DNA of 64,000 nt from NCBI GenBank assembly GCA_040905385.1, contig JBBDRP010000002.1, positions 459,526 through 523,525 on the forward strand, written 5' to 3'. Both the position numbers and the translations under genes were made by a program. This document shows, piece after piece, positions 1 to 64,000 of the stretch (position 1 is its first letter; every line of letters begins with the position of its first letter). The DNA is from Minisyncoccota bacterium (GTDB lineage: Bacteria > Patescibacteriota > Minisyncoccia > Phycocordibacterales > SW-6-46-9). The notes beneath the pieces are model-generated. The model ran no database searches. It was not told where the DNA came from and was given only the letters and a program-made list of their open reading frames with translations.

Positions 1-547
1 CAACCGCATCTACAGAGAAAGCATCCGGCAGCGGCGAGATAACCACCGGATATCGCAGGTCCTTCAAAATTGCTTCATATAGCGTTACATCTGCTGCATC
101 ATAATTAGCAGCCAGTCGCCAGTACGGAATGGTCTTTACCCCGGTCTTACGCAGAATGTCACGGCGCTCCAGCTTTCCTGCTTCGCCGTAGCGAGTATGG
201 TAGTTACCAGTACTCGCCTTTTGATACTGCCGGCAGAGTTCCTGAATATAGCCGGCCTCCTTCCCTTTCAATGTATGAAAAACAATGCCGTCAAAATTTT
301 GCAGGAAATTCTCGATATCTATCGGCTGTCCATCAAGCTCAAAGCTGCCAGCGGGTGTCAGGTGAATATCACTGACATCATACGTATCACGAAGCGTGTG
401 ATACACGGACGATCCTGATGCCAGAGACGCCTCGCGGGCGTCGGGTGTAGTGCCACCACGGATGATGGCAATGGCTGGTGTTTCTAACGTACGATCCATG
501 TGTGCATTGTACCAAAGCTTTTCGTTTCGAAAGTAGTTGACAAACAT
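1..547 (-). CDS. ddl: D-alanine--D-alanine ligase, N-terminal portion; gene continues past window start
   Basis: Minus-strand ORF open to position 1 that is not in the supplied ORF track. ATG complement at 545-547, with an alternative ATG at 497-499. Translation MFVNYFRNEKLWYNAHMDRTLETPAIAIIRGGTTPDAREASLASGSS... matches the Ddl N-domain motif (IAVLxGGxSxEREVSLxSG) and the central KLxxKxxGxPxxPW segment. Confidence 0.6.
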   Translation of the reverse strand, partial: MFVNYFRNEKLWYNAHMDRTLETPAIAIIRGGTTPDAREASLASGSSVYHTLRDTYDVSDIHLTPAGSFELDGQPIDIENFLQNFDGIVFHTLKGKEAGYIQELCRQYQKASTGNYHTRYGEAGKLERRDILRKTGVKTIPYWRLAANYDAADVTLYEAILKDLRYPVVISPLPDAFSVDAV

Positions 548-621
548 ACTATAAGTGGTATTCTATTACTGAAGCACTTTTTATAAAAGAATAATTCAAA
601 ACAAATCATAAGGAGGAACTT

Positions 622-1755
622 ATGGAACTTACGAAAAGATACCCGAAATTCGGGCTCGTTATCGCAATCTTTACCCTCTTACTCCCTGTTCTCGTACAGG
701 CTCAGTATGGTTCTCACGGCCCTTACGGGGTTGGAGAGTTCAAAGAAGGAAAACACATACTTACAAAAGAAATGGAAACGCAGCTGAATGGCTTAGTTTC
801 TATGTTCGCACAAGAGTGTGCGAGGGGTAAAGTAATCGACGCAATTTCACACTCCGACAGCCTTCGATATAAAAACGTTTCGGAACACATGTCTAACCTG
901 TTGAATGCTAAATTAGCGTGGAGACGGGCTGATGAACCGATCCGGTATCTAGTGGATAAAGGAGTCGAGCAAGAATGCTTCGATGACATTCAGTGGAAAC
1001 CTGCCGACTCTAAAGATAGAGTTGTATCCTTTATGGTCAGACTCAGTAGAGATAAGCAAGCTGATTTAATTCTCGAGAACGAAGCAAGAATTGACTCAGT
1101 AGAAGCTGAAATCGCTGATCTGATTGAGAAAAATAAAGAACAGGACGAGCGTCTAGATGACCACCGAACGTGGATCGACGAGAATACTGTCTGGAATCAA
1201 AACCAGGATACAACACTGAACAATCATGAACAGCGCTTGCGATATCTTGAGAAGCAGAAGTGGGACGAGCAGCGAGATACTACAAGTATCGATGTTTCTG
1301 GCCATCTTGGTCTTAATGTCGAACACTTTGCCTCGCAGCTGGCACCGACGATTTCCGCCGGTGTACAGATTGGTCGTCTTGATTTGACTGGCTGGTACGG
1401 CTTTATGCCCAATACCGGAACAGTTGATCTCGATATCGGAACAGTCAATACCCGTCGTGAGACATACGGCGGCATGGCTACCTTGTATGTTCTTGATAAT
1501 AGTCGGATCTCTGTGGGTCCATCCATTGGGTGGGAGCACGGAGAAGATGCAATCGAGGGTCGTGGATCATACGTAAAAGTGTATGAATCCGCTCTCGTAG
1601 GAGCCTCAGCAGATATCAAGCTAATCGGCCCCCTGCATCTGAAAGTTAGTGCGGCTTACACACCTGTTATCAAGTCTTACAGTTACGACAACCAAGTACT
1701 GCAAGACGAAAGTAGCAACCTAAGACTCAGCGCTGGAATCAGCGTCACGTTTTAG
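622..1755 (+). CDS. secreted OmpA-like (peptidoglycan-associated) domain protein with coiled-coil and beta-rich C-terminus ending in Phe
   Basis: Signal peptide MELTKRYPKFGLVIAIFTLLLPVLVQAQ. Segment ISHSDSLRYKNVSEHMSNLLNAKLAWRRADEPIRYLVDKGV fits the OmpA/MotB C-domain consensus (GHTDxxG..N..LSxRRA..V..yL). Charged coiled-coil middle. The last about 150 aa show alternating hydrophobic residues and end ...LRLSAGISVTF. Confidence 0.75.
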   Translation: MELTKRYPKFGLVIAIFTLLLPVLVQAQYGSHGPYGVGEFKEGKHILTKEMETQLNGLVSMFAQECARGKVIDAISHSDSLRYKNVSEHMSNLLNAKLAWRRADEPIRYLVDKGVEQECFDDIQWKPADSKDRVVSFMVRLSRDKQADLILENEARIDSVEAEIADLIEKNKEQDERLDDHRTWIDENTVWNQNQDTTLNNHEQRLRYLEKQKWDEQRDTTSIDVSGHLGLNVEHFASQLAPTISAGVQIGRLDLTGWYGFMPNTGTVDLDIGTVNTRRETYGGMATLYVLDNSRISVGPSIGWEHGEDAIEGRGSYVKVYESALVGASADIKLIGPLHLKVSAAYTPVIKSYSYDNQVLQDESSNLRLSAGISVTF

Positions 1756-1791
1756 ACACTGTCACACAGAAATCGAAAACCAAATACAAAG

Positions 1792-4068
1792 GTGATAAAA
1801 ATGAAATACCGAATGATTAGATTGGTTCTCGTCCTGCTGGCAGTGTTAATTGCCGGTTGTGATGTAAACCAACCACATCAAGAACTAGAACAAGAACCAG
1901 AAGAACCCAAAATGGTACGGGCCTTTATCTGGGCACCCGAAATTGTTGAAGGTGACTCAGTGAGGGTTGAAACGGCGACAATAGTTGCTGACGGAGGTGA
2001 CTACAACCAAAAAGTTATCTCCACAAACGGCATCTTTGATGAGATGCTGATTGCACAGGATGTAGATGTAAAAATCTATGCCTACGCTGATGGATACAAA
2101 CCATCAGATACGCTGACAGTAAATCTAAACAGTGAGGTGAATGAAGCACTTGTTCTCGAACGTGAGGATGAGAAACCGGAACCAGAAGGTCCCGGTAAAC
2201 TTGAGTTCACTGCTGAGAGCTGTGCGGATGACGGATCAGTCGACAACGGTACACTGACTGTCACGGCTGAGAATGGATTCACTGCTATCCGACTTATCAA
2301 TGTTGAAAACAACGAAGTAGTAAAAGACATTGCTGAGTTAACGCCGAAAGAAAACCAGGAGTACACCTTTACCAGGGTACCTAATGGTGAGTACAAGGCA
2401 GTAGCAACACTGAACGAGCGCGAAAGCACTACGAAGGAAACGGTAACAGTTGACTGCGAAGCTCAGGAAGCACCTAATAAGGCTCCGAAAGCTAAGCTAG
2501 ACATCACAACTGATGGACTCACTGCGCTTTACGATGCTAGTGGCTCATCAGACACAGACGGTACGATCGAGAAGTACCTCTGGGACTTCGACAACGATGA
2601 TGAAATCGACGAAGAAACTGATGGCCCGACAATCGATAGAGAATTCAGTGAAGGTGGTAACTACACCGGACGAGTTGTGGTTGTCGACAACGACAGCGCA
2701 ACTGATGAAGCTACAGAAGACTTCATGCTGGAAGAACCGATGGGTCCTGGCATGATCAAGGAGCTGAAAACAGTATGTAGCGCCTTCGATGATGGCAAGA
2801 TCAAAATCAGAACCCGAAATGGGTTCTCCTCAATCAGCCTCATGCAGAACGGAACGCAGGTTCAGTACTATGACGAACTACCAGTCGAGGAGCATCAGGA
2901 GTTTACATTCACTGATGTCCCGGCCGGAACCTACAGCGTGATTCCTCAAATTAACAACCGCACCAACGAGAAGGTTGTTACGGTTAAGGCGTGCGAAAAA
3001 CCAAAAGCCCGCTTTACAAGCGAAGCTGATGGATTCACTGTACACTACGACGCAAGTGGGTCATCAAGTGAAAATGGTGACATTGTTACGTACGAGTGGG
3101 ACTGGACAGATGATGGTACCTTTGACGAGGAAACCACAGATCCACAACCATCCTTCGAGCATAATGAAGAAGGACCGATTCAGACTCGACTCCGCGTAAC
3201 CGACCTCAGAGGACTTACGGCCGAAACGACTGGCGAGGTTAATCCTTTCCAGCCGAACAAGGAACCGGTAGCTCATCTCGAGGATACTAACCATGGACTA
3301 ACAATTGTCTATGATGCCAGCGGGTCTTACGACCCTGACGGCGAGATCGTCGAGTATCGCTGGGACTGGATGAATGACGGGCAGATAGATTCTGTCACCA
3401 CTACTCCGATCGTTGAGTACACCTTTGATGATGAGGGTGATTTCTACACCCGCGTTGTTGTGGTGGATAATGACGGAGCTACCGCCGAGGCTACTACTCG
3501 GGTATGCCCAAAAGTCTTACTCAGCGACGAGTATCAGCATTGGATTACTTTTGGTGGTAATCGAGATATCTGGGTTTCAGATTATCAAAATAGACCAATC
3601 GATGATCTATTGAAGTTCGGAGAAGTACGACCTATCCTGTCGGATGAAAATCCTTACGGGCTCGTATATATAGAAAGCAAGTTCAAAGCTGATCCAAACA
3701 AAGACCAGCGATTTCTGCTTGAAATATACTACAACGAAGACGGGAGTGATGTATTTCGTACACCTATCTATCCGGATCAAACCGGTGTTGATGGCTGGAC
3801 AACAGCAACTACTTCGGTTGATGCTAGCAACTTTGCTGGCCACGCCAAGGACATTGCTGGAGTTAGAGTAATCCATGCCAATTCGCTGGATGAAAATGGC
3901 TCAACAGATCCTGACTCGGTATACTTCTCTACCGAAAACGACGAAGACGGAGAATTGTGGTTCAGATGGAGGGTTCAGTTGAACGGACCACAGAAAGCTC
4001 TTGCTCAGTCAACAGAATACGAATCAACTGTTACTGAAAGCGGCACGACAACACGTGCCTTAAATTGA
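1792..4068 (+). CDS. lipoprotein with four PKD-like repeats (cell-surface protein)
   Basis: Lipobox LLAVLIAGC. Four copies of YDASGSxDxDGxIxxYxWDxxxDGxxD...GxYxxRVVVVDNDGAT, the PKD-domain signature. Confidence 0.8.
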   Translation: MIKMKYRMIRLVLVLLAVLIAGCDVNQPHQELEQEPEEPKMVRAFIWAPEIVEGDSVRVETATIVADGGDYNQKVISTNGIFDEMLIAQDVDVKIYAYADGYKPSDTLTVNLNSEVNEALVLEREDEKPEPEGPGKLEFTAESCADDGSVDNGTLTVTAENGFTAIRLINVENNEVVKDIAELTPKENQEYTFTRVPNGEYKAVATLNERESTTKETVTVDCEAQEAPNKAPKAKLDITTDGLTALYDASGSSDTDGTIEKYLWDFDNDDEIDEETDGPTIDREFSEGGNYTGRVVVVDNDSATDEATEDFMLEEPMGPGMIKELKTVCSAFDDGKIKIRTRNGFSSISLMQNGTQVQYYDELPVEEHQEFTFTDVPAGTYSVIPQINNRTNEKVVTVKACEKPKARFTSEADGFTVHYDASGSSSENGDIVTYEWDWTDDGTFDEETTDPQPSFEHNEEGPIQTRLRVTDLRGLTAETTGEVNPFQPNKEPVAHLEDTNHGLTIVYDASGSYDPDGEIVEYRWDWMNDGQIDSVTTTPIVEYTFDDEGDFYTRVVVVDNDGATAEATTRVCPKVLLSDEYQHWITFGGNRDIWVSDYQNRPIDDLLKFGEVRPILSDENPYGLVYIESKFKADPNKDQRFLLEIYYNEDGSDVFRTPIYPDQTGVDGWTTATTSVDASNFAGHAKDIAGVRVIHANSLDENGSTDPDSVYFSTENDEDGELWFRWRVQLNGPQKALAQSTEYESTVTESGTTTRALN

Positions 4069-4102
4069 AATTCAATCTAGTTCCTCCCTAGAATATAACA
4101 AA

Positions 4103-4132
4103 AGGCCTGTCAGCAATTCAGCTGATGGGCCT
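4103..4132. terminator. 12-bp stem hairpin between convergent genes, probably the uvrC terminator
   Basis: aggcctgtcagc-aattc-agctgatgggcct. An A/T run on the minus-strand side gives TTTTGTT after the hairpin. Confidence 0.4.
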
Positions 4133-4231
4133 TTAAAATATCTACATATTATTAAAGAAATCGCTTGCGCCGATTTTAAATCTACTAGGTGTAATGACTT
4201 TCTAACATAAGTACCGGCCTGAGCCGTTCGA

Positions 4232-5464
4232 CTATTCTAAGAATCGCTTACGTCTTTTTTGCTTATGGAAGCTCTGGGCAAAGCGGTGCGACTCAGAGTT
4301 CACAATCTTAATCTCCTTCCCGTGTTCATGAATGATACTTTTTGGGCCTAAAATTGCCTTGGGCTTGTGCTTGTCGTCCTTTACCACCGAAACCACTGGT
4401 ATATCCACCTCTGCAGCCGCTAATTCGGCCTTTACGGCGTTTCGCTGGGCTTTGCCACCATCTATCACAAACACGTCTGGATACGGCCATTCTGGATGTC
4501 CGAGCCGGCGTCGCACTACCTCTGCTAGGGCGGCCGGATCATTCGCTCCGGATACACCTTTAATATTAAATTTACGGTAATCCTCCTTTCGGGCGTAGCC
4601 ATCCTCCAGCACCACCAGCGCGCCAACCATATCATCTGCGGCCAGGTGGGCGATGTCGTACCCCTCTAGTCGTAAATCTGCGCTATCCGCCGATACGGTG
4701 TCCTCCTCTATCAAGGCTACGTCATCAATATGATCAAGGGAGAATATCTGCCCCTTTATCTTTTGCGCTCGTTCGAACTGCTCAGCTTCGGCTGCAGCAT
4801 GCATATCTGCTTTCAGCTTGTCGCGAAGCTTATCAGTTTCTCCCTCCAGGAAAAGTGAGAGGTTACTGATGGTATCCGCGTAAGCCTTCTTCGTAATCTC
4901 GCTGGTGCAGACACCAGGACACAGCCCAATCTGATAAGAAAAGCAGGGCTTCTTATTTCCCTTCTCCTTTACTGGCGTGCACTTACGATCTCGGTATGGA
5001 AAAATCTTGCGAATTATCTTCAGAGCTGATTCTAGCTGACGACGACTCGGATATGGGCCAAAGGATTCCTCTATCTCATCAGGATCGATACTTGTCTGTA
5101 ACTCTCGCTCACGAACGATTCTGATCTGAGGAAACGTCTCATTCGTAAAGATAACAAAATTAGCTGATTTATTATCCTTCTCCTTCGTATTGTACGGTGG
5201 CTGTTTTTTGCCGATTAAATTGCGCTCCAGAATCAAGGCCTCAAGTACCGAGCCGGTCTCTTGATAATCCACCGACGTAGCCTCGGCAACCATCTTCTGA
5301 ATCAGCGGGCTACGGGTCTGCGCCAGATCATCGTTAAAGTAGCTCCGTACACGGTCGTGTAGCGATGTGGCTTTGCCGATGTACAATAACCTTTCTCCAT
5401 CCTTAAAGAAGTACACGCCAGGTGTATCGGGTAACTCCTTGATTTGTTCTTTGATATTAGACAT
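4232..5464 (-). CDS. uvrC: excinuclease ABC subunit C, short form lacking the C-terminal (HhH)2 domain
   Basis: N-terminal GIY-YIG (PGVYFFKDGERLLYIGKATSLHDRVRSYF). UVR domain (FERAQKIKGQIFSL). UvrC RNaseH-like endonuclease region. 410 aa. Confidence 0.85.
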   Translation of the reverse strand: MSNIKEQIKELPDTPGVYFFKDGERLLYIGKATSLHDRVRSYFNDDLAQTRSPLIQKMVAEATSVDYQETGSVLEALILERNLIGKKQPPYNTKEKDNKSANFVIFTNETFPQIRIVRERELQTSIDPDEIEESFGPYPSRRQLESALKIIRKIFPYRDRKCTPVKEKGNKKPCFSYQIGLCPGVCTSEITKKAYADTISNLSLFLEGETDKLRDKLKADMHAAAEAEQFERAQKIKGQIFSLDHIDDVALIEEDTVSADSADLRLEGYDIAHLAADDMVGALVVLEDGYARKEDYRKFNIKGVSGANDPAALAEVVRRRLGHPEWPYPDVFVIDGGKAQRNAVKAELAAAEVDIPVVSVVKDDKHKPKAILGPKSIIHEHGKEIKIVNSESHRFAQSFHKQKRRKRFLE

Positions 5465-5525
5465 GTGTGTATTTAGGATACCTAAATAAGAGTCGAAAGT
5501 TAAAAGTTTAAAGTAGAAAGAAGTC

Positions 5526-5550
5526 TATCTTTGTCTATTTGACAAAGATA
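5526..5550. promoter_or_regulatory. perfect 10-bp inverted repeat (tatctttgtc-N5-gacaaagata) in the divergent uvrC / 5607-ORF promoter region; candidate operator
   Basis: Seen directly. It overlaps a TTGACA hexamer at 5539-5544. Confidence 0.3.
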
Positions 5551-5606
5551 ATATAAAAGAGTACTCTTTACACAGAACTGAAATCATTATTAAATGGAGA
5601 TAGAAC

Positions 5607-5819
5607 ATGAGAAAGTTATCTTTTGTACTTGTAACGATTGCGATTGCGGTAACTTCAACTATCTTACTTTTACCAGAGACAATAACAGATATCGGAAACG
5701 GTACTGAGAGGGTTGTAAGGTATTTTGCAATTATCTTGAATATATTTGCAGGTGCCTTGATTGCCAGCAAACTTTTTCTCTCTTGGGAGGAAGATGTAGA
5801 AAAAGAAGCAGTAGCATAA
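5607..5819 (+). CDS. small membrane protein
   Basis: GGAGA Shine-Dalgarno 7 nt upstream. Hydrophobic N-terminal segment. Followed by a terminator. Confidence 0.55.
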   Translation: MRKLSFVLVTIAIAVTSTILLLPETITDIGNGTERVVRYFAIILNIFAGALIASKLFLSWEEDVEKEAVA

Positions 5820-5832
5820 CTACAAATTATGA

Positions 5833-5864
5833 AGCTCACAGAACATTATGATCTGTGAGCTTTT
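5833..5864 (+). terminator. rho-independent terminator
   Basis: agctcacag-N11-ctgtgagct 9-bp stem followed by TTTT. Confidence 0.65.
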
Positions 5865-5935
5865 CTATTATTGACAGTACACTTATATACATGTACTATC
5901 ATAAATAGCTAAAATGTTCATTCAATCCAAGACCG

Positions 5936-6337
5936 ATGACTAAAGATCATGAAGCCAAGACCAGTACCGACAAGATAAAATCGTGGTTGATCCAGATAAA
6001 AAAGAAACTTGTTCAGATGGGATCGTGGTTGAACCAGATGAGGAAGAAGGCTGCAGAGTATATCTCTGAATTCATGGCTGAAAAGCCAGAAGCATCAGCA
6101 GTAATAGTGGGTGTTCTTGCCTTCTTTATTGCCAATCAGTTATTTCTTTTCCCTCTATTCACTCCTGAATCAGTGGGACAACTGCAAATATCACGCAAAC
6201 TTGATGCTATGTACGGTCAAGAAGGCTCCTTTATGCTCTTCTCATTCTGGGCACATATAGGTGTTGCTTTAACAACCTATCTTGTCGCTAAATTCACCTT
6301 AGAGAAGTTGTATAAAGAGAAGCAAGGTAGTAACTAG
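5936..6337 (+). CDS. hypothetical membrane protein
   Basis: 133-aa ORF with two hydrophobic segments, followed by a canonical terminator. Confidence 0.55.
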   Translation: MTKDHEAKTSTDKIKSWLIQIKKKLVQMGSWLNQMRKKAAEYISEFMAEKPEASAVIVGVLAFFIANQLFLFPLFTPESVGQLQISRKLDAMYGQEGSFMLFSFWAHIGVALTTYLVAKFTLEKLYKEKQGSN

Positions 6338-6359
6338 TAATAAATCAATTTAATTAAAA

Positions 6360-6388
6360 GCCGACACACCTAAACGTGTCGGCTTTTT
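6360..6388 (+). terminator. rho-independent terminator
   Basis: gccgacac-acctaaac-gtgtcggc 8-bp stem followed by TTTTT. Confidence 0.7.
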
Positions 6389-6417
6389 CATATCTCTTGC
6401 ATCCTACCGTGTTGTGA

Positions 6418-6505
6418 GCTGGTGGTAATCTGCGTGCCTCGCGCAGTCCCGCGAACGCGGGATGTGCGGAGAGCTTGACTCATGCCAAGCAGATTACTAC
6501 CAGCG
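6418..6505. other. 88-nt GC-rich nested stem-loop immediately 3' of uvrA (structured RNA, REP-like element or att-like site)
   Basis: 16-bp outer stem gctggtggtaatctgc / gcagattactaccagc with one G-U pair. Inner hairpins include cccgcg-aa-cgcggg and cgcgca..tgtgcg. About 65% GC in an AT-richer context. Confidence 0.5.
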
Positions 6506-6508
6506 AAC

Positions 6509-9127
6509 TTACAATACGTCCTTCAAATACTCCCCCGTTACCGAATCCTTGTTCTCTACGAGCTGCTCGGGTGTTCCTTTAGCAACAATTTTTCCGCCGT
6601 GCTCACCACCACCTGGTCCCATATCAATCACGTAGTCGGCATTTTTTATAATATCTAAATTGTGCTCGATCACCATCACGGTGTTTCCCATATCCACCAG
6701 CTCCTGCAGAATGGTTGTCAGCTGGCGCACATCATCGTAATGCAGACCAACCGTCGGTTCATCCAGGAGGTAAATCGTTTTTTTGGTATGCCGACGATAC
6801 AACTCCGAAGCGATCTTGATTCGCTGTGCCTCACCACCGGAGAGTGTGGTTGATGGCTGGCCCAGCTCTAGGTACGACAACCCGACGCGCACCAGTGTTT
6901 CCAGTCGGTCGGCAATCGGCGGAATATCCTCAAAAAACTCAGCCGCTTCCTCGATTGTCATCGATAATACCTGGAAGATATTCTGCCCTTTATACGTGAT
7001 ATCCAGTGTGTCCTCGGTAAATCGCCGACCATTACAGACCTCGCACGGCACGTGCACCGTTGGCAGAAAGTGCATCTCGATCTTCTGCTCCCCTTTTCCT
7101 TTGCAGGCCTCACAGCGACCGCCGGAGGTATTAAAAGAAAATCGACTCTTGGTAAAACCACGCACCTTCGCCTGCTTGGTCTCGGCGAAGAGGTCACGAA
7201 TGTAATCAAAGGCACTGGTGTATGTAGCCGGGTTAGAACGGCTCGAACGTCCAATTGGCGACTGATCAATCATTACTGCTCGGGCTAGATACTCACTACC
7301 GGCAAATTCGCTACAGTTCACGGGATCCTGTGCGGCCGTCCGGTCATGGTAAATACGCTTGAGGTTCTTGTATAGAATATCGTACAGGAATGATGACTTG
7401 CCCGAGCCGGATACCCCACTAAGTGCGATTAGCTTCCCAAGCGGCAACTGCACATTAAGCCCGTTAATATTATGACGCTTGCCGCCTTTTATACGTAAAT
7501 GACCATTATTCTCCGTACGACGCTTCTCTGGGTACGGGGTAACCTCCTTGCCTTGTAGATACTTCAGGGTTAGCGATTTTTCGGCCGCCTTGTCATCCTT
7601 CATAAGCTCTTTTATTGGGCCATTTGCCATCACCTCTCCGCCATGCACACCAGCCCGTGGTCCAAGATCCAGTAGATGATCCGACGCCTCGATGGTCTGA
7701 CGATCATGTTCTACCACCAGGACAGAGTTACCAATATCACGGAGATTATGAAGTGTGCTAAGCAATCTGTCGGTATCGCGCGAGTGCAGACCAATGGTTG
7801 GCTCATCCAGTACGTACAGCGCACCAACCAACTTACTGCCTAGCTGGCTGGCCAGCCGAATTCGCTGCGCCTCACCACCAGACAGCGTATTGGCTCGGCG
7901 ATCCAGGGTTAGGTACTCAACACCAACATCCGCCATAAAAGAAAGCCGATCGGAAATCTCGCGTGAAACAACATCCACCACCTTCTGCTTGGATCCCTCG
8001 ATCTCAAGATCTGTATACCAGTCAAGCGCTCCTTCAACGGTTAGAGCGACAAACTCGGATATATTCAGCCGCTCATCACCGGCCGTAAGAAAGACGTTCC
8101 GTGCGGCCTCACGCAGTCGGGCACCTTCACAGTCTGGGCACGGCTTACTACCACGAAACTCAGTGGTACCAAGTCCATTACAGGTCGGGCAGGCGCCGTA
8201 TGGCGAGTTGAAGGAGAAAAGTCGTGGCTCAATCTCCGGAAATGAGTACCCATCATACGGGCAGGTAAACTGTGATGACATTAATTTTCCGATAGTATTC
8301 CTTCCTGAGTCGCTTGCCCCGTAGCCGGAGCCTTGCGACGTGGTACCGGGGCCTATCCAAACCCGTACGAGTCCTTCCGCTTCATTAAGAGATCGTTCAA
8401 CTGCTTCGGCCAATCGATCACGAACGTCCCCGCCGTCGCGGGATTTACCCTTACCGGAAAATTCCTCTAATGAAATTGCGTCCACGAGGACATCGATGTC
8501 ATGCGTAGTGTGCTTTTCGAGCACGATCTGTTCACGCAGGCGCTTGGTCTCACCATCAATCAGAACCTGGCTGTAGCCACGCTCGAGTAGATTGTATAGA
8601 AGCTGGTAGTACTCTCCTTTCCGACCACGCACAATTGGCGCGTAGATGTAAACTGCCAGATCGTCGGTGCTTTTCACTTCTTCAAGTTTCTCCTCTACCT
8701 GCTCCCCAATCAGTCGCTGTATTTCCTCGGCCGACAGCTTCTCAATCGGTCGACCACACTCAAGACAGTGTGGCGTACCGACACGTGCAAACAGGATTCG
8801 CAGATAATCATACGTCTCGGTGATGGTTGCCACAGTTGAACGTGGATTATTTGATCTTGACGATTGATCAATCGATATAGCTGGGCTTAATCCCGTAATC
8901 TCGTCAACATCCGGGCGCTGCATCCGGTCTAAGAACTGGCGAGCGTAGCTAGACAGTGATTCAACGTACCGTCGCTGCCCTTCGGCAAAGATGGTATCAA
9001 AAGCCAGAGATGACTTTCCAGAACCAGATACGCCGGTAATAGCCACCAACTCACCACGCGGAATCTCCACGTTTATATCTTTAAGATTGTGCGTCCGAGC
9101 CCCCTTAATTTTTATACTATCATTCAT
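6509..9127 (-). CDS. uvrA: excinuclease ABC subunit A
   Basis: Two ABC ATPase modules: [14 protein letters not shown] and a second GVSGSGKSS. Zinc-finger Cys pairs. N-terminus [32 protein letters not shown]. The in-frame upstream GTG at 9172 is an alternative start. Confidence 0.9.
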
Positions 9128-9229
9128 ATTATTCTGAGATTGAAGCTCCTTTTTACGTAGGGAATATAACACAAAAGGCGCACGCAGATAAACTGTACGC
9201 CGATATGTTTACTTCAGATTATGTATGCT

Positions 9230-9619
9230 TTACTTGGTACCGTGTTCAGCAATTAGTTCTCCAGTACGCTTTACAATCTCGTCCAGTGAGTGATTAGCCT
9301 TGACAATAAAATCAACTGCGCCGAGCTCCTTACCTTTTTCCACGTCCTCTTTTTGGCCAAGGTTAGACAGGAATGCAACTGGAATATCAGAGACTGATTC
9401 ATCACTCTTAAGCTTTTCGAGTATCTCGAATCCATTCATACCCGGAAGAATAATATCAAGCATGATAATGTCTGGATCCTCATCGTGAGCCTTTCGCAGA
9501 GCTTCTTTACCCTCACCAGCATGTACAACTCTGAAATTAGCAGCCTTAAACTTCTTTACGAGTATCTCGATAAGAAAGCTATCATCCTCAACTAGCAACA
9601 ATGTGTATTGGTTATCCAT
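9230..9619 (-). CDS. response regulator, receiver domain only (CheY-like)
   Basis: LLVEDDSFL...DIIMLDIILPGMNGFEILEKLK; 129 aa with no output domain. Confidence 0.8.
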   Translation of the reverse strand: MDNQYTLLLVEDDSFLIEILVKKFKAANFRVVHAGEGKEALRKAHDEDPDIIMLDIILPGMNGFEILEKLKSDESVSDIPVAFLSNLGQKEDVEKGKELGAVDFIVKANHSLDEIVKRTGELIAEHGTK

Positions 9620-9636
9620 AGTGATGTTATTTATGT

Positions 9637-11226
9637 TTAATCTTGTATTTGCGCGATTGGCAGCTGTATGTAAAAGGTTGTGCCTTCACCTTCTTGTGAC
9701 TCAAACCATATTGTACCATCATGCTCATCAATAATTTGTTTCGAGATGTAGAGACCAATTCCCGTTCCATCTGTTTTTATCTTGGTAGCATTATCAGCCC
9801 GATAAAACTTCGAGAAAATTTTGTCTTGTGATTGCGCCGGGATCCCGATTCCACTATCGGCGATTGATACCTGAACCATATCACTACCGTAATCATTGGT
9901 GACATGAACAGTAGCATCTATCTTTACAGTACCATCAGCTGGTGTGTATTTCAATGCATTATCAATCAAGTTACGAAGAACAATCTTGAGTTTTTCCTGA
10001 TCAGCCTTAACCTTCGGTAACGAATCTTCCGGCTGATGAAAGATAATATCTGCCTGTTCAAGAATTCGCTCATTAGCCCGTGCTTCTTCAACATAATCAT
10101 CAATCAATGTAACAATATCAGTAGGTTCGAAGTTATATCCATCCTCACCTGACTGCAGCCGATCAAGATTAAGGAGTGCGTTCACAATCTCAAGCATGTT
10201 TTGTGTACTACGGTAACCGCGTTGAGCAATCTTTTTTTGTTCTTCATCCTGAAGCTGGCTAGCCAGTATCTCCAACGACCAACGAATTGAGGAAAGTGGC
10301 GTCCGTATCTGATGAGCTGCTACAGTCACGAACGTAAGCTTCATATCCTCGATAAATTCGTCCTTGGTAATATCATGGAGCATTACCAAGGTGTAATTCT
10401 TCCCGTCTTCAGTTTGCGTCACTTCAACATCTACTTCAAATGTTTGTTTGTCAATCTTAATTTTTTCCGGCTTGTCTGGATTAGAGCGGATTAAACGAAT
10501 GAGATCTTTCAATTCCTCACGGCCATCAAGCGTATCAATTGACTTTCCACATATATTCGATCGATCTACAGACAGAACATCAGCCGCATGCGCATTAATG
10601 GTGTCTATTTTGTTTTCATGATCAATCACCAAAAGCCCATTGCGCATACCGTCTATGATTGCCAGCGTTTTTTGATGCTCGTACGCAGCTGTTCCAACGC
10701 ACATTACATCAGGGACGTTTTCTGTGTCTTTATCATTTTGGTCGTCCTCGCTTTGAATATCAAGTTTTTTGCCAGAAGTTGGAGCCGCTGGTAGCTGGAC
10801 AAGTATTGGAGATATACCAACATAATATCCAGTGAGATTATTATTAATATCTCGTCGTGGACCAATAGTGACCACAACATTCTTTGTTTTACCGCTTTCT
10901 GTCTTTAGGGTTAACTTTTTTTCTTCTGTACTGCTTGATGTTTGATCAGCCTTTTCCAAAAGAATTCGGAGCTGGTCCTTTTCTATAAAAAAATCGGACA
11001 GTAATGTGCCGCTAGATTGATTTTTTGTGTGACCAGAAATACGTGAAAAAGCTTTATTAACCTCGACAATGACCTGATTGCTATTAACAATGCAGACAGC
11101 TAGCGGAAGAAAAGCGGTAAACTCCTCCATATACGCCTCCAGATTATGCAGTTCATCAGCAAGATCTGCAGTGTCTATATTGTTACGAGGGTTAGTATCC
11201 ACGTTAAACATGAGATTAATTGCCAA
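9637..11226 (-). CDS. sensor histidine kinase with PAS domains (cytoplasmic)
   Basis: H-box HQIRTPLSSIRWSLEIL. HATPase_c motifs DSGIGIP and GTGIGLYISKQII. No TM segment. Confidence 0.8.
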   Translation of the reverse strand: MAINLMFNVDTNPRNNIDTADLADELHNLEAYMEEFTAFLPLAVCIVNSNQVIVEVNKAFSRISGHTKNQSSGTLLSDFFIEKDQLRILLEKADQTSSSTEEKKLTLKTESGKTKNVVVTIGPRRDINNNLTGYYVGISPILVQLPAAPTSGKKLDIQSEDDQNDKDTENVPDVMCVGTAAYEHQKTLAIIDGMRNGLLVIDHENKIDTINAHAADVLSVDRSNICGKSIDTLDGREELKDLIRLIRSNPDKPEKIKIDKQTFEVDVEVTQTEDGKNYTLVMLHDITKDEFIEDMKLTFVTVAAHQIRTPLSSIRWSLEILASQLQDEEQKKIAQRGYRSTQNMLEIVNALLNLDRLQSGEDGYNFEPTDIVTLIDDYVEEARANERILEQADIIFHQPEDSLPKVKADQEKLKIVLRNLIDNALKYTPADGTVKIDATVHVTNDYGSDMVQVSIADSGIGIPAQSQDKIFSKFYRADNATKIKTDGTGIGLYISKQIIDEHDGTIWFESQEGEGTTFYIQLPIAQIQD

Positions 11227-11284
11227 ATCTACTGTTCATTGTACCGTATGAGGAAGTATTAAAACAATATTACGTATAGGTAAC

Positions 11285-13417
11285 TTACTTCGCCTTCTTC
11301 TCTGACTTCATCTTCTCAAGTATAGCTATTTCGTCTCTAATTAAAGCGGCTGTTTCAAAATCAAGCTCCTTTACAGCGGAATTCATCTCCTGCCGTTTTT
11401 TAGTTATTATCGCATCAGGATCTGCATCAAAATCCTTTTTGTCAATTTGGATCATGGTATCGACGGCCTTGTCATGCTCTGTAAGTAAATTATCAGTGAT
11501 TGAACCGATTTTTTTCTCGATGGTTTTCGGGGTAATTCCATGCTCTTTGTTGTAGGCCAGCTGAATTTCTCGCCGACGCTCTGTCTCATCAATCGCTCGT
11601 TGCATTGATCCAGTTATCTTGTCTGCATACAGAATCACGCGACCATCAACATTACGAGCCGCGCGTCCCATCGTCTGAATCAAGGACGTCTCAGAGCGAA
11701 GAAATCCCTCCTTATCAGCATCAAGAATTCCAATCAAAGAAACCTCGGGAAGATCTAGTCCTTCTCGTAGTAGATTGACTCCGACCACCACATCAAAATC
11801 ACCGCTACGAAACCCGCGCAGAATTTTAATTCGCTCCATGGTTTTTATATCACTGTGAAGGTACTTAGCCTTGATTCCCGCCTCATCAAGGTACTGAGCC
11901 AGATCCTCGGCCATCTTCTTGGTAAGTGTGGTGATGATGATTCGCTGATCATTGGCAATTACCTTTTCGGCCTCGGCGATAATATCCTTTACCTGTCCCC
12001 TATACTGATTTGAATCAGTCGGGCGATCATTCCGCTTATCGCGGGATGATTTAGCCGGATAATCTTTATTAGAAACAACGGGACGGACGTCAATTTCAGG
12101 ATCAATTAGACCAGTCGGACGAATTATCTGTTCAACCACTGCGTCACAGCCCTCGAATCCTTCACCCGTCTCGGGCTCATGATCAGGACAGCACTTCTCG
12201 AGCTCGTACTTCCCTGGTGTGGCCGTGGTGTATATTGTCTGACTAACCCGCTCCTCAAACTCAGAAAACTGCAGCGGTCGGTTGTCCAGTGCGCTCGGGA
12301 GGCGAAAGCCATGCTCTACCAGATTCTCCTTCCGAGCCCGATCACCGGCATACATCCCACCAATCTGCGGGATGGTAACGTGCGACTCGTCAATTACGGT
12401 CAGGAAGTCGGGATTACCGTCACTATCCTTAGGAAAGTATGAAAGCAGCGTATCCGGAGCAGTTCCGGCGGCTTTACCGGAAAAGTGACGCGCGTAGTTC
12501 TCGATTCCATTACAGTAGCCAACCTCGCGAATTAGGGCTAAATCATGACGAGTACGCCGCTTGAGACGATCTGCCTCCAGTAGCTTACCATCATTATTCA
12601 GTACCTCCAGCCGCTCCTCGAGCTCGGCTTCAATTGACTCAGCAGCCCGAATAATCTCCTCCTCAGAAGAGACAAAGTGTTCAGCCGGAAAGAGAAAGAA
12701 ATTATCAACCGGGGTAATGATCTCACGAGTGGTGATATTAATCTTGTCGATTGCAGTTACTTCCCCGGCCATAAACTCCACACGATACATCACCTCCTCA
12801 TTGACCGGAACGACCTCAATATTGTTGCCGACCGCCCGAAAGGTACCTGGCTTGGGCGCGGTATCATTGCGCCGGAACTGCATATCAACCAGCGTCCGGG
12901 CTAGCTCCTGCCGGCCTAACTTCTGACCGACCTCGATACGCTGGTTTATCTCCTCGTAGCGCTCCGGTGAACCCAGTCCGTAGATACACGACACCGACGC
13001 CACAATAATGGCGTCATCACGCGTCAAGAGCGCCTGTGTCGAGGCATGCCGCAGGCGGTCAATCTCCTCGTTGATCTGGGCCTCCTTTTCAATATACGTA
13101 TCACTGCCGGATACATACGCTTCTGGCTGATAGTAGTCGTAGTAGGATACAAAGTAGTGCACCGCCGCCTCGGGAAAGAAGTCGCGATACTCCTGCGTCA
13201 GCTGGGCAGCCAGGGTCTTGTTGTGAGCAATTACCAGCGTTGGCTTCTGCACGTGCTCGATCACGTTCGCCATTGTAAAGGTTTTCCCTGAGCCGGTAAC
13301 ACCAAGCAGCGTCATGTCCTCTCGCCCGGCTGCTAGACCGTCTGTAAGTCCTTTGATTGCCTTCGGCTGGTCTCCCGCAGGCTCAAAGTCAGATTGTAAG
13401 TTAAATATATTACTCAT
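11285..13417 (-). CDS. uvrB: excinuclease ABC subunit B
   Basis: GDQPKAIKGL..., LLGVTGSGKTFTMANVIE, IRPTGLIDP, C-terminal UVR domain. Two short insertions relative to the canonical protein, one Cys-containing (CCPDHEPETGEGFEGC). Confidence 0.9.
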   Translation of the reverse strand: MSNIFNLQSDFEPAGDQPKAIKGLTDGLAAGREDMTLLGVTGSGKTFTMANVIEHVQKPTLVIAHNKTLAAQLTQEYRDFFPEAAVHYFVSYYDYYQPEAYVSGSDTYIEKEAQINEEIDRLRHASTQALLTRDDAIIVASVSCIYGLGSPERYEEINQRIEVGQKLGRQELARTLVDMQFRRNDTAPKPGTFRAVGNNIEVVPVNEEVMYRVEFMAGEVTAIDKINITTREIITPVDNFFLFPAEHFVSSEEEIIRAAESIEAELEERLEVLNNDGKLLEADRLKRRTRHDLALIREVGYCNGIENYARHFSGKAAGTAPDTLLSYFPKDSDGNPDFLTVIDESHVTIPQIGGMYAGDRARKENLVEHGFRLPSALDNRPLQFSEFEERVSQTIYTTATPGKYELEKCCPDHEPETGEGFEGCDAVVEQIIRPTGLIDPEIDVRPVVSNKDYPAKSSRDKRNDRPTDSNQYRGQVKDIIAEAEKVIANDQRIIITTLTKKMAEDLAQYLDEAGIKAKYLHSDIKTMERIKILRGFRSGDFDVVVGVNLLREGLDLPEVSLIGILDADKEGFLRSETSLIQTMGRAARNVDGRVILYADKITGSMQRAIDETERRREIQLAYNKEHGITPKTIEKKIGSITDNLLTEHDKAVDTMIQIDKKDFDADPDAIITKKRQEMNSAVKELDFETAALIRDEIAILEKMKSEKKAK

Positions 13418-13527
13418 GTTGTATATGAAGGTTGACCTGCCCCGCTTGCCTCGTGGCGAGTCCTGCGAGCTTTACGAGGTGTATTGTAGCGGGTTTGAGC
13501 TCGTATTGAAAATTGAGGTTTCTTTTT

Positions 13528-13556
13528 TTGACAAGTGTATTTGAAATATATATTAT
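13528..13556 (+). promoter_or_regulatory. sigma70-like promoter for the 13598 gene
   Basis: TTGACA, 17-nt spacer, TATTAT. An AAAGGTGA Shine-Dalgarno precedes the ATG. Confidence 0.4.
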
Positions 13557-13597
13557 CAATAACAGACTAATCGCAACAAAAAACAAAGGTGATGTAG

Positions 13598-14062
13598 ATG
13601 TTTCTATTTAAGAAAAAAAGTAGTATAAACGAAAAAGACTTAAGTCATGTAAAAGAGCTTATCAGATCTCTTAGTGATACGCTAAGTTATCGACCAGAGA
13701 TTTGGTGTGGAGTTTTTGGTTTACAACGAAAAAACGAAACTTCGGAATGGTTAGAAAAACAAATATATGATTTCAAAATAAGTCTGAAAGCAAGTATCGT
13801 ATTACGCCTTCCTGCTGCAACGTATGGCGAAACTCCTACGACCAAAGAAGTTGCAGAGCAAGCCTCTCTTTTGGAGAATAAAGTTCGTGAATTCATGAAA
13901 GAAGTCACAGAAGAGATCGAAGAGAAACACTGGATTACAGAGGAGATTCGCGAATTACTATCTGATAACCAATCTTTTGATGGTTTCCAAAAACTTGTAG
14001 ATGAAGCTGCGAAAGAACACATAGAAGAATCATTAGAATTCTATCTACGCTGGTGCAGGTAA
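13598..14062 (+). CDS. hypothetical protein
   Basis: 154-aa ORF with a promoter and Shine-Dalgarno upstream and a hairpin downstream. Confidence 0.6.
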   Translation: MFLFKKKSSINEKDLSHVKELIRSLSDTLSYRPEIWCGVFGLQRKNETSEWLEKQIYDFKISLKASIVLRLPAATYGETPTTKEVAEQASLLENKVREFMKEVTEEIEEKHWITEEIRELLSDNQSFDGFQKLVDEAAKEHIEESLEFYLRWCR

Positions 14063-14084
14063 GAAAATCATTAACTAAATTTAA

Positions 14085-14114
14085 AAGCCATTCCACCCTG
14101 GAGTGGCTTTTTTA
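14085..14114 (+). terminator. imperfect hairpin plus T6
   Basis: agccattcc..ggagtggct followed by TTTTTT. Confidence 0.45.
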
Positions 14115-14135
14115 TTACCTACCCCCTAAAGGCTA

Positions 14136-14996
14136 TTATCCAAGCTCTTGACGAAGCAGTTCTCGCCCACCAATCAGGCCAACATCATCCTGCAAGATAG
14201 CTCGCTGCAACGTTGGTACCTCCGGCAGTATCTTCACCTTTCGTTCCAGCGCCTTCTGCATGTAGGCAAAGGACAGAAACTCGTTACGAATAATCATCGA
14301 GCCACCAAGCACAATCACATCCGGCGCCCACATCACAATAATATTATTAAGCGCGGCAACTAGCCGATCCTGAAACTCGGCCCATAGCTGTTTATCCTTT
14401 ACCTCGACGGCATTCTGACCAGTGCGCTCCTCTATATTGTGGCCCGATAGAAAGTACTCAAGATGACCAGGAACATGCCCCTCATCGGGAAGATCATCAC
14501 CAGCAGCCAGGAAATCACCGATATCAACCACCTGATGACCCGGTTCAAAGCCAAACCGAGCCCGGTCAATCACCCCATCCACAATGCGACTACCACCAAC
14601 CCCCGTACCAACGGTAAAGTAGGCCGTAATGCCATCCGGACTTCCGGCCCCGTGATGGGCCTCACCCAGACCACCAAGCGCCGTATCATTGGCAATAAAT
14701 ATCTTTTCCGGACTCACAATATCAGCCAGAAATGGCCTTAAGGGTGTATCTATCCAGCCTGCAAGATTAGGGGCCCGCAGCAGCATTCCCTCTTCACCAT
14801 CGACCACGCCGGCGATTCCAATGGCGATACCGGCAACCGCTTCATCCAGGTCACTAATAATTCCCGCAATCTGGTTCATACCAGCCGCCGCCTCATCTGG
14901 TGTCGAAAACTTCTGTACAATATCCACTGGATCGTCAAAGTCATCGCACCGGCCGATACGTGTTTTGGTTCCACCAATATCAATAAAGATATACAT
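14136..14996 (-). CDS. ROK-family sugar kinase (glucokinase-like)
   Basis: MYIFIDIGGTKTRIG; GIAGVVDGEEGMLLRAPNLAGW. Confidence 0.7.
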   Translation of the reverse strand: MYIFIDIGGTKTRIGRCDDFDDPVDIVQKFSTPDEAAAGMNQIAGIISDLDEAVAGIAIGIAGVVDGEEGMLLRAPNLAGWIDTPLRPFLADIVSPEKIFIANDTALGGLGEAHHGAGSPDGITAYFTVGTGVGGSRIVDGVIDRARFGFEPGHQVVDIGDFLAAGDDLPDEGHVPGHLEYFLSGHNIEERTGQNAVEVKDKQLWAEFQDRLVAALNNIIVMWAPDVIVLGGSMIIRNEFLSFAYMQKALERKVKILPEVPTLQRAILQDDVGLIGGRELLRQELG

Positions 14997-14999
14997 AAA

Positions 15000-16316
15000 T
15001 TACTTGTTTTCCATCTTAGCACGGGCAATATCCTTGTACGTCTCTACCTGCGGCTGATTAAAGGTATTAATCTCTAGCAGGTGTCCGAGATACATCACGA
15101 TCAACTGCTCCAGCATTAGCAGCTTCCCTAGTGTCTCAGTATCAAACTGCGAAATTGTAATTTCCACAAACGGACGATCATTCTTGCGAAAGGACTCAAC
15201 CGTGGCTTCGCTAAGGGCTTGGTATACATCATACAGATCGTGGTTAGCCAGGTGTACCAGATCATCCACCAATAGCCCTTCATTGGTTATGGTCTCATTC
15301 AGATCGCCAATCTTTGCCTGCTGACGAATAAATATTGTAAAAAAGTTCTTCGGCCCACCTAACTGCAGCTGAAAATCAGCGTGGAGATCACGGGGTGCAA
15401 TGCTGGTAACAGGATACGCACCAGAGAAGACCGGCTCGCCACGACGATTTTTACGTTTACCGAGACTCTCAGCAAACAGCTGTCGGATCCAACTGCCAAG
15501 ACTCTCGGCCTGTGGCGTAAAGAAGTAGTGATTCAGAATTCGCTCTCCCTTTTGTATGTGGTCATAAATAATCGAAGCGAGCGCCGCGGCCGGATCGCTC
15601 GTTGGTCGACCAGACAAGCAGGCAGACCGTAGCGCCCGAGCTCCAGCAGTTAAGTCACTCGTTGCAATACCGACCAATGACAGTGGAAGTAAATTAGCTA
15701 GAGAAAACATACTGAAACGACCGCTTACCTGTTCTGGAACAGGTAGCGTCTTTATATCTCCTTCCTTGGCCTTTTTTTCAAGTGGACTTCCGGGCTTAGT
15801 AACTACTACAATTTGATTCAATACGGACTCCAGCGAAAAAATACTACCAAGCTTTTTAGCAAGCACGTTTGCATTTGCAATGGTTTCAACTGTTTTACCA
15901 GACTTGCTAATTACACAGATAGCAATCTGCGTAATATCAGGCTTCCTCTCCTGTAAAAGTGTCAGAAGATTCTTAATACTCTGGTCATCGATTGTATCAA
16001 TTGTATGCAGATCAGCCTGCGTCTGAAGAGACAGAAGATCATATACTGCTCGACTGCCACGAGCTGAGCCACCCATGCCCACCACAATCACATCAGTCAA
16101 CTCACTGTGTGAAAAGACAGCTTGCATATCTGTCAGTGCCGCAGTTATCTCTTCGTCATCGATTAAGGACAGAGCAGACTCCGGTGAATGATAACCGTCA
16201 TCCTCAAGTACCTTCTTGAGCTCATCACGGTAGGATGAGATATGCGAAATATGCGCCTGCATATCTGCATTGTTAACACCGCTGGTATGCACATGATTTA
16301 TTTCCATTCCAGCCAT
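15000..16316 (-). CDS. pgi: glucose-6-phosphate isomerase
   Basis: VVGMGGSARGS (the DxGIGGSxLG-type motif) and VISKSGKTVET (SKSGxTxET). Confidence 0.8.
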   Translation of the reverse strand: MAGMEINHVHTSGVNNADMQAHISHISSYRDELKKVLEDDGYHSPESALSLIDDEEITAALTDMQAVFSHSELTDVIVVGMGGSARGSRAVYDLLSLQTQADLHTIDTIDDQSIKNLLTLLQERKPDITQIAICVISKSGKTVETIANANVLAKKLGSIFSLESVLNQIVVVTKPGSPLEKKAKEGDIKTLPVPEQVSGRFSMFSLANLLPLSLVGIATSDLTAGARALRSACLSGRPTSDPAAALASIIYDHIQKGERILNHYFFTPQAESLGSWIRQLFAESLGKRKNRRGEPVFSGAYPVTSIAPRDLHADFQLQLGGPKNFFTIFIRQQAKIGDLNETITNEGLLVDDLVHLANHDLYDVYQALSEATVESFRKNDRPFVEITISQFDTETLGKLLMLEQLIVMYLGHLLEINTFNQPQVETYKDIARAKMENK

Positions 16317-16352
16317 TGATGGTTATCATTAATTGATAAAACAGATCTCTCC

Positions 16353-16661
16353 TTAGTTCGCATCAAAACCCATCGGCTCACTTGGAGGTCCATCGGCGTG
16401 ATCCGGAAGGTCAATGTCAGCCTCTCCGTCATCTAGAATTTCTATATCACACTCATCCTCAAGCATCTCTTTGAGCTCTTCAAGGCGCTCACGATCCTCC
16501 AGATCTTCTTTAGAGAGCGCAGCATCGTCAATGTCAGGGTTCATAAAATCATCCTCTTCAAGTCGACGTCGCAACGCCTGATACTCATCGAGTAATTCTT
16601 GGCAACGTGAATCAATATCAGCCATACGAAATAAGTTGATTAACTTTTTATAATCTCTCAC
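16353..16661 (-). CDS. hypothetical acidic protein
   Basis: 102-aa ORF, D/E-rich. Confidence 0.5.
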   Translation of the reverse strand: MRDYKKLINLFRMADIDSRCQELLDEYQALRRRLEEDDFMNPDIDDAALSKEDLEDRERLEELKEMLEDECDIEILDDGEADIDLPDHADGPPSEPMGFDAN

Positions 16662-16685
16662 AAAGGGCCACCTCCCCTTTGTACC

Positions 16686-17105
16686 TTATTTTTCGTCTGG
16701 CGCAATACTTTTAGAAATTTTCTCACTCCCCTTCTTAATCTCTTCGGCAGCTGCTGCTCGTAGTTCATCCCCGCGTTCCTCCACTGCTTTCTTGATATGT
16801 ACCCAATTCGACTTAAGTTCTTGGCGAATTACCTCAACCTCCTGCTCCTTTTTGGCTCGCCCAGTTGCAAACTTCTCTACCGCTGCATCCACTATTTCAT
16901 TGTATCGCTCCTTGGTGAGAGACTCGGCCTCCTCCAGCTTATCTAGCACCTCTCCTTTGGTCTTTAGAATCCAGCCACGAAAGTTATTTCGTCGGCGGTC
17001 TCCATCCGGACCATAAAAGTACATAGCACCGGCAGCCAAAGCAGCCGATAATCCTGCAACAATTCCCGTATGTGATTTTTTTTCTTCGTGGTTTTCCTCA
17101 GTCAT
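16686..17105 (-). CDS. hypothetical protein (N-terminal hydrophobic segment plus coiled-coil)
   Basis: 139-aa ORF. Confidence 0.55.
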   Translation of the reverse strand: MTEENHEEKKSHTGIVAGLSAALAAGAMYFYGPDGDRRRNNFRGWILKTKGEVLDKLEEAESLTKERYNEIVDAAVEKFATGRAKKEQEVEVIRQELKSNWVHIKKAVEERGDELRAAAAEEIKKGSEKISKSIAPDEK

Positions 17106-17131
17106 AATATTACGTATATTACATTACTAAT

Positions 17132-17425
17132 TTACTCATCCTGTTCATCCTTTTGTGGTTTTAGTATTCGTCGAATAAATCGGGCGGTTGTAACAGCTCC
17201 TAGCAAACCACTAAGTCGCGCGGCTTTGTGCCTCACATTACGACGAAATGCATCAATATCATCAATCACATCAACCGCTTCTTCTCGAACTATTTCCATT
17301 ATAATATAGATATCACGAATCAACTTAATAGCGTAAACGAGAAAAACCGCTAATAAAATTCCAACCACAATCATTACGACTGTAGTAACGAAAAAGAATA
17401 TGTCTGCTTGTAGAATTGATTCCAT
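17132..17425 (-). CDS. small membrane protein
   Basis: 97-aa ORF with one TM segment. Confidence 0.5.
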   Translation of the reverse strand: MESILQADIFFFVTTVVMIVVGILLAVFLVYAIKLIRDIYIIMEIVREEAVDVIDDIDAFRRNVRHKAARLSGLLGAVTTARFIRRILKPQKDEQDE

Positions 17426-17428
17426 ATT

Positions 17429-17911
17429 TTAACCTTTCGTGTAAACCTCAAACTCTTCTAAGTTTTCCCCTGGACCGACCTCCTGCAGGTTTAGCTCGAC
17501 ATCCTTACCGTTGTAGGTTGCGGAAATACTCGCATCCTCAGAGGCTTCGAACGTCACCTTGAAACGCTGTGTAGAGATCACCTGAGCACACACCTTATCG
17601 GGATCATCAACCTCACTGGCGAAATTTATTGACACCTGCTCCGGCAATGACTCAGCGATTGAGACATCATACGTAAGCAGATGACACGGTGTTGGAATCT
17701 CAGCCTCTCCAGCCACAATATGTACCCCTTCGTCTTCATTGTACTGGTGAGCCGCGGTTATAAGATTAGGAACAAATCCAGACTCACTTGATGTAGCCAC
17801 TCCACCAACATCAGCCGGAGAACCGGACTGATCTCCTGTCGTCAAGAAAACACCACCAACCACAATGGCAATAACCGCAACTCCGAGACTAATGAATGCT
17901 TTTCTGGACAT
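17429..17911 (-). CDS. membrane-anchored secreted protein
   Basis: N-terminal TM/signal anchor. Confidence 0.55.
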   Translation of the reverse strand: MSRKAFISLGVAVIAIVVGGVFLTTGDQSGSPADVGGVATSSESGFVPNLITAAHQYNEDEGVHIVAGEAEIPTPCHLLTYDVSIAESLPEQVSINFASEVDDPDKVCAQVISTQRFKVTFEASEDASISATYNGKDVELNLQEVGPGENLEEFEVYTKG

Positions 17912-17946
17912 AATTATATAGACAACTTAGTTGATAAAGCTGTAGC

Positions 17947-18621
17947 TTAACGACGAATTCCATCTCCGAATCGACGCTGACTGCCGCGTGATTCAGATCG
18001 CTTTCGACGAGTCACAAAATCCGTGTAACGACTTTCCAAAGAAGGAATCACGCTCATGTCATCAAGATCCTCCCGACGTCCGATGAGGGAAAAGCGTAAC
18101 TGAGTGCTGAAAAAGACAGCAATCAACAGTAGTGCCAACAGATAGAAACCAACTGTCAGTGCTGTGTCGGCGACAATTCCAGTCTCAGGAATCTCATTTA
18201 GTCCCACAGTCCCGGCAGCGGCTTCTTGATCATCATCACTCGTTGTAGACCCATCACTGTTCAGAATTGTGATGGAGATAGAATCAGTAGTAGTTCCACA
18301 ATCATTAGTGGCACTGAATTCAACCGTGTGATCACCTACCGCTTGCAGTGAAGGAATACCAGAGATTTGCCCATCACTGTAACTCAACCCAGCCGGCAGT
18401 GATGAATCGAGCTGATACGAGACACTGGTGCTAGTAACCACAAAGTAAGAAAAGTTCTCACCAGCAATCCCGAGCACACTATCGCTAGAGGTAATTTCAA
18501 AGTTCGGTACTTCACAGTCATTTTCGGCAGATTGCGCGTGCGTAACCTGCGGTGCGACAGCAAAGCTAAGTATGAAAAGTACCCCTAATACAAACGCCGG
18601 AATGTTACTAATGTATTTCAT
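17947..18621 (-). CDS. cell-wall-sorted surface protein with IPETG sorting signal
   Basis: Signal peptide. LPAGLSYSDGQISGIPS Ig-like motif. IPETG followed by a hydrophobic segment and a positively charged tail. Adjacent to a sortase gene. Confidence 0.7.
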   Translation of the reverse strand: MKYISNIPAFVLGVLFILSFAVAPQVTHAQSAENDCEVPNFEITSSDSVLGIAGENFSYFVVTSTSVSYQLDSSLPAGLSYSDGQISGIPSLQAVGDHTVEFSATNDCGTTTDSISITILNSDGSTTSDDDQEAAAGTVGLNEIPETGIVADTALTVGFYLLALLLIAVFFSTQLRFSLIGRREDLDDMSVIPSLESRYTDFVTRRKRSESRGSQRRFGDGIRR

Positions 18622-18678
18622 GTAAATGAAGCCTATCGGTTAATTGCCTGCATTATATCACGATTCATTGAAAGTCTT

Positions 18679-19359
18679 CTAAGACGATTGAATTTCTGCT
18701 TCTACTACCACCCTGTTTTCACGAGCACCGAAGGTAGTACAGGTTGAAATTGTTAACTTACCATATCCGGATTCAAACGAAACCAATCGATCATCCTCAT
18801 CAGCAATCTCAGTCGAGGTGACAACGTAAATCTGCTCCTGATCGTCTTCACCTGATACAACAATCTCATCCCCTACCTCCACATCGCTTAAGCCGTTAAA
18901 AGCTCGGTACGACTGATTACGAACCACTGGCAGCCGACTGGAGTGGCCAAAGAGAAACATCCGGCGCTCGCCACCAATACCACCAGAGCCTGGGTAGTGC
19001 ACGACTCCATCCTGCAGCGCGGCATCCAGCGTAGACACCGTAGCTTCAGCCGGAGTCGAGATATCGACATCGATTCCAACCGATTCAATTGCAATATGAG
19101 TCGGGCTAGCACCTACGATATCTTCATCAAGATCCTGGGGCGATGGGTTCGGTAGAATCGGTCGTGGCGGTCGCTTGTACGTAAGTCGATGCAGACTCGT
19201 TATCTCAGAAATCTGATTCTTTACCTGCTGATTAAACTCACTCACCTCGGTCGGAACCAATCCCAGCGATGATAAGAGAATATGCGTAGAGAAAAAAAGC
19301 ACCAAGATTAATACGATGGTGCCACGACTCATTCGTTTGTTTTCATCAGCAGTCTTCAT
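18679..19359 (-). CDS. sortase (transpeptidase)
   Basis: N-terminal TM. LFGHSS (His), LTISTCT (catalytic Cys, TLxTC motif), NRVVVEA (Arg). Confidence 0.75.
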   Translation of the reverse strand: MKTADENKRMSRGTIVLILVLFFSTHILLSSLGLVPTEVSEFNQQVKNQISEITSLHRLTYKRPPRPILPNPSPQDLDEDIVGASPTHIAIESVGIDVDISTPAEATVSTLDAALQDGVVHYPGSGGIGGERRMFLFGHSSRLPVVRNQSYRAFNGLSDVEVGDEIVVSGEDDQEQIYVVTSTEIADEDDRLVSFESGYGKLTISTCTTFGARENRVVVEAEIQSS

Positions 19360-19409
19360 GCGGAGTCATTGTAGTATAAAAATCCTACTTGTGCTCGAAG
19401 TTACGAACC

Positions 19410-19763
19410 CTACTGATCCATCTGTCGATACAGACGGCCAGTAAAAAGCAGCACGGCTAATCCAATGATGAGCAGTAAGCCGGGATTATCCTTGAAAAAG
19501 TCAATCTGTTGAATCACATCAGCAAATCCCTGCCAGGTTGCCACCAATCCAAACAGACCAAGTGTCGAGAAGAAGAAAGGATGCTTCTCAAAGGCCGTAC
19601 GCCGATGGCGGCGAAATACCTCGTGAACAGACTCGGGAATATCATGCATCAGATCCGCAACCCGGTGCTCGAGATTATGCAGGTAGTTGTGAGCCTCCTC
19701 GTCATAGGCCTCCTCAGGCTCTTTCAGATCGTCAATTAATGATTCATCTTTTTCTTCTGGCAT
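19410..19763 (-). CDS. small membrane protein
   Basis: 117-aa ORF with two hydrophobic helices. Confidence 0.5.
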   Translation of the reverse strand: MPEEKDESLIDDLKEPEEAYDEEAHNYLHNLEHRVADLMHDIPESVHEVFRRHRRTAFEKHPFFFSTLGLFGLVATWQGFADVIQQIDFFKDNPGLLLIIGLAVLLFTGRLYRQMDQ

Positions 19764-19775
19764 ATTTCTTTATGT

Positions 19776-20804
19776 TTATTCGCTAAAGGATCCCTGGTCA
19801 GCCTGGGTGTTATTCTTCAGCCGCTGGATAAACTCCTCGCGGGCCGCCGAGAGATTTGCATCATCACCGCCCCACACATCCAGTACCGGCTGCTGAATTG
19901 CCCGGGCAAACGAGAAGGCCAGCTCAAACGGTAGTGGCTCTAGCTTGGCGATTTCATTGAGATGCGCAGTTGCCTCGTCCGGCTCCTGACCACCAGAGAG
20001 AAATACCACACCAGCCATCTCCGGAGATACAGCCGACTTCAGAACACGAACCGTCTCCTCGGCAATCACTTTATCCTCGACCTCCTCGCCACTTTCTCTT
20101 CCGGGTAGCACCATCGAGGTCTTAATGATGGCCGTCCCACAATCAACGCGGAAGCGATCCATCTGGTAGCAGACCTCCTTCAGCACTGCTTCTGTTACTG
20201 CCGCCGAGCGAGCAAAGGAGTGATCACCGGCATAGATAACCTCCGGCTCTACAATCGGTACGTAACCGCGCTCCTGGGCAATCTTGGCGTAGCGGGCCAG
20301 AATGACCGCATTGGCGTGAATGGCTTCTGGTGTCGGGATATCCTCACCGATCGTGATCACCGCCCGCCACTTGGTAAAGCCGGCTCCGGAATCGCGGTAG
20401 CTTTCCAGCCGATCCCCTAGTCCATCCAGACCTTCTGTCACCACCTCACCATCGAAGCCCGGCAGCGGAACGGTGCCCAGATCAACCTTCACACCCGGAA
20501 TGATTCCCTTCTCATCAAGCAACTTTGGAAACAGCACGCCCTCGTCACTTTTCTGCTCTAGCGTTTCGGTGTACAGAATCACGCCGGAAAGGTACTCACC
20601 AATTCCTTCGGTGTTTAAAAACAGGTTACGATATCGCCGACGATTCTCTTCGGTATTCTCTAGACCAACGGAATCCAGACGCTTTCCGGCGGTGGAGTTG
20701 CTTTCATCTGCGGCCAGAATTCCCTTGCCCGGTGTCATCAGCTGCTCGGCAACATCGCACAGTTTGTTGTGATATTCATTCATTGTGCTTTTAGTATACA
20801 TCAC
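19776..20804 (-). CDS. fba: fructose-bisphosphate aldolase class I
   Basis: GKGILAADESNSTAGKRL...ENRRRYRNLFL is the class-I FBA signature. Confidence 0.85.
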   Translation of the reverse strand: MMYTKSTMNEYHNKLCDVAEQLMTPGKGILAADESNSTAGKRLDSVGLENTEENRRRYRNLFLNTEGIGEYLSGVILYTETLEQKSDEGVLFPKLLDEKGIIPGVKVDLGTVPLPGFDGEVVTEGLDGLGDRLESYRDSGAGFTKWRAVITIGEDIPTPEAIHANAVILARYAKIAQERGYVPIVEPEVIYAGDHSFARSAAVTEAVLKEVCYQMDRFRVDCGTAIIKTSMVLPGRESGEEVEDKVIAEETVRVLKSAVSPEMAGVVFLSGGQEPDEATAHLNEIAKLEPLPFELAFSFARAIQQPVLDVWGGDDANLSAAREEFIQRLKNNTQADQGSFSE

Positions 20805-20880
20805 ATCCAGACTTCACAGATGTGGATATTTTCTGTCTTCTATCAGATTTTCATGCTACTTACCTCGTTATCCTCGCCGT

Positions 20881-20912
20881 GCTAAATAACTCAACCGGTT
20901 GAGTTATTTAAC
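20881..20912. promoter_or_regulatory. 32-nt palindromic element, copy 1 (second copy at 42368-42399)
   Basis: gctaaataactcaaccggttgagttatttaac. 13-bp stem. Overlaps the stop codon of the HTH gene and lies about 75 nt upstream of the fba start. No T-tract. Confidence 0.4.
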
Positions 20913-21203
20913 CTCGTAGTGCACGGAGCGGCCGCTGGTACCGATTTGCTCGATTAGATCCTCGTCTTCAAGCGCATCCAGGTACCGGGTCGCCGTCGCG
21001 TGCGAGACATCCAAAAGCGCCTCGACATCATCATTAGTGATGGTGTCCCGGTCTCCTAGGTACGCAACCAGCCGCTCGAGATTATCCTCCTTCCCTGTCT
21101 GGCTGCGCTGGATCAATGATCCATCCTCACCGGCGCCACTTATCTGTAAAAATATCAGCGCACCACCAATCCCGACAATTATTCCCATGAAAAAGTAAAG
21201 CAT
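20904..21203 (-). CDS. membrane-anchored winged-helix DNA-binding protein
   Basis: N-terminal TM plus VEALLDVSHATATRYLDALEDEDLIEQ HTH. Confidence 0.6.
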   Translation of the reverse strand: MLYFFMGIIVGIGGALIFLQISGAGEDGSLIQRSQTGKEDNLERLVAYLGDRDTITNDDVEALLDVSHATATRYLDALEDEDLIEQIGTSGRSVHYEVK

Positions 21204-21243
21204 AACAGTTTTATTATATCAGTTTAAAAATATATTGATTTTT

Positions 21244-21534
21244 TCATTCTCCCACACTATTTGAAGTAGACTCTAGCTGATTAAACTGACTTTCATCTAA
21301 AAGAAAAGTCTGAGAGATAGTTTGAGAAATCCAGATTGGGACCAGAACCGAAGCTATTAACGCAAATACTGATACTATGATGGCAAATTTAGAAAGTTTC
21401 TTAGCTTCTTTAGATACCCTCCTTGTTAATTTTAACTCTTTATAATCAAGATACTTAAAATAAGCATCATAACTAACAATGTATTTATTATCACCAGCCC
21501 TATAATTATCCCTACAAGGTAATCCTACCAGCAA
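21244..21534 (-). CDS. small membrane protein (last gene of fic-mod-X-res operon)
   Basis: 96 aa, one TM. Overlaps the upstream ORF by 10 nt. Confidence 0.45.
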   Translation of the reverse strand: MLVGLPCRDNYRAGDNKYIVSYDAYFKYLDYKELKLTRRVSKEAKKLSKFAIIVSVFALIASVLVPIWISQTISQTFLLDESQFNQLESTSNSVGE

Positions 21535-21764
21535 AATGGAGTTTCGATATTACTGTTATGTTCAAGAAGCTTCGTCTGTCTTGCATTTAAGTATGCACTA
21601 TGTAAATACTTTCCGATAATCTTTTTCTTCCACTCGTTAGACTCTTCTTTTAAATTTAAGGATTTAATGATTTCCATATATGTAAATCCTTCAGGATGCC
21701 TCATTCCAAATTCTATAGCACGCAGAAAAATATTCTCCTCTATTTTTTCTTCAAGATTACTCAT
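21525..21764 (-). CDS. small hypothetical protein coupled to res
   Basis: 79 aa. Start codon 1 nt after the res stop. Confidence 0.45.
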   Translation of the reverse strand: MSNLEEKIEENIFLRAIEFGMRHPEGFTYMEIIKSLNLKEESNEWKKKIIGKYLHSAYLNARQTKLLEHNSNIETPFCW

Positions 21765-21765
21765 C

Positions 21766-24402
21766 TTAACTACTTATTACGTCATCCCATTTTTCTTCAA
21801 ACTTTTCGTTCACGTCCTCGGTATAGAATGGCATGCCGACGAGTCGATAATCTTTGTCTTCGTAAACTGTCTTCAGATCATACTCTTCTTCGATTTCTTT
21901 TAAAAATTCTTCCTTCCATTTCTCTCCTTCACGCAGGTGCTCACCTTTCGGCTCAATGAAAAGCTGATAATGCACGTCTTTCTTGCCAGAATCACGTAAA
22001 AATAGCACAAAGTCGGGCTCAAGTGGCTTACCGTCAGAAAAGCGATACAGCTGAAACAGCTTCTGATTTCTCAGCAAGTAAATCTCTTCGTACTTTTTCC
22101 GTAACTCCTGCTCAGCATCACTGATAAACTGCACCAAAGACTTCTCTTCTGATGTTCCGTAATTTTTGTCGTAGACGTACCAGTCCTTCTCATCAAGATC
22201 CATCTGATGAAGCGATTGTGACTCCCGCATTTCCACACCGCGCTGCTGATCACCAGATTCATCCAGCGATATCTTCATTTCCTTATCCTTCACAACCACC
22301 TTAATCGCCTTCGGCACAAACTTCTTTGTTCCTTTATACTCAGTAATCTCTTTCTTTACATTATCCAAAACTTGCTTCAACACCCCTTTAGCAATATCAA
22401 ACTTATCCTGCTGTGAAAGATCTCCATAGATACGCTCCTGTAACCCTTTCACAGAAACTTTAACTGAAGCCAGAAACGTATCACTAGAGATAAATTCTTC
22501 CCGGCTTACAAGCTGCGGAAAGCGCTTCTTGAGCGAATGAAAATCAAACCCCTCCAAGCTATCCATGGCCGCTCGGATAACGTGGTCACCTAGATCACTA
22601 AGCTTCATCGGTCTGCTGCTAACTTCTCGGACAACCTGATCTTCTTCAAACGCAGTCTGCTCCTGCGTATCTCCACTGTATATACGATATGAATACTCTT
22701 CAGCAGAGAAATCAAATTCATCATCGGAAAAAACATCCTCCGGCAGACGTTCACGTTTCTCATTCACCCATAAAATACCCTTCTTCCAGAACGGAGTTTT
22801 CTTTATCTCTTCTTTAACTTTTAGAAATACCTCTTTTGAATTATCTGGGATTATTCCTACATCCTTAAGTGCCTGCTTCAGCTCTGAAATATATCTCACA
22901 TTCGAAGCACTATGATAATGTAACTCCTCTAAAATCCGCAAATCATTATTAATATCTTCATCATATTTACGCCTTCCTCTTTCTTGATCTTTGTCGACTT
23001 GAAATGGGTAATAACGAGCCCCCCGACCAATCAGCTGTGCTTCCTGGACTGTAGTTTGTCCAGGAACACCCTCTCTCGCATCACGACTGTCATAAAGTCG
23101 AACAATGTCGAAAAGATTCAAAACATCCCAACCTTCATTAAGTGCCTCCACAGCAAAAACTACTCTGATTTCGTTATCTTCATCCTCAAGCGAGTTGATA
23201 ACTATCTGCTTTTCCCCTTTGTCTTTTTTTGTATCTGAATCTACAGAAATAGCTCTCTCTTCCCCAAACTCAACCTTTAATTCTTTTATCAAGTTTCCTA
23301 ATGCAACATTTTGTTCATTAAAATAAACAAAAGCTTCTTCAACAACCCCATCTGCCTTATTTCTTATTTCTTGTAAATCCTTGACAGTCAATTTATTCAA
23401 TTTTTCGTAGAATTTTTTTCTAAACTCAGATGAAACTACTTTAGTCTTAGGATCAGGAGTTGTAGGCGTATTTACATAGTTTGACTTAAACATCACTACC
23501 GGCTTAAGTGCAATTCCATGATCTTCCGCTACCTTACGTCTATACTGACTTACGACAATTGCCTGCAATGCTCGCTTAATTGCAGGTAAATCAGTTTGTA
23601 GTAACTGAATTTCTTTAGAAAATTTATCGATACGAAACTCCTTAAGAGAGTATCGAAATAATAACTTATCCTCATACTTCTCCGCTACAGATGAATGAGA
23701 TAAATTGGCGGTTGCAGTAAATTCCAACAAAATATTTTCCTTATTTAAATTAAGTATTTCAATAACAGTACCCTCCCAAGACCTCTCTTCTTTTTCTTCT
23801 TTTTTGGTCAACTTAGACTTCGTTAAAGCATCGAGATTATGTGCCTCATCTGCAATTAAAGCTGTTTTACTTCTGCTTAATTCATCAAAAGTTATTTCAT
23901 TCTCTTTAGGGAAATGACGCCTTCTATGTAAAGAAGATGTTGTAGTAAAGATAATATTGATATCATCCTTATTTACGCCTTCAAAATTATCAACTGATTG
24001 AATGTTAATATGCTTGCCATCGATCACGATTTGGTCATTAAAAAGATATTTATTTCCCGCAGAATTCAAGAAATTTTCCTTTGTCTTCTCAATAATATTC
24101 CCAAGTCGAGTAAAAAAGATAAAGTTTCGGTAGCCTCGCTTGTAGAGCTGGAGAATATTTGCCGCCATGACGAGCGTCTTTCCCGACCCTGTCGCCATCT
24201 CATACAAAAGTTGAGTCGGCTTCTGACGCAGATTTTCGTGATCCATATAGAAATCAAAGCGACCTATCGCCTCCTTCTGATACTTCCGCAGTTCAAAGTC
24301 AGACCGGAGATTATCTGCTACCACATCACCAACCCGTGATGTGAAGATATCCGGACCTTCTATATCATGATAGCTATTCAGTTTTTCATTCAATGTTGGC
24401 AT
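21766..24402 (-). CDS. res: Type III restriction enzyme Res subunit (helicase-nuclease)
   Basis: Motif I MATGSGKTLV, motif II IADEAHNL (DEAH), C-terminal PD-(D/E)xK (EPDFVLF ... FIEPKG). 878 aa. Confidence 0.8.
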   Translation of the reverse strand: MPTLNEKLNSYHDIEGPDIFTSRVGDVVADNLRSDFELRKYQKEAIGRFDFYMDHENLRQKPTQLLYEMATGSGKTLVMAANILQLYKRGYRNFIFFTRLGNIIEKTKENFLNSAGNKYLFNDQIVIDGKHINIQSVDNFEGVNKDDINIIFTTTSSLHRRRHFPKENEITFDELSRSKTALIADEAHNLDALTKSKLTKKEEKEERSWEGTVIEILNLNKENILLEFTATANLSHSSVAEKYEDKLLFRYSLKEFRIDKFSKEIQLLQTDLPAIKRALQAIVVSQYRRKVAEDHGIALKPVVMFKSNYVNTPTTPDPKTKVVSSEFRKKFYEKLNKLTVKDLQEIRNKADGVVEEAFVYFNEQNVALGNLIKELKVEFGEERAISVDSDTKKDKGEKQIVINSLEDEDNEIRVVFAVEALNEGWDVLNLFDIVRLYDSRDAREGVPGQTTVQEAQLIGRGARYYPFQVDKDQERGRRKYDEDINNDLRILEELHYHSASNVRYISELKQALKDVGIIPDNSKEVFLKVKEEIKKTPFWKKGILWVNEKRERLPEDVFSDDEFDFSAEEYSYRIYSGDTQEQTAFEEDQVVREVSSRPMKLSDLGDHVIRAAMDSLEGFDFHSLKKRFPQLVSREEFISSDTFLASVKVSVKGLQERIYGDLSQQDKFDIAKGVLKQVLDNVKKEITEYKGTKKFVPKAIKVVVKDKEMKISLDESGDQQRGVEMRESQSLHQMDLDEKDWYVYDKNYGTSEEKSLVQFISDAEQELRKKYEEIYLLRNQKLFQLYRFSDGKPLEPDFVLFLRDSGKKDVHYQLFIEPKGEHLREGEKWKEEFLKEIEEEYDLKTVYEDKDYRLVGMPFYTEDVNEKFEEKWDDVISS

Positions 24403-24412
24403 GGCTACGTAT

Positions 24413-25900
24413 TTAATTTCTTCGATAATTCACTTTAATAATAGGTTTATATCCTGCATTTTGAACCTCTTTTTTCCAATCGACTAATTTCATTAGAAAA
24501 ATAAGTGACTTAGTATCCGAAATGTTTTCTAGATCTTTCTTTTTATCTAAAACTATCCAAAGGCAAATATTCTTCACTTGCTTTTTTTGACCGTCAATTT
24601 CTATTTCATTATCATTGTGTTGTAACAACCTTAATGTATTCATCGATTGATCTACTACATAATTCATCTTTCCAGTTTGACCCACTTTGACAAAGTATAT
24701 TGTTTCACCTTTGTATAAATCCATCTTTTCAACTGAATACCTATCGCCAATTTGCTCTACAGTAGTGTGAGTGCTTAGATAATCATTATTCTCAAGCATT
24801 TCTATGAATTCATCCTCTCCTACTCCTGAAGATATATCATGTTCTGCGCCATACTCTAGGTCGATTTTATCAACTTCACTTTTTAAGGAATCTAAGTAAG
24901 ACTCATTAAATTTGTACCACCTTCCGTCAACCAAACAATTGCGTTCATCGTCAGAATAATCGAGTAATTCTTTTATGGATTTTGTAAACTGATTTCCAGT
25001 ATCTTTAAATACTTTCACTTTAATCTTTGAAAAATCACGAGGTATTTCCATATCATTAGATGACACAAAGTCCTGTAAATCTTTTATACTGATGTCACCA
25101 GCCTCTGACTCATTAACCTCCTGATAAACTTTATATAATTTATATCTATAATCTGACTGAAAAATAAAATTAACTCCCAAAACAGAGAATTCATCCATAG
25201 AAATATCTGCTTCCATGATTTTTTCCGCCAGTTTCTTATCTAGTTCTTCTATTTCACGTTCTTCCGTTATCTTTTGTGCTCTAGGAATGGAAAAAATCGG
25301 ATCCTTTTTTAGGTCCTTTCTAATATTATCTAAAACTTCAGGAAGTTCTATTAATGTAATATCGAGGCTGAATTTAGCAGAAGTTCCACAATGCACCTTA
25401 CTTCCATACTTTTCTTCATCATCTGGAATGCCTTTTAAATACCCTATAGACTCTCCACTATCAAACGTAATTATAGACTCAGAAATATAGCTGGTAATAG
25501 TCTTGCTTTTGATGCTCTTATAAAACTTTGAGTTTTTCATCTTTATCGACTCCGGATCAAGTATTCTTTCTGCAAAATTCAAACCGAAGTCCGGATCGCA
25601 AAACTGCTGTAAATAAAAATATGTTTTACCAAAAGAGACCACATAATACTCATCTTCTTTTTCAGCAACAAGAGCTCCGAATTGGGATTTATTTTTGTAA
25701 TCCCCCTGATCTTCAAGGAAATCTTCACATAAATCAAGCCACCATACCTCACTGGGATCCGGGTTCTTTGAGATGTAGAAAGTCATGGAATATCCTCCCA
25801 GATTGTTATTTTTTTGTTTTTTAAGACCTACTTTAGAAAACTTTTTAAATAAATCCTGTATATTCTCTTCTGAAATTTTGTATATATTAAATGTTGCCAT
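24413..25900 (-). CDS. uncharacterised 495-aa protein encoded between Type III mod and res
   Basis: No recognisable motif. About 30% GC. Start overlaps the mod stop by 14 nt. Ends 10 nt before the res start. Confidence 0.7.
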   Translation of the reverse strand: MATFNIYKISEENIQDLFKKFSKVGLKKQKNNNLGGYSMTFYISKNPDPSEVWWLDLCEDFLEDQGDYKNKSQFGALVAEKEDEYYVVSFGKTYFYLQQFCDPDFGLNFAERILDPESIKMKNSKFYKSIKSKTITSYISESIITFDSGESIGYLKGIPDDEEKYGSKVHCGTSAKFSLDITLIELPEVLDNIRKDLKKDPIFSIPRAQKITEEREIEELDKKLAEKIMEADISMDEFSVLGVNFIFQSDYRYKLYKVYQEVNESEAGDISIKDLQDFVSSNDMEIPRDFSKIKVKVFKDTGNQFTKSIKELLDYSDDERNCLVDGRWYKFNESYLDSLKSEVDKIDLEYGAEHDISSGVGEDEFIEMLENNDYLSTHTTVEQIGDRYSVEKMDLYKGETIYFVKVGQTGKMNYVVDQSMNTLRLLQHNDNEIEIDGQKKQVKNICLWIVLDKKKDLENISDTKSLIFLMKLVDWKKEVQNAGYKPIIKVNYRRN

Positions 25901-27845
25901 AAAATTCTTTATTTAGATCTTTGTCATCCTCACTGATTTCATATCGTTTATCAGCGATATCGCCATAGTTTACGTAGAGGTGGTTGTTATCAAGCACATC
26001 TAGGAGGAACTTTTGCATGTCTTCTTTAAGAAGATCATTGAAGCTTTCAGCTTCCTCATTGATTTTCTCCAGGTCAACCTGCCAGGAGAGAAAGCCGTTC
26101 TCCTGGATCTCCTTCCAGATCTTCTTAAGCTCAGATACCTTGGCTGACTTTATCTGCTCGCGATACTCCTGATTCGATTTTGCAAGCTCAGCGAATACAA
26201 CATCACCGCCACCCTCCCACTGAACATCAGAAGATACACCGCTCTCCTCTCCTTCAATTACATTCTTAAGACGAGATCTCATCTTTTTTATATGGCTACT
26301 TAATTGCTCCACCATAATATATTTACGAGACATTTTGTGAGCAACAGCACCAGTTGTTCCAGATCCTGCAAAAAAGTCCATTACAATGTCACCCTCATCG
26401 GTAGCCAAATCTATAATTCTTTTTAAAAGCTTTTCTGGCTTTTTCCCAAACCTTAGGTCAACTCCTCCTTCGTTTGCTAGATTATTGATACCGATATCAG
26501 TCCATATATCACCAAGTGCTTCGACTGGAGTTTTTTTACCTCTTATAGTTTGCACCTTATCTGCAGCAAATACCACATCCTCTCCCTTATAAACAAAGTA
26601 ATATGAATCATCTAAATTTGTCACTTTGGAAAACTTATCACTAGGCAAATTTGAATAATCTGCACCTCTATTACGAGCTGTTCGAAATATCTTATCGGCA
26701 TTATCTAATTTAAACTGATTCACCTGAGACTCATTATTTGAATCTATGTCTGCACGCTTTATTGCTTGATTTAATGTGATTATCTCCCATTTTTCACAGT
26801 CTTTTTCATTAAACCCTTTTTTATTAATAAAAGAAGTGTATCTATCAAGCGCATCATCCCAAGATGCAGGGCTGTATTGAGGTGTGATTTGTGGATTATC
26901 TGACTTTGAATACATTAGTATATATTCTTTTATTTTAGGAATTTTTTTATCCTTATGAGCCATTTTTACACCACTTAAATAAGACATTTGAACGCAAATA
27001 TTTGTCTGAAAAGATTTTCTCTGAAACACTTCATCACATAAATTCTTTAAATAACTTTGTTCAATGTCATCTATTTGTATAAATATAAATCCATCATCCG
27101 AAAGAAGTTTATCAGCCACATCTAATCTATTCCTCATAAATGTTAGCCAAGTAGAGTGATTAAAGCTATCATTATAAGAGAAGTTGTCTCTATCTGTGTT
27201 GTAAGGTGGATCAATATAAATAAGCTTCACCTTGCCCGCAAAACGCTCTTTGAGTGAATGTAGCGCCAGCAGGTTATTGCCCTGGAGAACAAGATTCTCC
27301 TCCAGATTACCCTTATCATCTTCCTTCAGCTCCTCAACCTCATGCTCGCCGTCTTTGTCGATTCGCTGCCAGTCTGTGAGTGCCTTTGGTTCGAAAAGGC
27401 GGCGGATCTCATCCGGAGCCAGAGTTTCGTTCCAGAAGATTTCATCACGCTTGGCGTCTTCTTTGGTCTGTCCACCTTCAAGCACGCAGTCTTTGTATGG
27501 CCAGGAGAGCACAACTTCGTTTGAGCGGGAGATAAAGTCGCCGCGATCATTTGTCAGCCCGATCTTGTTTTTGAAGCTTGTGTAGCTGTCGGGGAGAAAA
27601 TCCTTGTTGTGTACAAAAGAGGTGAAGGCATCGACATCAAAAATAGTCGTATCACCGATATCTTTAAAGAACCGCTCCTTTGTCGCCTTATTTTTCAAGA
27701 GTAGCGTAATTAGATCCTCATCAAGCTTTCGCGCCAGCTCGGCAACCTTATTCTTCAGAAGTTTGTCATCCTCAGACACCAGCCGCTCATCCTGGCGGAG
27801 GATATCCTTAATCTCATTCATTGATTGTTTCTGTGATTGCGGCAT
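25887..27845 (-). CDS. mod: Type III R-M Mod subunit (N6-adenine DNA methyltransferase, beta class)
   Basis: Motif IV LIYIDPPYNT precedes motif I VMDFFAGSGTTG. 652 aa. Confidence 0.85.
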   Translation of the reverse strand: MPQSQKQSMNEIKDILRQDERLVSEDDKLLKNKVAELARKLDEDLITLLLKNKATKERFFKDIGDTTIFDVDAFTSFVHNKDFLPDSYTSFKNKIGLTNDRGDFISRSNEVVLSWPYKDCVLEGGQTKEDAKRDEIFWNETLAPDEIRRLFEPKALTDWQRIDKDGEHEVEELKEDDKGNLEENLVLQGNNLLALHSLKERFAGKVKLIYIDPPYNTDRDNFSYNDSFNHSTWLTFMRNRLDVADKLLSDDGFIFIQIDDIEQSYLKNLCDEVFQRKSFQTNICVQMSYLSGVKMAHKDKKIPKIKEYILMYSKSDNPQITPQYSPASWDDALDRYTSFINKKGFNEKDCEKWEIITLNQAIKRADIDSNNESQVNQFKLDNADKIFRTARNRGADYSNLPSDKFSKVTNLDDSYYFVYKGEDVVFAADKVQTIRGKKTPVEALGDIWTDIGINNLANEGGVDLRFGKKPEKLLKRIIDLATDEGDIVMDFFAGSGTTGAVAHKMSRKYIMVEQLSSHIKKMRSRLKNVIEGEESGVSSDVQWEGGGDVVFAELAKSNQEYREQIKSAKVSELKKIWKEIQENGFLSWQVDLEKINEEAESFNDLLKEDMQKFLLDVLDNNHLYVNYGDIADKRYEISEDDKDLNKEFYGNI

Positions 27846-27847
27846 AT

Positions 27848-28984
27848 TTATTCGCTAAAGGCTTTAAGATAGCGCTTGTACTCGAAGCGACGATCGTAGT
27901 TTTTATCTTTGTCTTGTTGCTCTAGTATACCAATATCAACTAATACATCCACAAGCTCGTTGGCAGTTGTTCGTGATAAACCAGTCCAGCTCTCTACTTT
28001 TTTTACACTCACGATCGGCAGCTCATACAGCTTGTTTAGCACAGTTGTTGCATTATCAGCCCGGCGACCGAGCGACTCGGCTTTTTCGAGGTCTTCTTTG
28101 CGAATTTCATGAATAGTGCGCGCAGTTTTAATAGCATCTTCAGATACTTCGGCAATACCACGCAAGAAAAACCGTAACCATGACACGAAATCACCGTCAT
28201 TATGATAGCGGTTAATCAAATCAAAATACCCTTCGCGGTGTTTGCGTAGGTATGCTGATAAATACAATACCGGCTTGTCCAAAAGCTCGAGCTGACACAG
28301 ATAAAATGTAACAAGTAGCCGACCAACCCGCCCGTTGCCGTCAAGAAACGGGTGAATTGTCTCGAACTGAGCATGAGCCAGTGCGGTTTTAACAAGTGGA
28401 GAAGTAACATCATCAGCATGGAGAAATTCTTCTAGGTCACTCATGGCATCTCCAATATGGTCAGCTGGAGGCGGTACAAATTTAGCAGTATCAGGTGAGT
28501 TACCGCCGATCCAGTTCTGACTGGTGCGAAATCTTCCTGGTGTTTTTCCTTTTCCGTCCTCTGTCCCCTCCATCAAAGTTTTGTGGATTTCTTTTATCAA
28601 ACGACTTGATAGCGGCAGATCAGACAATTTACCCAACCCCTCATTCATTGCCTGAATGTACTTACTAATGTTCTCGACATCTTTAGGAATATCTCCCTCA
28701 ACATCAGCATCGACTTTAATAGAGTCGGCCATAGTTGCCATGGTGCCTTCAATCTCAGCAGAATAAGCTGCCTCTTTTCGTACGTACATAAAAATGAAAA
28801 AATCAAGATCTGGAAGAACCTGTGTAATGCCGTCTAACTTACCAAGCGAAAAAAATGCGCGGTCATGCAAAGACTGTAAATCTTCATCAAGAGTAGGAAG
28901 ATTCTTGGGTGGAAACTTTTTAGGTACAAACGCCGTGTACCCTTGGGGTTGTTTGATAAATGTGCCGATATCCATAACATTCAA
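27848..28984 (-). CDS. fic: Fic/DOC family protein (class II, N-terminal inhibitory motif)
   Basis: HPFLDGNGRVGRLL Fic motif. SAEIEG inhibitory helix motif near the N-terminus. C-terminal winged helix. Confidence 0.85.
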   Translation of the reverse strand: MNVMDIGTFIKQPQGYTAFVPKKFPPKNLPTLDEDLQSLHDRAFFSLGKLDGITQVLPDLDFFIFMYVRKEAAYSAEIEGTMATMADSIKVDADVEGDIPKDVENISKYIQAMNEGLGKLSDLPLSSRLIKEIHKTLMEGTEDGKGKTPGRFRTSQNWIGGNSPDTAKFVPPPADHIGDAMSDLEEFLHADDVTSPLVKTALAHAQFETIHPFLDGNGRVGRLLVTFYLCQLELLDKPVLYLSAYLRKHREGYFDLINRYHNDGDFVSWLRFFLRGIAEVSEDAIKTARTIHEIRKEDLEKAESLGRRADNATTVLNKLYELPIVSVKKVESWTGLSRTTANELVDVLVDIGILEQQDKDKNYDRRFEYKRYLKAFSE

Positions 28985-29047
28985 TGTTTACTTGTTAGGA
29001 TTATAGCACTAAAACCTAACAAGTGCAAAGGGGTTGTTAGGTTTTAA

Positions 29048-29683
29048 TCACGTTACACTCTCCCACTCTGATTCAGATACAATAACGTGATCAACTAACG
29101 AAATACCTAAAATTTCCCCGGCTTTTTTGAGCTTTTTAGTTATTTCCTTGTCTTCCTGTGATGGCGTAGTGTCTCCCGACGGATGATTATGCGCCAGGAT
29201 TATACTGGACGCCCGATCGGTCACCGCATCAGCAAAGACTTCTCGTGGGTGCACCAAGCTTGCATCAAGTGTACCAACAGAGATCGTGCGCTGACTGATA
29301 ACGCGCCCGGCGCCATCAAGGCTGATGGCTTGTAAGTATTCTCGCTTTTTATTGCGGATATCTGAAAGCAATGGTAAGACATCTTTTGCTTTCTGAATGC
29401 GGGTCACGTCCTCGCGCACAAAGCGATTCGCGATTTCTAGCGATGCCAAGATGCGCGATGCACTGGCTGAACCAACGCCTTTTATCTCCAAAAGCGCATC
29501 TAATGTAATAGCATCTGTGCCACTTTCTAGTTTTTCTAAAATGGCTTCGGCGATATCTGCCACCAGCGAGCCAGGAACACCGCTACCAACGACAATTTGC
29601 AAAAGCTCTGCATCCGACAGTGCTTTTACACCCTTTGCTTCAAGCTTTTCACGAGGGCGATCAACTTTTGGAACATCCTTCAT
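29048..29683 (-). CDS. radC: RadC-like JAB domain protein
   Basis: ILAHNHPSGDTTPSQEDKEIT JAMM motif. N-terminal HhH. Confidence 0.8.
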   Translation of the reverse strand: MKDVPKVDRPREKLEAKGVKALSDAELLQIVVGSGVPGSLVADIAEAILEKLESGTDAITLDALLEIKGVGSASASRILASLEIANRFVREDVTRIQKAKDVLPLLSDIRNKKREYLQAISLDGAGRVISQRTISVGTLDASLVHPREVFADAVTDRASSIILAHNHPSGDTTPSQEDKEITKKLKKAGEILGISLVDHVIVSESEWESVT

Positions 29684-29840
29684 GTTATTTAAATCTTACC
29701 ATCCACACCACCCGAAACGAAGCGGGGTAATGCGCAAAGCAGCCACCACTCTCCTGCTTGTCTCGGTCGGTCTCACTAATTGGTTGCCTTTTAGCGACTC
29801 GAAACAATGTTAATTGTGTCCAGCCTCAACACCTGTCATA

Positions 29841-30665
29841 TTACTCCAATAGATCAAGTGTCAAGCAGTGTGGTCCACCACCCCCTTTAATAAACTCGGA
29901 AAGGTCGATCGTCTGTACCCCATACCCTAGCTTCTCGAGGGCTTGCTGAGTAGCTGTAGATACTGATGTAGTAATAATAGTATCATCAACCTCTATAATA
30001 TTTGCGCCAAAATATTCTGTTTCCGCATCAAGCTCAATAACTGTGCGGCCGTCCCATAATTCAGAAGAACGCCATGTTTCACCCAAATGCAATGCGGGTG
30101 GATACACCAACACTCCACCTTGACACAAAAACGATACTGCCATATCTAAATGCAGATACTTGTCATTTGGTAGACGTGCAAATATCACCTCAATCGTGAG
30201 ACCAGTTTGTTGGCGATAAAATTCAATAAGCCATTGGTATGCCTCCACATTTTCACCTGGTTTGTAGCCCGCCACCAATGTCTGTTCATCTCGCCACATC
30301 AAGTTACCGCCCTCTAAATGCATACCTCGAGGTAACTGGTGGATTTCGTAGTCATGTTGCTTGAACCATCGCTGCAACAACTTTGGCTCGCGCATTCCCC
30401 GTGGACCAACGCTTCGTAGCAGTAATACTTTTCCAGGAGCATAAACCCAAGCATTGTCACGTGTATACACCATCGCTGAATCTCGAGCAGAAGGTTCGAT
30501 TTCCTGGACAACACCACCTGCAGCCACAATGGCGCACCGTAAGGTGCGCCATTGTTCCATTGCGAGATCTCGATCTACCGTCTCGTCGATGGTCAGCCAA
30601 GCGTTGAAGAGAAAGTGAGCATCAAAGTAATCAGGTGGACATAATAGAAAAGCACGCTGCTCCAT
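29841..30665 (-). CDS. DDAH/amidinotransferase-superfamily enzyme (dimethylarginine dimethylaminohydrolase-like)
   Basis: C-terminal SEFIKGGGGPHCLTL resembles the DDAH catalytic-Cys end (SEYRKIDGGVSCMSL). YLHLDM His motif. Start taken at MEQRAFLL (ATG complement at 30663-30665), 7 nt after the upstream stop. About 58-60% GC. Confidence 0.7.
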   Translation of the reverse strand: MEQRAFLLCPPDYFDAHFLFNAWLTIDETVDRDLAMEQWRTLRCAIVAAGGVVQEIEPSARDSAMVYTRDNAWVYAPGKVLLLRSVGPRGMREPKLLQRWFKQHDYEIHQLPRGMHLEGGNLMWRDEQTLVAGYKPGENVEAYQWLIEFYRQQTGLTIEVIFARLPNDKYLHLDMAVSFLCQGGVLVYPPALHLGETWRSSELWDGRTVIELDAETEYFGANIIEVDDTIITTSVSTATQQALEKLGYGVQTIDLSEFIKGGGGPHCLTLDLLE

Positions 30666-30672
30666 ATTACGA

Positions 30673-31197
30673 TTACTGAATCGGATCTTGTAGAGATACA
30701 CCCTTAGTAGACTGTAGCTGCGCATCTAATTCCGGTGTATCTCCTGGTTTTAGCATGCGGGCACGCACGCGACGCAGGGCACGACGAGCGTAGCGACCCT
30801 GCACTTTACCTGCTCGGGCACTTATTCGAGCCCGGACACGTCCCAAAACATACCGTGGACTCACTCGACGTCCAAGTCGTGGAACTGCTCTTGCAGACGC
30901 CCGAGCACCTGGCATCAACATAAACATACCCATCACACCAGCTACAACTGCTACGCCTATACGCCGCGACAGCAAGCGTACCTTATCCATGAGCGTTGGA
31001 GTGGCATCCTGTACCAAACGAGGGTCCATTCCCAAGTTCACAAGTTGTCGAGCATCACCCGATTGCACAGCCTGAAGCTCTGTATCTGTAAGGCCATAAC
31101 GCTTCTTAACGGCCGCGGCATCATCACGCAACTCTTGTTGTAATGTAGAACTGAAATATAATTTCTTAATAACACGATCAAGTACTTTATTTTGCAT
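30673..31197 (-). CDS. Nif11-like N-terminal domain protein with TM segment and extremely Arg-rich C-terminal tail
   Basis: VLDRVIKKLYFSSTLQQELRDDAAAVKKRYGLTDTELQAV resembles the Nif11/RiPP leader pattern (sLQekL...akaaGfsit.edL). Tail ARASARAVPRLGRRVSPRYVLGRVRARISARAGKVQGRYARRALRRVRAR. GC-rich. Confidence 0.55.
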   Translation of the reverse strand: MQNKVLDRVIKKLYFSSTLQQELRDDAAAVKKRYGLTDTELQAVQSGDARQLVNLGMDPRLVQDATPTLMDKVRLLSRRIGVAVVAGVMGMFMLMPGARASARAVPRLGRRVSPRYVLGRVRARISARAGKVQGRYARRALRRVRARMLKPGDTPELDAQLQSTKGVSLQDPIQ

Positions 31198-31404
31198 AGT
31201 AGAATTAAATTACTTATATGTCTTAAGTTTAGCATGTAGTAGCAACACTAAGCAATCCGCTATAATGACTTTTGCAGTTTGATTGGTTGAGAAAAATTAC
31301 ATGACATTATTGAAATATAATTATTTAAACGAAGACAAAATAGTGAAGAACAAGTCAAAGCTAAGATAGCGTCGCAAATAGACGCGTTATTTTTTCTCTC
31401 GCAG

Positions 31405-31836
31405 TCAGCCTTTATTTTCTTGAAGTATTACTACGGGGTCGGAGTTTGGCGGTTCAACTGTAGTAAAAAGATTTTTCTCATGAAAAATAACTACAGGATC
31501 GCTGTTTGGCGGTTCAACTGAAACCAGAACCCCGTCACCACCAGCCTGTATGTCAATCCCAACAGGATTTGTAAACTCATGTTCAGGAGAGCTTTCACCC
31601 TCACGAAATTCCGGGTCAGCGTGACCATCTCCGTCGTCATCACTATCCTCGTCACGAACAGAGGTCGGCTTATTCGAGCGCGTCGCGTTATAGTCTTGAG
31701 CTTGCGTCGCTCCTGGTGGTGAGTTTACTTTAATTATTTCGCCAACTTTTGAGGCCTCGGCCACGGGTATGGTAGAAATTACCAGACCCACAAAAGCGAA
31801 CGAGACGATACTAAATATTGCTATTTTTCTATACAT
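31405..31836 (-). CDS. secreted protein with internal 20-aa repeat, sharing a module with the tandem-HU protein
   Basis: Signal peptide. 60-nt direct repeat encoding TVEPPNSDPVVI twice. Shares YNA(T/S)RSNKPTS plus an Asp/Gly-rich tract with the 31917 gene. Confidence 0.55.
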   Translation of the reverse strand: MYRKIAIFSIVSFAFVGLVISTIPVAEASKVGEIIKVNSPPGATQAQDYNATRSNKPTSVRDEDSDDDGDGHADPEFREGESSPEHEFTNPVGIDIQAGGDGVLVSVEPPNSDPVVIFHEKNLFTTVEPPNSDPVVILQENKG

Positions 31837-31916
31837 AATGAAAATTATTAGTTATCCTATTTCTCCGACTATGGTGGGAAACTGTGGAGTGCCACACCCT
31901 TCAGCACGGGAACTTT

Positions 31917-32894
31917 TTAATTGACGGACTTTGAAAGTTCTGCGCCGGCTTTGAACTTAACCACGTTCTTAGCGGCTATTTGAATTTCTTTGCCTGTTTG
32001 TGGATTGCGACCGGTGCGTGCAGATCGTTTGCTGATACTGAATGATCCGAAGCCAATGAGTGAGATTCTATCACCCTTTTTGAGCGCTCTCGTTGTTGCG
32101 TTAGTAAAACCTTCAAGTGCTTTTTTGGCATCCGCTTTTGAGAGACCTGCTTTACTTGCGATCTCGTCGATAAGTTCAGCTTTGTTCATTCTTTCCTGTA
32201 TATCATTGTCGTCTCCATCATCCCCGTCGGCATCAACGGGTGATTTAGATGTAGGTTTGTTTGAACGAGACGCGTTATAGCCTTTAGCAGGTGCTACGTT
32301 CTCTCCGCTATTAGATGAACCGTCGTCATCAATACCCTTGATGCCGGGGCCGCCTTTAAATTCGTCAATTTTGCCTCGCGTCGCCTCTGTTTCGCTATCA
32401 CGCCCACCGTGACCAATTTGTGGATTGCGTCCGGTGCGTGCAGATCGTTTGCTGATACTGAATGAACCAAATCCAATCAATGAAATACGATCTCCTTTTT
32501 CCAAAATTTCCGTTGTTACGTTAGTAAAACCTTCAAGCGCTTTTTTTGCATCGGCTTTTGAGATCTTTGCGTCACTAGCGATCGCGTCGATAAGTTCAGC
32601 TTTGTTCATTCTTTCCGATATATCGTCATCCCCGTCGTCACCTCCACCTGATATCTCCGGAAGTTTCTTTTTAAGAATGCGCATGATTTCGTCGCCGTTA
32701 GGAGTATCCTTTTCTGCCTCCACAGCTTGCTTTCCTCTAACAAACTCACCGATTGTTCCGCCGTCATCTCCTCGTTCTTTTTCTTCAGGAGGATTATCAA
32801 TTGAGCGAGCTTCTGCGCTCATAGGCGTCGTGACGGTTAATACTCCAACAATCACAAGAACAATAGCGAATGTAAAGTAATAAAAATATTTCAT
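31917..32894 (-). CDS. secreted protein with two tandem HU/IHF-type DNA-binding domains
   Basis: Signal peptide MKYFYYFTFAIVLVIVGVLTVTTPMSAEA. Two copies of MNKAELID(A/E)IASxAxxSKADAKKALEGFTNxTTxxLxKGDRISLIGFGSFSISKRSARTGRNPQ (HU fold). Confidence 0.75.
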   Translation of the reverse strand: MKYFYYFTFAIVLVIVGVLTVTTPMSAEARSIDNPPEEKERGDDGGTIGEFVRGKQAVEAEKDTPNGDEIMRILKKKLPEISGGGDDGDDDISERMNKAELIDAIASDAKISKADAKKALEGFTNVTTEILEKGDRISLIGFGSFSISKRSARTGRNPQIGHGGRDSETEATRGKIDEFKGGPGIKGIDDDGSSNSGENVAPAKGYNASRSNKPTSKSPVDADGDDGDDNDIQERMNKAELIDEIASKAGLSKADAKKALEGFTNATTRALKKGDRISLIGFGSFSISKRSARTGRNPQTGKEIQIAAKNVVKFKAGAELSKSVN

Positions 32895-33214
32895 AAAAAT
32901 GTGTTTATATTAGAATGTTTAATAATAGTATAATTATGGCATATATATTTATCTCGCACAATGAATATTCAGTTGTTTTTTAAAGTATCATCTGAAATTA
33001 AGAAAATAAATACGCCATTGAGATCAAATATTATTGCCTTCTTCATGAAAGTAGTATATTAAATACCTTTGATATTAAAACTAATCATTGGTATTATACT
33101 GAGGATTCTACTGCCGGATCGCCCGGCCTTCGCACAAGGCTTCGGCGGATAAATATCAATAGCTTCGATTTAGAAATATTTTGAAGTCATTGTTTAATCG
33201 GCTGTGAACAATTT

Positions 33215-33285
33215 TGCCGGATCGTCTAATGGTAGGACGCATGGTTCTGGTCCATGTAATCTAGGTTCGAGTCCTAGTCCGGCAA
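33215..33285 (+). tRNA. tRNA-Gln (anticodon CTG)
   Basis: Cloverleaf folds by hand: acceptor TGCCGGA/TCCGGCA, anticodon stem CATGG/CCATG with loop TTCTGGT, T-arm CTAGG-TTCGAGT-CCTAG. Confidence 0.8.
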
Positions 33286-33463
33286 CAAATTAAACGAAGT
33301 GCGATTTGGTGCCGGAAGCGAGTGCATTTCTGCACTCGCGTCAGGATTCGAAAGCCGCAGTGATGTCTGCGTTTGGCGTAGCCAAGGCGCAGACCACGAG
33401 GCGGGGTCGCGGAATTTTCTTGTCAGAGAAAATATCTGTGACCGAGTCCTAGTCCGGCAACAA
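33286..33463 (+). mobile_element. non-coding insertion downstream of tRNA-Gln ending in a 21-nt direct repeat of the tRNA 3' end
   Basis: cgagtcctagtccggcaacaa occurs at 33268-33288 and 33443-33463. The internal core 33358-33442 is about 75% identical to 52846-52922. Confidence 0.35.
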
Positions 33464-33521
33464 TTCAATACAGCTCTCGCAAACGCTCAAGCTTTACTCA
33501 GTATTTGATATACTAAAATAC

Positions 33522-34040
33522 ATGAATTTCTCAGAACAATTTGATGGTCCAGATAAGCCAGATGATGACAACGAAAACCATGACAGCTACTTAAGCGCAG
33601 AATTTCGGTATTGGGCCTCAGAATTTAAAGATGAGCTTGAGATGCACGGACTGCAGTGGATCCAAAAAGGTGGTGGTGACAGTGATCAATGTCAAGTCAG
33701 GATCAAAAAGGAGTCAGGTTTTGGTAGACAATTTACCGGAGAGGGACAAGGTTGGAAGGAGGCGTTTGAAGATGCTATGGATAAGTACCGCAAACATCTG
33801 GAAAGTCGACCTAAAACCATCTCAGCCAAAGGTCTTTCCTCTGATGAGATAGAGAGAGTGCAGAAGGGTGGAGAAAAAGAATATAGAAAAATAGCGTACG
33901 AAAAAGTACGTGATGCAGCGAAAGTCTCAAAGTTTGGTGAGGTAGAAACAAATTTTTTAAAAATATTTCTTAATGATTTAAAAGAAGAAGATTACGAGAT
34001 TGCAGAAAAAGTAGACAAAGAACTTAAAAGTAGAAAGTGA
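33522..34040 (+). CDS. hypothetical protein (acidic N-terminus)
   Basis: 172-aa ORF. Confidence 0.55.
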   Translation: MNFSEQFDGPDKPDDDNENHDSYLSAEFRYWASEFKDELEMHGLQWIQKGGGDSDQCQVRIKKESGFGRQFTGEGQGWKEAFEDAMDKYRKHLESRPKTISAKGLSSDEIERVQKGGEKEYRKIAYEKVRDAAKVSKFGEVETNFLKIFLNDLKEEDYEIAEKVDKELKSRK

Positions 34041-34151
34041 TAAGCTTACTTTGCTTAAGAAAAGTAAGCAATTCTAGTCTTCACGGTAAAATAATCCTGT
34101 AAACCGAATCTCTGCCCATCCTATGTCAATGAACTGATATTATGCTTACTA

Positions 34152-34592
34152 ATGAATAAATCATCTACAATATATTTCTACGGTGGTGGCTATAACTGTC
34201 TCTCGAACTTTGCCGCCTATCAAGTTGTGTATGACGATAGAATCTGGATGACGGCCGAGCACGCTTATCAGGCACATAAGTTCAATGACACAGATATTCA
34301 GGATGAAATTCAGTCCTGTGCCTCAGCCCATGCTGCCAAACAATTAGCCCATGAATACGGAAACCACGTACGTGAAGACTGGTTTGATATAAATGTTGAA
34401 ATTATGGAGAACATACTACGCGCAAAGCTTTCTAAGCACCAACACATTCAGCAGAAGTTACGGGTGTCAGCGGAAAAAGAACTAGTTGAAGACTCTGATG
34501 ATGAGTTCTGGGGTTGTGGTGAAAATAGAAACGGGAAAAATATGCTTGGAAAACTATGGATAAAGTTACGAAATGAGCTACTAAAGACATAG
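34152..34592 (+). CDS. NADAR (YbiA-like, DUF1768) domain protein
   Basis: IYFYGGGYNCLSNFAAYQVVYDDRIWMTAEHAYQAHKF ... DDEFWGCGENRNGKNMLGKLWIKLR. Confidence 0.75.
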   Translation: MNKSSTIYFYGGGYNCLSNFAAYQVVYDDRIWMTAEHAYQAHKFNDTDIQDEIQSCASAHAAKQLAHEYGNHVREDWFDINVEIMENILRAKLSKHQHIQQKLRVSAEKELVEDSDDEFWGCGENRNGKNMLGKLWIKLRNELLKT

Positions 34593-34667
34593 CTACCACC
34601 CAGTCATAAACTGCCTTGAATTAAACCTTTGCTATACTGATACGTAGACATCCTTAAATTTAGATAA

Positions 34668-35654
34668 ATGGAAATTCTATACTCATTTTTAATAATCTTC
34701 GTAGGCGTCTTTTTTATGATTCAGGCCGGCAAGGTCGTTGTCCGGTCGCTTGGTATCACGGCCCGTTTTCTGCGACTGTCTGAGTATGTCTTATCATTTA
34801 TTCTCATCGCCCTGGCCACGTCTCTTCCGGAGCTTGCTGTCGGCGTAAACTCAGCGATCCTCGGCATTCCAGAACTTTCGCTTGGAGACATTATCGGAAC
34901 CAACATAGTAAACTTCAGCTTAATTCTCGGAGTCGTGGCTATAGTCGGAAGCAATGTAGAATTAAAGGACTACGATCACTTCAAGAAAAATAGATTGTTT
35001 CTGATGTTGGCTGTACTGGCACCAATGATCCTGATTCTGGACGGTACGCTCTCAAGAATTGACGGAGGAGTACTTATCCTGCTTTTTGTGTGGAATATCA
35101 TCAGGCTTCTTGATCTAGATGACATACTTCTCGGCAGAAAAGTTCTGCGACCGCATTTAAGTAAATATGTACACGATAGCGTTGCTACATGGAAAGAATT
35201 CTTAAAACACCTCTTCTTGCTACTAAGTGGGGCGGCTGTATTAATAACCTCTGCCCTATTTATTGTTAGAGCGGCTGAGGATATATCCATAGCCCTAGGT
35301 GTATCTAGCGCGCTAATTGGGGTGCTCGTCATCGCGGTGTGCACAAGTTTGCCTGAGCTCATTGTGGGACTGCGAAGCGTGCGAGCAGACAAAAGCAGCA
35401 TAACGCTCGGTGACATCCTTGGTTCGGCGACGATTAACTCAACCTTGGTTCTTGGTATTGTGACGCTTATATCACCAATTACGTTACAGAATCAAGCGAT
35501 TGTCTGGGTGGGGATACTATTTACTATTGCTTCGCTACTTATGATCTTTTATTTTCTCAAAAGCAAACACTCGATATCGCGCAAAGAGGGGTATTTCCTT
35601 TTCGGGCTCTACATCCTTTTTGTACTAACGCAGCTCGGTATAAATTTCTATTAG
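34668..35654 (+). CDS. Na+/Ca2+ exchanger (CaCA/YrbG-like) membrane transporter
   Basis: Two alpha-repeat regions: GITARFLRLSEYVLSFILIALATSLPEL and a second LGVSSALIGVLVIAVCTSLPEL. Confidence 0.8.
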   Translation: MEILYSFLIIFVGVFFMIQAGKVVVRSLGITARFLRLSEYVLSFILIALATSLPELAVGVNSAILGIPELSLGDIIGTNIVNFSLILGVVAIVGSNVELKDYDHFKKNRLFLMLAVLAPMILILDGTLSRIDGGVLILLFVWNIIRLLDLDDILLGRKVLRPHLSKYVHDSVATWKEFLKHLFLLLSGAAVLITSALFIVRAAEDISIALGVSSALIGVLVIAVCTSLPELIVGLRSVRADKSSITLGDILGSATINSTLVLGIVTLISPITLQNQAIVWVGILFTIASLLMIFYFLKSKHSISRKEGYFLFGLYILFVLTQLGINFY

Positions 35655-35670
35655 CCTAAATCGATTAAAA

Positions 35671-35695
35671 AAATCCCTGGGTTACCCAGGGATTT
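35671..35695. terminator. bidirectional rho-independent terminator
   Basis: aaatccctggg-tta-cccagggattt 11-bp stem flanked by an A-run and a T-run. Confidence 0.75.
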
Positions 35696-35700
35696 TTTAA

Positions 35701-36159
35701 TTAAGTATCATATTGTGGTAATAATTTTTGATTTAGTTGGATATGCCTTGAAATGATATCAGCACATTTTGGATCTCGTTTATCACGGGCGTAAGCTAAT
35801 GCTGCTTTATTACCTGCATCATGAATGCTGGCATTGGCACCATGCTTACACAGAAATCTAACGACATCGGTACGATTCTCTTCTGCTGCAAGAATCAGCG
35901 CTGTTTTGCCAGTTACAGAAGTTTTTTGATTTAAATAACTCTTGGAATATCCATGCAGCGCTGCTAACTGCTTGACCTTTTCAAGGTTACCACTCCTAGC
36001 TGCTTGTAGAAGATTCTGCTCTTTACGGTAATCATGATGACTGAGTCCAACATACTCTGAAGTTGGTTTTGTTTGAGCCATGAGAATAAATTTTGAAGGT
36101 TCAAATTTACCATCAATATAAAGTAGAATACCTCTATAAGCAACCAAATATGTTGACAA
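35701..36159 (-). CDS. ankyrin-repeat protein
   Basis: TGKTALILAAEENRTDVVRFLCKHGANASIHD ANK repeats. Confidence 0.75.
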   Translation of the reverse strand: MSTYLVAYRGILLYIDGKFEPSKFILMAQTKPTSEYVGLSHHDYRKEQNLLQAARSGNLEKVKQLAALHGYSKSYLNQKTSVTGKTALILAAEENRTDVVRFLCKHGANASIHDAGNKAALAYARDKRDPKCADIISRHIQLNQKLLPQYDT

Positions 36160-36219
36160 AACACGGTCGCTTCTCTACTATCGAACCAGAAACCACAACT
36201 CAAACCAAAGCTAAATGCC

Positions 36220-36765
36220 ATGGAAGAAACAGCTGTTCATTCACATCCACAGTCTGGTAAAAACTTTTTATCACAAATACAGAAAATAACCGAAGAAGGT
36301 AGAAAAAAACGAAAAGATGCCCGAAGGAAAGCCCGAGCGAAACTGTTGAGGAGTTTCTACAGGGAATGCCGGCAAACCGTAGCTCATGAAGTAGAATTAA
36401 TCGAGAGAAGAATAACGCGGTACGCGCAGGATGGTAAAAATGTCTATTTTAGACCCTTTTCTATCCATCATAAGAAACTGTACGAAAACAGATCATCTAT
36501 TGATTCAGTTCCCCATCTTTTACTAAGCAAAAACAAAGCAAGAAAAGAGAAGGTTATCTCGAATTATCTTGATCTCGACTTCATTGATTCAAGATACGCA
36601 TATCTTATGAACAAAAGAGTTTATTACGAAATCGCACTGCACTTCCTCAATAAGAACCTCAGCGTTTATGATGGAACTGCGGAAATTTACCTTGATCCTG
36701 ACTACGCCCGCAGTCACAACTACAAACTTAATGTAGAAATACACCTCCTGGTCATTCGCTGGTAA
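36220..36765 (+). CDS. hypothetical basic protein
   Basis: 181 aa, K/R-rich N-terminus. Confidence 0.5.
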   Translation: MEETAVHSHPQSGKNFLSQIQKITEEGRKKRKDARRKARAKLLRSFYRECRQTVAHEVELIERRITRYAQDGKNVYFRPFSIHHKKLYENRSSIDSVPHLLLSKNKARKEKVISNYLDLDFIDSRYAYLMNKRVYYEIALHFLNKNLSVYDGTAEIYLDPDYARSHNYKLNVEIHLLVIRW

Positions 36766-36777
36766 TATCACTTAACT

Positions 36778-36809
36778 AAACCCTTAGAAACAGCTGTTTC
36801 TAAGGGTTT
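36778..36809. terminator. bidirectional terminator (perfect 16-bp palindrome)
   Basis: aaacccttagaaacag|ctgtttctaagggttt followed by TTTT. Confidence 0.7.
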
Positions 36810-37792
36810 TAATCTCGTACTACCACCTCGGTTCCTTCTGGTGTCCAGGCATACAACTGCATCGCCTTTTCTGGCGGGAGGTTTACGCACCCGTGCGACC
36901 AGTTTCTGCCAAATTTATCATGCCAGTAGGCGCCATGAATCACCGCGCCCTGCTCGGTAAAGTAGAGATTCCACGGCACCCCAGGCAGATCGTAATCATC
37001 ATCTGTGATGCCCGGAATCGGCCCCTGCATATAGCGGCTGGGCGTACGGTAGAAGACCGTGAAAGTCCCCCGTGGCGTAAGGGCACCAATAACACCGGTC
37101 GACACCTCCTCTTCCATATATATATCATCGCCCTCGTAGGCATACAGCTTCTGTTCAGACAAATTAATCACAATACGTTTCGGGCTTGAGGTACTTGATG
37201 CCGATTCGGTAAGTGTATTCGGATCAACAGCGCGAACGTACTCAGCCGCTACATACCAGTCCCCGTTCAGCCGTTCGGGATGTCGCAGCCACTCGTCAAA
37301 AACAACCTTGTACCACACCAACCCTTCGGCCTGTACCCTATCCTCAACCTTTAGTACCTGACCGTTGCGTAGCTTGTCCTGAATCTCAGCAGCTGTTGAG
37401 GGCGCTGCGCGCACATTCAGGCAATCTCCTTCGTAGTAAGGACCGCAGGCATCTGTTACCTCGATATAGGTAGGCAGCTGAGTTTCCTCTTCATCATCTT
37501 CTGATTCTTCCGGACTCGTTTCAGTTTCTGTATCACTTGAGGTTAATTGTGCCTCCTCTTCCTCCTGTTGCGCCTGGTCTCGTCGGATATCCGCGAGCTG
37601 TTCTTCAGGCATTATGTTCTCTATATCCGACTCCAGCACAACTCGTGATGAAGTGGAAGATTCTTTAATAGTAATGCTCTCCGTATGCTCCCACTGAGCC
37701 GTCAAAAGCGTAAATGTAGCTGCCATGGCAACAACAAGCAATACAATCTTTGTGATTAAAGATGATTTCATTTCCTCCATTATACGTGACAT
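36809..37792 (-). CDS. L,D-transpeptidase (YkuD domain) with N-terminal TM
   Basis: HGCVNLPPEKAMQLYAW catalytic His-Gly-Cys motif. Confidence 0.8.
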   Translation of the reverse strand: MSRIMEEMKSSLITKIVLLVVAMAATFTLLTAQWEHTESITIKESSTSSRVVLESDIENIMPEEQLADIRRDQAQQEEEEAQLTSSDTETETSPEESEDDEEETQLPTYIEVTDACGPYYEGDCLNVRAAPSTAAEIQDKLRNGQVLKVEDRVQAEGLVWYKVVFDEWLRHPERLNGDWYVAAEYVRAVDPNTLTESASSTSSPKRIVINLSEQKLYAYEGDDIYMEEEVSTGVIGALTPRGTFTVFYRTPSRYMQGPIPGITDDDYDLPGVPWNLYFTEQGAVIHGAYWHDKFGRNWSHGCVNLPPEKAMQLYAWTPEGTEVVVRD

Positions 37793-37828
37793 ATCAGCAT
37801 TCGCTGCTAATTTTCAAAAATAATTTAT

Positions 37829-38563
37829 CTACTTCGCCGTCCAGCCACCATCCACATACAACACCTCACCCGTAACATATACTGCTTCGTCTGACGCCAG
37901 GTAAACAGCGGCATTTGCAATATCATCCACAGCACCAACATGACCAAGGGGCGTAGAAGATTCGACGAAATTACGAAAGTCATCATTTTCGAGCATTTCT
38001 CTGGTCATTGCCGTCTTGATAAAGCCCGGCGCAATCGCGTTGACGCGAATTTCATTATCAGCCAGATCCAAGGCACCAGCATGCGTTAGCTGCACAACAC
38101 CTCCCTTTGAAGCACAGTACGATAGGGCCCCAGCAAATCCTACCTTACCTAAAATTGAGCTCATATTGATGATTGCACCACCTTCCTGCTGCATCGCTTT
38201 GGCCGCCTCGCGCATACCGTACATCGTTCCGGATAGGTTAACACCGATAACTCTCTCCCAATTTTCATCTGTTACATCTGCTATCCCTTGTGCATCCCCA
38301 ACACCAGCATTATTCACCATCACATCAAGCTGACCATACGAATCAATCGTCTGCTGGACTAGGTCACGAACTGCCCCTGAGTCAGACACATCACACTGTA
38401 CGTACGACGTATTTTCGGATGACATGTCGATACCTTCTGATGGTTCCTCAGCAATATCTGAAAAAACTACCTTAGCACCTTCTTCGAGAAAGCGTTCGCA
38501 AATACGCTTCCCAATTCCTGAATTAGAGCCCGTGACAACAGCTACTTTATTTTCTAGTCGCAT
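37829..38563 (-). CDS. SDR-family oxidoreductase (FabG-like)
   Basis: VAVVTGSNSGIGKRI, NNAG, YCASKGG. Confidence 0.8.
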   Translation of the reverse strand: MRLENKVAVVTGSNSGIGKRICERFLEEGAKVVFSDIAEEPSEGIDMSSENTSYVQCDVSDSGAVRDLVQQTIDSYGQLDVMVNNAGVGDAQGIADVTDENWERVIGVNLSGTMYGMREAAKAMQQEGGAIINMSSILGKVGFAGALSYCASKGGVVQLTHAGALDLADNEIRVNAIAPGFIKTAMTREMLENDDFRNFVESSTPLGHVGAVDDIANAAVYLASDEAVYVTGEVLYVDGGWTAK

Positions 38564-38613
38564 AATATTTGATATTAAAATTAATTCCCATAATCAGCAT
38601 ACTGATTATCTAG

Positions 38614-39651
38614 CTACTTTTTTTCAGTCAGCGAAATGATCGCCAGTTCAAGTGGCAGATGACCGAGCGTCTCGGCAGACAGCTTGTTGTGATGCGATAG
38701 CAGCGTATGCAGCGTTTTGGCATGTAGGTTAGAATCACCACCAGCATCAGCGGCTTTCTTGATCTTGCTATACAGCTGCTCGCCGACTGACTCCTTTATC
38801 CCCTCTCCGAGATCAGGAGCAAAGCGAAGCAGCAGCACCTGCCGTACCGTCTGGATAACTCGCGCAAACAGTCGCGCTGGATCGATATTTTTGTCGGCTG
38901 CCTTTTGTAGTGCCGTAAGCGCCGCGGCCGGCTCTCCATCTGCAATTCCATCAAAGACGATCTTCTCGATCAGCCCATTGGCCGGGATACCGGTGATCTC
39001 GGCGGCGAGCTCTCCGGAAATGTGCTTCTCTTCTGCGGCGCGCATACACTTCTCTAGCAAGCCAAACGCGTCACGAAAGGATCCATCAGCCGCCTGCGCA
39101 ATTGTCGTGGCTGCCGCCTCATCAATCGTGTACTTTTCAGCAGCGGCTGTGTCCTGCACAGCTTTGGCAAGTACGGTCATTGATGGCTGCTGGAACTCAT
39201 GCGTCTCACATCGGCTGATGATCGTCTCTGGAAGCCTGTCCAGCTCGGTGGTAGCCAGAATAAAGATCACAAACTCTGGCGGCTCCTCAAGCGTCTTCAG
39301 AAGCGCGTTAAAGGCCGGTGTTGTCAGCATGTGCACCTCGTCGATGATGTAGACCTTGTAATCGGACTCATACGGAAGACTACCGACCGCCTCCTTCAAC
39401 TCGCGAATGTCGTCAATCCCGCGGTGGCTGGCGGCGTCAATCTCGTAGATATCACGCTCGGTTGTACCGAGCTCCTTGGCGAGAATGCGAGCCACACTGG
39501 TCTTGCCAATGCCGCGTCGACCACTGAATAGATATGCGTGGGCCACCTGTCCATCCTTAGCACCGCCTGCCAGCACCTTGGTGATGTGCTCCTGACCGCG
39601 AACATCGGAAAATGATTCTGGACGGTAGCGTCTGTAGAGGGCTTGGGTCAT
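38614..39651 (-). CDS. dnaX: DNA polymerase III subunit gamma/tau (short form)
   Basis: YRPESFSDVRGQEHI...AYLFSGRRGIGKTSVARILAKEL AAA+ clamp-loader motif. 345 aa. Confidence 0.8.
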   Translation of the reverse strand: MTQALYRRYRPESFSDVRGQEHITKVLAGGAKDGQVAHAYLFSGRRGIGKTSVARILAKELGTTERDIYEIDAASHRGIDDIRELKEAVGSLPYESDYKVYIIDEVHMLTTPAFNALLKTLEEPPEFVIFILATTELDRLPETIISRCETHEFQQPSMTVLAKAVQDTAAAEKYTIDEAAATTIAQAADGSFRDAFGLLEKCMRAAEEKHISGELAAEITGIPANGLIEKIVFDGIADGEPAAALTALQKAADKNIDPARLFARVIQTVRQVLLLRFAPDLGEGIKESVGEQLYSKIKKAADAGGDSNLHAKTLHTLLSHHNKLSAETLGHLPLELAIISLTEKK

Positions 39652-39913
39652 AAGTTCATTCTACTACATACTTTAATTATCGAAAATTTTTGCCGACTTG
39701 GTCCAGGAATATTGTCATATCAATGACAATATTCGGACATAAATTCGCACAACCGTTCTTTTATCTCACCTTAGTGAGATAAAAGATATCGGGTGCTCAT
39801 TCAAGTCGTTCGATTAATTAATTGTTTGCGAGATAAGAGATTTAACTCTAGAAGCCGCGAGCACTCGAAAAACTCGATGCACTCGCTTTATCTGCCGGCT
39901 TAGTCAAGATAAA

Positions 39914-40480
39914 TTACTCGAATATGACGTCAATTAGCTCCAGGAATTCCTCTGTCCCCATATCACCGTACGTAAAGTGACCTCGATCCTTGAATCTTGT
40001 TACTGAAACATTCTTTATTTTTTTCTCTATTATCTTTAGGCTATCTAAGGAGTCAGCATCATCATCCTCAGAAATAAAAATGTGAATCCCGTCTGTTTTA
40101 CCTACAAGCTCGGGATCGATTTGAAAATCGAAAAAATCATTATCAACTTCACCATCTGGATCAAGCCAAGGTGCCACTAGAACCACCCTTCCAACCTTGG
40201 TATTATTTTCACTTAACCAGCGTATCAGAAAGCCACCTCCGCAGCTGTGACCGATAAGTATAGTGTCTTCATCGATATGAAACTGCTCGAAAGTTCGTTT
40301 CCAGTCCTCATAAACTGGTTCGTAAGGAGTTGGTAGCTCTATCGCCTGGGCTAGAACATTCTTCAGAATAAGTTGTCGCTGTACCCACGGAAGCCAGTGT
40401 GAGTTTGATTGCGCTTCGCGTTCTGGGTCAAAGTAACCTTCCTTTGACGGCATACCGTGTAAAATAATGGCAGTTTTCAT
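39914..40480 (-). CDS. alpha/beta serine hydrolase (YdeN/RBBP9-like)
   Basis: ILHGMPSK...HWLPW, GHSCGGG nucleophile motif. Start taken at MKTAIILHG to avoid overlap. Confidence 0.65.
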   Translation of the reverse strand: MKTAIILHGMPSKEGYFDPEREAQSNSHWLPWVQRQLILKNVLAQAIELPTPYEPVYEDWKRTFEQFHIDEDTILIGHSCGGGFLIRWLSENNTKVGRVVLVAPWLDPDGEVDNDFFDFQIDPELVGKTDGIHIFISEDDDADSLDSLKIIEKKIKNVSVTRFKDRGHFTYGDMGTEEFLELIDVIFE

Positions 40481-40499
40481 ACCTAGATTATAGCAAACT

Positions 40500-41522
40500 T
40501 TAATTACTGCTGAGGTAGCGCTCGACAATATCTGCCACCTCTTCACTATCGTCTGCCTCCATCAACTCATCGCGGAGCTCGTTTGATGCCGGCAATCCTG
40601 AGGTATACGCCTTGAAGTGCTTACGCATTATGGCGAAGTGCTGATTTGGCAGCAGTTCGTCGAACGTGCGCGCGTGCTCAACCATCACACCAAGCCGATC
40701 TTCGGCACTCAAATCATCATAGTTAATATTCGGGTTGAAAAACCACGGATTCCCAAAGGCGCCGCGGCCGACCATAATGCCCTCTACACCCGTTTCCTGG
40801 GCTCTATTTTCGCCTTGCTCAAGCGAGGTTATATCACCATTACCGACAATCAGCGTTTCGCTTTCCAGCTGGTCGCGGATCTCAACCACGCGCGCAATCT
40901 CGTCCCAGTCATTGGGTACCTTCGACATCTGCTTGCGTGTGCGTCCGTGCATGATCAATACTGCCGGTTTCGCAGATAAAAGCTGCGGGACCCAGTCCTC
41001 TATCTGAGACTCGTTGAAGCCCGTGCGGGTCTTGACCGAGACCGGTACCTCTCCCGCCCCTTCCTTGGCGGCCCTAATTAAATCCTGGGCCAACTCAGGG
41101 TTGCGTATCAGATCACAGCCGCAGCCGTTGCTGACCACAGTACTCGACGGACAACCCATGTTGATATCAATCCCATCAAAGCCCAGCTCCACACACAGCT
41201 TGGCCGCCTGCATCATCCGATCGGGATGTGCAGAGAAAAGCTGCACGACGATTGGTCGCTCATTCTCTTCATAAAAAAGCTGGTGCTTCAGCCGCTCCCA
41301 GCCACCCTTCAGCAGACCATCGGCCGAGGTGAACTCGGTCCACAGCACATCTGGCCCACGGAGGTTTCCGTCGGCACTTGCCCGATCATCGCTAGATGAT
41401 TTAGGGTCTTTATAACGCCCGTGGCGGGCAAACATCTGCCGGAAAGCGATGTCAGTAACATCCTCCATCGGCGCCAGCGCCCAAAAAGGCCGCGGTAAAT
41501 TTTCCCAGAATCCTAAGTTCAC
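40500..41522 (-). CDS. dus: tRNA-dihydrouridine synthase
   Basis: WALAPMEDVTDIAFRQM, INMGCPS catalytic Cys. Confidence 0.8.
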   Translation of the reverse strand: MNLGFWENLPRPFWALAPMEDVTDIAFRQMFARHGRYKDPKSSSDDRASADGNLRGPDVLWTEFTSADGLLKGGWERLKHQLFYEENERPIVVQLFSAHPDRMMQAAKLCVELGFDGIDINMGCPSSTVVSNGCGCDLIRNPELAQDLIRAAKEGAGEVPVSVKTRTGFNESQIEDWVPQLLSAKPAVLIMHGRTRKQMSKVPNDWDEIARVVEIRDQLESETLIVGNGDITSLEQGENRAQETGVEGIMVGRGAFGNPWFFNPNINYDDLSAEDRLGVMVEHARTFDELLPNQHFAIMRKHFKAYTSGLPASNELRDELMEADDSEEVADIVERYLSSN

Positions 41523-41617
41523 AGTGCTAATACTGTATCATTTTTTACCAATTAGAGTAATAAAAAAGCACCGAATTTTTCGATGCTCTTTTGGATGATC
41601 AATTTAACTGTTATTTC

Positions 41618-42010
41618 TCAATTATGTAGAATTTTAAAATCAACCCTAGGAGGATTATTAAATTCCTCTCGAGGTATGATTTTTTGGAAAAGAGAATCTT
41701 CTGTTTCCCACCTAAAAGATAAATCATCTCCATCCGGATCATATGCACTAAATTCAATTTCTCTAGTTATTGTCGTACTGGCACCTGCACTATCCACGAC
41801 AGTGAGAAAAGTCCTTATTTTGGTTGAATCCAGATTATCTGCAAAATTGAATGATTCAACAGATTTATCTTGAACCATTGGTTCTGTATCTGAATCAGCA
41901 ATAAAATAATTTATGGCGACTAATGCCCCCAAAATAACTGTGAGTAGTAGCACAGATAGTTTAAGCTTTCTGTTTCGATTATTTCTGGAATTCAGGTTTA
42001 CTTCAATCAT
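41618..42010 (-). CDS. secreted hypothetical protein
   Basis: N-terminal TM. YDPDGDDLSFRWE motif. Confidence 0.5.
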   Translation of the reverse strand: MIEVNLNSRNNRNRKLKLSVLLLTVILGALVAINYFIADSDTEPMVQDKSVESFNFADNLDSTKIRTFLTVVDSAGASTTITREIEFSAYDPDGDDLSFRWETEDSLFQKIIPREEFNNPPRVDFKILHN

Positions 42011-42167
42011 TACGATATGTATTTAGTTGTGAATATTCTATTTTCCGCTTCTGAGTATAATTGTACATATCATACTAACTTTGTCAAATAAATGGCAGGA
42101 CATGCGTCCGAGAATACTCCTAATATTTGCAGATACTGCTAATATTAGCCATTTATTTGTTTATCTG

Positions 42168-42305
42168 CACTTCGTTCGGACATAAATACAAGTGTTTATA
42201 TCACTCACTTCGCTTGATGAGCAGATTTAGCAATCTGCCTCCCGGCGCTCCGTTCGGACATGCAAGTAAACTTGCGTATCACTCACTTCGCTTGGTAGTC
42301 AAGTA
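42168..42305 (+). repeat. two tandem roughly 58-nt direct repeats in a long non-coding region
   Basis: cacttcgttcggacat...atcactcacttcgcttgatga versus cgctccgttcggacat...atcactcacttcgcttggtag. Flanked by related hairpins gcagatactgctaatattagc (42130), gcagatttagcaatctgc (42221) and gcagatactgtcaatattgct (42341). Confidence 0.45.
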
Positions 42306-42367
42306 TAAACCTAGAAGATATGTCAAGAGGCTTGTAACGGGCAGATACTGTCAATATTGCTAAAAAT

Positions 42368-42399
42368 GCTAAATAACTCAACCGGATGAGTTATTTAGC
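42368..42399. promoter_or_regulatory. 32-nt palindromic element, copy 2
   Basis: gctaaataactcaaccggatgagttatttagc; 30 of 32 nt identical to 20881-20912. Confidence 0.4.
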
Positions 42400-42675
42400 T
42401 TGAATCAATATCTGATCTTCTTCTTCCTACCTCAAAGGCGGCAATCTATGATTGCCGCCGCTATCTCCACTTACCCGATATAAGGGGGCTTTAGCGTGCC
42501 TCGTTCCCGATTTGTAACTTTGTAAAAGTTGCAAATCGCTGATAGTGAAGAGCTAATTCTCTTCTGTCTACCTCTCGGAAGATAATTTGCATGGTTTCGA
42601 GCTTTGCGAGAAAAATTATCTGAGAGTGAATGCGATTTCCCGCTGGGAAATCGACATGTGTAAGCAGAAGAGAAA

Positions 42676-43542
42676 TTAGCGATAGAACACCTTGTTTTCA
42701 AACCGCAGATCAATATACTCCAGTGAAAATGGTGATATCGGTTGATCCATCCCATTTTCACTCGGCTCTGCAGCTACGAATGACCGACTGTTGATGGCCG
42801 ACCGTAGGTTCGAAGCAATCTGTGGCAGCTCCTGATACATATTAATTCTAATATCAACCTCACCTCCCTGTTCGGTATCCGTATTTGATGCCGAAACCAC
42901 CCGCAGCGTGACATCACCGGCAGGCTGGAGATCAACCCGATTTGTCTCTATTTCCATCTCATCAATCGCTCCGATAAATGAGCGAAGAGCGACAAAGCGA
43001 TGTACCGGCAGTAGCTGCGTGCCGGATCGTGGTGGCTCCATCGTGGTATAGGTCAACAGATCCGTCCCGTCACCATTTGCCTGAGCAAAGATGAAGCCGT
43101 TCTCATCGACTAGATAACAGTCTGAGCTTGTACCGGCCGCATTCTGACAGGCCTGCGCCACCGGCTGACGATTCCCTATCGTTATGTCTACACTTTGGAG
43201 TCCAGAGAGACTAACATCAACCTCCTTGATCCGTGTTGAAACTGCTCTAATCTGACGAGTAATATCGGCGCGTGGCAACAGAAGGATGTTATCTCTACGC
43301 ACCGCTCCCAGAAGCCAGGACTGATCGATGGTTGTCGCTGCCAGCTCCAGAATAAGCTCCGCTTCTAGATTCGAGTCAGTCTCAACCTCGACATCAGTAA
43401 TCTGGACGGCGTTGAGATGTGTCACACCACCCAAAATAGCCAAGATAAATACAGCGAAAACTGCGTACAGCTTCAGCTGACGAATCCGCGCCTCGCGACG
43501 CTTCCGGGCATGCTTTTTAGAGCGAATTTTTCTGGCAGCCAT
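42676..43542 (-). CDS. ftsQ: cell division protein FtsQ/DivIB-like
   Basis: Basic N-terminus, single TM, POTRA-like region. Gene context not diagnostic. Confidence 0.5.
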   Translation of the reverse strand: MAARKIRSKKHARKRREARIRQLKLYAVFAVFILAILGGVTHLNAVQITDVEVETDSNLEAELILELAATTIDQSWLLGAVRRDNILLLPRADITRQIRAVSTRIKEVDVSLSGLQSVDITIGNRQPVAQACQNAAGTSSDCYLVDENGFIFAQANGDGTDLLTYTTMEPPRSGTQLLPVHRFVALRSFIGAIDEMEIETNRVDLQPAGDVTLRVVSASNTDTEQGGEVDIRINMYQELPQIASNLRSAINSRSFVAAEPSENGMDQPISPFSLEYIDLRFENKVFYR

Positions 43543-43545
43543 GTG

Positions 43546-44808
43546 TTAGTAGATTACCTTCTTGTTCATGAATGGATGCAGGACCTCTGGGATCGTGATG
43601 CTGCCGTCGGCCTGTTGGTTATTCTCCAAAAGCGCCACCAGAACTCGTGGTGTGGCAATGGCCGTTCCGTTCAGAGAATGCACGTAGCGCTTCTCTCCTT
43701 CCTCGTCCTGATACTTAATATTAAAGCGTCGGGTCTGAAAATCATGATAGTAGGACATGCTAGCAATCTCTCGATACCGTTCCTCGGACGGGACCCACAG
43801 CTCGAGATCGTAGCTTTTTACCTGGCTTTTTTTCAGGTCGCCACCACAAATAATCACCTGTCGGTACGGCAAGCCGAGTGATTGCAAGAACTTTTCAGTC
43901 AGCTCGGTGATTTCTTCATGTAGTCGCACCGACTCCTGATGGGTCCCCTCGCACAGCATTAGCTGCTCGAGCTTGTAGAACTCATGAACACGCATCAGCC
44001 CCTTGGTGTCCTTGCCGTGGCTACCGGCCTCGCGCCGATAACACGGAGAGAAAGCCAGGTAACGCTTGGGTAGCTCGGACTTATCCAGTACCTCATCAGC
44101 ATGGTATGCCATCATCGGAATCTCAGCCGTACCGGACAGATAGTCCTCATCCTGGGTCTCATAGAGATCCTCGGCCTCGCTGGGAAGATGACCGGACCCA
44201 TACAGAAACTGCTTGCGTACAATCGCTGGGGCGATAAAGTTCTCAAAGTTTTTCTCACCGAAAAACCGCCGGGCGTAGTTCCAGATTGCCCAGGACAGCT
44301 CGGCACCATCGCCTTTCAGGAAGTAGCCGCGAAAGCCGTGCACCTTGGTGCCACGCTCGAAGTCGGCCATGCCCCGTTCCTTCATTAGCTCGACGTGATC
44401 CTTGGGTTGGAAATCAAAGCTTGGCTTCTCTCCCCAGGTTTTCAGCTCCTGGTTATCCTCCTCGCTCTCTCCTTCCGGAACCGACATATCAGGAATATTT
44501 GGCACCTGAAGCATCAGCGCCTGCCATTCTTTTTGTACCTCCTTGAGCTTCTCTTCTTTTTCCTGTAGTTTCTCCTTCAGTTTTTGGGACGTCGTGATAA
44601 GATCCTGGCGCTTTTCGTCAGTATCAGCTACACCGATCTGGCTAGAAAGCTCGTTTTTCTCGGCGCGTTGTTTGTCGACGGCCGTCTTCAGCTCGCGACG
44701 CTTTTCGTCTGTCTCTAGTAAATTATCAATATCAAATTCCGTGCGCTTAATCTCGATCGCCCGCTCTACTAATTCTTTGTTGTCGCGTATGAAGTTTATA
44801 TCTAACAT
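43546..44808 (-). CDS. serS: seryl-tRNA synthetase
   Basis: N-terminal coiled-coil MLDINFIRDN.... Class II core. C-terminal RVLVALLENNQ. Confidence 0.9.
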   Translation of the reverse strand: MLDINFIRDNKELVERAIEIKRTEFDIDNLLETDEKRRELKTAVDKQRAEKNELSSQIGVADTDEKRQDLITTSQKLKEKLQEKEEKLKEVQKEWQALMLQVPNIPDMSVPEGESEEDNQELKTWGEKPSFDFQPKDHVELMKERGMADFERGTKVHGFRGYFLKGDGAELSWAIWNYARRFFGEKNFENFIAPAIVRKQFLYGSGHLPSEAEDLYETQDEDYLSGTAEIPMMAYHADEVLDKSELPKRYLAFSPCYRREAGSHGKDTKGLMRVHEFYKLEQLMLCEGTHQESVRLHEEITELTEKFLQSLGLPYRQVIICGGDLKKSQVKSYDLELWVPSEERYREIASMSYYHDFQTRRFNIKYQDEEGEKRYVHSLNGTAIATPRVLVALLENNQQADGSITIPEVLHPFMNKKVIY

Positions 44809-44849
44809 ATGTGCTTTCTATTTTACCAGACATGCTAGCATGAATACAC

Positions 44850-45695
44850 ATGAAGACCTTGTACTCACAAGATTTTCCGGAGAAACTGGCAGAAATTTCG
44901 GATCCACCAAAGAAGTTATACCTGGCCGGCCGAATTCCACACCGTCGGCGCTACCTGGCAGTGGTTGGATCTCGTAAGTACACAAAGTATGGCAAAGGCA
45001 TCTGCCAGAAGCTTATGCAGGAGCTGGCTGGTTCTGATATCTGCATCGTCTCGGGACTGGCTCTGGGAATTGACGCCATCGCGCACAAAGCCGCGCTCGA
45101 GGCCGGGCTGGATTGCTTGGCGATTCCTGGCTCGGGGCTGGACAAGCGCGTGCTGTATCCGAAGACCAATCGACCACTGGCCGAGAAGATTCTGAAGGCT
45201 GGTGGCGGCTTGCTATCTGAGTTCGAGCCGGACTTCAAAGCACGGGCCTGGAGCTTTCCGCAGCGCAATCGCATCATGGCCGGATTAAGTGATGCGGTGC
45301 TGGTCATCGAAGCCACGGAAAAATCCGGCACCTTAATTACTGCTCGACTCGCCAGCGAGTACAGCCGCGATGTCTTTACCGTCCCCGGATCCCTAAAATC
45401 AGCCTCTACCACCGGGCCGCATATGCTAATTCGCCAGGGTGCTGCCTTGATCCGCAACGGTAGTGATATCCGCAAGGAGCTCGGTCTGGAGCCACTTGGT
45501 GAGAATACAGATAAAAGCACTGATCATCTCACAAACGCCGAAAGAGAGATTATGGAGATCCTGTCAGAGCCCCGTAGCAAGGATGACGTTATCACCATGG
45601 CAGATCTACCTGCCAACAAAATCAACATCATTCTTTCCCAGATGGAGCTGAAGGGGCTGATTGTCGAGTCTAATGGCCGAATCGAGAAAAAATAA
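44850..45695 (+). CDS. dprA: DNA processing protein DprA (Smf)
   Basis: GLALGIDAIAHKAAL...VLVIEATEKSGTLITARLASEYSRDVFTVPG. Confidence 0.8.
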   Translation: MKTLYSQDFPEKLAEISDPPKKLYLAGRIPHRRRYLAVVGSRKYTKYGKGICQKLMQELAGSDICIVSGLALGIDAIAHKAALEAGLDCLAIPGSGLDKRVLYPKTNRPLAEKILKAGGGLLSEFEPDFKARAWSFPQRNRIMAGLSDAVLVIEATEKSGTLITARLASEYSRDVFTVPGSLKSASTTGPHMLIRQGAALIRNGSDIRKELGLEPLGENTDKSTDHLTNAEREIMEILSEPRSKDDVITMADLPANKINIILSQMELKGLIVESNGRIEKK

Positions 45696-45908
45696 CAAGC
45701 GTTCGCCACTTTTATTTGAATCCTGTGCAACACTTAGTGTTGCACAGATAGCGAGGAGGTACTCCTGGGGTGCGATAAATAGCTGAGATGAGATGGGTTC
45801 GCTTAGATAGCAACCACAGTCTACGGCTGTGGTTTTAATAATGTGTAATGCTTATAAATAAAAAAAGCCCGCCATGATGTGGCGAGCTTTACGATTATAT
45901 TTTTTAAT

Positions 45909-46364
45909 TCAAGACTCAAGAATTTTGAGCCCTTCTTTTATGATTTTCTCAATGTCTTTTTCGGTGACTATTATACCTCGTCCAAGGTACGATAATTCAT
46001 CAGACATTATTTTTTTAGATATTTCTCCCCAATGAACATCGCACATTATTTCAATAGCTTTTTCATGAAGGTTATGAATTTTCTCCCGATTCTTCTTATG
46101 ATAGAAAGAATACAGAGGTTCTGTAAACTTTAGATCTGTTAAACGGCCGGTAAAACCAATTTCGCTAAATGCCACATTAACTGACTTAGCGGTCACCACG
46201 CCAACAAGATTGTCTATTTTTTTGCACGTGTATCCATCCAGGAAAAAATGATAAACCTTGAAAATTTTCTGAGACTGGAGGTTGTAAATTTGTCTTGTTG
46301 TAAGTATCGGCAAATCTTCAATATCCCACTGTAGAAACGTTGAGGTTTGTGTTCTTGTTTTCAT
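45909..46364 (-). CDS. hypothetical protein
   Basis: 151-aa ORF. Confidence 0.5.
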   Translation of the reverse strand: MKTRTQTSTFLQWDIEDLPILTTRQIYNLQSQKIFKVYHFFLDGYTCKKIDNLVGVVTAKSVNVAFSEIGFTGRLTDLKFTEPLYSFYHKKNREKIHNLHEKAIEIMCDVHWGEISKKIMSDELSYLGRGIIVTEKDIEKIIKEGLKILES

Positions 46365-46441
46365 CTGTTTTATTCTTTTTTTAAAAGTTCAGTTCATACC
46401 GTGCAGTATTATAGTAAATATATTCCTCTTGTCAATTTAAA

Positions 46442-46462
46442 AGCCCGCTATCTAGCGGGCTT
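46442..46462 (-). terminator. terminator hairpin for the 46479 gene
   Basis: agcccgcta-tc-tagcgggct. A T-run follows on the minus strand. Confidence 0.55.
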
Positions 46463-46478
46463 GATATTTAATTTTTAG

Positions 46479-47195
46479 TTAATCTCGAAGTAACTTATTT
46501 TTGGCAATATCTATAATTGGCCATATTAGCCCTACACCAGGAAGACCAGCAGCTTCGGCCGCGACACACGGGTCAACATTTCCCCACTCGCGCTGCTCAA
46601 GTAGCAAGACTTCATTTATATCTAAGCGAGCAGAATGCTGAAGATCATAGAGACGGTAGATCATGGTTGAATCTGCTTCCGAGACTTGGAGTCCGGGTAG
46701 ATCAAGGCGCTTCAAGCTTGAATCTAGTGCAACCACATCATGCTCAGTAGCACCCGCCGCCAAACAAACGCTAGTTGTTAGTTTCAAACGATAAACATCG
46801 CGAACCCGTTCTACGCTTCCTCGACTTTCCAAAATCTGCCGCACCATAGGTGGAATATCCAGTACTTCGATGGGTGCATTAAGTGGATTTTCGAGCAATC
46901 CTTTTGTGCTCACACCAAGTTGCTCACAGGCAGTTTGTATCGTAGCTAGCTTATTCCTAATACTATCTTGTCTGATTTTCGTCTCTCGCAACTGCAATCG
47001 AGACTTTTTGGTTCTCATTCCAGTTATGAAAATAAGAACTTGGTCCTTTTCTGAAAGCAGCGGTAGTAGGTTTCTAACATCGTCCGGGGTAATCTTATGG
47101 GTTCCTGTACTCATCTGTTCTCCTTTTTTGTGAAAGATTATAGCTACTATTAGTATGCAATTTCTAATGTTTTCTAGCAAGCCCCTAAATTGCAA
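46479..47195 (-). CDS. hypothetical protein
   Basis: 238-aa ORF. A later start at MSTGTHK (47114) is possible. Confidence 0.5.
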   Translation of the reverse strand: MQFRGLLENIRNCILIVAIIFHKKGEQMSTGTHKITPDDVRNLLPLLSEKDQVLIFITGMRTKKSRLQLRETKIRQDSIRNKLATIQTACEQLGVSTKGLLENPLNAPIEVLDIPPMVRQILESRGSVERVRDVYRLKLTTSVCLAAGATEHDVVALDSSLKRLDLPGLQVSEADSTMIYRLYDLQHSARLDINEVLLLEQREWGNVDPCVAAEAAGLPGVGLIWPIIDIAKNKLLRD

Positions 47196-47237
47196 ATTCT
47201 TGCGTAATAAAGATTTGTACGCTATTCTCGCAATTGT

Positions 47238-49496
47238 ATGAAATTAGCTATTGTAGAGTCGCCATCAAAGGCCAAGACAATTAAAAAGTATCTCGGAGAC
47301 GACTACGAGGTCGAGGCGTCCGTCGGTCACGTGCGTGATTTACCGAAGTCTGCCAAGAACGCGATTGATATCGAGGCCGGCTTTGTTCCTAACTACGAAA
47401 TCCCGGAAAAGAAGAAGAAGGTTGTCGAGAAACTCAAAAAGATGTATAAGAAGGCCGATGAAGTCATCCTTGCCACTGACCCCGATCGTGAGGGTGAGGC
47501 CATCGCCTGGCATGTTGGTGAGGTGCTTGGGCTTGATTACGACTCGCCTAACGTAAAGCGCATTACCTTCAACGAGATTACAAAAGAGGCCGTCCAGGAG
47601 GCGCTTAAAAACGCCCGCAAGATCGACACCGACCTACGGCATGCTCAGGAGGCCCGCCGGGTACTGGACCGCATCTTCGGCTACGACCTATCTGAGCTGA
47701 TCTGGAAGAAGGTTCGTTACGGACTGTCGGCTGGTCGGGTACAGTCCCCTGCCCTGCGGATTATTATGGAGCGCGAGCGAGAAATTCGTGCCTTTGATCC
47801 GGAGGACTACTGGGTTATCTCGGCTGACCTACTTGCAAACAAAGATGATCTGACGGTCGTGTGCGTGGATGAACCCCGTGATGAAGACCGGGTAAAGGAG
47901 ATTCTAAAGGCCGGAAAAGCCCATAATTGGATCGTGGCTGATGTAGAGGAAAGCAACCGCAAGCGTAATCCTCGACCACCCTTCAAGACCTCTACCCTAC
48001 AGCGAGCCGGCTCGACCCGACTTAACTTCTCGCCATCCCGAACCATGCGGGCCGCACAGATTCTTTACGAAAAGGGTCACATTACGTACATGCGAACCGA
48101 CTCGACTACGCTGAGCTCCAACGCACAGAAACAGATTGTCGCCTTCCTTTCAGACAAGTACGACAAAAAGTACCAAAATCCACAGCAGTACAAGACAAAG
48201 GATAAGTCGGCTCAGGAGGCGCATGAGGCCATTCGTCCAACCACCATTGCCAAGCAGACGGTTGGTGGTGACAAGGATGCCAAAGAGCTATATGACCTTA
48301 TTTGGAAGCGGGCAGTTGCCAGTCAGATGGCTCCGGCAAAGCTCAAGCGCACAAAGATCGTGGCCCACATCCTGGACAATGGTGACAAAACTACACTACC
48401 GGCATTCACCGTTACCGGCACACGCACCATCTTTGACGGATGGTTTGCGGTTCATCCTGGGGCGCGTGGTGACGATGTAGAGCTCCCGGATGTTTCCAAG
48501 GGTGATGAACTAGAGCTAAAGGACATCACTTCCGAAGCCAAGGAAACCCAGCCGCCAAATCGCTACACAGAGGCCGGACTTATCAAAGAGCTTGAGGATC
48601 GTGGTATCGGCCGCCCGAGCACGTACGCGACAATTATTGATACGTTAGAGAATCGACGGTATATAAATAAAGAAGGACGAACGCTGTATCCAACCGATAC
48701 TGGTGATGTTGTTAGCTCCTTTCTAGAAGAGCACTTCGAGAAATATGTTAGCGACACCTTCACGGCCGAGCTTGAAGACAAGCTAGACCACATCGCCGCT
48801 GGTGAGGCCGAGTACAAGAAAATTCTCACTGACTTTTACGGCCCCTTTGAAAAGCAGCTGGAAAGCAAAAAAGATATAGATAAAATTACCACTCTTGGCC
48901 CGGCGCCAAATGGAGACAAATGCCCAGAATGCGAAAGTGATATGGTTATCAAGCTCGGTCGGGCCGGAAAATTCCTTTCCTGCTCTAAGTTCCCTGATTG
49001 TGAAGGTGCTCGCACCATGGACGGTGAATCACTGGCTGATACGCCGATTGGCATCCACCCTGATGAGGACAAGAACATTTACGTAAAGAGCGGTCCGTAT
49101 GGTCCGTACATTCAGCTCGGTGAGGATGATGAAAAAGGTAAAGGCAAGCCAAAGCGCGTCAGCATTCCGGACGACCAGGATCCAAAGGAGGTAGACATGG
49201 AGAAAGCGCTGAAGTACCTGGAGATTCCGCGTGATCTAGGAGAGCATCCAGAAACCGGTGAAAAGATTGTTGCCAGCATCGGTCCCTACGGCCCGTATGT
49301 TAAGCACGGAAAGAAGTTTCAGTCACTGAAAAAGTTCGAGCAGTACAACGTGTACGAAATCACCCTTGATGAGGCCGTAAAAGTCATCGCCGAAGGTAAG
49401 AAGAAGTCAAAGAAAAGCAAGAACCCTTCTTCGGGCAAGGGAAAGAAAGGAAGTAAAGGAAAGAATAGTAAGTCCAAGAAAGGTAAGAAAAATTAA
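47238..49496 (+). CDS. topA: DNA topoisomerase I
   Basis: MKLAIVESPSKAKTIKKYLG TOPRIM. Active-site Tyr region. Zn-ribbon CPECES. Lys-rich tail. Confidence 0.9.
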   Translation: MKLAIVESPSKAKTIKKYLGDDYEVEASVGHVRDLPKSAKNAIDIEAGFVPNYEIPEKKKKVVEKLKKMYKKADEVILATDPDREGEAIAWHVGEVLGLDYDSPNVKRITFNEITKEAVQEALKNARKIDTDLRHAQEARRVLDRIFGYDLSELIWKKVRYGLSAGRVQSPALRIIMEREREIRAFDPEDYWVISADLLANKDDLTVVCVDEPRDEDRVKEILKAGKAHNWIVADVEESNRKRNPRPPFKTSTLQRAGSTRLNFSPSRTMRAAQILYEKGHITYMRTDSTTLSSNAQKQIVAFLSDKYDKKYQNPQQYKTKDKSAQEAHEAIRPTTIAKQTVGGDKDAKELYDLIWKRAVASQMAPAKLKRTKIVAHILDNGDKTTLPAFTVTGTRTIFDGWFAVHPGARGDDVELPDVSKGDELELKDITSEAKETQPPNRYTEAGLIKELEDRGIGRPSTYATIIDTLENRRYINKEGRTLYPTDTGDVVSSFLEEHFEKYVSDTFTAELEDKLDHIAAGEAEYKKILTDFYGPFEKQLESKKDIDKITTLGPAPNGDKCPECESDMVIKLGRAGKFLSCSKFPDCEGARTMDGESLADTPIGIHPDEDKNIYVKSGPYGPYIQLGEDDEKGKGKPKRVSIPDDQDPKEVDMEKALKYLEIPRDLGEHPETGEKIVASIGPYGPYVKHGKKFQSLKKFEQYNVYEITLDEAVKVIAEGKKKSKKSKNPSSGKGKKGSKGKNSKSKKGKKN

Positions 49497-49542
49497 TTCC
49501 CACACTTTACCTAAACTCAAAAGCAACGTACACTTATATACT

Positions 49543-51069
49543 ATGAATAAGTCACTTGAAAATGTTGCTGATCCCAGCAGTATCATACGCCACATCTGGT
49601 CTCCCTCAGAGGAAGATACGAGACTTATCCGTAAAGCCTACGATATGGCGGTGGAGGCACACAATGATCAAGGTCGACACTCCGGCCGACCGTACGTTCA
49701 CCACGTGATTGAAACAGCTATTATTCTGGCCGATCTTGGCATGGACACAAAATCTATCGTCGCCGGCCTACTGCACGACACCATCGAGGACGGTCATCTG
49801 ACTGCCGGGGAAGTCGAGGATGCTTTTGATGAAGAGGTCTTATTTTTAGTACAAGGAGTCACCAAGCTTGGGCACGTTCGCTACCAAGGCCTCGAGCGAC
49901 ACACCGAAAGTCTACGCAAGCTTTTTGTGGCCACCTCTCAGGATGTTCGTGTTCTGATCATTAAGCTGGCTGACCGCCTGCACAACATGCGAACACTGCA
50001 GCATATCCCGGAACGTAAACAGGAACGCATCGCCACTGAAACACTAGAGGTATATGCCCCAATTGCTCAGCGACTCGGAATTGGTAAAATTTATAAAGAG
50101 CTCCAGGATCTAGCCTTTCCCTTTGTGGCTCCTGAGGAGTACGAAAAAGTTAAGAAGCTATCGGATGAAAAGTATGACCAGGCAGTAACTACAATTAAAC
50201 GCCTACGAAAGAAGCTGATTGTCGAGCTTGATAAGGATGAGCAGCTGAAGGACACAACAGTCGACTACCGACTCAAGCACCTGTACAGTCTGTATCAAAA
50301 ACTGAAACGAAAGGATATGGATATTGATCGCATCTACGACATTGTTGCTCTGCGCATCATTGTTAATAGCGCAGAGGAGTGCTATCGCGTTTTAGGTATC
50401 GTTCACGGCATCTGGCGACCACGCCCGGATCGAATGAAGGATTACATTGCCAGCCCGAAGCCAAACGGCTATCAGAGCCTACACACCACCATATTCACCG
50501 GTGATGGAAGTATGGCTGAAATTCAGATTCGTACAAGGAAGATGCATCACGAAGCCGAGTACGGTGTGGCTAGTCATGTGCGTTACAAAGACAAGGATGA
50601 GGATGGTAGTAAACTCAAGTGGTTTGAAAAGTTTATTTCTAATATTCGCTCTTCCGGCATCTCGGAAGATAGAGCCATTGATAATGTCCCGAACTGGATA
50701 AAGGAAATGGCCACAGAGCAGGAAGATACGACCGACCCAACCGAGTTCATGAAGAATCTACAAACAGACTTTTTCGAGGACCGTATTTTTGTATTTAGCC
50801 CAAAAGGTGACGTAATCGATCTCCCGGTTGGATCCGGACCGATCGATTTTGCGTATCATATACACTCTCAGCTTGGAGACCATATCTCAGGCGCCCGTAT
50901 CAACCAGAAATTCTCCTCACTTGATACCGAGCTGCACAGTGGTGATGTAGTAGAAATTATCACCGATAAATCAAACCATCCAAAGCGAAAGTGGCTGGAT
51001 TACACCCGAACCACCCTTGCCCAGGGTCGAATCAAACGAGCAATTCGCCAGCAAAACGAAGATAATTAG
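49543..51069 (+). CDS. bifunctional (p)ppGpp synthetase/hydrolase (RelA/SpoT), short form without ACT
   Basis: HD domain HHVIETA...LLHDTIEDG. Synthetase domain RIIVNSAEECYRVLGIVHG. TGS domain. Confidence 0.8.
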   Translation: MNKSLENVADPSSIIRHIWSPSEEDTRLIRKAYDMAVEAHNDQGRHSGRPYVHHVIETAIILADLGMDTKSIVAGLLHDTIEDGHLTAGEVEDAFDEEVLFLVQGVTKLGHVRYQGLERHTESLRKLFVATSQDVRVLIIKLADRLHNMRTLQHIPERKQERIATETLEVYAPIAQRLGIGKIYKELQDLAFPFVAPEEYEKVKKLSDEKYDQAVTTIKRLRKKLIVELDKDEQLKDTTVDYRLKHLYSLYQKLKRKDMDIDRIYDIVALRIIVNSAEECYRVLGIVHGIWRPRPDRMKDYIASPKPNGYQSLHTTIFTGDGSMAEIQIRTRKMHHEAEYGVASHVRYKDKDEDGSKLKWFEKFISNIRSSGISEDRAIDNVPNWIKEMATEQEDTTDPTEFMKNLQTDFFEDRIFVFSPKGDVIDLPVGSGPIDFAYHIHSQLGDHISGARINQKFSSLDTELHSGDVVEIITDKSNHPKRKWLDYTRTTLAQGRIKRAIRQQNEDN

Positions 51070-51074
51070 AGATC

Positions 51075-52502
51075 TTAGATCGAGAAGTTAGATACGGCAT
51101 AAATCTCCTCTTCATCCTCGTCGGCTTCAGAAGTTTCCTGCTCATCAAGATGAGTTTCTTTTTCTCTATTTTCGACATCTTCTTCATTTGCAGATGCTTC
51201 GGTTGTAATTTCTGATGTGTCGGTTTCCTGTTCGACTGAAGGTTCCTTAGTGTAGTCGCTTTGCTGCTCGCTCATGCTGTCTTCTGATGACTGGATTTCT
51301 TGTGGCTGCTCGGCGATTCTTTTATCCGATTGATTCTGTGTAGCATCGATGGTTCTTTTGTCTGTATTACTGCTAGCTGATTCGTTATTGTTATTTACCA
51401 TCTCAGATTCAGCCCCTTCAGAAACTGCATCGTTTGCGACTGTAGTGTGTGAGGTTGATTCTTCATTCACCTGCTCTGTCACATCATTATCACCGGTTTC
51501 TGCAGCGTGCTGCTGGCGAGCAGCGGCAATCATAGTTCCGAGTGTTTCGGCAATAGTTTTTCCTTCTGACTCACTCTCCATTATCTCTTCGGAGTTACTA
51601 CTTTCTCCAGTCTCCTCATCCTCATTCATATTTTCAACGTACTGCTCCATCATGTCGCCTACCTCCATATCACCTCCTGCCTGTACCAGCTTGATAATAT
51701 TTTCTAAATCCTCTTCGGAGAAGAAGTCAATCACCAGCTTACCGCCGACATCGCGCTCCTCAATCTTGACGCGAGTACCGAACGTATCCGACAACCGGTC
51801 CTCGAGCTGTTTGGTTTTTGGTGTAATTTTATTCTTCTTTTTTCGTACCTTGTCCTGTGCATCTCGACGAGCAATTGATTCGGCCTCGCGGACGGTGAGG
51901 CCTTTGTGTATCACCTCTTTAAAAAGAGTCTCCTGCTCCTGTGGTTTGTCTCGAAGCATCATGATCGGACGGGCGTGACCTTCGGTCATCTGGCCGTTAA
52001 TAACTGCCTGCTTTATATCCTCTGGAAGCTTGAGAAGTCGCATGCTGTTGGAGACATACTCGCGACTTTTTCCGATTTTTTTGGCTATTTCTTTATGTGT
52101 AAAATCAAACTCGTTAGCCAGTTGATCAAAGGCTTCGGCTCGCTCGATTGGGTTTAGATCCTCTCGCTGCAGGTTCTCAATAATTGCCAGCTCTAGCTTG
52201 ACCTGGGCATTTTCTTCACCACTGCGGATAATGACCGGAACTTGAGACAGGTTCGCCAACTGTGAGGCGCGGTGGCGGCGCTCACCAGCAATCAGCTCGT
52301 ACTCTACCTTTAGTCCCCCGTCCTCTTTGACATGCTCTTTACGGGTAACGGTAAGTGGCTGCAGAATTCCGTACTGGCGAATTGACTCGGCCAGATCACG
52401 AAGGCGTTCTTCGTTAAAGTCGCGTCGTGGTTGGTATGGATTGGGTTTGATTTTCTCTACCTCAACCCAAAAAATTGCGTCGTTTTGAAATTTAGATGAC
52501 AT
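51075..52502 (-). CDS. parB: ParB/Spo0J-like protein with long acidic low-complexity C-terminal tail
   Basis: KIKPNPYQPRRDF...ILQPLTVTR...LIAGERRHRAS. About 230-aa S/E/D-rich tail. Confidence 0.8.
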   Translation of the reverse strand: MSSKFQNDAIFWVEVEKIKPNPYQPRRDFNEERLRDLAESIRQYGILQPLTVTRKEHVKEDGGLKVEYELIAGERRHRASQLANLSQVPVIIRSGEENAQVKLELAIIENLQREDLNPIERAEAFDQLANEFDFTHKEIAKKIGKSREYVSNSMRLLKLPEDIKQAVINGQMTEGHARPIMMLRDKPQEQETLFKEVIHKGLTVREAESIARRDAQDKVRKKKNKITPKTKQLEDRLSDTFGTRVKIEERDVGGKLVIDFFSEEDLENIIKLVQAGGDMEVGDMMEQYVENMNEDEETGESSNSEEIMESESEGKTIAETLGTMIAAARQQHAAETGDNDVTEQVNEESTSHTTVANDAVSEGAESEMVNNNNESASSNTDKRTIDATQNQSDKRIAEQPQEIQSSEDSMSEQQSDYTKEPSVEQETDTSEITTEASANEEDVENREKETHLDEQETSEADEDEEEIYAVSNFSI

Positions 52503-52702
52503 TGTGGCTGTGGGTTACACCTCACTTGTTCCTCTGCATTTTAACACAAGGATGATTTCTTAATATGTTGATAAATATGCCCTGTTCGCGTAATCTAAAG
52601 ACGTTAGCTGGGATGGCGGCCCCGTACGGGATAACCTGGCTTCGCCAGAACCACATTACGGGGTAAAAACTGGTAGATTGCTTTAACAATATAATTAAAT
52701 AA

Positions 52703-52786
52703 GCCGGGATGATGGAATTGGTAGACATGCAGCACTCAAAATGCTGTGAGCTTACGCTCGTGAGAGTTCAAATCTCTCTCCCGGCA
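52703..52786 (+). tRNA. tRNA-Leu (anticodon CAA), class II
   Basis: GCCGGGA acceptor, AATTGGTAGA D-loop, anticodon stem CAGCA/TGCTG with loop CTCAAAA, long variable arm, GAGTTCAAATCTC T-arm. Confidence 0.8.
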
Positions 52787-52942
52787 CATCGGGACTAATG
52801 CAAATTTATTTGCATTAGTTGAGATTTGAAAGGCACAGTGATGTTTCTGTTTGAGCGTAGTGAAAGGCAGAAACCACGAGCCGGGGTCGAGAAAAATTTG
52901 CGTCAGAAAATTTATTCGTGACCAAATCTCTCTCCCGGCACA
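52787..52942 (+). mobile_element. non-coding insertion downstream of tRNA-Leu(CAA) ending in a 20-nt direct repeat of the tRNA 3' end, 2 nt before tRNA-Leu(CAG)
   Basis: caaatctctctcccggcaca occurs at 52769-52788 and 52923-52942. Core 52846-52922 is homologous to 33358-33442. Contains the palindrome ctaatgcaaat-tt-atttgcattag. Confidence 0.35.
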
Positions 52943-52944
52943 CT

Positions 52945-53028
52945 GGGCGAGTGGCGGAACTGGTAGACGCGCACGGTTCAGGGCCGTGTGAGCTCACGCT
53001 CATGGGAGTTCGACTCTCCCCTCGCCCA
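52945..53028 (+). tRNA. tRNA-Leu (anticodon CAG), class II
   Basis: GGGCGAG acceptor, anticodon stem CACGG/CCGTG with loop TTCAGGG, T-arm GGGAGTTCGACTCTCCC. Confidence 0.8.
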
Positions 53029-53049
53029 CAATAATGTAAGATCTTATAT

Positions 53050-54069
53050 TTAGGATACGTAATTTGGCTCGCGTTCCAAAACGATACCAAACATATCTTC
53101 CACTCTCTTCTTTATCTCTCCCTGAACAGACAGGAGCTCTGTCGTTGTACCTCCACCATCATGAATCAGCACCAAGGCATTGTCGGCTGAGGTGCGGAAA
53201 TTACCGAAGGACTTCCCTTTCAGACCTGCCTTCTCTATCAACCAGCCAGCCGGGATCTTGACCTGACCATCTTTGAGATCAAAGCGAACGAGGTCTGGAA
53301 ATTTATCTTCCAGCTCATCAGCCTGACTTCGATCGATGACGGGATTGGTAAAGAAGGACCCAGCATTGGGTGTCGTCTCTACATTCGGAAGACGGCTTGA
53401 TCGCACCGCGACAATTGCGTCTCTGATTTCTGTTAGATCAGGATTTTCAATACGATTCTTCTCAAGATACGCCTGCAGCGAACCGTAGTCAGGAGCTGAC
53501 GGAGATTGATCCACCTGAAGCCGAAGCTTAAGCTCGGTAATGAAAAATCGGGCAAACTGGCGCTTGAAAAGACTGTTTCGATAGGAAAAATCACAATCAC
53601 TAGGCGTAAATTCACGAAACTCACCATGCTCTTTATCCCAGGCCGTGAGTGAAACAAACGTATCGGCCAGCTGGGCTCCATAAGCACCAATATTCTGGAC
53701 CGGTGCGGCACCAACCGTGCCCGGGATACCCGAAAGCGCCTCGATACCGCTAAAACCACCGGCAACTGCTTGCTTTACCAACTCATCCCAGCTTTCACCA
53801 GCCGCTGCAGTTACGATAACCTCATCTCCGATCTCTTCAAAGGAGATACCACACAACTGATTTCTCACAACAAGTTTATCAATGACGCCATCGGCAAAAA
53901 TTGTATTGGAACCGCCGCCGAGCATAAACACCTCAACCTCACACTCCTTAGCAAATCTAAAGACATTGGAGACATCGGATGTCTCCGTAAGCGTAGCGAA
54001 GTATCGGGCCGATCCGCCAAGCTTGAGCGTGGTGTGTGGAGCCAGCGGAATGTTTTCCCTAATCTGCAT
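53050..54069 (-). CDS. murB: UDP-N-acetylenolpyruvoylglucosamine reductase
   Basis: PLAPHTTLKLGGSARYF...FMLGGGSN FAD-binding motif. Confidence 0.85.
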   Translation of the reverse strand: MQIRENIPLAPHTTLKLGGSARYFATLTETSDVSNVFRFAKECEVEVFMLGGGSNTIFADGVIDKLVVRNQLCGISFEEIGDEVIVTAAAGESWDELVKQAVAGGFSGIEALSGIPGTVGAAPVQNIGAYGAQLADTFVSLTAWDKEHGEFREFTPSDCDFSYRNSLFKRQFARFFITELKLRLQVDQSPSAPDYGSLQAYLEKNRIENPDLTEIRDAIVAVRSSRLPNVETTPNAGSFFTNPVIDRSQADELEDKFPDLVRFDLKDGQVKIPAGWLIEKAGLKGKSFGNFRTSADNALVLIHDGGGTTTELLSVQGEIKKRVEDMFGIVLEREPNYVS

Positions 54070-54129
54070 AAAATATTGATTTAATTATCAACAGTTACCC
54101 TTTGGGTAGTATATCAAATATGATATAAC

Positions 54130-55659
54130 GTGTGCATGAATACACAAACCGGACAGGAAAAAATCGGACAGTTTATTAAGGATCTTCGTCTGCGCAAGCA
54201 GCTAACGCAGACCGAGTTTGCCAAAGCACTTGAGACATCGCAAAGTGCCGTCGCCCGCATTGAAAGCGGTAACCAGAACTTGACCACTTCCCTGCTGGAG
54301 AAGATCAGTGATGCACTTAATCACAAGATCGTCTCGCTGTCGGACAACACGCTGGACTTTCGCATTACCGGCGGCAAGAAGCTTTCTGGAAGCATTCAGA
54401 CCAACACCTCCAAGAACGGCTCTGTTGCACTACTGTGTGCGTCGCTCCTGAATAAAGGCACCACTACACTGCACGGCATCGCCCGGATCGAAGAGGTTTA
54501 CCGGGTTATTGAGATCCTTCAGAGCATAGATATCGATGTAAAGTGGACGGATGATAATATCCTCAGAATTTCCCCACCCAAAGAGTTTGCTATGGATGAG
54601 CTGGATATCGAAGCTGCTCGCCGCGTGCGTTCATCGCTCATGATGATTGGCCCGCTCTCACACGCCCTAGATACTTTTAATCTTCCCCATGCTGGTGGGT
54701 GCAAGATGGGTGAGCGCACCATTGCTGCCCACAAGCACGTCTTCGAGTCGCTAGGACTCGCCATCAGTACCAATGAAGATGACTACGAGATAACCCACAC
54801 CCAGGAGGATCCAGTAGATGAAGTTATTATGTACGAGGCCAGCGATACCGCCACCATCAACGCCCTTCTGCGGGCTGCACGTCTCGAAAGAAAAACGAAG
54901 ATTAGCTTCTGCACCCCTAACTATCAAGTACAGGATATCTGCTTCTTTCTGGAGAAGCTGGGCGTAGAGATAGATGGTATTGGCACCTCTACTCTTATCG
55001 TTCATGGCGTGAGTGATATTGACACAGATGTGGTTCACGAGAATAGTGAGGATCCGATAGAGTCGATGATGTTTATCTCTGCTGCACTGGTTACTAACTC
55101 TGAACTAGAGATTACTCGCTGCCCAATCGACTTTCTGAAACTTGAGCTTCTTAAACTGGAAAAGATGGGCGCGGAGATTGAGCAATCCGATGAATACACC
55201 AGCACAAACGGACGTACAAAGCTGGTTGACCTGACCGTTCACCCATCTGAGCTGAAGGCATTGGACGTAAAGATTCACGCTCTGCCCTACCCCGGGATTA
55301 ATGCCGACAATCTGCCTTTCTTTGTACCGATTGCTACCCAGGCCGAAGGAACCACAAAAATTAACGACTGGATGTGGGAGAACCGAGCCATCTACTTCAC
55401 CGAGCTCAATCGCTTCGGAGCTGATATTGAGCTGGCTGATCCACACCGCGTCTACATCAATGGGCCAACCGAGTTTCGGGCCAGTCAGGTTGTCTGTCCG
55501 CCAGCGCTACGACCATCGGTCATTATTCTGATTGCAATGCTGGCGGCAGAAGGTACCTCTGTGCTGCGTAATGTTTACTCTATCCAGCGCGGCTACGAAA
55601 ACATCGCCGAGCGTCTGAATGATATCGGTGCTGATATTGAGATAATGCACAATATTTAA
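54130..55659 (+). CDS. murA: UDP-N-acetylglucosamine 1-carboxyvinyltransferase with N-terminal XRE-type HTH domain (fusion)
   Basis: aa 13-70: IGQFIKDLRLRKQLTQTEFAKALETSQSAVARIESGNQNLT (HTH_3). From aa about 78: FRITGGKKLSGSIQTNTSKNGSVALLCASLL. Catalytic Cys in PHAGGCKMGERTI. Confidence 0.8.
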   Translation: MCMNTQTGQEKIGQFIKDLRLRKQLTQTEFAKALETSQSAVARIESGNQNLTTSLLEKISDALNHKIVSLSDNTLDFRITGGKKLSGSIQTNTSKNGSVALLCASLLNKGTTTLHGIARIEEVYRVIEILQSIDIDVKWTDDNILRISPPKEFAMDELDIEAARRVRSSLMMIGPLSHALDTFNLPHAGGCKMGERTIAAHKHVFESLGLAISTNEDDYEITHTQEDPVDEVIMYEASDTATINALLRAARLERKTKISFCTPNYQVQDICFFLEKLGVEIDGIGTSTLIVHGVSDIDTDVVHENSEDPIESMMFISAALVTNSELEITRCPIDFLKLELLKLEKMGAEIEQSDEYTSTNGRTKLVDLTVHPSELKALDVKIHALPYPGINADNLPFFVPIATQAEGTTKINDWMWENRAIYFTELNRFGADIELADPHRVYINGPTEFRASQVVCPPALRPSVIILIAMLAAEGTSVLRNVYSIQRGYENIAERLNDIGADIEIMHNI

Positions 55660-55753
55660 AATCATCAAGTATCGACTTCTAACCATAATTTGACAAATAT
55701 GCATAAATAACTATAATATCGTAAGATAAAATCACAAAAAAATGAGGATATAA

Positions 55754-56173
55754 ATGTCAAAAAATCTTGTTCTTTTTGCAGGTGCAGTACTATTATCACT
55801 ATTGGCAGCTTGGGGTGCGTATGAATTTTACGACAGCTCGAACTACACGATCATTATTTCCGTGGCATTATTCTTTCTTGTGGGTATATGGAAATGCCTG
55901 CTGTCTTACTTTCCACGAAGGCGAGACATAAAGGAGACATGCACAGAAATAATGCAGCTTATAGTATATGCCAGCGTATTAATAATTATGCTACTTATAC
56001 TTATTACATGGCTTCAAGAAGACATGTACTCAACTGCGAGTGACTGGTTTCGAATTAAAGAAGCCATATCTCAAACCGGAATAAAACTAGTTCTCTTCCT
56101 CTTTGGCTGCGGTACTTCATTTGTAATTGGTTACTCAATTACCGCTAAAATAAGACGTAAACTATCTATTTAA
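55754..56173 (+). CDS. hypothetical membrane protein
   Basis: 139 aa with four hydrophobic segments. Confidence 0.5.
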   Translation: MSKNLVLFAGAVLLSLLAAWGAYEFYDSSNYTIIISVALFFLVGIWKCLLSYFPRRRDIKETCTEIMQLIVYASVLIIMLLILITWLQEDMYSTASDWFRIKEAISQTGIKLVLFLFGCGTSFVIGYSITAKIRRKLSI

Positions 56174-56184
56174 CCAACAGTGTA

Positions 56185-56217
56185 AAGCCATCACGTATAA
56201 TACACGTGATGGCTTTA
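56185..56217 (+). terminator. rho-independent terminator
   Basis: aagccatcacgt-ataat-acgtgatggctt followed by TTTAATTTT. Confidence 0.65.
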
Positions 56218-56236
56218 ATTTTACACAAAGCACTCC

Positions 56237-57133
56237 ATGAATAAACTACTTACAATCTGTGGCCCCACCGCTGTCGGAAAGAGTTCGCTAGCAGTTGATG
56301 TAGCTCAGGAATTCGACGGTGAGGTTATTTCCGCCGATAGTCGCCAGGTGTATCGAGATCTAGATATTGCTACCGGGAAAATTACCGCCGAAGAGATGCA
56401 GGGTGTTCCCCACCATCTACTTGATGTTGCTGATCCGCAGGAAGATTTTTCTGTAGCTGATTTTAAGGAGCTGGCTGATAAAGCCGTGTCTGAAATTCAT
56501 AGCCGTAGTAAACTACCGATACTATGCGGCGGAACTGGATTTTACATCCAGGCAATCGTTGATGACCTGGTGTTACCAGATGTAGAGCCAGATCGGACAT
56601 TGCGAGAGAGACTTTCAAAAAGAAGCACCGATGACCTTTTCTCCGAGTTACAGCAAAAGGATCCACGCCGAGCGGACGAAATTGATCCCGATAATCCACA
56701 CCGACTCATTCGTGCGCTGGAGATTGTTGCCGAAATAGGCGAAGTACCGAAGTTAGATAAAAAAGAGCGCTTCGACACCTTCCAGATAGGACTGGATCTA
56801 CCTGACCAAGAACTCAAACATCGTATTATAAGACGAACAAAAGAGCGATTTGAAAGCGGCATGATTCAAGAGGCTGAGGATTTATACAGAAATGGATTAT
56901 CACTAGAACGAATGCGCGAGCTTGGGCTTGAGTACGGACATTTGGCCGATTTTATTGACGGAAAGATAGATAAAGAGGCTGTATTTAAAAATATTGTTCA
57001 GAGTGACTGGCAGTACGCTCGCCGCCAGCGTACGTGGTTTTATAAAGATGATCGAATCAACTGGTTTAATCCGCTCGAAGAGCGTGGAGATATTGAAAAA
57101 AGAGTAGAGGCCTTTCTGGAGCTGAAAAAGTAA
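56237..57133 (+). CDS. miaA: tRNA dimethylallyltransferase
   Basis: LLTICGPTAVGKSSLAVDVA...ISADSRQVYRDLDIATGK. Confidence 0.85.
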   Translation: MNKLLTICGPTAVGKSSLAVDVAQEFDGEVISADSRQVYRDLDIATGKITAEEMQGVPHHLLDVADPQEDFSVADFKELADKAVSEIHSRSKLPILCGGTGFYIQAIVDDLVLPDVEPDRTLRERLSKRSTDDLFSELQQKDPRRADEIDPDNPHRLIRALEIVAEIGEVPKLDKKERFDTFQIGLDLPDQELKHRIIRRTKERFESGMIQEAEDLYRNGLSLERMRELGLEYGHLADFIDGKIDKEAVFKNIVQSDWQYARRQRTWFYKDDRINWFNPLEERGDIEKRVEAFLELKK

Positions 57134-57163
57134 GTACCTACTGTCTGTTAGCAGTAGGTACTA
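57134..57163. terminator. 11-bp stem hairpin between miaA and the convergent 81-aa gene
   Basis: agtacctactg-tctgttag-cagtaggtact. T-run on the minus strand. Confidence 0.5.
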
Positions 57164-57173
57164 GATATGCGTT

Positions 57174-57419
57174 TTAAGATTTAGGAAATATTTTTTTATA
57201 CTTCCCGTTAATATACTGGTAAGCATGTGCATGAACATCTTCTTCTCCTCTTTCTTTTTCATTAGCTATTTTTAAGGCTGACTGCTTGGACGAAATATTA
57301 CGAAGTATTGTGCGACGACCATCTTTACTACGAACAATACTAACGTAAAATTCACCATGCTGTGGATCTTTCTGCGTCGTCGTGCTGGTTTTTTTAAATA
57401 CTGCTTTTGACTTTACCAT
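57174..57419 (-). CDS. small basic hypothetical protein
   Basis: 81 aa. Strong GGAGGAG Shine-Dalgarno 6 nt upstream. Confidence 0.55.
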   Translation of the reverse strand: MVKSKAVFKKTSTTTQKDPQHGEFYVSIVRSKDGRRTILRNISSKQSALKIANEKERGEEDVHAHAYQYINGKYKKIFPKS

Positions 57420-57515
57420 TATAATTCTCCTCCTTGCGGAATTTTGATTGTTAAGGTGCTAGTGTATTTCTAGTATAGCAGAGTTAAAAATGCACACGTA
57501 ATAACTTATAAAACA

Positions 57516-57584
57516 TTCTCGCCGTCGCGATCTTGGCGGGTTTTACCCGCAGAAGTCCCGCTAAAGCGAGACGAAGGCGGGCCC
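57516..57584 (-). repeat. direct repeat copy A (distal) of the tRNA-Trp 3' end plus structured trailer
   Basis: First 40 nt are identical to 57921-57960. Overall about 90% identical to 57921-57987. Both copies end with cgggccc. Confidence 0.6.
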
Positions 57585-57673
57585 CTGCCGTCGCATAACC
57601 CATTCTTTGCGTAAAGCTACGAAGGGCAAAGAGCTATGGCAGGCACGGCACAGGGAAAATATTTGGTCACCAG

Positions 57674-57913
57674 TCATAAAAAGTGCCTGTTCATGAAAGC
57701 TCTTCCAGAACCAGACTTTAAATATTTTTCAAAATCAAAAGCCTTGTATTTTTCCTTGAAAGAAATATACATAACTAGGTCAATCGGAAGACGGTCAGAT
57801 GTTGCGGGTACATGACCATTCCTATGTCTGTGAAGACGTTCTTTCAAATCAGATGTGCAGCCGATATATGGTTTACCATCAGCACAACTGAGAATGTATA
57901 CATCGTAATTCAT
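57674..57913 (-). CDS. small GIY-YIG nuclease (YhbQ/UPF0213-like)
   Basis: DVYILSCADGKPYIGCTSDLKERLHRHRNG ... KSGSGRAFMNRH. 79 aa. Confidence 0.75.
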   Translation of the reverse strand: MNYDVYILSCADGKPYIGCTSDLKERLHRHRNGHVPATSDRLPIDLVMYISFKEKYKAFDFEKYLKSGSGRAFMNRHFL

Positions 57914-57920
57914 GACTAGG

Positions 57921-57987
57921 TTCTCGCCGTCGCGATCTTGGCGGGTTTTACCCGCAGAAGCTCGCTATGGCGAGCGAAGGCGGGCCC
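57921..57987 (-). repeat. direct repeat copy B: tRNA-Trp 3' end plus trailer hairpins
   Basis: Overlaps the tRNA-Trp 3' terminus (57981-57987). Contains hairpins gctcgc-cata-gcgagc and gcggg-taaaa-cccgc on the transcribed strand. Confidence 0.6.
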
Positions 57988-58053
57988 ACAGGGATTTGAA
58001 CCCCGAACTGAGGTTTTGGAGACCTCTGTTTTGCCAATTGAAACTATGGACCC
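57981..58053 (-). tRNA. tRNA-Trp (anticodon CCA)
   Basis: Reverse complement GGGTCCA-TA-GTTT-CAATTGGCA-AAAC-A-GAGGT-CTCCAAA-ACCTC-AGTT-CGGGG-TTCAAAT-CCCTG-TGGGCCC-G. Confidence 0.8.
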
Positions 58054-58140
58054 TAAATTAAAATCAAAGATTTTAATTGGGCGATCATCCCGACCTTAAG
58101 TCGGGATGATTTAGCCCAGCACCTTTGTTAGTATAGCAAA

Positions 58141-58842
58141 TTATCCAGCGGATGCAGCTTTTCTTCGATACATTCGATGCTCACGAACATGCATTACAAC
58201 ATCGGCAGCCGTCTTCATGATCAGAAATAGTAGTAACATATTTCCAGCAAAGGAACCAAATATAATAATAAAGTGCATCGGAAGAATTCTGATATACGGA
58301 TAAAACGCTACTTTACCAATATTCTGACCATGTGTTTCCTTTTTGTGATTATAAACATATGAAAATAAGTGACTAAAGAAGAATACTGCAACTACAACCA
58401 GAATAAGACCAAAATCGGGAGACTGAATTGTGCTACTAGCTGAAGATATAAATCCCTCTCTTCGTGAAAAAGTAAATCCTCCAGCTAAGCTGCTCTGAAA
58501 ACTACTTACGAGGAGAAAAAGTCCGTAAAATGTGTGAAAGAAACCGTAGTGAAAAAGAAAGAAAAAAGCAGTAAAATACCGCGTAAAGTTAGTTGGTTCA
58601 ACCTCTTTTCCGTTTATCCTGAAGCCCTCTGTAGAAAAATTCTTCAACTGAAGAATACGGACAAAGTTAAACAGGCCAATAATCACACTCTGAAACCAGT
58701 AAATCCACAGTATCGTCGAGAGCGCCCAACCACCAGCAACTGCCAGGTAAATCGTAATCACGTTGGACGCCAGAAGCATCCACATTGAGTAATCTGCCAA
58801 TATACTGTAGCGATTGCTTTTCATACAATGTATATCTTCCAT
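58141..58842 (-). CDS. polytopic membrane protein of unknown function
   Basis: 233 aa, about six TM segments. Confidence 0.55.
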   Translation of the reverse strand: MEDIHCMKSNRYSILADYSMWMLLASNVITIYLAVAGGWALSTILWIYWFQSVIIGLFNFVRILQLKNFSTEGFRINGKEVEPTNFTRYFTAFFFLFHYGFFHTFYGLFLLVSSFQSSLAGGFTFSRREGFISSASSTIQSPDFGLILVVVAVFFFSHLFSYVYNHKKETHGQNIGKVAFYPYIRILPMHFIIIFGSFAGNMLLLFLIMKTAADVVMHVREHRMYRRKAASAG

Positions 58843-58887
58843 TATATCAAAAAGCCCGACCTAGAGGCCGGGTTCTTCTTCGTAATG

Positions 58888-58969
58888 TGCGCCGGGCAGG
58901 ATTCGAACCTGCGTAGGCTGTGCCACTGGATTTACAGTCCAGCCCGTTTAACCACTTCGGTACCGACGC
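58888..58969 (-). tRNA. tRNA-Tyr (anticodon GTA), long variable arm
   Basis: Reverse complement GCGTCGG..CTGGA-CTGTAAA-TCCAG-TGGCACAGCCTAC-GCAGG-TTCGAAT-CCTGC-CCGGCGC-A. A terminator hairpin plus TTTTT lies at about 58845-58885. Confidence 0.8.
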
Positions 58970-58974
58970 TAATT

Positions 58975-59604
58975 TTACTTATATTCACTAATCCACTTTT
59001 TGAGCAAAGTGAGCAACTTTTTGTCGTGATAACGGACGTGAATTAACCCATGAGGCATTCTGTCAATCTTTTCGATATCATAATCCTCACGAACATAAGG
59101 TTTTATGAATTGCTCTAAATCCACATCTGTTTTTTGTGACCAAAACCTCTTTAATTTACCTACATCATGATTTGCATAGCAATAAAGCAGAATTCGTAAC
59201 TTAGACTCGTCAATACCACAAATTGTCCGAAGAAAATCTAAGAACAAACATATCATCGCTACATCGCTATTTGCAAAATCAACAGTTCTTCCTTTTTTAT
59301 ACTTTGCTCCTTCGGCCCAGTATAGCATTATTCCGGCGACTTTCAATTTTTCTTCAGCAGTTGATAGTTGATCTTTCAGAATAAAAGAAGAGTCCCTGCT
59401 ATCAAATCTTACCCTATTGGCCTGAGACGCATTTCGACGTTCAAGTCCATTTTTACGCATGAAGTAACAGACAGCATCTAGACTGACTCCAAAATTATCA
59501 GCAATTTCTTGCATGCTAAGTGATTCATCATAATACAGCTTCCTAACATCAGAGACTCTTGAGTCTGAAATACTTGCCATGCATATACATGTTATATTAA
59601 ACAC
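58975..59604 (-). CDS. HTH-domain protein of unknown function abutting tRNA-Tyr
   Basis: N-terminal helix-turn-helix (LSMQEIADNFGVSLDAVCYFMRKNGL). C-terminal about 130 aa unassigned (AGIMLYWAEGAK segment). Confidence 0.55.
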   Translation of the reverse strand: MFNITCICMASISDSRVSDVRKLYYDESLSMQEIADNFGVSLDAVCYFMRKNGLERRNASQANRVRFDSRDSSFILKDQLSTAEEKLKVAGIMLYWAEGAKYKKGRTVDFANSDVAMICLFLDFLRTICGIDESKLRILLYCYANHDVGKLKRFWSQKTDVDLEQFIKPYVREDYDIEKIDRMPHGLIHVRYHDKKLLTLLKKWISEYK

Positions 59605-59746
59605 ATATACAAAACAAATGAAGTAGTACTTTGGACAATTTTAGTTTGAAACGAGCGGGGTATGAATTGAAAACTGAGAATAAACTTGCATATGGTCAAA
59701 GAAGGACGAAGTGTTTATGTGAAGGTCCTGCCCGTCTCACAACAAA

Positions 59747-59778
59747 AAACACCGCGTCATTGACGCAGTGTTTTTTTT
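59747..59778 (-). terminator. clpB terminator (bidirectional hairpin)
   Basis: acaccgcgtca-t-tgacgcagtgt, flanked by AAAAAA on one side and TTTTTTTT on the other. Confidence 0.6.
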
Positions 59779-59804
59779 GACTTTCTAGTTTAGACTTTCA
59801 ACTT

Positions 59805-62537
59805 TCACACACCCGCCGGCTCTAGCTCTGAGGGATCAGTGATAACCTCATCAAAAACCTGCTCTTCACCCTTCTTGGTTACATCAAGATTAATCTCTCC
59901 GTCTCGCATATTGATTGATATCTTTCCGCCCTCAAACACGCCACGATCAACCATCAAATTCGCAATCGGTGTCAATACTTCCTGCTGGATGACTCGCTTT
60001 AGCGGACGAGCTCCATACTGCGGGTTGTACCCCTTCTTGGCCAAATAATCATAAACCGGCTCGGTAATATCAAGCGTGAGATCTTTTTTCTCTAGGCGTT
60101 TCAGCACGCGCTCCATCTGAATAGTGACAATTTCGCGCACCGCCTCCTCTGACAGAACATTAAAAATAATGATGTCATCGAGTCGGTTCAGGAACTCTGG
60201 GCGAAACTCTTCTTTTAGCTCATCACGCACTTTATCCTTGGCCTGCTCGTACTCGTCCATGGTTTCACCATGAGAGAAGCCGAGCGTCTTCATCTTATCA
60301 ATATGTTGTGCCCCAACATTAGAAGTCAAAACAATAATAGTATTTTTAAAGTTTACCTTGCGACCCTTGGAGTCGGTAAGATGTCCGTTGTCCAGGACCT
60401 GCAAAAGGATGTTAAAAACATCTGGATGTGCCTTCTCTATCTCATCAAACAATACGACTGAGTACGGACGGTGCCGCACCTTCTCGGTGAGATTTCCCGA
60501 CTCTTCGTGTCCAACGTATCCAGCTGGTGCACCAACCATTTTTGATACCGAGTGGCGTTCCATGTACTCGGACATATCCACGCGAATCAACGCCTCTTCG
60601 TCCGCAAACATGAACTCGGCCAGACTCTTGGTAAGCTCGGTCTTTCCGACACCAGTTGGGCCAAGAAAGATGAAGGATCCAATCGGCTTGTCTGGATCGG
60701 CAATTCCGACCCGGGACCGCTTCACTGCATCCGAAATCTTCTTGACCGCCTGATCCTGACCAACCACCCGCTCTTCAAGTGTCTCCTCCATACGTGAAAG
60801 CTTCTGGGCTTCAGCCTCGAGCATACGATTGACCGGAATACTGGTCCAGCCGGCCACGACCTCGGCCACGTCACGCTCGCGCACCTCTTCCTTGAGAATA
60901 CGGCGATGTGACTGCAGCTCCTTCAGGCGTTGCTGCTTGTCTTCTAGCTCCTTTTGTAGACGTGGCATCTCACCGTATCGAATCTCGGCCGCCCGGCCCA
61001 GATCAGCCATAGCCTCAGTGTTCTCTGCCTCAACGCGAAGCTTGTCCATCTTCTGCTTTATCTCTTTGATGGCATCAATCGTCTCCTTCTCGTTCTTCCA
61101 CTTCAGCTCCAGCTCAGACGTTGTCTCCTTGAGCTCAGCAATGTCACGCTCGATATCATCAATACGCGTCACGACATCTTTGTCCGGTTCACCTTCGCTT
61201 TCATCGGCTTCCTTGGAAAGTGCCTGCTTTTCAATCTCCAGGCGCATTATCTTTCGGTGTGCCTCCTCAAGCTTCTTGGGCTTGTTCTCCAGCTCCATTC
61301 GCAACGCAGAGCAGGCCTCATCAATCAGATCGACGGCCTTGTCGGGCAAAAAGCGGTCAGCAATATATCGACTGGACAGCTCGGCAGCGGCAACAACAGC
61401 TTCGTCCAGAATCTTTACCCCATGGAAAAGCTCGTACTTTTCCTTGAGTCCACGCAGAATCGCAATCGCGTCATCAATGGATGGCTCCTCGACATGAACC
61501 GGCTGGAATCGCCGTGTAAGAGCCGGATCCTTCTCGATGTGCTTCTGGTACTCATTGAGGGTTGTGGCCCCAATAGCACGCAATTTACCGCGTGCCAGGG
61601 CAGGTTTCAGCATATTGGACGCATCCATAGCACCCTCAGCAGCACCCGCACCTACAATGGTGTGAATTTCGTCAATGAAAAGAATTACATCCCCTTGTGA
61701 ATTCTCGATCTCCTTCATGATAGCCTTTAGACGCTGCTCGAATTCTCCGCGATACTTGGTACCGGCAATCAGAGACCCAAGGTCCAACGACACGAGATCC
61801 TTCTCCTTCAGTGATTCCGGCACGTCACCTTTAGCCATACGTTGAGCCAGTCCTTCGGCGATGGCTGTTTTACCAACACCGGCCTCACCGATCAGAATCG
61901 GATTGTTTTTGGTACGTCGAGAGAGAATCTGAATGATACGATTTACCTCCTTGTCACGTCCGATTACTGGATCTAACTCATTCTCTCGGGCCATGTCTGT
62001 TAGGCTACGGGTGTATTTATTTAGCGATCTATTTTGTGGCCCGGCATTCTGCGGTGTCTCCCCATTCTCTCGCAGTTCGTCCAACACCTTCATTACCGCG
62101 TCCTTTGTAATATCAAACTCGTCCAGAAGTTCGCTAGCATCAGAATCCTGCGAAAGAATTGAAAGAAAGAGATGCTCGGTCGAGACGTACTCATCATCAA
62201 GCTCCTGAGCAATGCGGGTCGACTCCTCGAGTGTCTTGGCCAGCTCCGGCGTAAGATAGATCTGGTAGGCCGGTGACTCGGACGCTACATCACCACCTTC
62301 GGCCTCGCCTAGAAGCTGCAGTGTCTGGTCGGAAAAAAGCTCAGTATCAATCTCTAGCTTATCTAAAATTGAGTAAACAATACTCTCCTGTTGCTCGACA
62401 AGTGCCGCCAGCAGATGATTAGGGTTTACATGATTCTGGTCTCGCTCGACGGCCAGCTCATGCGCACGACGAATAGCCTCGCGAGCCTTCGCGGTAAATC
62501 GATTGAATGGTGGTTGTCCTTCGTCTGATTCTGGCAT
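59805..62537 (-). CDS. clpB: ATP-dependent chaperone ClpB
   Basis: Clp N-domain. Two AAA+ modules ([10 protein letters not shown] and [10 protein letters not shown]). Long middle coiled-coil. 910 aa. Confidence 0.9.
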
Positions 62538-62633
62538 GATATATGAAAATATTACTGACTATTACACCTCATACTCGTATCCACTGATTGAACTCTATTT
62601 TACCGCAAACAGACAGTTACTTCAACGGGCTTA

Positions 62634-63368
62634 CTAATCCAACTCGGCGGTCCTGATATGCTCTGTACCCAGAAAAGCACCAGAAGAAGAACCGAAGACA
62701 CCTAGAAGTTCGCCAGAATCACTAAAAAGCAGGCTGGTTGCAGGCAGCTCGCCGGCAGATGTCTGAATTTCCTCATTACTAACTTCGGTGATGGTTACGT
62801 GAACAATTTCCGGGCGCTGAGTTAGTGGAACCACAAAGGCGCCACTGCCGACCTCAGGAACATCCTCAGTAAGTGAAAGTGGATAAATCGTGTTACTGGC
62901 AGCAATTACCTGTAACCAGGAGAAATTATCTGATTTAGCTATAACCTCCAGATCAACCACGACCCCGTCTTCAAACAATCCTTGTGCTTCCAATGGATAA
63001 TTAGCCGCTGATGTTATCACCAGATCGCCGCTAGCGACCGACAACAAGACACCCGCCTGCGGCGAGAGATCTACCGCCTTCACTCGAGCCACAGCGCCAA
63101 CCGCCTTTTCCAGAATCTTGTCCCGAGACATATCTCTAGCAGCATCTGTTGCTGATTCTCCATTATTATTTGCTACATCCTTCATCGTTCCCGTAGCCGC
63201 TGTTGAGGTTGCCTCTGACGAAATCAAGTGTTCACGAATCTGAATCACATCTTTTGGTGCATCCTCCAGAAGAAAAATAACCACAATCGCCGTCATTAAT
63301 GCTGTTACAAAGCTAATTAATAACGCTGTATAGATCAGATCTGTTTTAGAGAAGTTTTCGATATCCAT
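62634..63368 (-). CDS. membrane-anchored hypothetical protein (possible degenerate trypsin-like fold)
   Basis: N-terminal TM. SDSGELLGVFG weakly resembles the serine-protease GDSGGP motif. Low confidence in function. Confidence 0.5.
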   Translation of the reverse strand: MDIENFSKTDLIYTALLISFVTALMTAIVVIFLLEDAPKDVIQIREHLISSEATSTAATGTMKDVANNNGESATDAARDMSRDKILEKAVGAVARVKAVDLSPQAGVLLSVASGDLVITSAANYPLEAQGLFEDGVVVDLEVIAKSDNFSWLQVIAASNTIYPLSLTEDVPEVGSGAFVVPLTQRPEIVHVTITEVSNEEIQTSAGELPATSLLFSDSGELLGVFGSSSGAFLGTEHIRTAELD

Positions 63369-63393
63369 AATTGCCTTTAGTATAGCACCACAG

Positions 63394-64000
63394 TTACAAA
63401 ATCTCTTCTAGTACCGCGAGTACACTATCTAGTTCTGCTCTCTTTGTCTCAATTCCAATCGATATACGAATAGCCTCATCCTGCTGAAGATGCTTTAAAA
63501 TCTCTGATCCATGTGACTTGTCAGCCTGGCAAGCGCTGGTGGTTGCCACCGCAATGCCAAGCGTATCAAGCCTTGTCGCTAGATAATCATGATCTGTATC
63601 GGGAAAAGTAATGCTGATATTGTGAGCAATACGATTTTTTTGACTACCGTTGATAATCACGTCAGGAAAGAGATCTTTTAGCAATGAGATAAAGTTATCA
63701 CGCTGAGCGATAACTTTCTTCTTGTGTTTCTGACGATGCTCAGCGGCCCAAGACAATGAATCCGCAAATCCAACAATTAGTGGTGTAGCTGGTGTACCGG
63801 GCCGCAGACGTTGGTAATCCCCTACCTGTCGCCGGCTGGAAGAGATAAAAAGCGATGCCAGCGGCGTACCCCTTCGAACCCACAACATCCCGACCCCTTT
63901 GGGACCATACATTTTCTGTCCGTTCAGTGTTAGAAGATCTATTCCAAGCGCTTCTGGTCGAACCGTCTCATACAGCACACTTTGACTGGCATCAACATGA
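63394..64000 (-). CDS. cysteine desulfurase (IscS/NifS-like), C-terminal part; gene continues past window end
   Basis: NGQKMYGPKGVGMLWVRR (PLP-Lys region) and ATTSACQ (active-site Cys loop). ORF is open to position 64000. Confidence 0.7.
   Translation of the reverse strand, partial: HVDASQSVLYETVRPEALGIDLLTLNGQKMYGPKGVGMLWVRRGTPLASLFISSSRRQVGDYQRLRPGTPATPLIVGFADSLSWAAEHRQKHKKKVIAQRDNFISLLKDLFPDVIINGSQKNRIAHNISITFPDTDHDYLATRLDTLGIAVATTSACQADKSHGSEILKHLQQDEAIRISIGIETKRAELDSVLAVLEEIL

Follow-up and report, generated by a model that had tools for sequence, protein, structure and literature searches.

A small nuclease gene directly behind a tRNA gene, with the tRNA end and its structured trailer repeated on the far side, raises the question of whether the gene arrived there as a mobile cassette, and whether the repeat records that arrival. 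The locus lies in a window of 64,000 nucleotides (the whole stretch of DNA that was analysed) from a Minisyncoccota bacterium, and a first-pass annotation had read it as a GIY-YIG cassette inserted after tRNA-Trp and bracketed by 67-69-bp direct repeats. We examined the protein, the trailer, the repeat and related loci in other genomes, and then weighed the readings that these permit.

Layout of the tRNA-Trp locus

On the minus strand, the tRNA-Trp gene is followed by a 58-nt GC-rich trailer, by 7 nt (CCTAGTC) and by the ATG of the GIY-YIG ORF, an arrangement recovered by ARAGORN, Rfam and Pfam just as first described (Table 1). String positions likewise bear out a second copy of the tRNA end (cgggccc) plus trailer, with 89 nt between the GIY-YIG stop and the start of this distal GGGCCCGCC plus trailer. 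The trailer, here designated copy 1 of a leader hairpin module, begins at the base after the ...GCC of tRNA-Trp and forms one long imperfect hairpin composed of helices P1, P2 and P3. The two trailer hairpins named earlier both exist, but covariation identifies them as parts of this P1/P2/P3 hairpin rather than as independent units. Between tRNA-Trp and the ORF, neither a promoter-like nor a terminator-like site was found on the minus strand. The 81-aa ORF downstream serves as an orthology anchor, given its conserved position in an orthologous locus, L103, and the aligned, conserved block upstream of it.

Table 1. Features of the tRNA-Trp locus, in the order in which they are met on the minus strand
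Feature	Coordinates	Strand	Evidence or remark
tRNA-Trp(CCA) gene	57979..58053	-	ARAGORN; Rfam tRNA 55.8 bits
D1, last 20 nt of tRNA-Trp (CAAATCCCTGTGGGCCCGCC), T-loop C56 to G-CC end	57979-57998	-	String positions
Leader hairpin module, copy 1 (TTCG...GGCGAGAA)	57921..57978	-	Covariance model R1 match 57920-57985, 72.9 bits
Apical stem P3 of copy 1 (GCGGGT-AAA-ACCCGC)	57941..57955	-	tRNA-Trp gene end, (G)CCCGC(C), recurs in the 3' arm
79-aa GIY-YIG nuclease gene, UPF0213/Slx1 type	57674..57913	-	Pfam PF01541, E 8e-12
CTGGTGACC, directly 3' of the GIY-YIG stop codon	57665..57673	-	String positions
D2a, first part of the displaced tRNA-Trp 3' copy (CAAAT[ATTTT]CCCTGTG), from T-loop C56	57649..57665	-	Alignment with L103 (GTGACCAAATCCCAGTG) and L102 (GTGACCAAATCCCTG)
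Hairpin splitting the displaced tRNA copy (CCTGCC-ATAGC...GCGAC-GGCAGG)	57585..57648	-	Alignment with L103 and L102
D2b, second part of the displaced tRNA copy (GGGCCCGCC)	57576..57584	-	Repeat positions and alignment
Leader hairpin module, copy 2 ('solo', no ORF after it)	57516..57575	-	R1 match 57515-57582, 71.6 bits
81-aa downstream ORF, host flank	57174..57419	-	35% identity to L103 695-937, E 1e-13

The GIY-YIG protein

The 79-aa product matches Pfam GIY-YIG (PF01541) at 45.7 bits, with a cut-off of 22.6, and residues Y6, Y16, G18, R26, H30 and E62 are invariant in 32 homologues. A PDB profile search returned only 1ZG2 (E 1e-12) and 1YWL. The AlphaFold model (pLDDT 95.4) consists of three strands with flanking helices, and every top Foldseek match down to E 0.03 is a GIY-YIG protein, UPF0213 and the Slx1 nuclease domain being placed best: Slx1 chains occupy ranks 2-9 with TM scores of 0.66-0.71, as against rank 30 and 0.50 for I-TevI, and the Slx1 nuclease domain superimposes on the 79-aa protein at an rmsd of 2.1-2.5 Å with 24-33% identity. 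Sequence and predicted fold thus point to a GIY-YIG nuclease of UPF0213/Slx1 type, and not of UvrC, I-TevI or restriction-enzyme type, in agreement with the YhbQ-type identity proposed at the outset.

The protein belongs to a subfamily set apart from other UPF0213/Slx1-like proteins by a signature of its own (C10, GCT at 18-20, and FEKYLKSGSGRAF), whose members are 60-75% identical across two phyla, Patescibacteria and Bacteroidota. By Pfam and AlphaFold, all 79 residues belong to the catalytic domain, with no second domain and no DNA-binding domain. The nuclease is the single ORF of the cassette, accompanied by no partner ORF and no recombinase or integrase gene; a Y1 (HUH) transposase is also absent, the Pfam and NCBIfam matches being to GIY-YIG only. 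We know of no established function for UPF0213/YhbQ-type proteins.

The hairpin module and its match to the tRNA end

Alignment of modules from related loci yields an RNAalifold consensus of 15 pairs, 8 of which display compensatory changes. Paired cells amount to 97.1%, compared with 87.1% in shuffles and 35-50% when the partners are slid. The module pairs contain 36 G.T cells vs 2 A.C cells, and it is therefore as a single strand of sense polarity that the module is selected; given this asymmetry, selection for a double-stranded DNA feature, whether a symmetric palindrome or a site bound by protein, was rejected. The 3' arm of P3 equals the last 5-6 nt of the module's own tRNA in each of the 30 aligned modules, a result reached in 0 of 10000 permutations. 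Apart from tRNA, Rfam 15 returned nothing meaningful for the module, either at the gathering threshold or at E up to 10.

The module keeps to the tRNA and not to the ORF: in 62 of 67 loci it starts no more than 3 nt from where the tRNA gene ends, while the distance of the ORF varies between 39 and 399 nt. Modules also occur alone, without an ORF, and there are nested palindromes and tandem P3 arrays whose units each end in GTCCGCC (four units in L061). The 3' arm of P1 often reads AAGGAG, 8-15 nt before the ATG, and two loci (L022 and L075) have a further hairpin and a run of T between module and ORF. Mosaic modules, with a Ser-type P1 arm and a Trp-type P3, are found in L073 and L081.

The direct repeat and the displaced tRNA end

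Positions 57516-57555 of the window are identical to 57921-57960 (40/40), as are 57572-57584 to 57975-57987 (13/13), and a gapped alignment of the two copies, 67 and 69 nt in length, is identical in 64 of 69 columns. The identity of the first 40 nt is thus as originally noted, and the overall figure, put earlier at about 90%, is 92.8%. The number of repeated 40-mers expected from 100 shuffles of the window is 0. The repeat takes in the last 6 nt of the acceptor stem together with the G and CC (GGGCCCGCC). The module copies differ at five places, all within 17 nt, a clustering that fits neither recent copying nor an old relic well; an extra A specific to the window (CCGCCAAGATC) is common to both copies. 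A covariance search with R1 finds the module twice in the 64 kb, both times at tRNA-Trp.

What had been taken for a bracket left by insertion of the ORF is, on these comparisons, two copies of the hairpin module and not an insertion scar, because the repeated unit is the family's own conserved module, anchored at the tRNA end, and because the orthologue L103 has the cassette without a second module. L103 carries both the cassette and a displaced 21-nt tRNA 3' copy, and yields a single R1 match even with the filters off; there the 9-mer GGGCCCGCC is followed by A (reading G-CCA) and by unrelated flank, the displaced copy with its native 3' flank reading ...GGGCCCGCCA....

The duplication of the tRNA 3' end at the locus is itself real but longer than first claimed, extending over 21 nt from the T-loop and split by an inserted hairpin that contains a nested palindrome (57604-57632) absent in L103. 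This displaced copy comes after a GTGACC terminus that is common to inserts at tRNA-Gln and tRNA-Leu. The CTGGTGACC terminus also ends the ORF-less 'X2' inserts at these two tRNAs in the window and an X2 insert in L102; against Rfam, the X2 insert gave tRNA matches only, whether the gathering threshold or a limit of E 10 was applied. The two other tRNA 3'-end duplications reported for the window are genuine as well, one at tRNA-Gln (33259-33293 / 33434-33468) and one at tRNA-Leu (52769-52793 / 52923-52947). One module thus sits on the real tRNA-Trp end and the other on the displaced 21-nt copy, which was probably left by an earlier insertion with a GTGACC terminus; the second module would have been either added in the window's lineage or held similar to the first by gene conversion.

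Searches for empty sites

An empty site, that is, a tRNA-Trp gene from a close relative with no cassette behind it, was sought in the available collections by DNA pattern and by synteny, and none was found. A metagenome scan with the pattern GGGCCCGCCTTCG...GCGGGTAAAACCCGC retrieved one contig only, L081, which has no more than 68% identity to the window and proved to be another filled site at the end of its contig. By synteny, no relative of the neighbouring DUF6498 protein exceeded 54% identity, and two long contigs had no gene order in common with the window. The window's genome has no close relative in the collections searched, and three relatives of the window all carry the GIY-YIG gene.

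A family of cassettes at tRNA ends

A comparison set of 80 related loci was assembled from Patescibacteria and Bacteroidota, 72 of them assessable for an upstream tRNA or tmRNA gene. The Bacteroidota carriers include two isolate genomes, Niastella yeongjuensis (L011) and Hyunsoonleella aquatilis (L032). A co-oriented tRNA or tmRNA lies upstream in 67 of these 72, at a median of 122 nt from its end: Ser in 51, Trp and tmRNA in 5 each, Asp and Ala in 2 each, Val and Tyr in 1 each. The first-pass annotation had named, as part of what would speak against a mobile cassette, a housekeeping YhbQ orthologue at a conserved position; the 80 loci, distributed behind six kinds of tRNA as well as tmRNA, are not of that kind. 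Trp-associated proteins are polyphyletic among the Ser-associated ones, and an Ala-associated protein is 82% identical to the tmRNA-associated ones, both of these targets ending in CTCCACC. The targets have thus switched repeatedly between tRNAs with similar 3' ends. Two loci, L027 and L069, have only a 476-bp block in common, comprising tRNA, module, ORF and terminator, which is 96% identical between otherwise unrelated contexts.

Displaced tRNA 3' fragments of 8 to 21 nt lie downstream of the cassette in the window and in L103, L079, L015, L001, L056 and L062. A suffix-match scan detects clear copies in only about 10% of the loci, with scores elsewhere equal to the controls, which rules out duplication of the tRNA end in the flank as a feature of the cassette in general. 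GTGACC was similarly rejected as a general right end, since it holds in the window's lineage only. Because the long fragments come after the termini of other insert families (X2 and X3), the displaced fragments may not come from the GIY-YIG cassette at all.

Exact-protein look-ups were made for two abundant cassettes, P0087 and P0104. Each has one constant context across more than 20 contigs, with no polymorphism, and these cassettes look fixed rather than actively moving. Across the family, ORFs are uniformly intact. Loci within 500 nt of a contig end number 18 of 80, vs 5.2 expected, an excess which suggests that the cassettes break assemblies and which, like the solo modules and tandem P3 arrays, is among the signs of mobility.

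A proposed selfish cassette and its rivals

We interpret the locus as belonging to a large family of chromosomal cassettes, selfish and homing-like, that target tRNA ends and are transcribed from the tRNA promoter, a reading to which we give a probability of roughly one half. The selfish, insertion-prone character, already suspected in the first-pass annotation, is the best reading because of the target switches and the 476-bp block in unrelated contexts. Such a cassette consists of a ~60-nt hairpin module, whose first base follows directly on the ...R-CC of a tRNA or tmRNA gene and whose P3 holds the last 5-6 nt of the same gene as an inverted repeat, and of a gene for an Slx1/UPF0213-type GIY-YIG nuclease of 78-80 aa. 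The nuclease may cut either tRNA ends that carry no cassette or the hairpin, whereupon repair of the DNA break would copy the cassette in, the conserved tRNA serving as a homology arm that travels with it. Compact versions such as that of the window are probably read from the tRNA promoter, because there is no promoter-like site and no terminator between tRNA and ORF, and the transcript would be released by tRNA 3' processing. Several points weigh against homing. A catalytic domain without a DNA-binding domain leaves site-specific cleavage unexplained; no relatives of the protein were found in phage, plasmid or IMG/VR collections that could act as vectors; and homing endonuclease genes normally decay, so that uniformly intact ORFs are unusual for them. 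The constant contexts of P0087 and P0104, the scarcity of displaced tRNA fragments and the clustered differences between the two module copies count against the reading as well.

Among the alternatives, the one that survives best makes the protein a host factor of tRNA metabolism encoded in tRNA operons, the hairpin an RNA element (a 5' stabiliser, or an autoregulatory leader imitating the tRNA 3' end) and the second copy a local duplication unlinked to mobility. We consider it unlikely, though a good part of the evidence agrees with it: the excess of G.T over A.C fits an RNA structure, the AAGGAG arm before the ATG could hide a ribosome-binding site, the ORFs are intact and strongly conserved, and local contexts stay constant in populations. 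Fusion or linkage to methyltransferases, a TrmH-like tRNA methyltransferase among them, is moreover seen for bacterial Slx1-like GIY-YIG domains, for which a role in RNA metabolism has been suggested (PMC1564403). However, the module keeps to the tRNA end even where the ORF lies 150-400 nt off, it occurs without any ORF, and in L022 and L075 the intervening hairpin and T run mean that it is not the gene's 5' UTR. Also difficult to accommodate are the position of the gene after many different, switched tRNA targets, the discrete block common to unrelated contexts, and the displaced tRNA fragments and stacked inserts that mark insertion sites. An enzyme serving many tRNAs would, finally, have no need to imitate just its neighbour.

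A further alternative, distinctly unlikely in our estimation, holds that the hairpin module is the mobile unit, a small single-stranded DNA element resembling REP/RAYT or IS200/IS605 and inserting 3' of YCCRC(C), with the GIY-YIG protein as its structure-specific nuclease; the window would then record two independent insertions, one with the gene and one without. Solo modules, tandem arrays and nested palindromes, selection as a single strand and the Slx1-like fold are all consistent with such an element, as is the 5' arm of P3, complementary to the target in the manner of IS608, whose guide sequences are complementary to its target. The second module also sits exactly on the second target copy and has a lineage-specific indel in common with the first. 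With two copies in 64 kb, both at tRNA-Trp, the module is nevertheless not a dispersed repeat, and GIY-YIG enzymes, to our knowledge, form no covalent intermediate and cannot rejoin DNA. This alternative overlaps the selfish-cassette reading and differs from it mainly in which unit moves.

That a tyrosine or serine recombinase acting in trans moves the cassette as a miniature integrative element, with the repeats as attL and attR in the manner of tRNA-gene genomic islands, is highly unlikely: the 93% identity of the copies, the use of tmRNA as a site and the T-loop-started 3' duplication beside an intact tRNA (integrase insertion into tRNA and tmRNA genes classically leaves such a duplication and regenerates the tRNA) would fit, but the cassette has no recombinase gene, its single ORF being the nuclease, L103 lacks the second repeat, most loci have no flanking repeat at all, fragment lengths of 8 to 21 nt misfit a fixed crossover site, and internal covariation and the tRNA-end match are not properties of att sites.

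Comparison with known systems

A full-text search of the literature found no description of a linkage between GIY-YIG genes and tRNA ends; only work on SegB and a 2006 superfamily survey proved relevant. The Seg proteins of phage T4, SegB among them, and I-TevI share with the 79-aa protein a GIY-YIG core in which Tyr, Tyr, Arg, His and Glu are conserved at matching positions, and both they and the cassette are encoded among or beside tRNA genes. SegB recognizes a 27-bp site that contains the conserved T-psi-C stem-loop motif, and it spreads nearby tRNA genes along with its own gene (PMC2330249), to which the tRNA-plus-cassette block common to the unrelated contexts of L027 and L069 may be likened. 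SegB and I-TevI, however, are equipped with a linker and a DNA-binding domain, whereas the 79-aa protein is a catalytic domain only; Seg elements belong to phage T4, whereas the cassettes are chromosomal in Patescibacteria and Bacteroidota; and nothing in Seg elements corresponds to the conserved hairpin module with its copy of the target end.

The best matches in both sequence and fold are the UPF0213/YhbQ or prokaryotic Slx1-like proteins (PDB 1ZG2, 1YWL) and eukaryotic Slx1, which are likewise small and single-domain. Slx1 is a structure-specific nuclease. For this group, the 2006 survey mentions neither adjacency to tRNA genes nor a leader hairpin. Integrative elements at tRNA and tmRNA 3' ends have the same class of target as the cassette, tmRNA included, keep the tRNA intact, and resemble the cassette loci in their displaced 3' fragments from the T-loop and in the stacking of successive inserts at one tRNA; the cassette differs in measuring only 0.3-0.5 kb and in having no integrase and no regular attL/attR pair. 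With IS200/IS605, REP/RAYT, folded attC and CTX-phage attP, the module has in common a strand-specific folded hairpin as the conserved feature, carried sequence both complementary and identical to the target, and ORF-less copies. It differs from these in being associated with a GIY-YIG nuclease rather than a Y1 transposase or tyrosine recombinase, in its low copy number per genome and in having a tRNA end as its target.

Implications

If the selfish-cassette reading is true, these loci represent a very small selfish element, built from a hairpin of ~60 nt and a 240-nt gene, for which tRNA ends, among the most conserved sequences of a genome, would be landing site, promoter and homology arm at once. 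Such an element would have spread across two phyla, among them the Patescibacteria with their reduced genomes, would provide UPF0213/YhbQ-type proteins with a concrete, testable role, and would explain part of the duplicated tRNA 3'-end clutter in these genomes, where leftover partial copies could pass for tRNA gene fragments.

The rule that relates hairpin to tRNA end suggests a target specification readable from sequence. It is conceivable, if rather doubtful, that the module itself sets the target, the tRNA-end copy in P3 and its complement directing an Slx1-like nuclease devoid of a DNA-binding domain by pairing or by imitation of the target duplex, so that altering a few bases of the stem would redirect the cassette to another target. 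The switches from Ser to Trp and from Ala to tmRNA have the look of such retargeting, and X2 and X3, the inserts without an ORF at other tRNAs, could then be non-autonomous passengers of the system. Were this so, the family would constitute a nucleic-acid-specified homing system built on a GIY-YIG nuclease.

Layout of the tRNA-Trp locus and the second repeat copy

The first-pass annotation described a GIY-YIG ORF lying 3' of tRNA-Trp and bracketed by two copies of the tRNA 3' end with its trailer, and, since all elements were located and the duplicated 3' ends at tRNA-Gln and tRNA-Leu in the window are both real, that description is correct. The repeat comprises a 40/40-identical block and a 13/13-identical block (64 of 69 columns identical in the gapped alignment), and no chance occurrence of its 40-mer is expected in the window.

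Features of the tRNA-Trp locus in the window
Feature	Position	Strand	Basis
tRNA-Trp(CCA)	57979-58053	minus	ARAGORN, Rfam
Trailer, 58 nt, GC-rich (module 1)	57921-57978	minus	covariance model
Spacer CCTAGTC, 7 nt, trailer to ORF		minus	
GIY-YIG ORF, 79 aa	57674-57913	minus	Pfam GIY-YIG, E 8e-12
Spacer, 89 nt, ORF to second repeat copy		minus	
Displaced tRNA-Trp fragment	57649-57665 + 57576-57584	minus	alignment
Hairpin splitting the displaced fragment	57585-57648	minus	alignment
Second copy, GGGCCCGCC + trailer	57516-57584	minus	repeat alignment

The closest relatives retrieved are two short contigs, L102 and L103, the latter orthologous to the window (nuclease protein 73% identical). L103 carries, in order, tRNA-Trp, module, ORF, TAATTT-GTGACC, AAATCCCAGTG, a short hairpin and GGGCCCGCC, followed by unrelated sequence and then by a conserved block and an ORF of 80 aa, with 35% identity to an 81-aa ORF of the window. 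With filters off, L103 holds a single module; the cassette is thus present there without a second repeat copy. According to the alignment with L103, GGGCCCGCC is only part of the displaced tRNA fragment, whose 21 nt reach from T-loop C56 as far as the CC end. The window's fragment comes after CTGGTGACC, a terminus that also ends ORF-less inserts of a second family (X2) at tRNA-Gln and tRNA-Leu, as well as an X2 insert lying between tRNA-Trp and the cassette in L102. The window therefore reads tRNA, module 1, ORF, GTGACC terminus, displaced tRNA end with hairpin, module 2 and flank, the second module sitting on the displaced tRNA end. Both window modules lie directly on GGGCCCGCC and have in common an additional A (CCGCCAAGATC) absent from L102 and L103, which points to their being related by copying or gene conversion within the window's lineage; their five differences all fall within 17 nt. 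Positions 1-133 of L103, 5' of tRNA-Trp, contain a partial copy of the tRNA-Trp 5' end (GGGTCCATAGT) and then module-like sequence (CCACCCTTCGC...CTACGGTG...), and remnants thus occur on the tRNA 5' side too.

A nuclease family adjoining tRNA and tmRNA genes

The GIY-YIG positions Y6, Y16, G18, R26, H30 and E62 are invariant. The protein model (pLDDT 95.4) superposes best on UPF0213 and the Slx1 nuclease domain (TM 0.66-0.71), with I-TevI far behind; by sequence, relatives with solved structures are limited to the UPF0213 proteins 1ZG2 and 1YWL, and the protein has no DNA-binding domain. A superfamily survey from 2006 grouped such bacterial proteins with Slx1 and recorded methyltransferase links, one of them TrmH-like, with no mention of tRNA-gene adjacency (PMC1564403).

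The window belongs to a Candidatus Paceibacterota (Patescibacteria) genome bin, and an NCBI entry matches its nuclease protein at 100% identity. Close homologues exceed 1000, most having 60-75% identity and a length of 77-82 aa, and come mainly from Patescibacteria. Scanning a single genome for each species gave at least 547 confirmed loci, of which 80 were kept, from Patescibacteria and Bacteroidota. A co-oriented tRNA or tmRNA gene precedes the ORF in 67 of the 72 loci with enough upstream sequence (median distance 122 nt), the targets being Ser (51, with five anticodons called), Trp (5), tmRNA (5), Asp (2), Ala (2), Val (1) and Tyr (1). Four of the five exceptions have a tRNA- or tmRNA-like 3' end missed by ARAGORN, and the fifth, L036, has a tandem array in its place. 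With such linkage and such varied targets, the GIY-YIG gene almost always adjoins a tRNA-like gene and its chromosomal position is not conserved. One genome additionally encodes a second, diverged GIY-YIG protein (L094 1702-1962; 86 aa, about 40% identical), about 240 nt 3' of a tmRNA gene and 1.3 kb from a typical cassette, without the TTCG module; the link of small GIY-YIG genes to tRNA-like genes may be wider than the cassette subfamily.

Structure of the module and its match to the tRNA end

The same GC-rich sequence, opening TTCG(C), directly follows the tRNA end in nearly all loci. Its start coincides with the ARAGORN 3' end in 56 of 67 loci and is 1-3 nt off in 6 more, unlike the ORF start, which varies from 39 to 399 nt in the same loci. 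For 19 aligned compact versions, RNAalifold gives one long imperfect hairpin (helices P1, P2 and P3) with compensatory changes at 8 of 15 consensus pairs. The covariance model built from that alignment detects the module ahead of the ORF in practically every one of the 80 loci, those cut by contig ends included, and in the window matches only the two repeat copies (72.9 and 71.6 bits); an Rfam search with the module matched no family. The tRNA end is the cassette's anchor point.

In 32 modules aligned to the model, the paired cells make up 97.1%, vs 87.1% after shuffling (none of 500 shuffles attains the observed value) and 35-50% with partners slid; double-change cells number 54, vs 14.6 expected. 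The excess of G.T wobble over A.C cells (36 vs 2) means that the structure is selected as a single strand of the sense sequence, either RNA or top-strand DNA. The same asymmetry rules out a symmetric duplex site. Moreover, the P3 3' arm is identical to the final 5-6 nt of the neighbouring gene in 30/30 aligned modules (0 of 10000 permutations reach this agreement), so that the P3 5' arm is complementary to the target end. The module tracks its target and is under structural selection.

Gene ends and P3 3' arms
Target	Gene end	P3 3' arm
Ser	TCCGCC	GTCCGCC
Trp (window)	GCCCGCC	ACCCGCC
Trp (L055)	CCCTGCC	GCCTGC
Tyr	GCCCACC	GCCCACC
tmRNA	CTCCACC	GTCCACC

Tandem arrays of up to four units of about 32 nt, starting TTC, ending GTCCRCC and corresponding to the P3 part of the module, occur in L061 (2768-2990), L023, L001, L028 and L036.

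Other inserts at tRNA ends

X2 inserts lie at 33287-33433 (3' of tRNA-Gln) and 52788-52922 (3' of tRNA-Leu-CAA) in the window, and at L102 61-222 and L049 about 2660-2810 beyond it. They share a core GGATTYGAAAGSC...CGAGNCGGGGTMG, an A+T-rich hairpin and the GTGACC terminus, likewise come with a displaced tRNA copy from T-loop to 3' end, and have no match in Rfam. In MFE folds, X2 plus the displaced fragment is closed by an acceptor-like stem that draws on a tRNA 5' strand copy carried by X2 (for Gln, TGCCGGA/TCCGGCA), and GGATTYG is paired to the T-loop part of the displaced fragment; together they would form a chimeric, tRNA-like RNA roughly 170 nt long. Short inserts of a third family, X3 (motif ...GAGAAGTTyAyMCTGAGCGAAG...), also sit at tRNA 3' ends and are found in L056, L063, L094 (3358-3470) and L079 (between ORF and displaced tRNA end), each insert being followed by a displaced tRNA 3' fragment, and an X3 remnant follows GGGCCCGCC in L103. 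Several insert families are stacked at one tRNA. Small palindromes are nested in larger hairpins at window 57604-57632, where the inserted hairpin has 34 nt more than in L103, and at L046 about 3256-3289, where the palindrome is perfect and the 34-nt insert reads CTTGCCTTCGCGTAGC/GCTACGGCGAAGCAAG; the hairpins seem to grow by nested insertion. In the window, a 209-aa ORF (58975-59604, minus strand) ends 6 nt before the tRNA-Tyr 5' end; only its N-terminal helix-turn-helix is recognised (YlxM/sigma-70 region 4-like), and no matches were found for the C-terminal ~140 aa.

Evidence for movement and a putative mechanism

Several features speak for movement. Similarity between L027 and L069 (96% identity) is confined to 476 bp comprising tRNA-Trp, module, ORF and terminator hairpin, the flanks of the two loci being unrelated by blastn and tblastx. 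In protein nearest-neighbour analysis, Trp-associated genes derived several times from Ser-associated ones, and an Ala-associated protein is 82% identical to tmRNA-associated ones, CTCCACC ending both targets. At tRNA-Trp, L073 and L081 carry a Trp-type P3 yet a Ser-type GGAGAG/GGAGAC arm in P1, a mixture that looks like a footprint of retargeting. Solo modules (without an ORF) lie 3' of tRNA genes in L045, L074, L010 and L054, some loci hold P3-unit arrays or nested perfect palindromes, and 18 of 80 loci lie less than 500 nt from a contig end, vs 5.2 expected. Against active movement, two abundant cassettes each have the same context in all of the more than 20 contigs that carry them, and no relatives were found in phage, plasmid and viral collections.

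We favour, at a probability of about 0.5, a selfish, homing-like cassette that resides on tRNA ends and is transcribed from the tRNA promoter. Compact versions like the window's have no promoter-like or terminator-like site on the coding strand between tRNA and ORF, and the nuclease gene would thus most simply be read from the tRNA promoter. The nuclease would break DNA at tRNA ends lacking a cassette or at the module in its folded state, and repair would copy the cassette in, the tRNA, conserved across genomes, serving as homology arm. The nearest precedent is the GIY-YIG enzyme SegB of phage T4, which has the T-psi-C stem-loop motif within its site and spreads along with adjacent tRNA genes (PMC2330249). 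Since the fold is Slx1-like and a DNA-binding domain is lacking, direction of the nuclease by structure or by pairing is plausible, if rather improbable.

That the gene instead belongs to the host, as a tRNA-operon member with an RNA leader, is unlikely: the module stays on the tRNA even where the ORF is distant, modules also occur alone, and in L022 and L075 a terminator-like hairpin and T run separate the tRNA-end module from the ORF. A scheme with the module as true mobile unit and the nuclease as its enzyme overlaps with the homing-like cassette and seems quite improbable as an account of its own. An integrase-driven mini-island, lacking both an integrase and a regular att pair, is very improbable.

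Neither the tRNA linkage nor the module was found described in full-text literature searches and Rfam. We rate the cassette, with its putative mechanism, as akin to free-standing homing-type nuclease cassettes and to elements that target tRNA genes.
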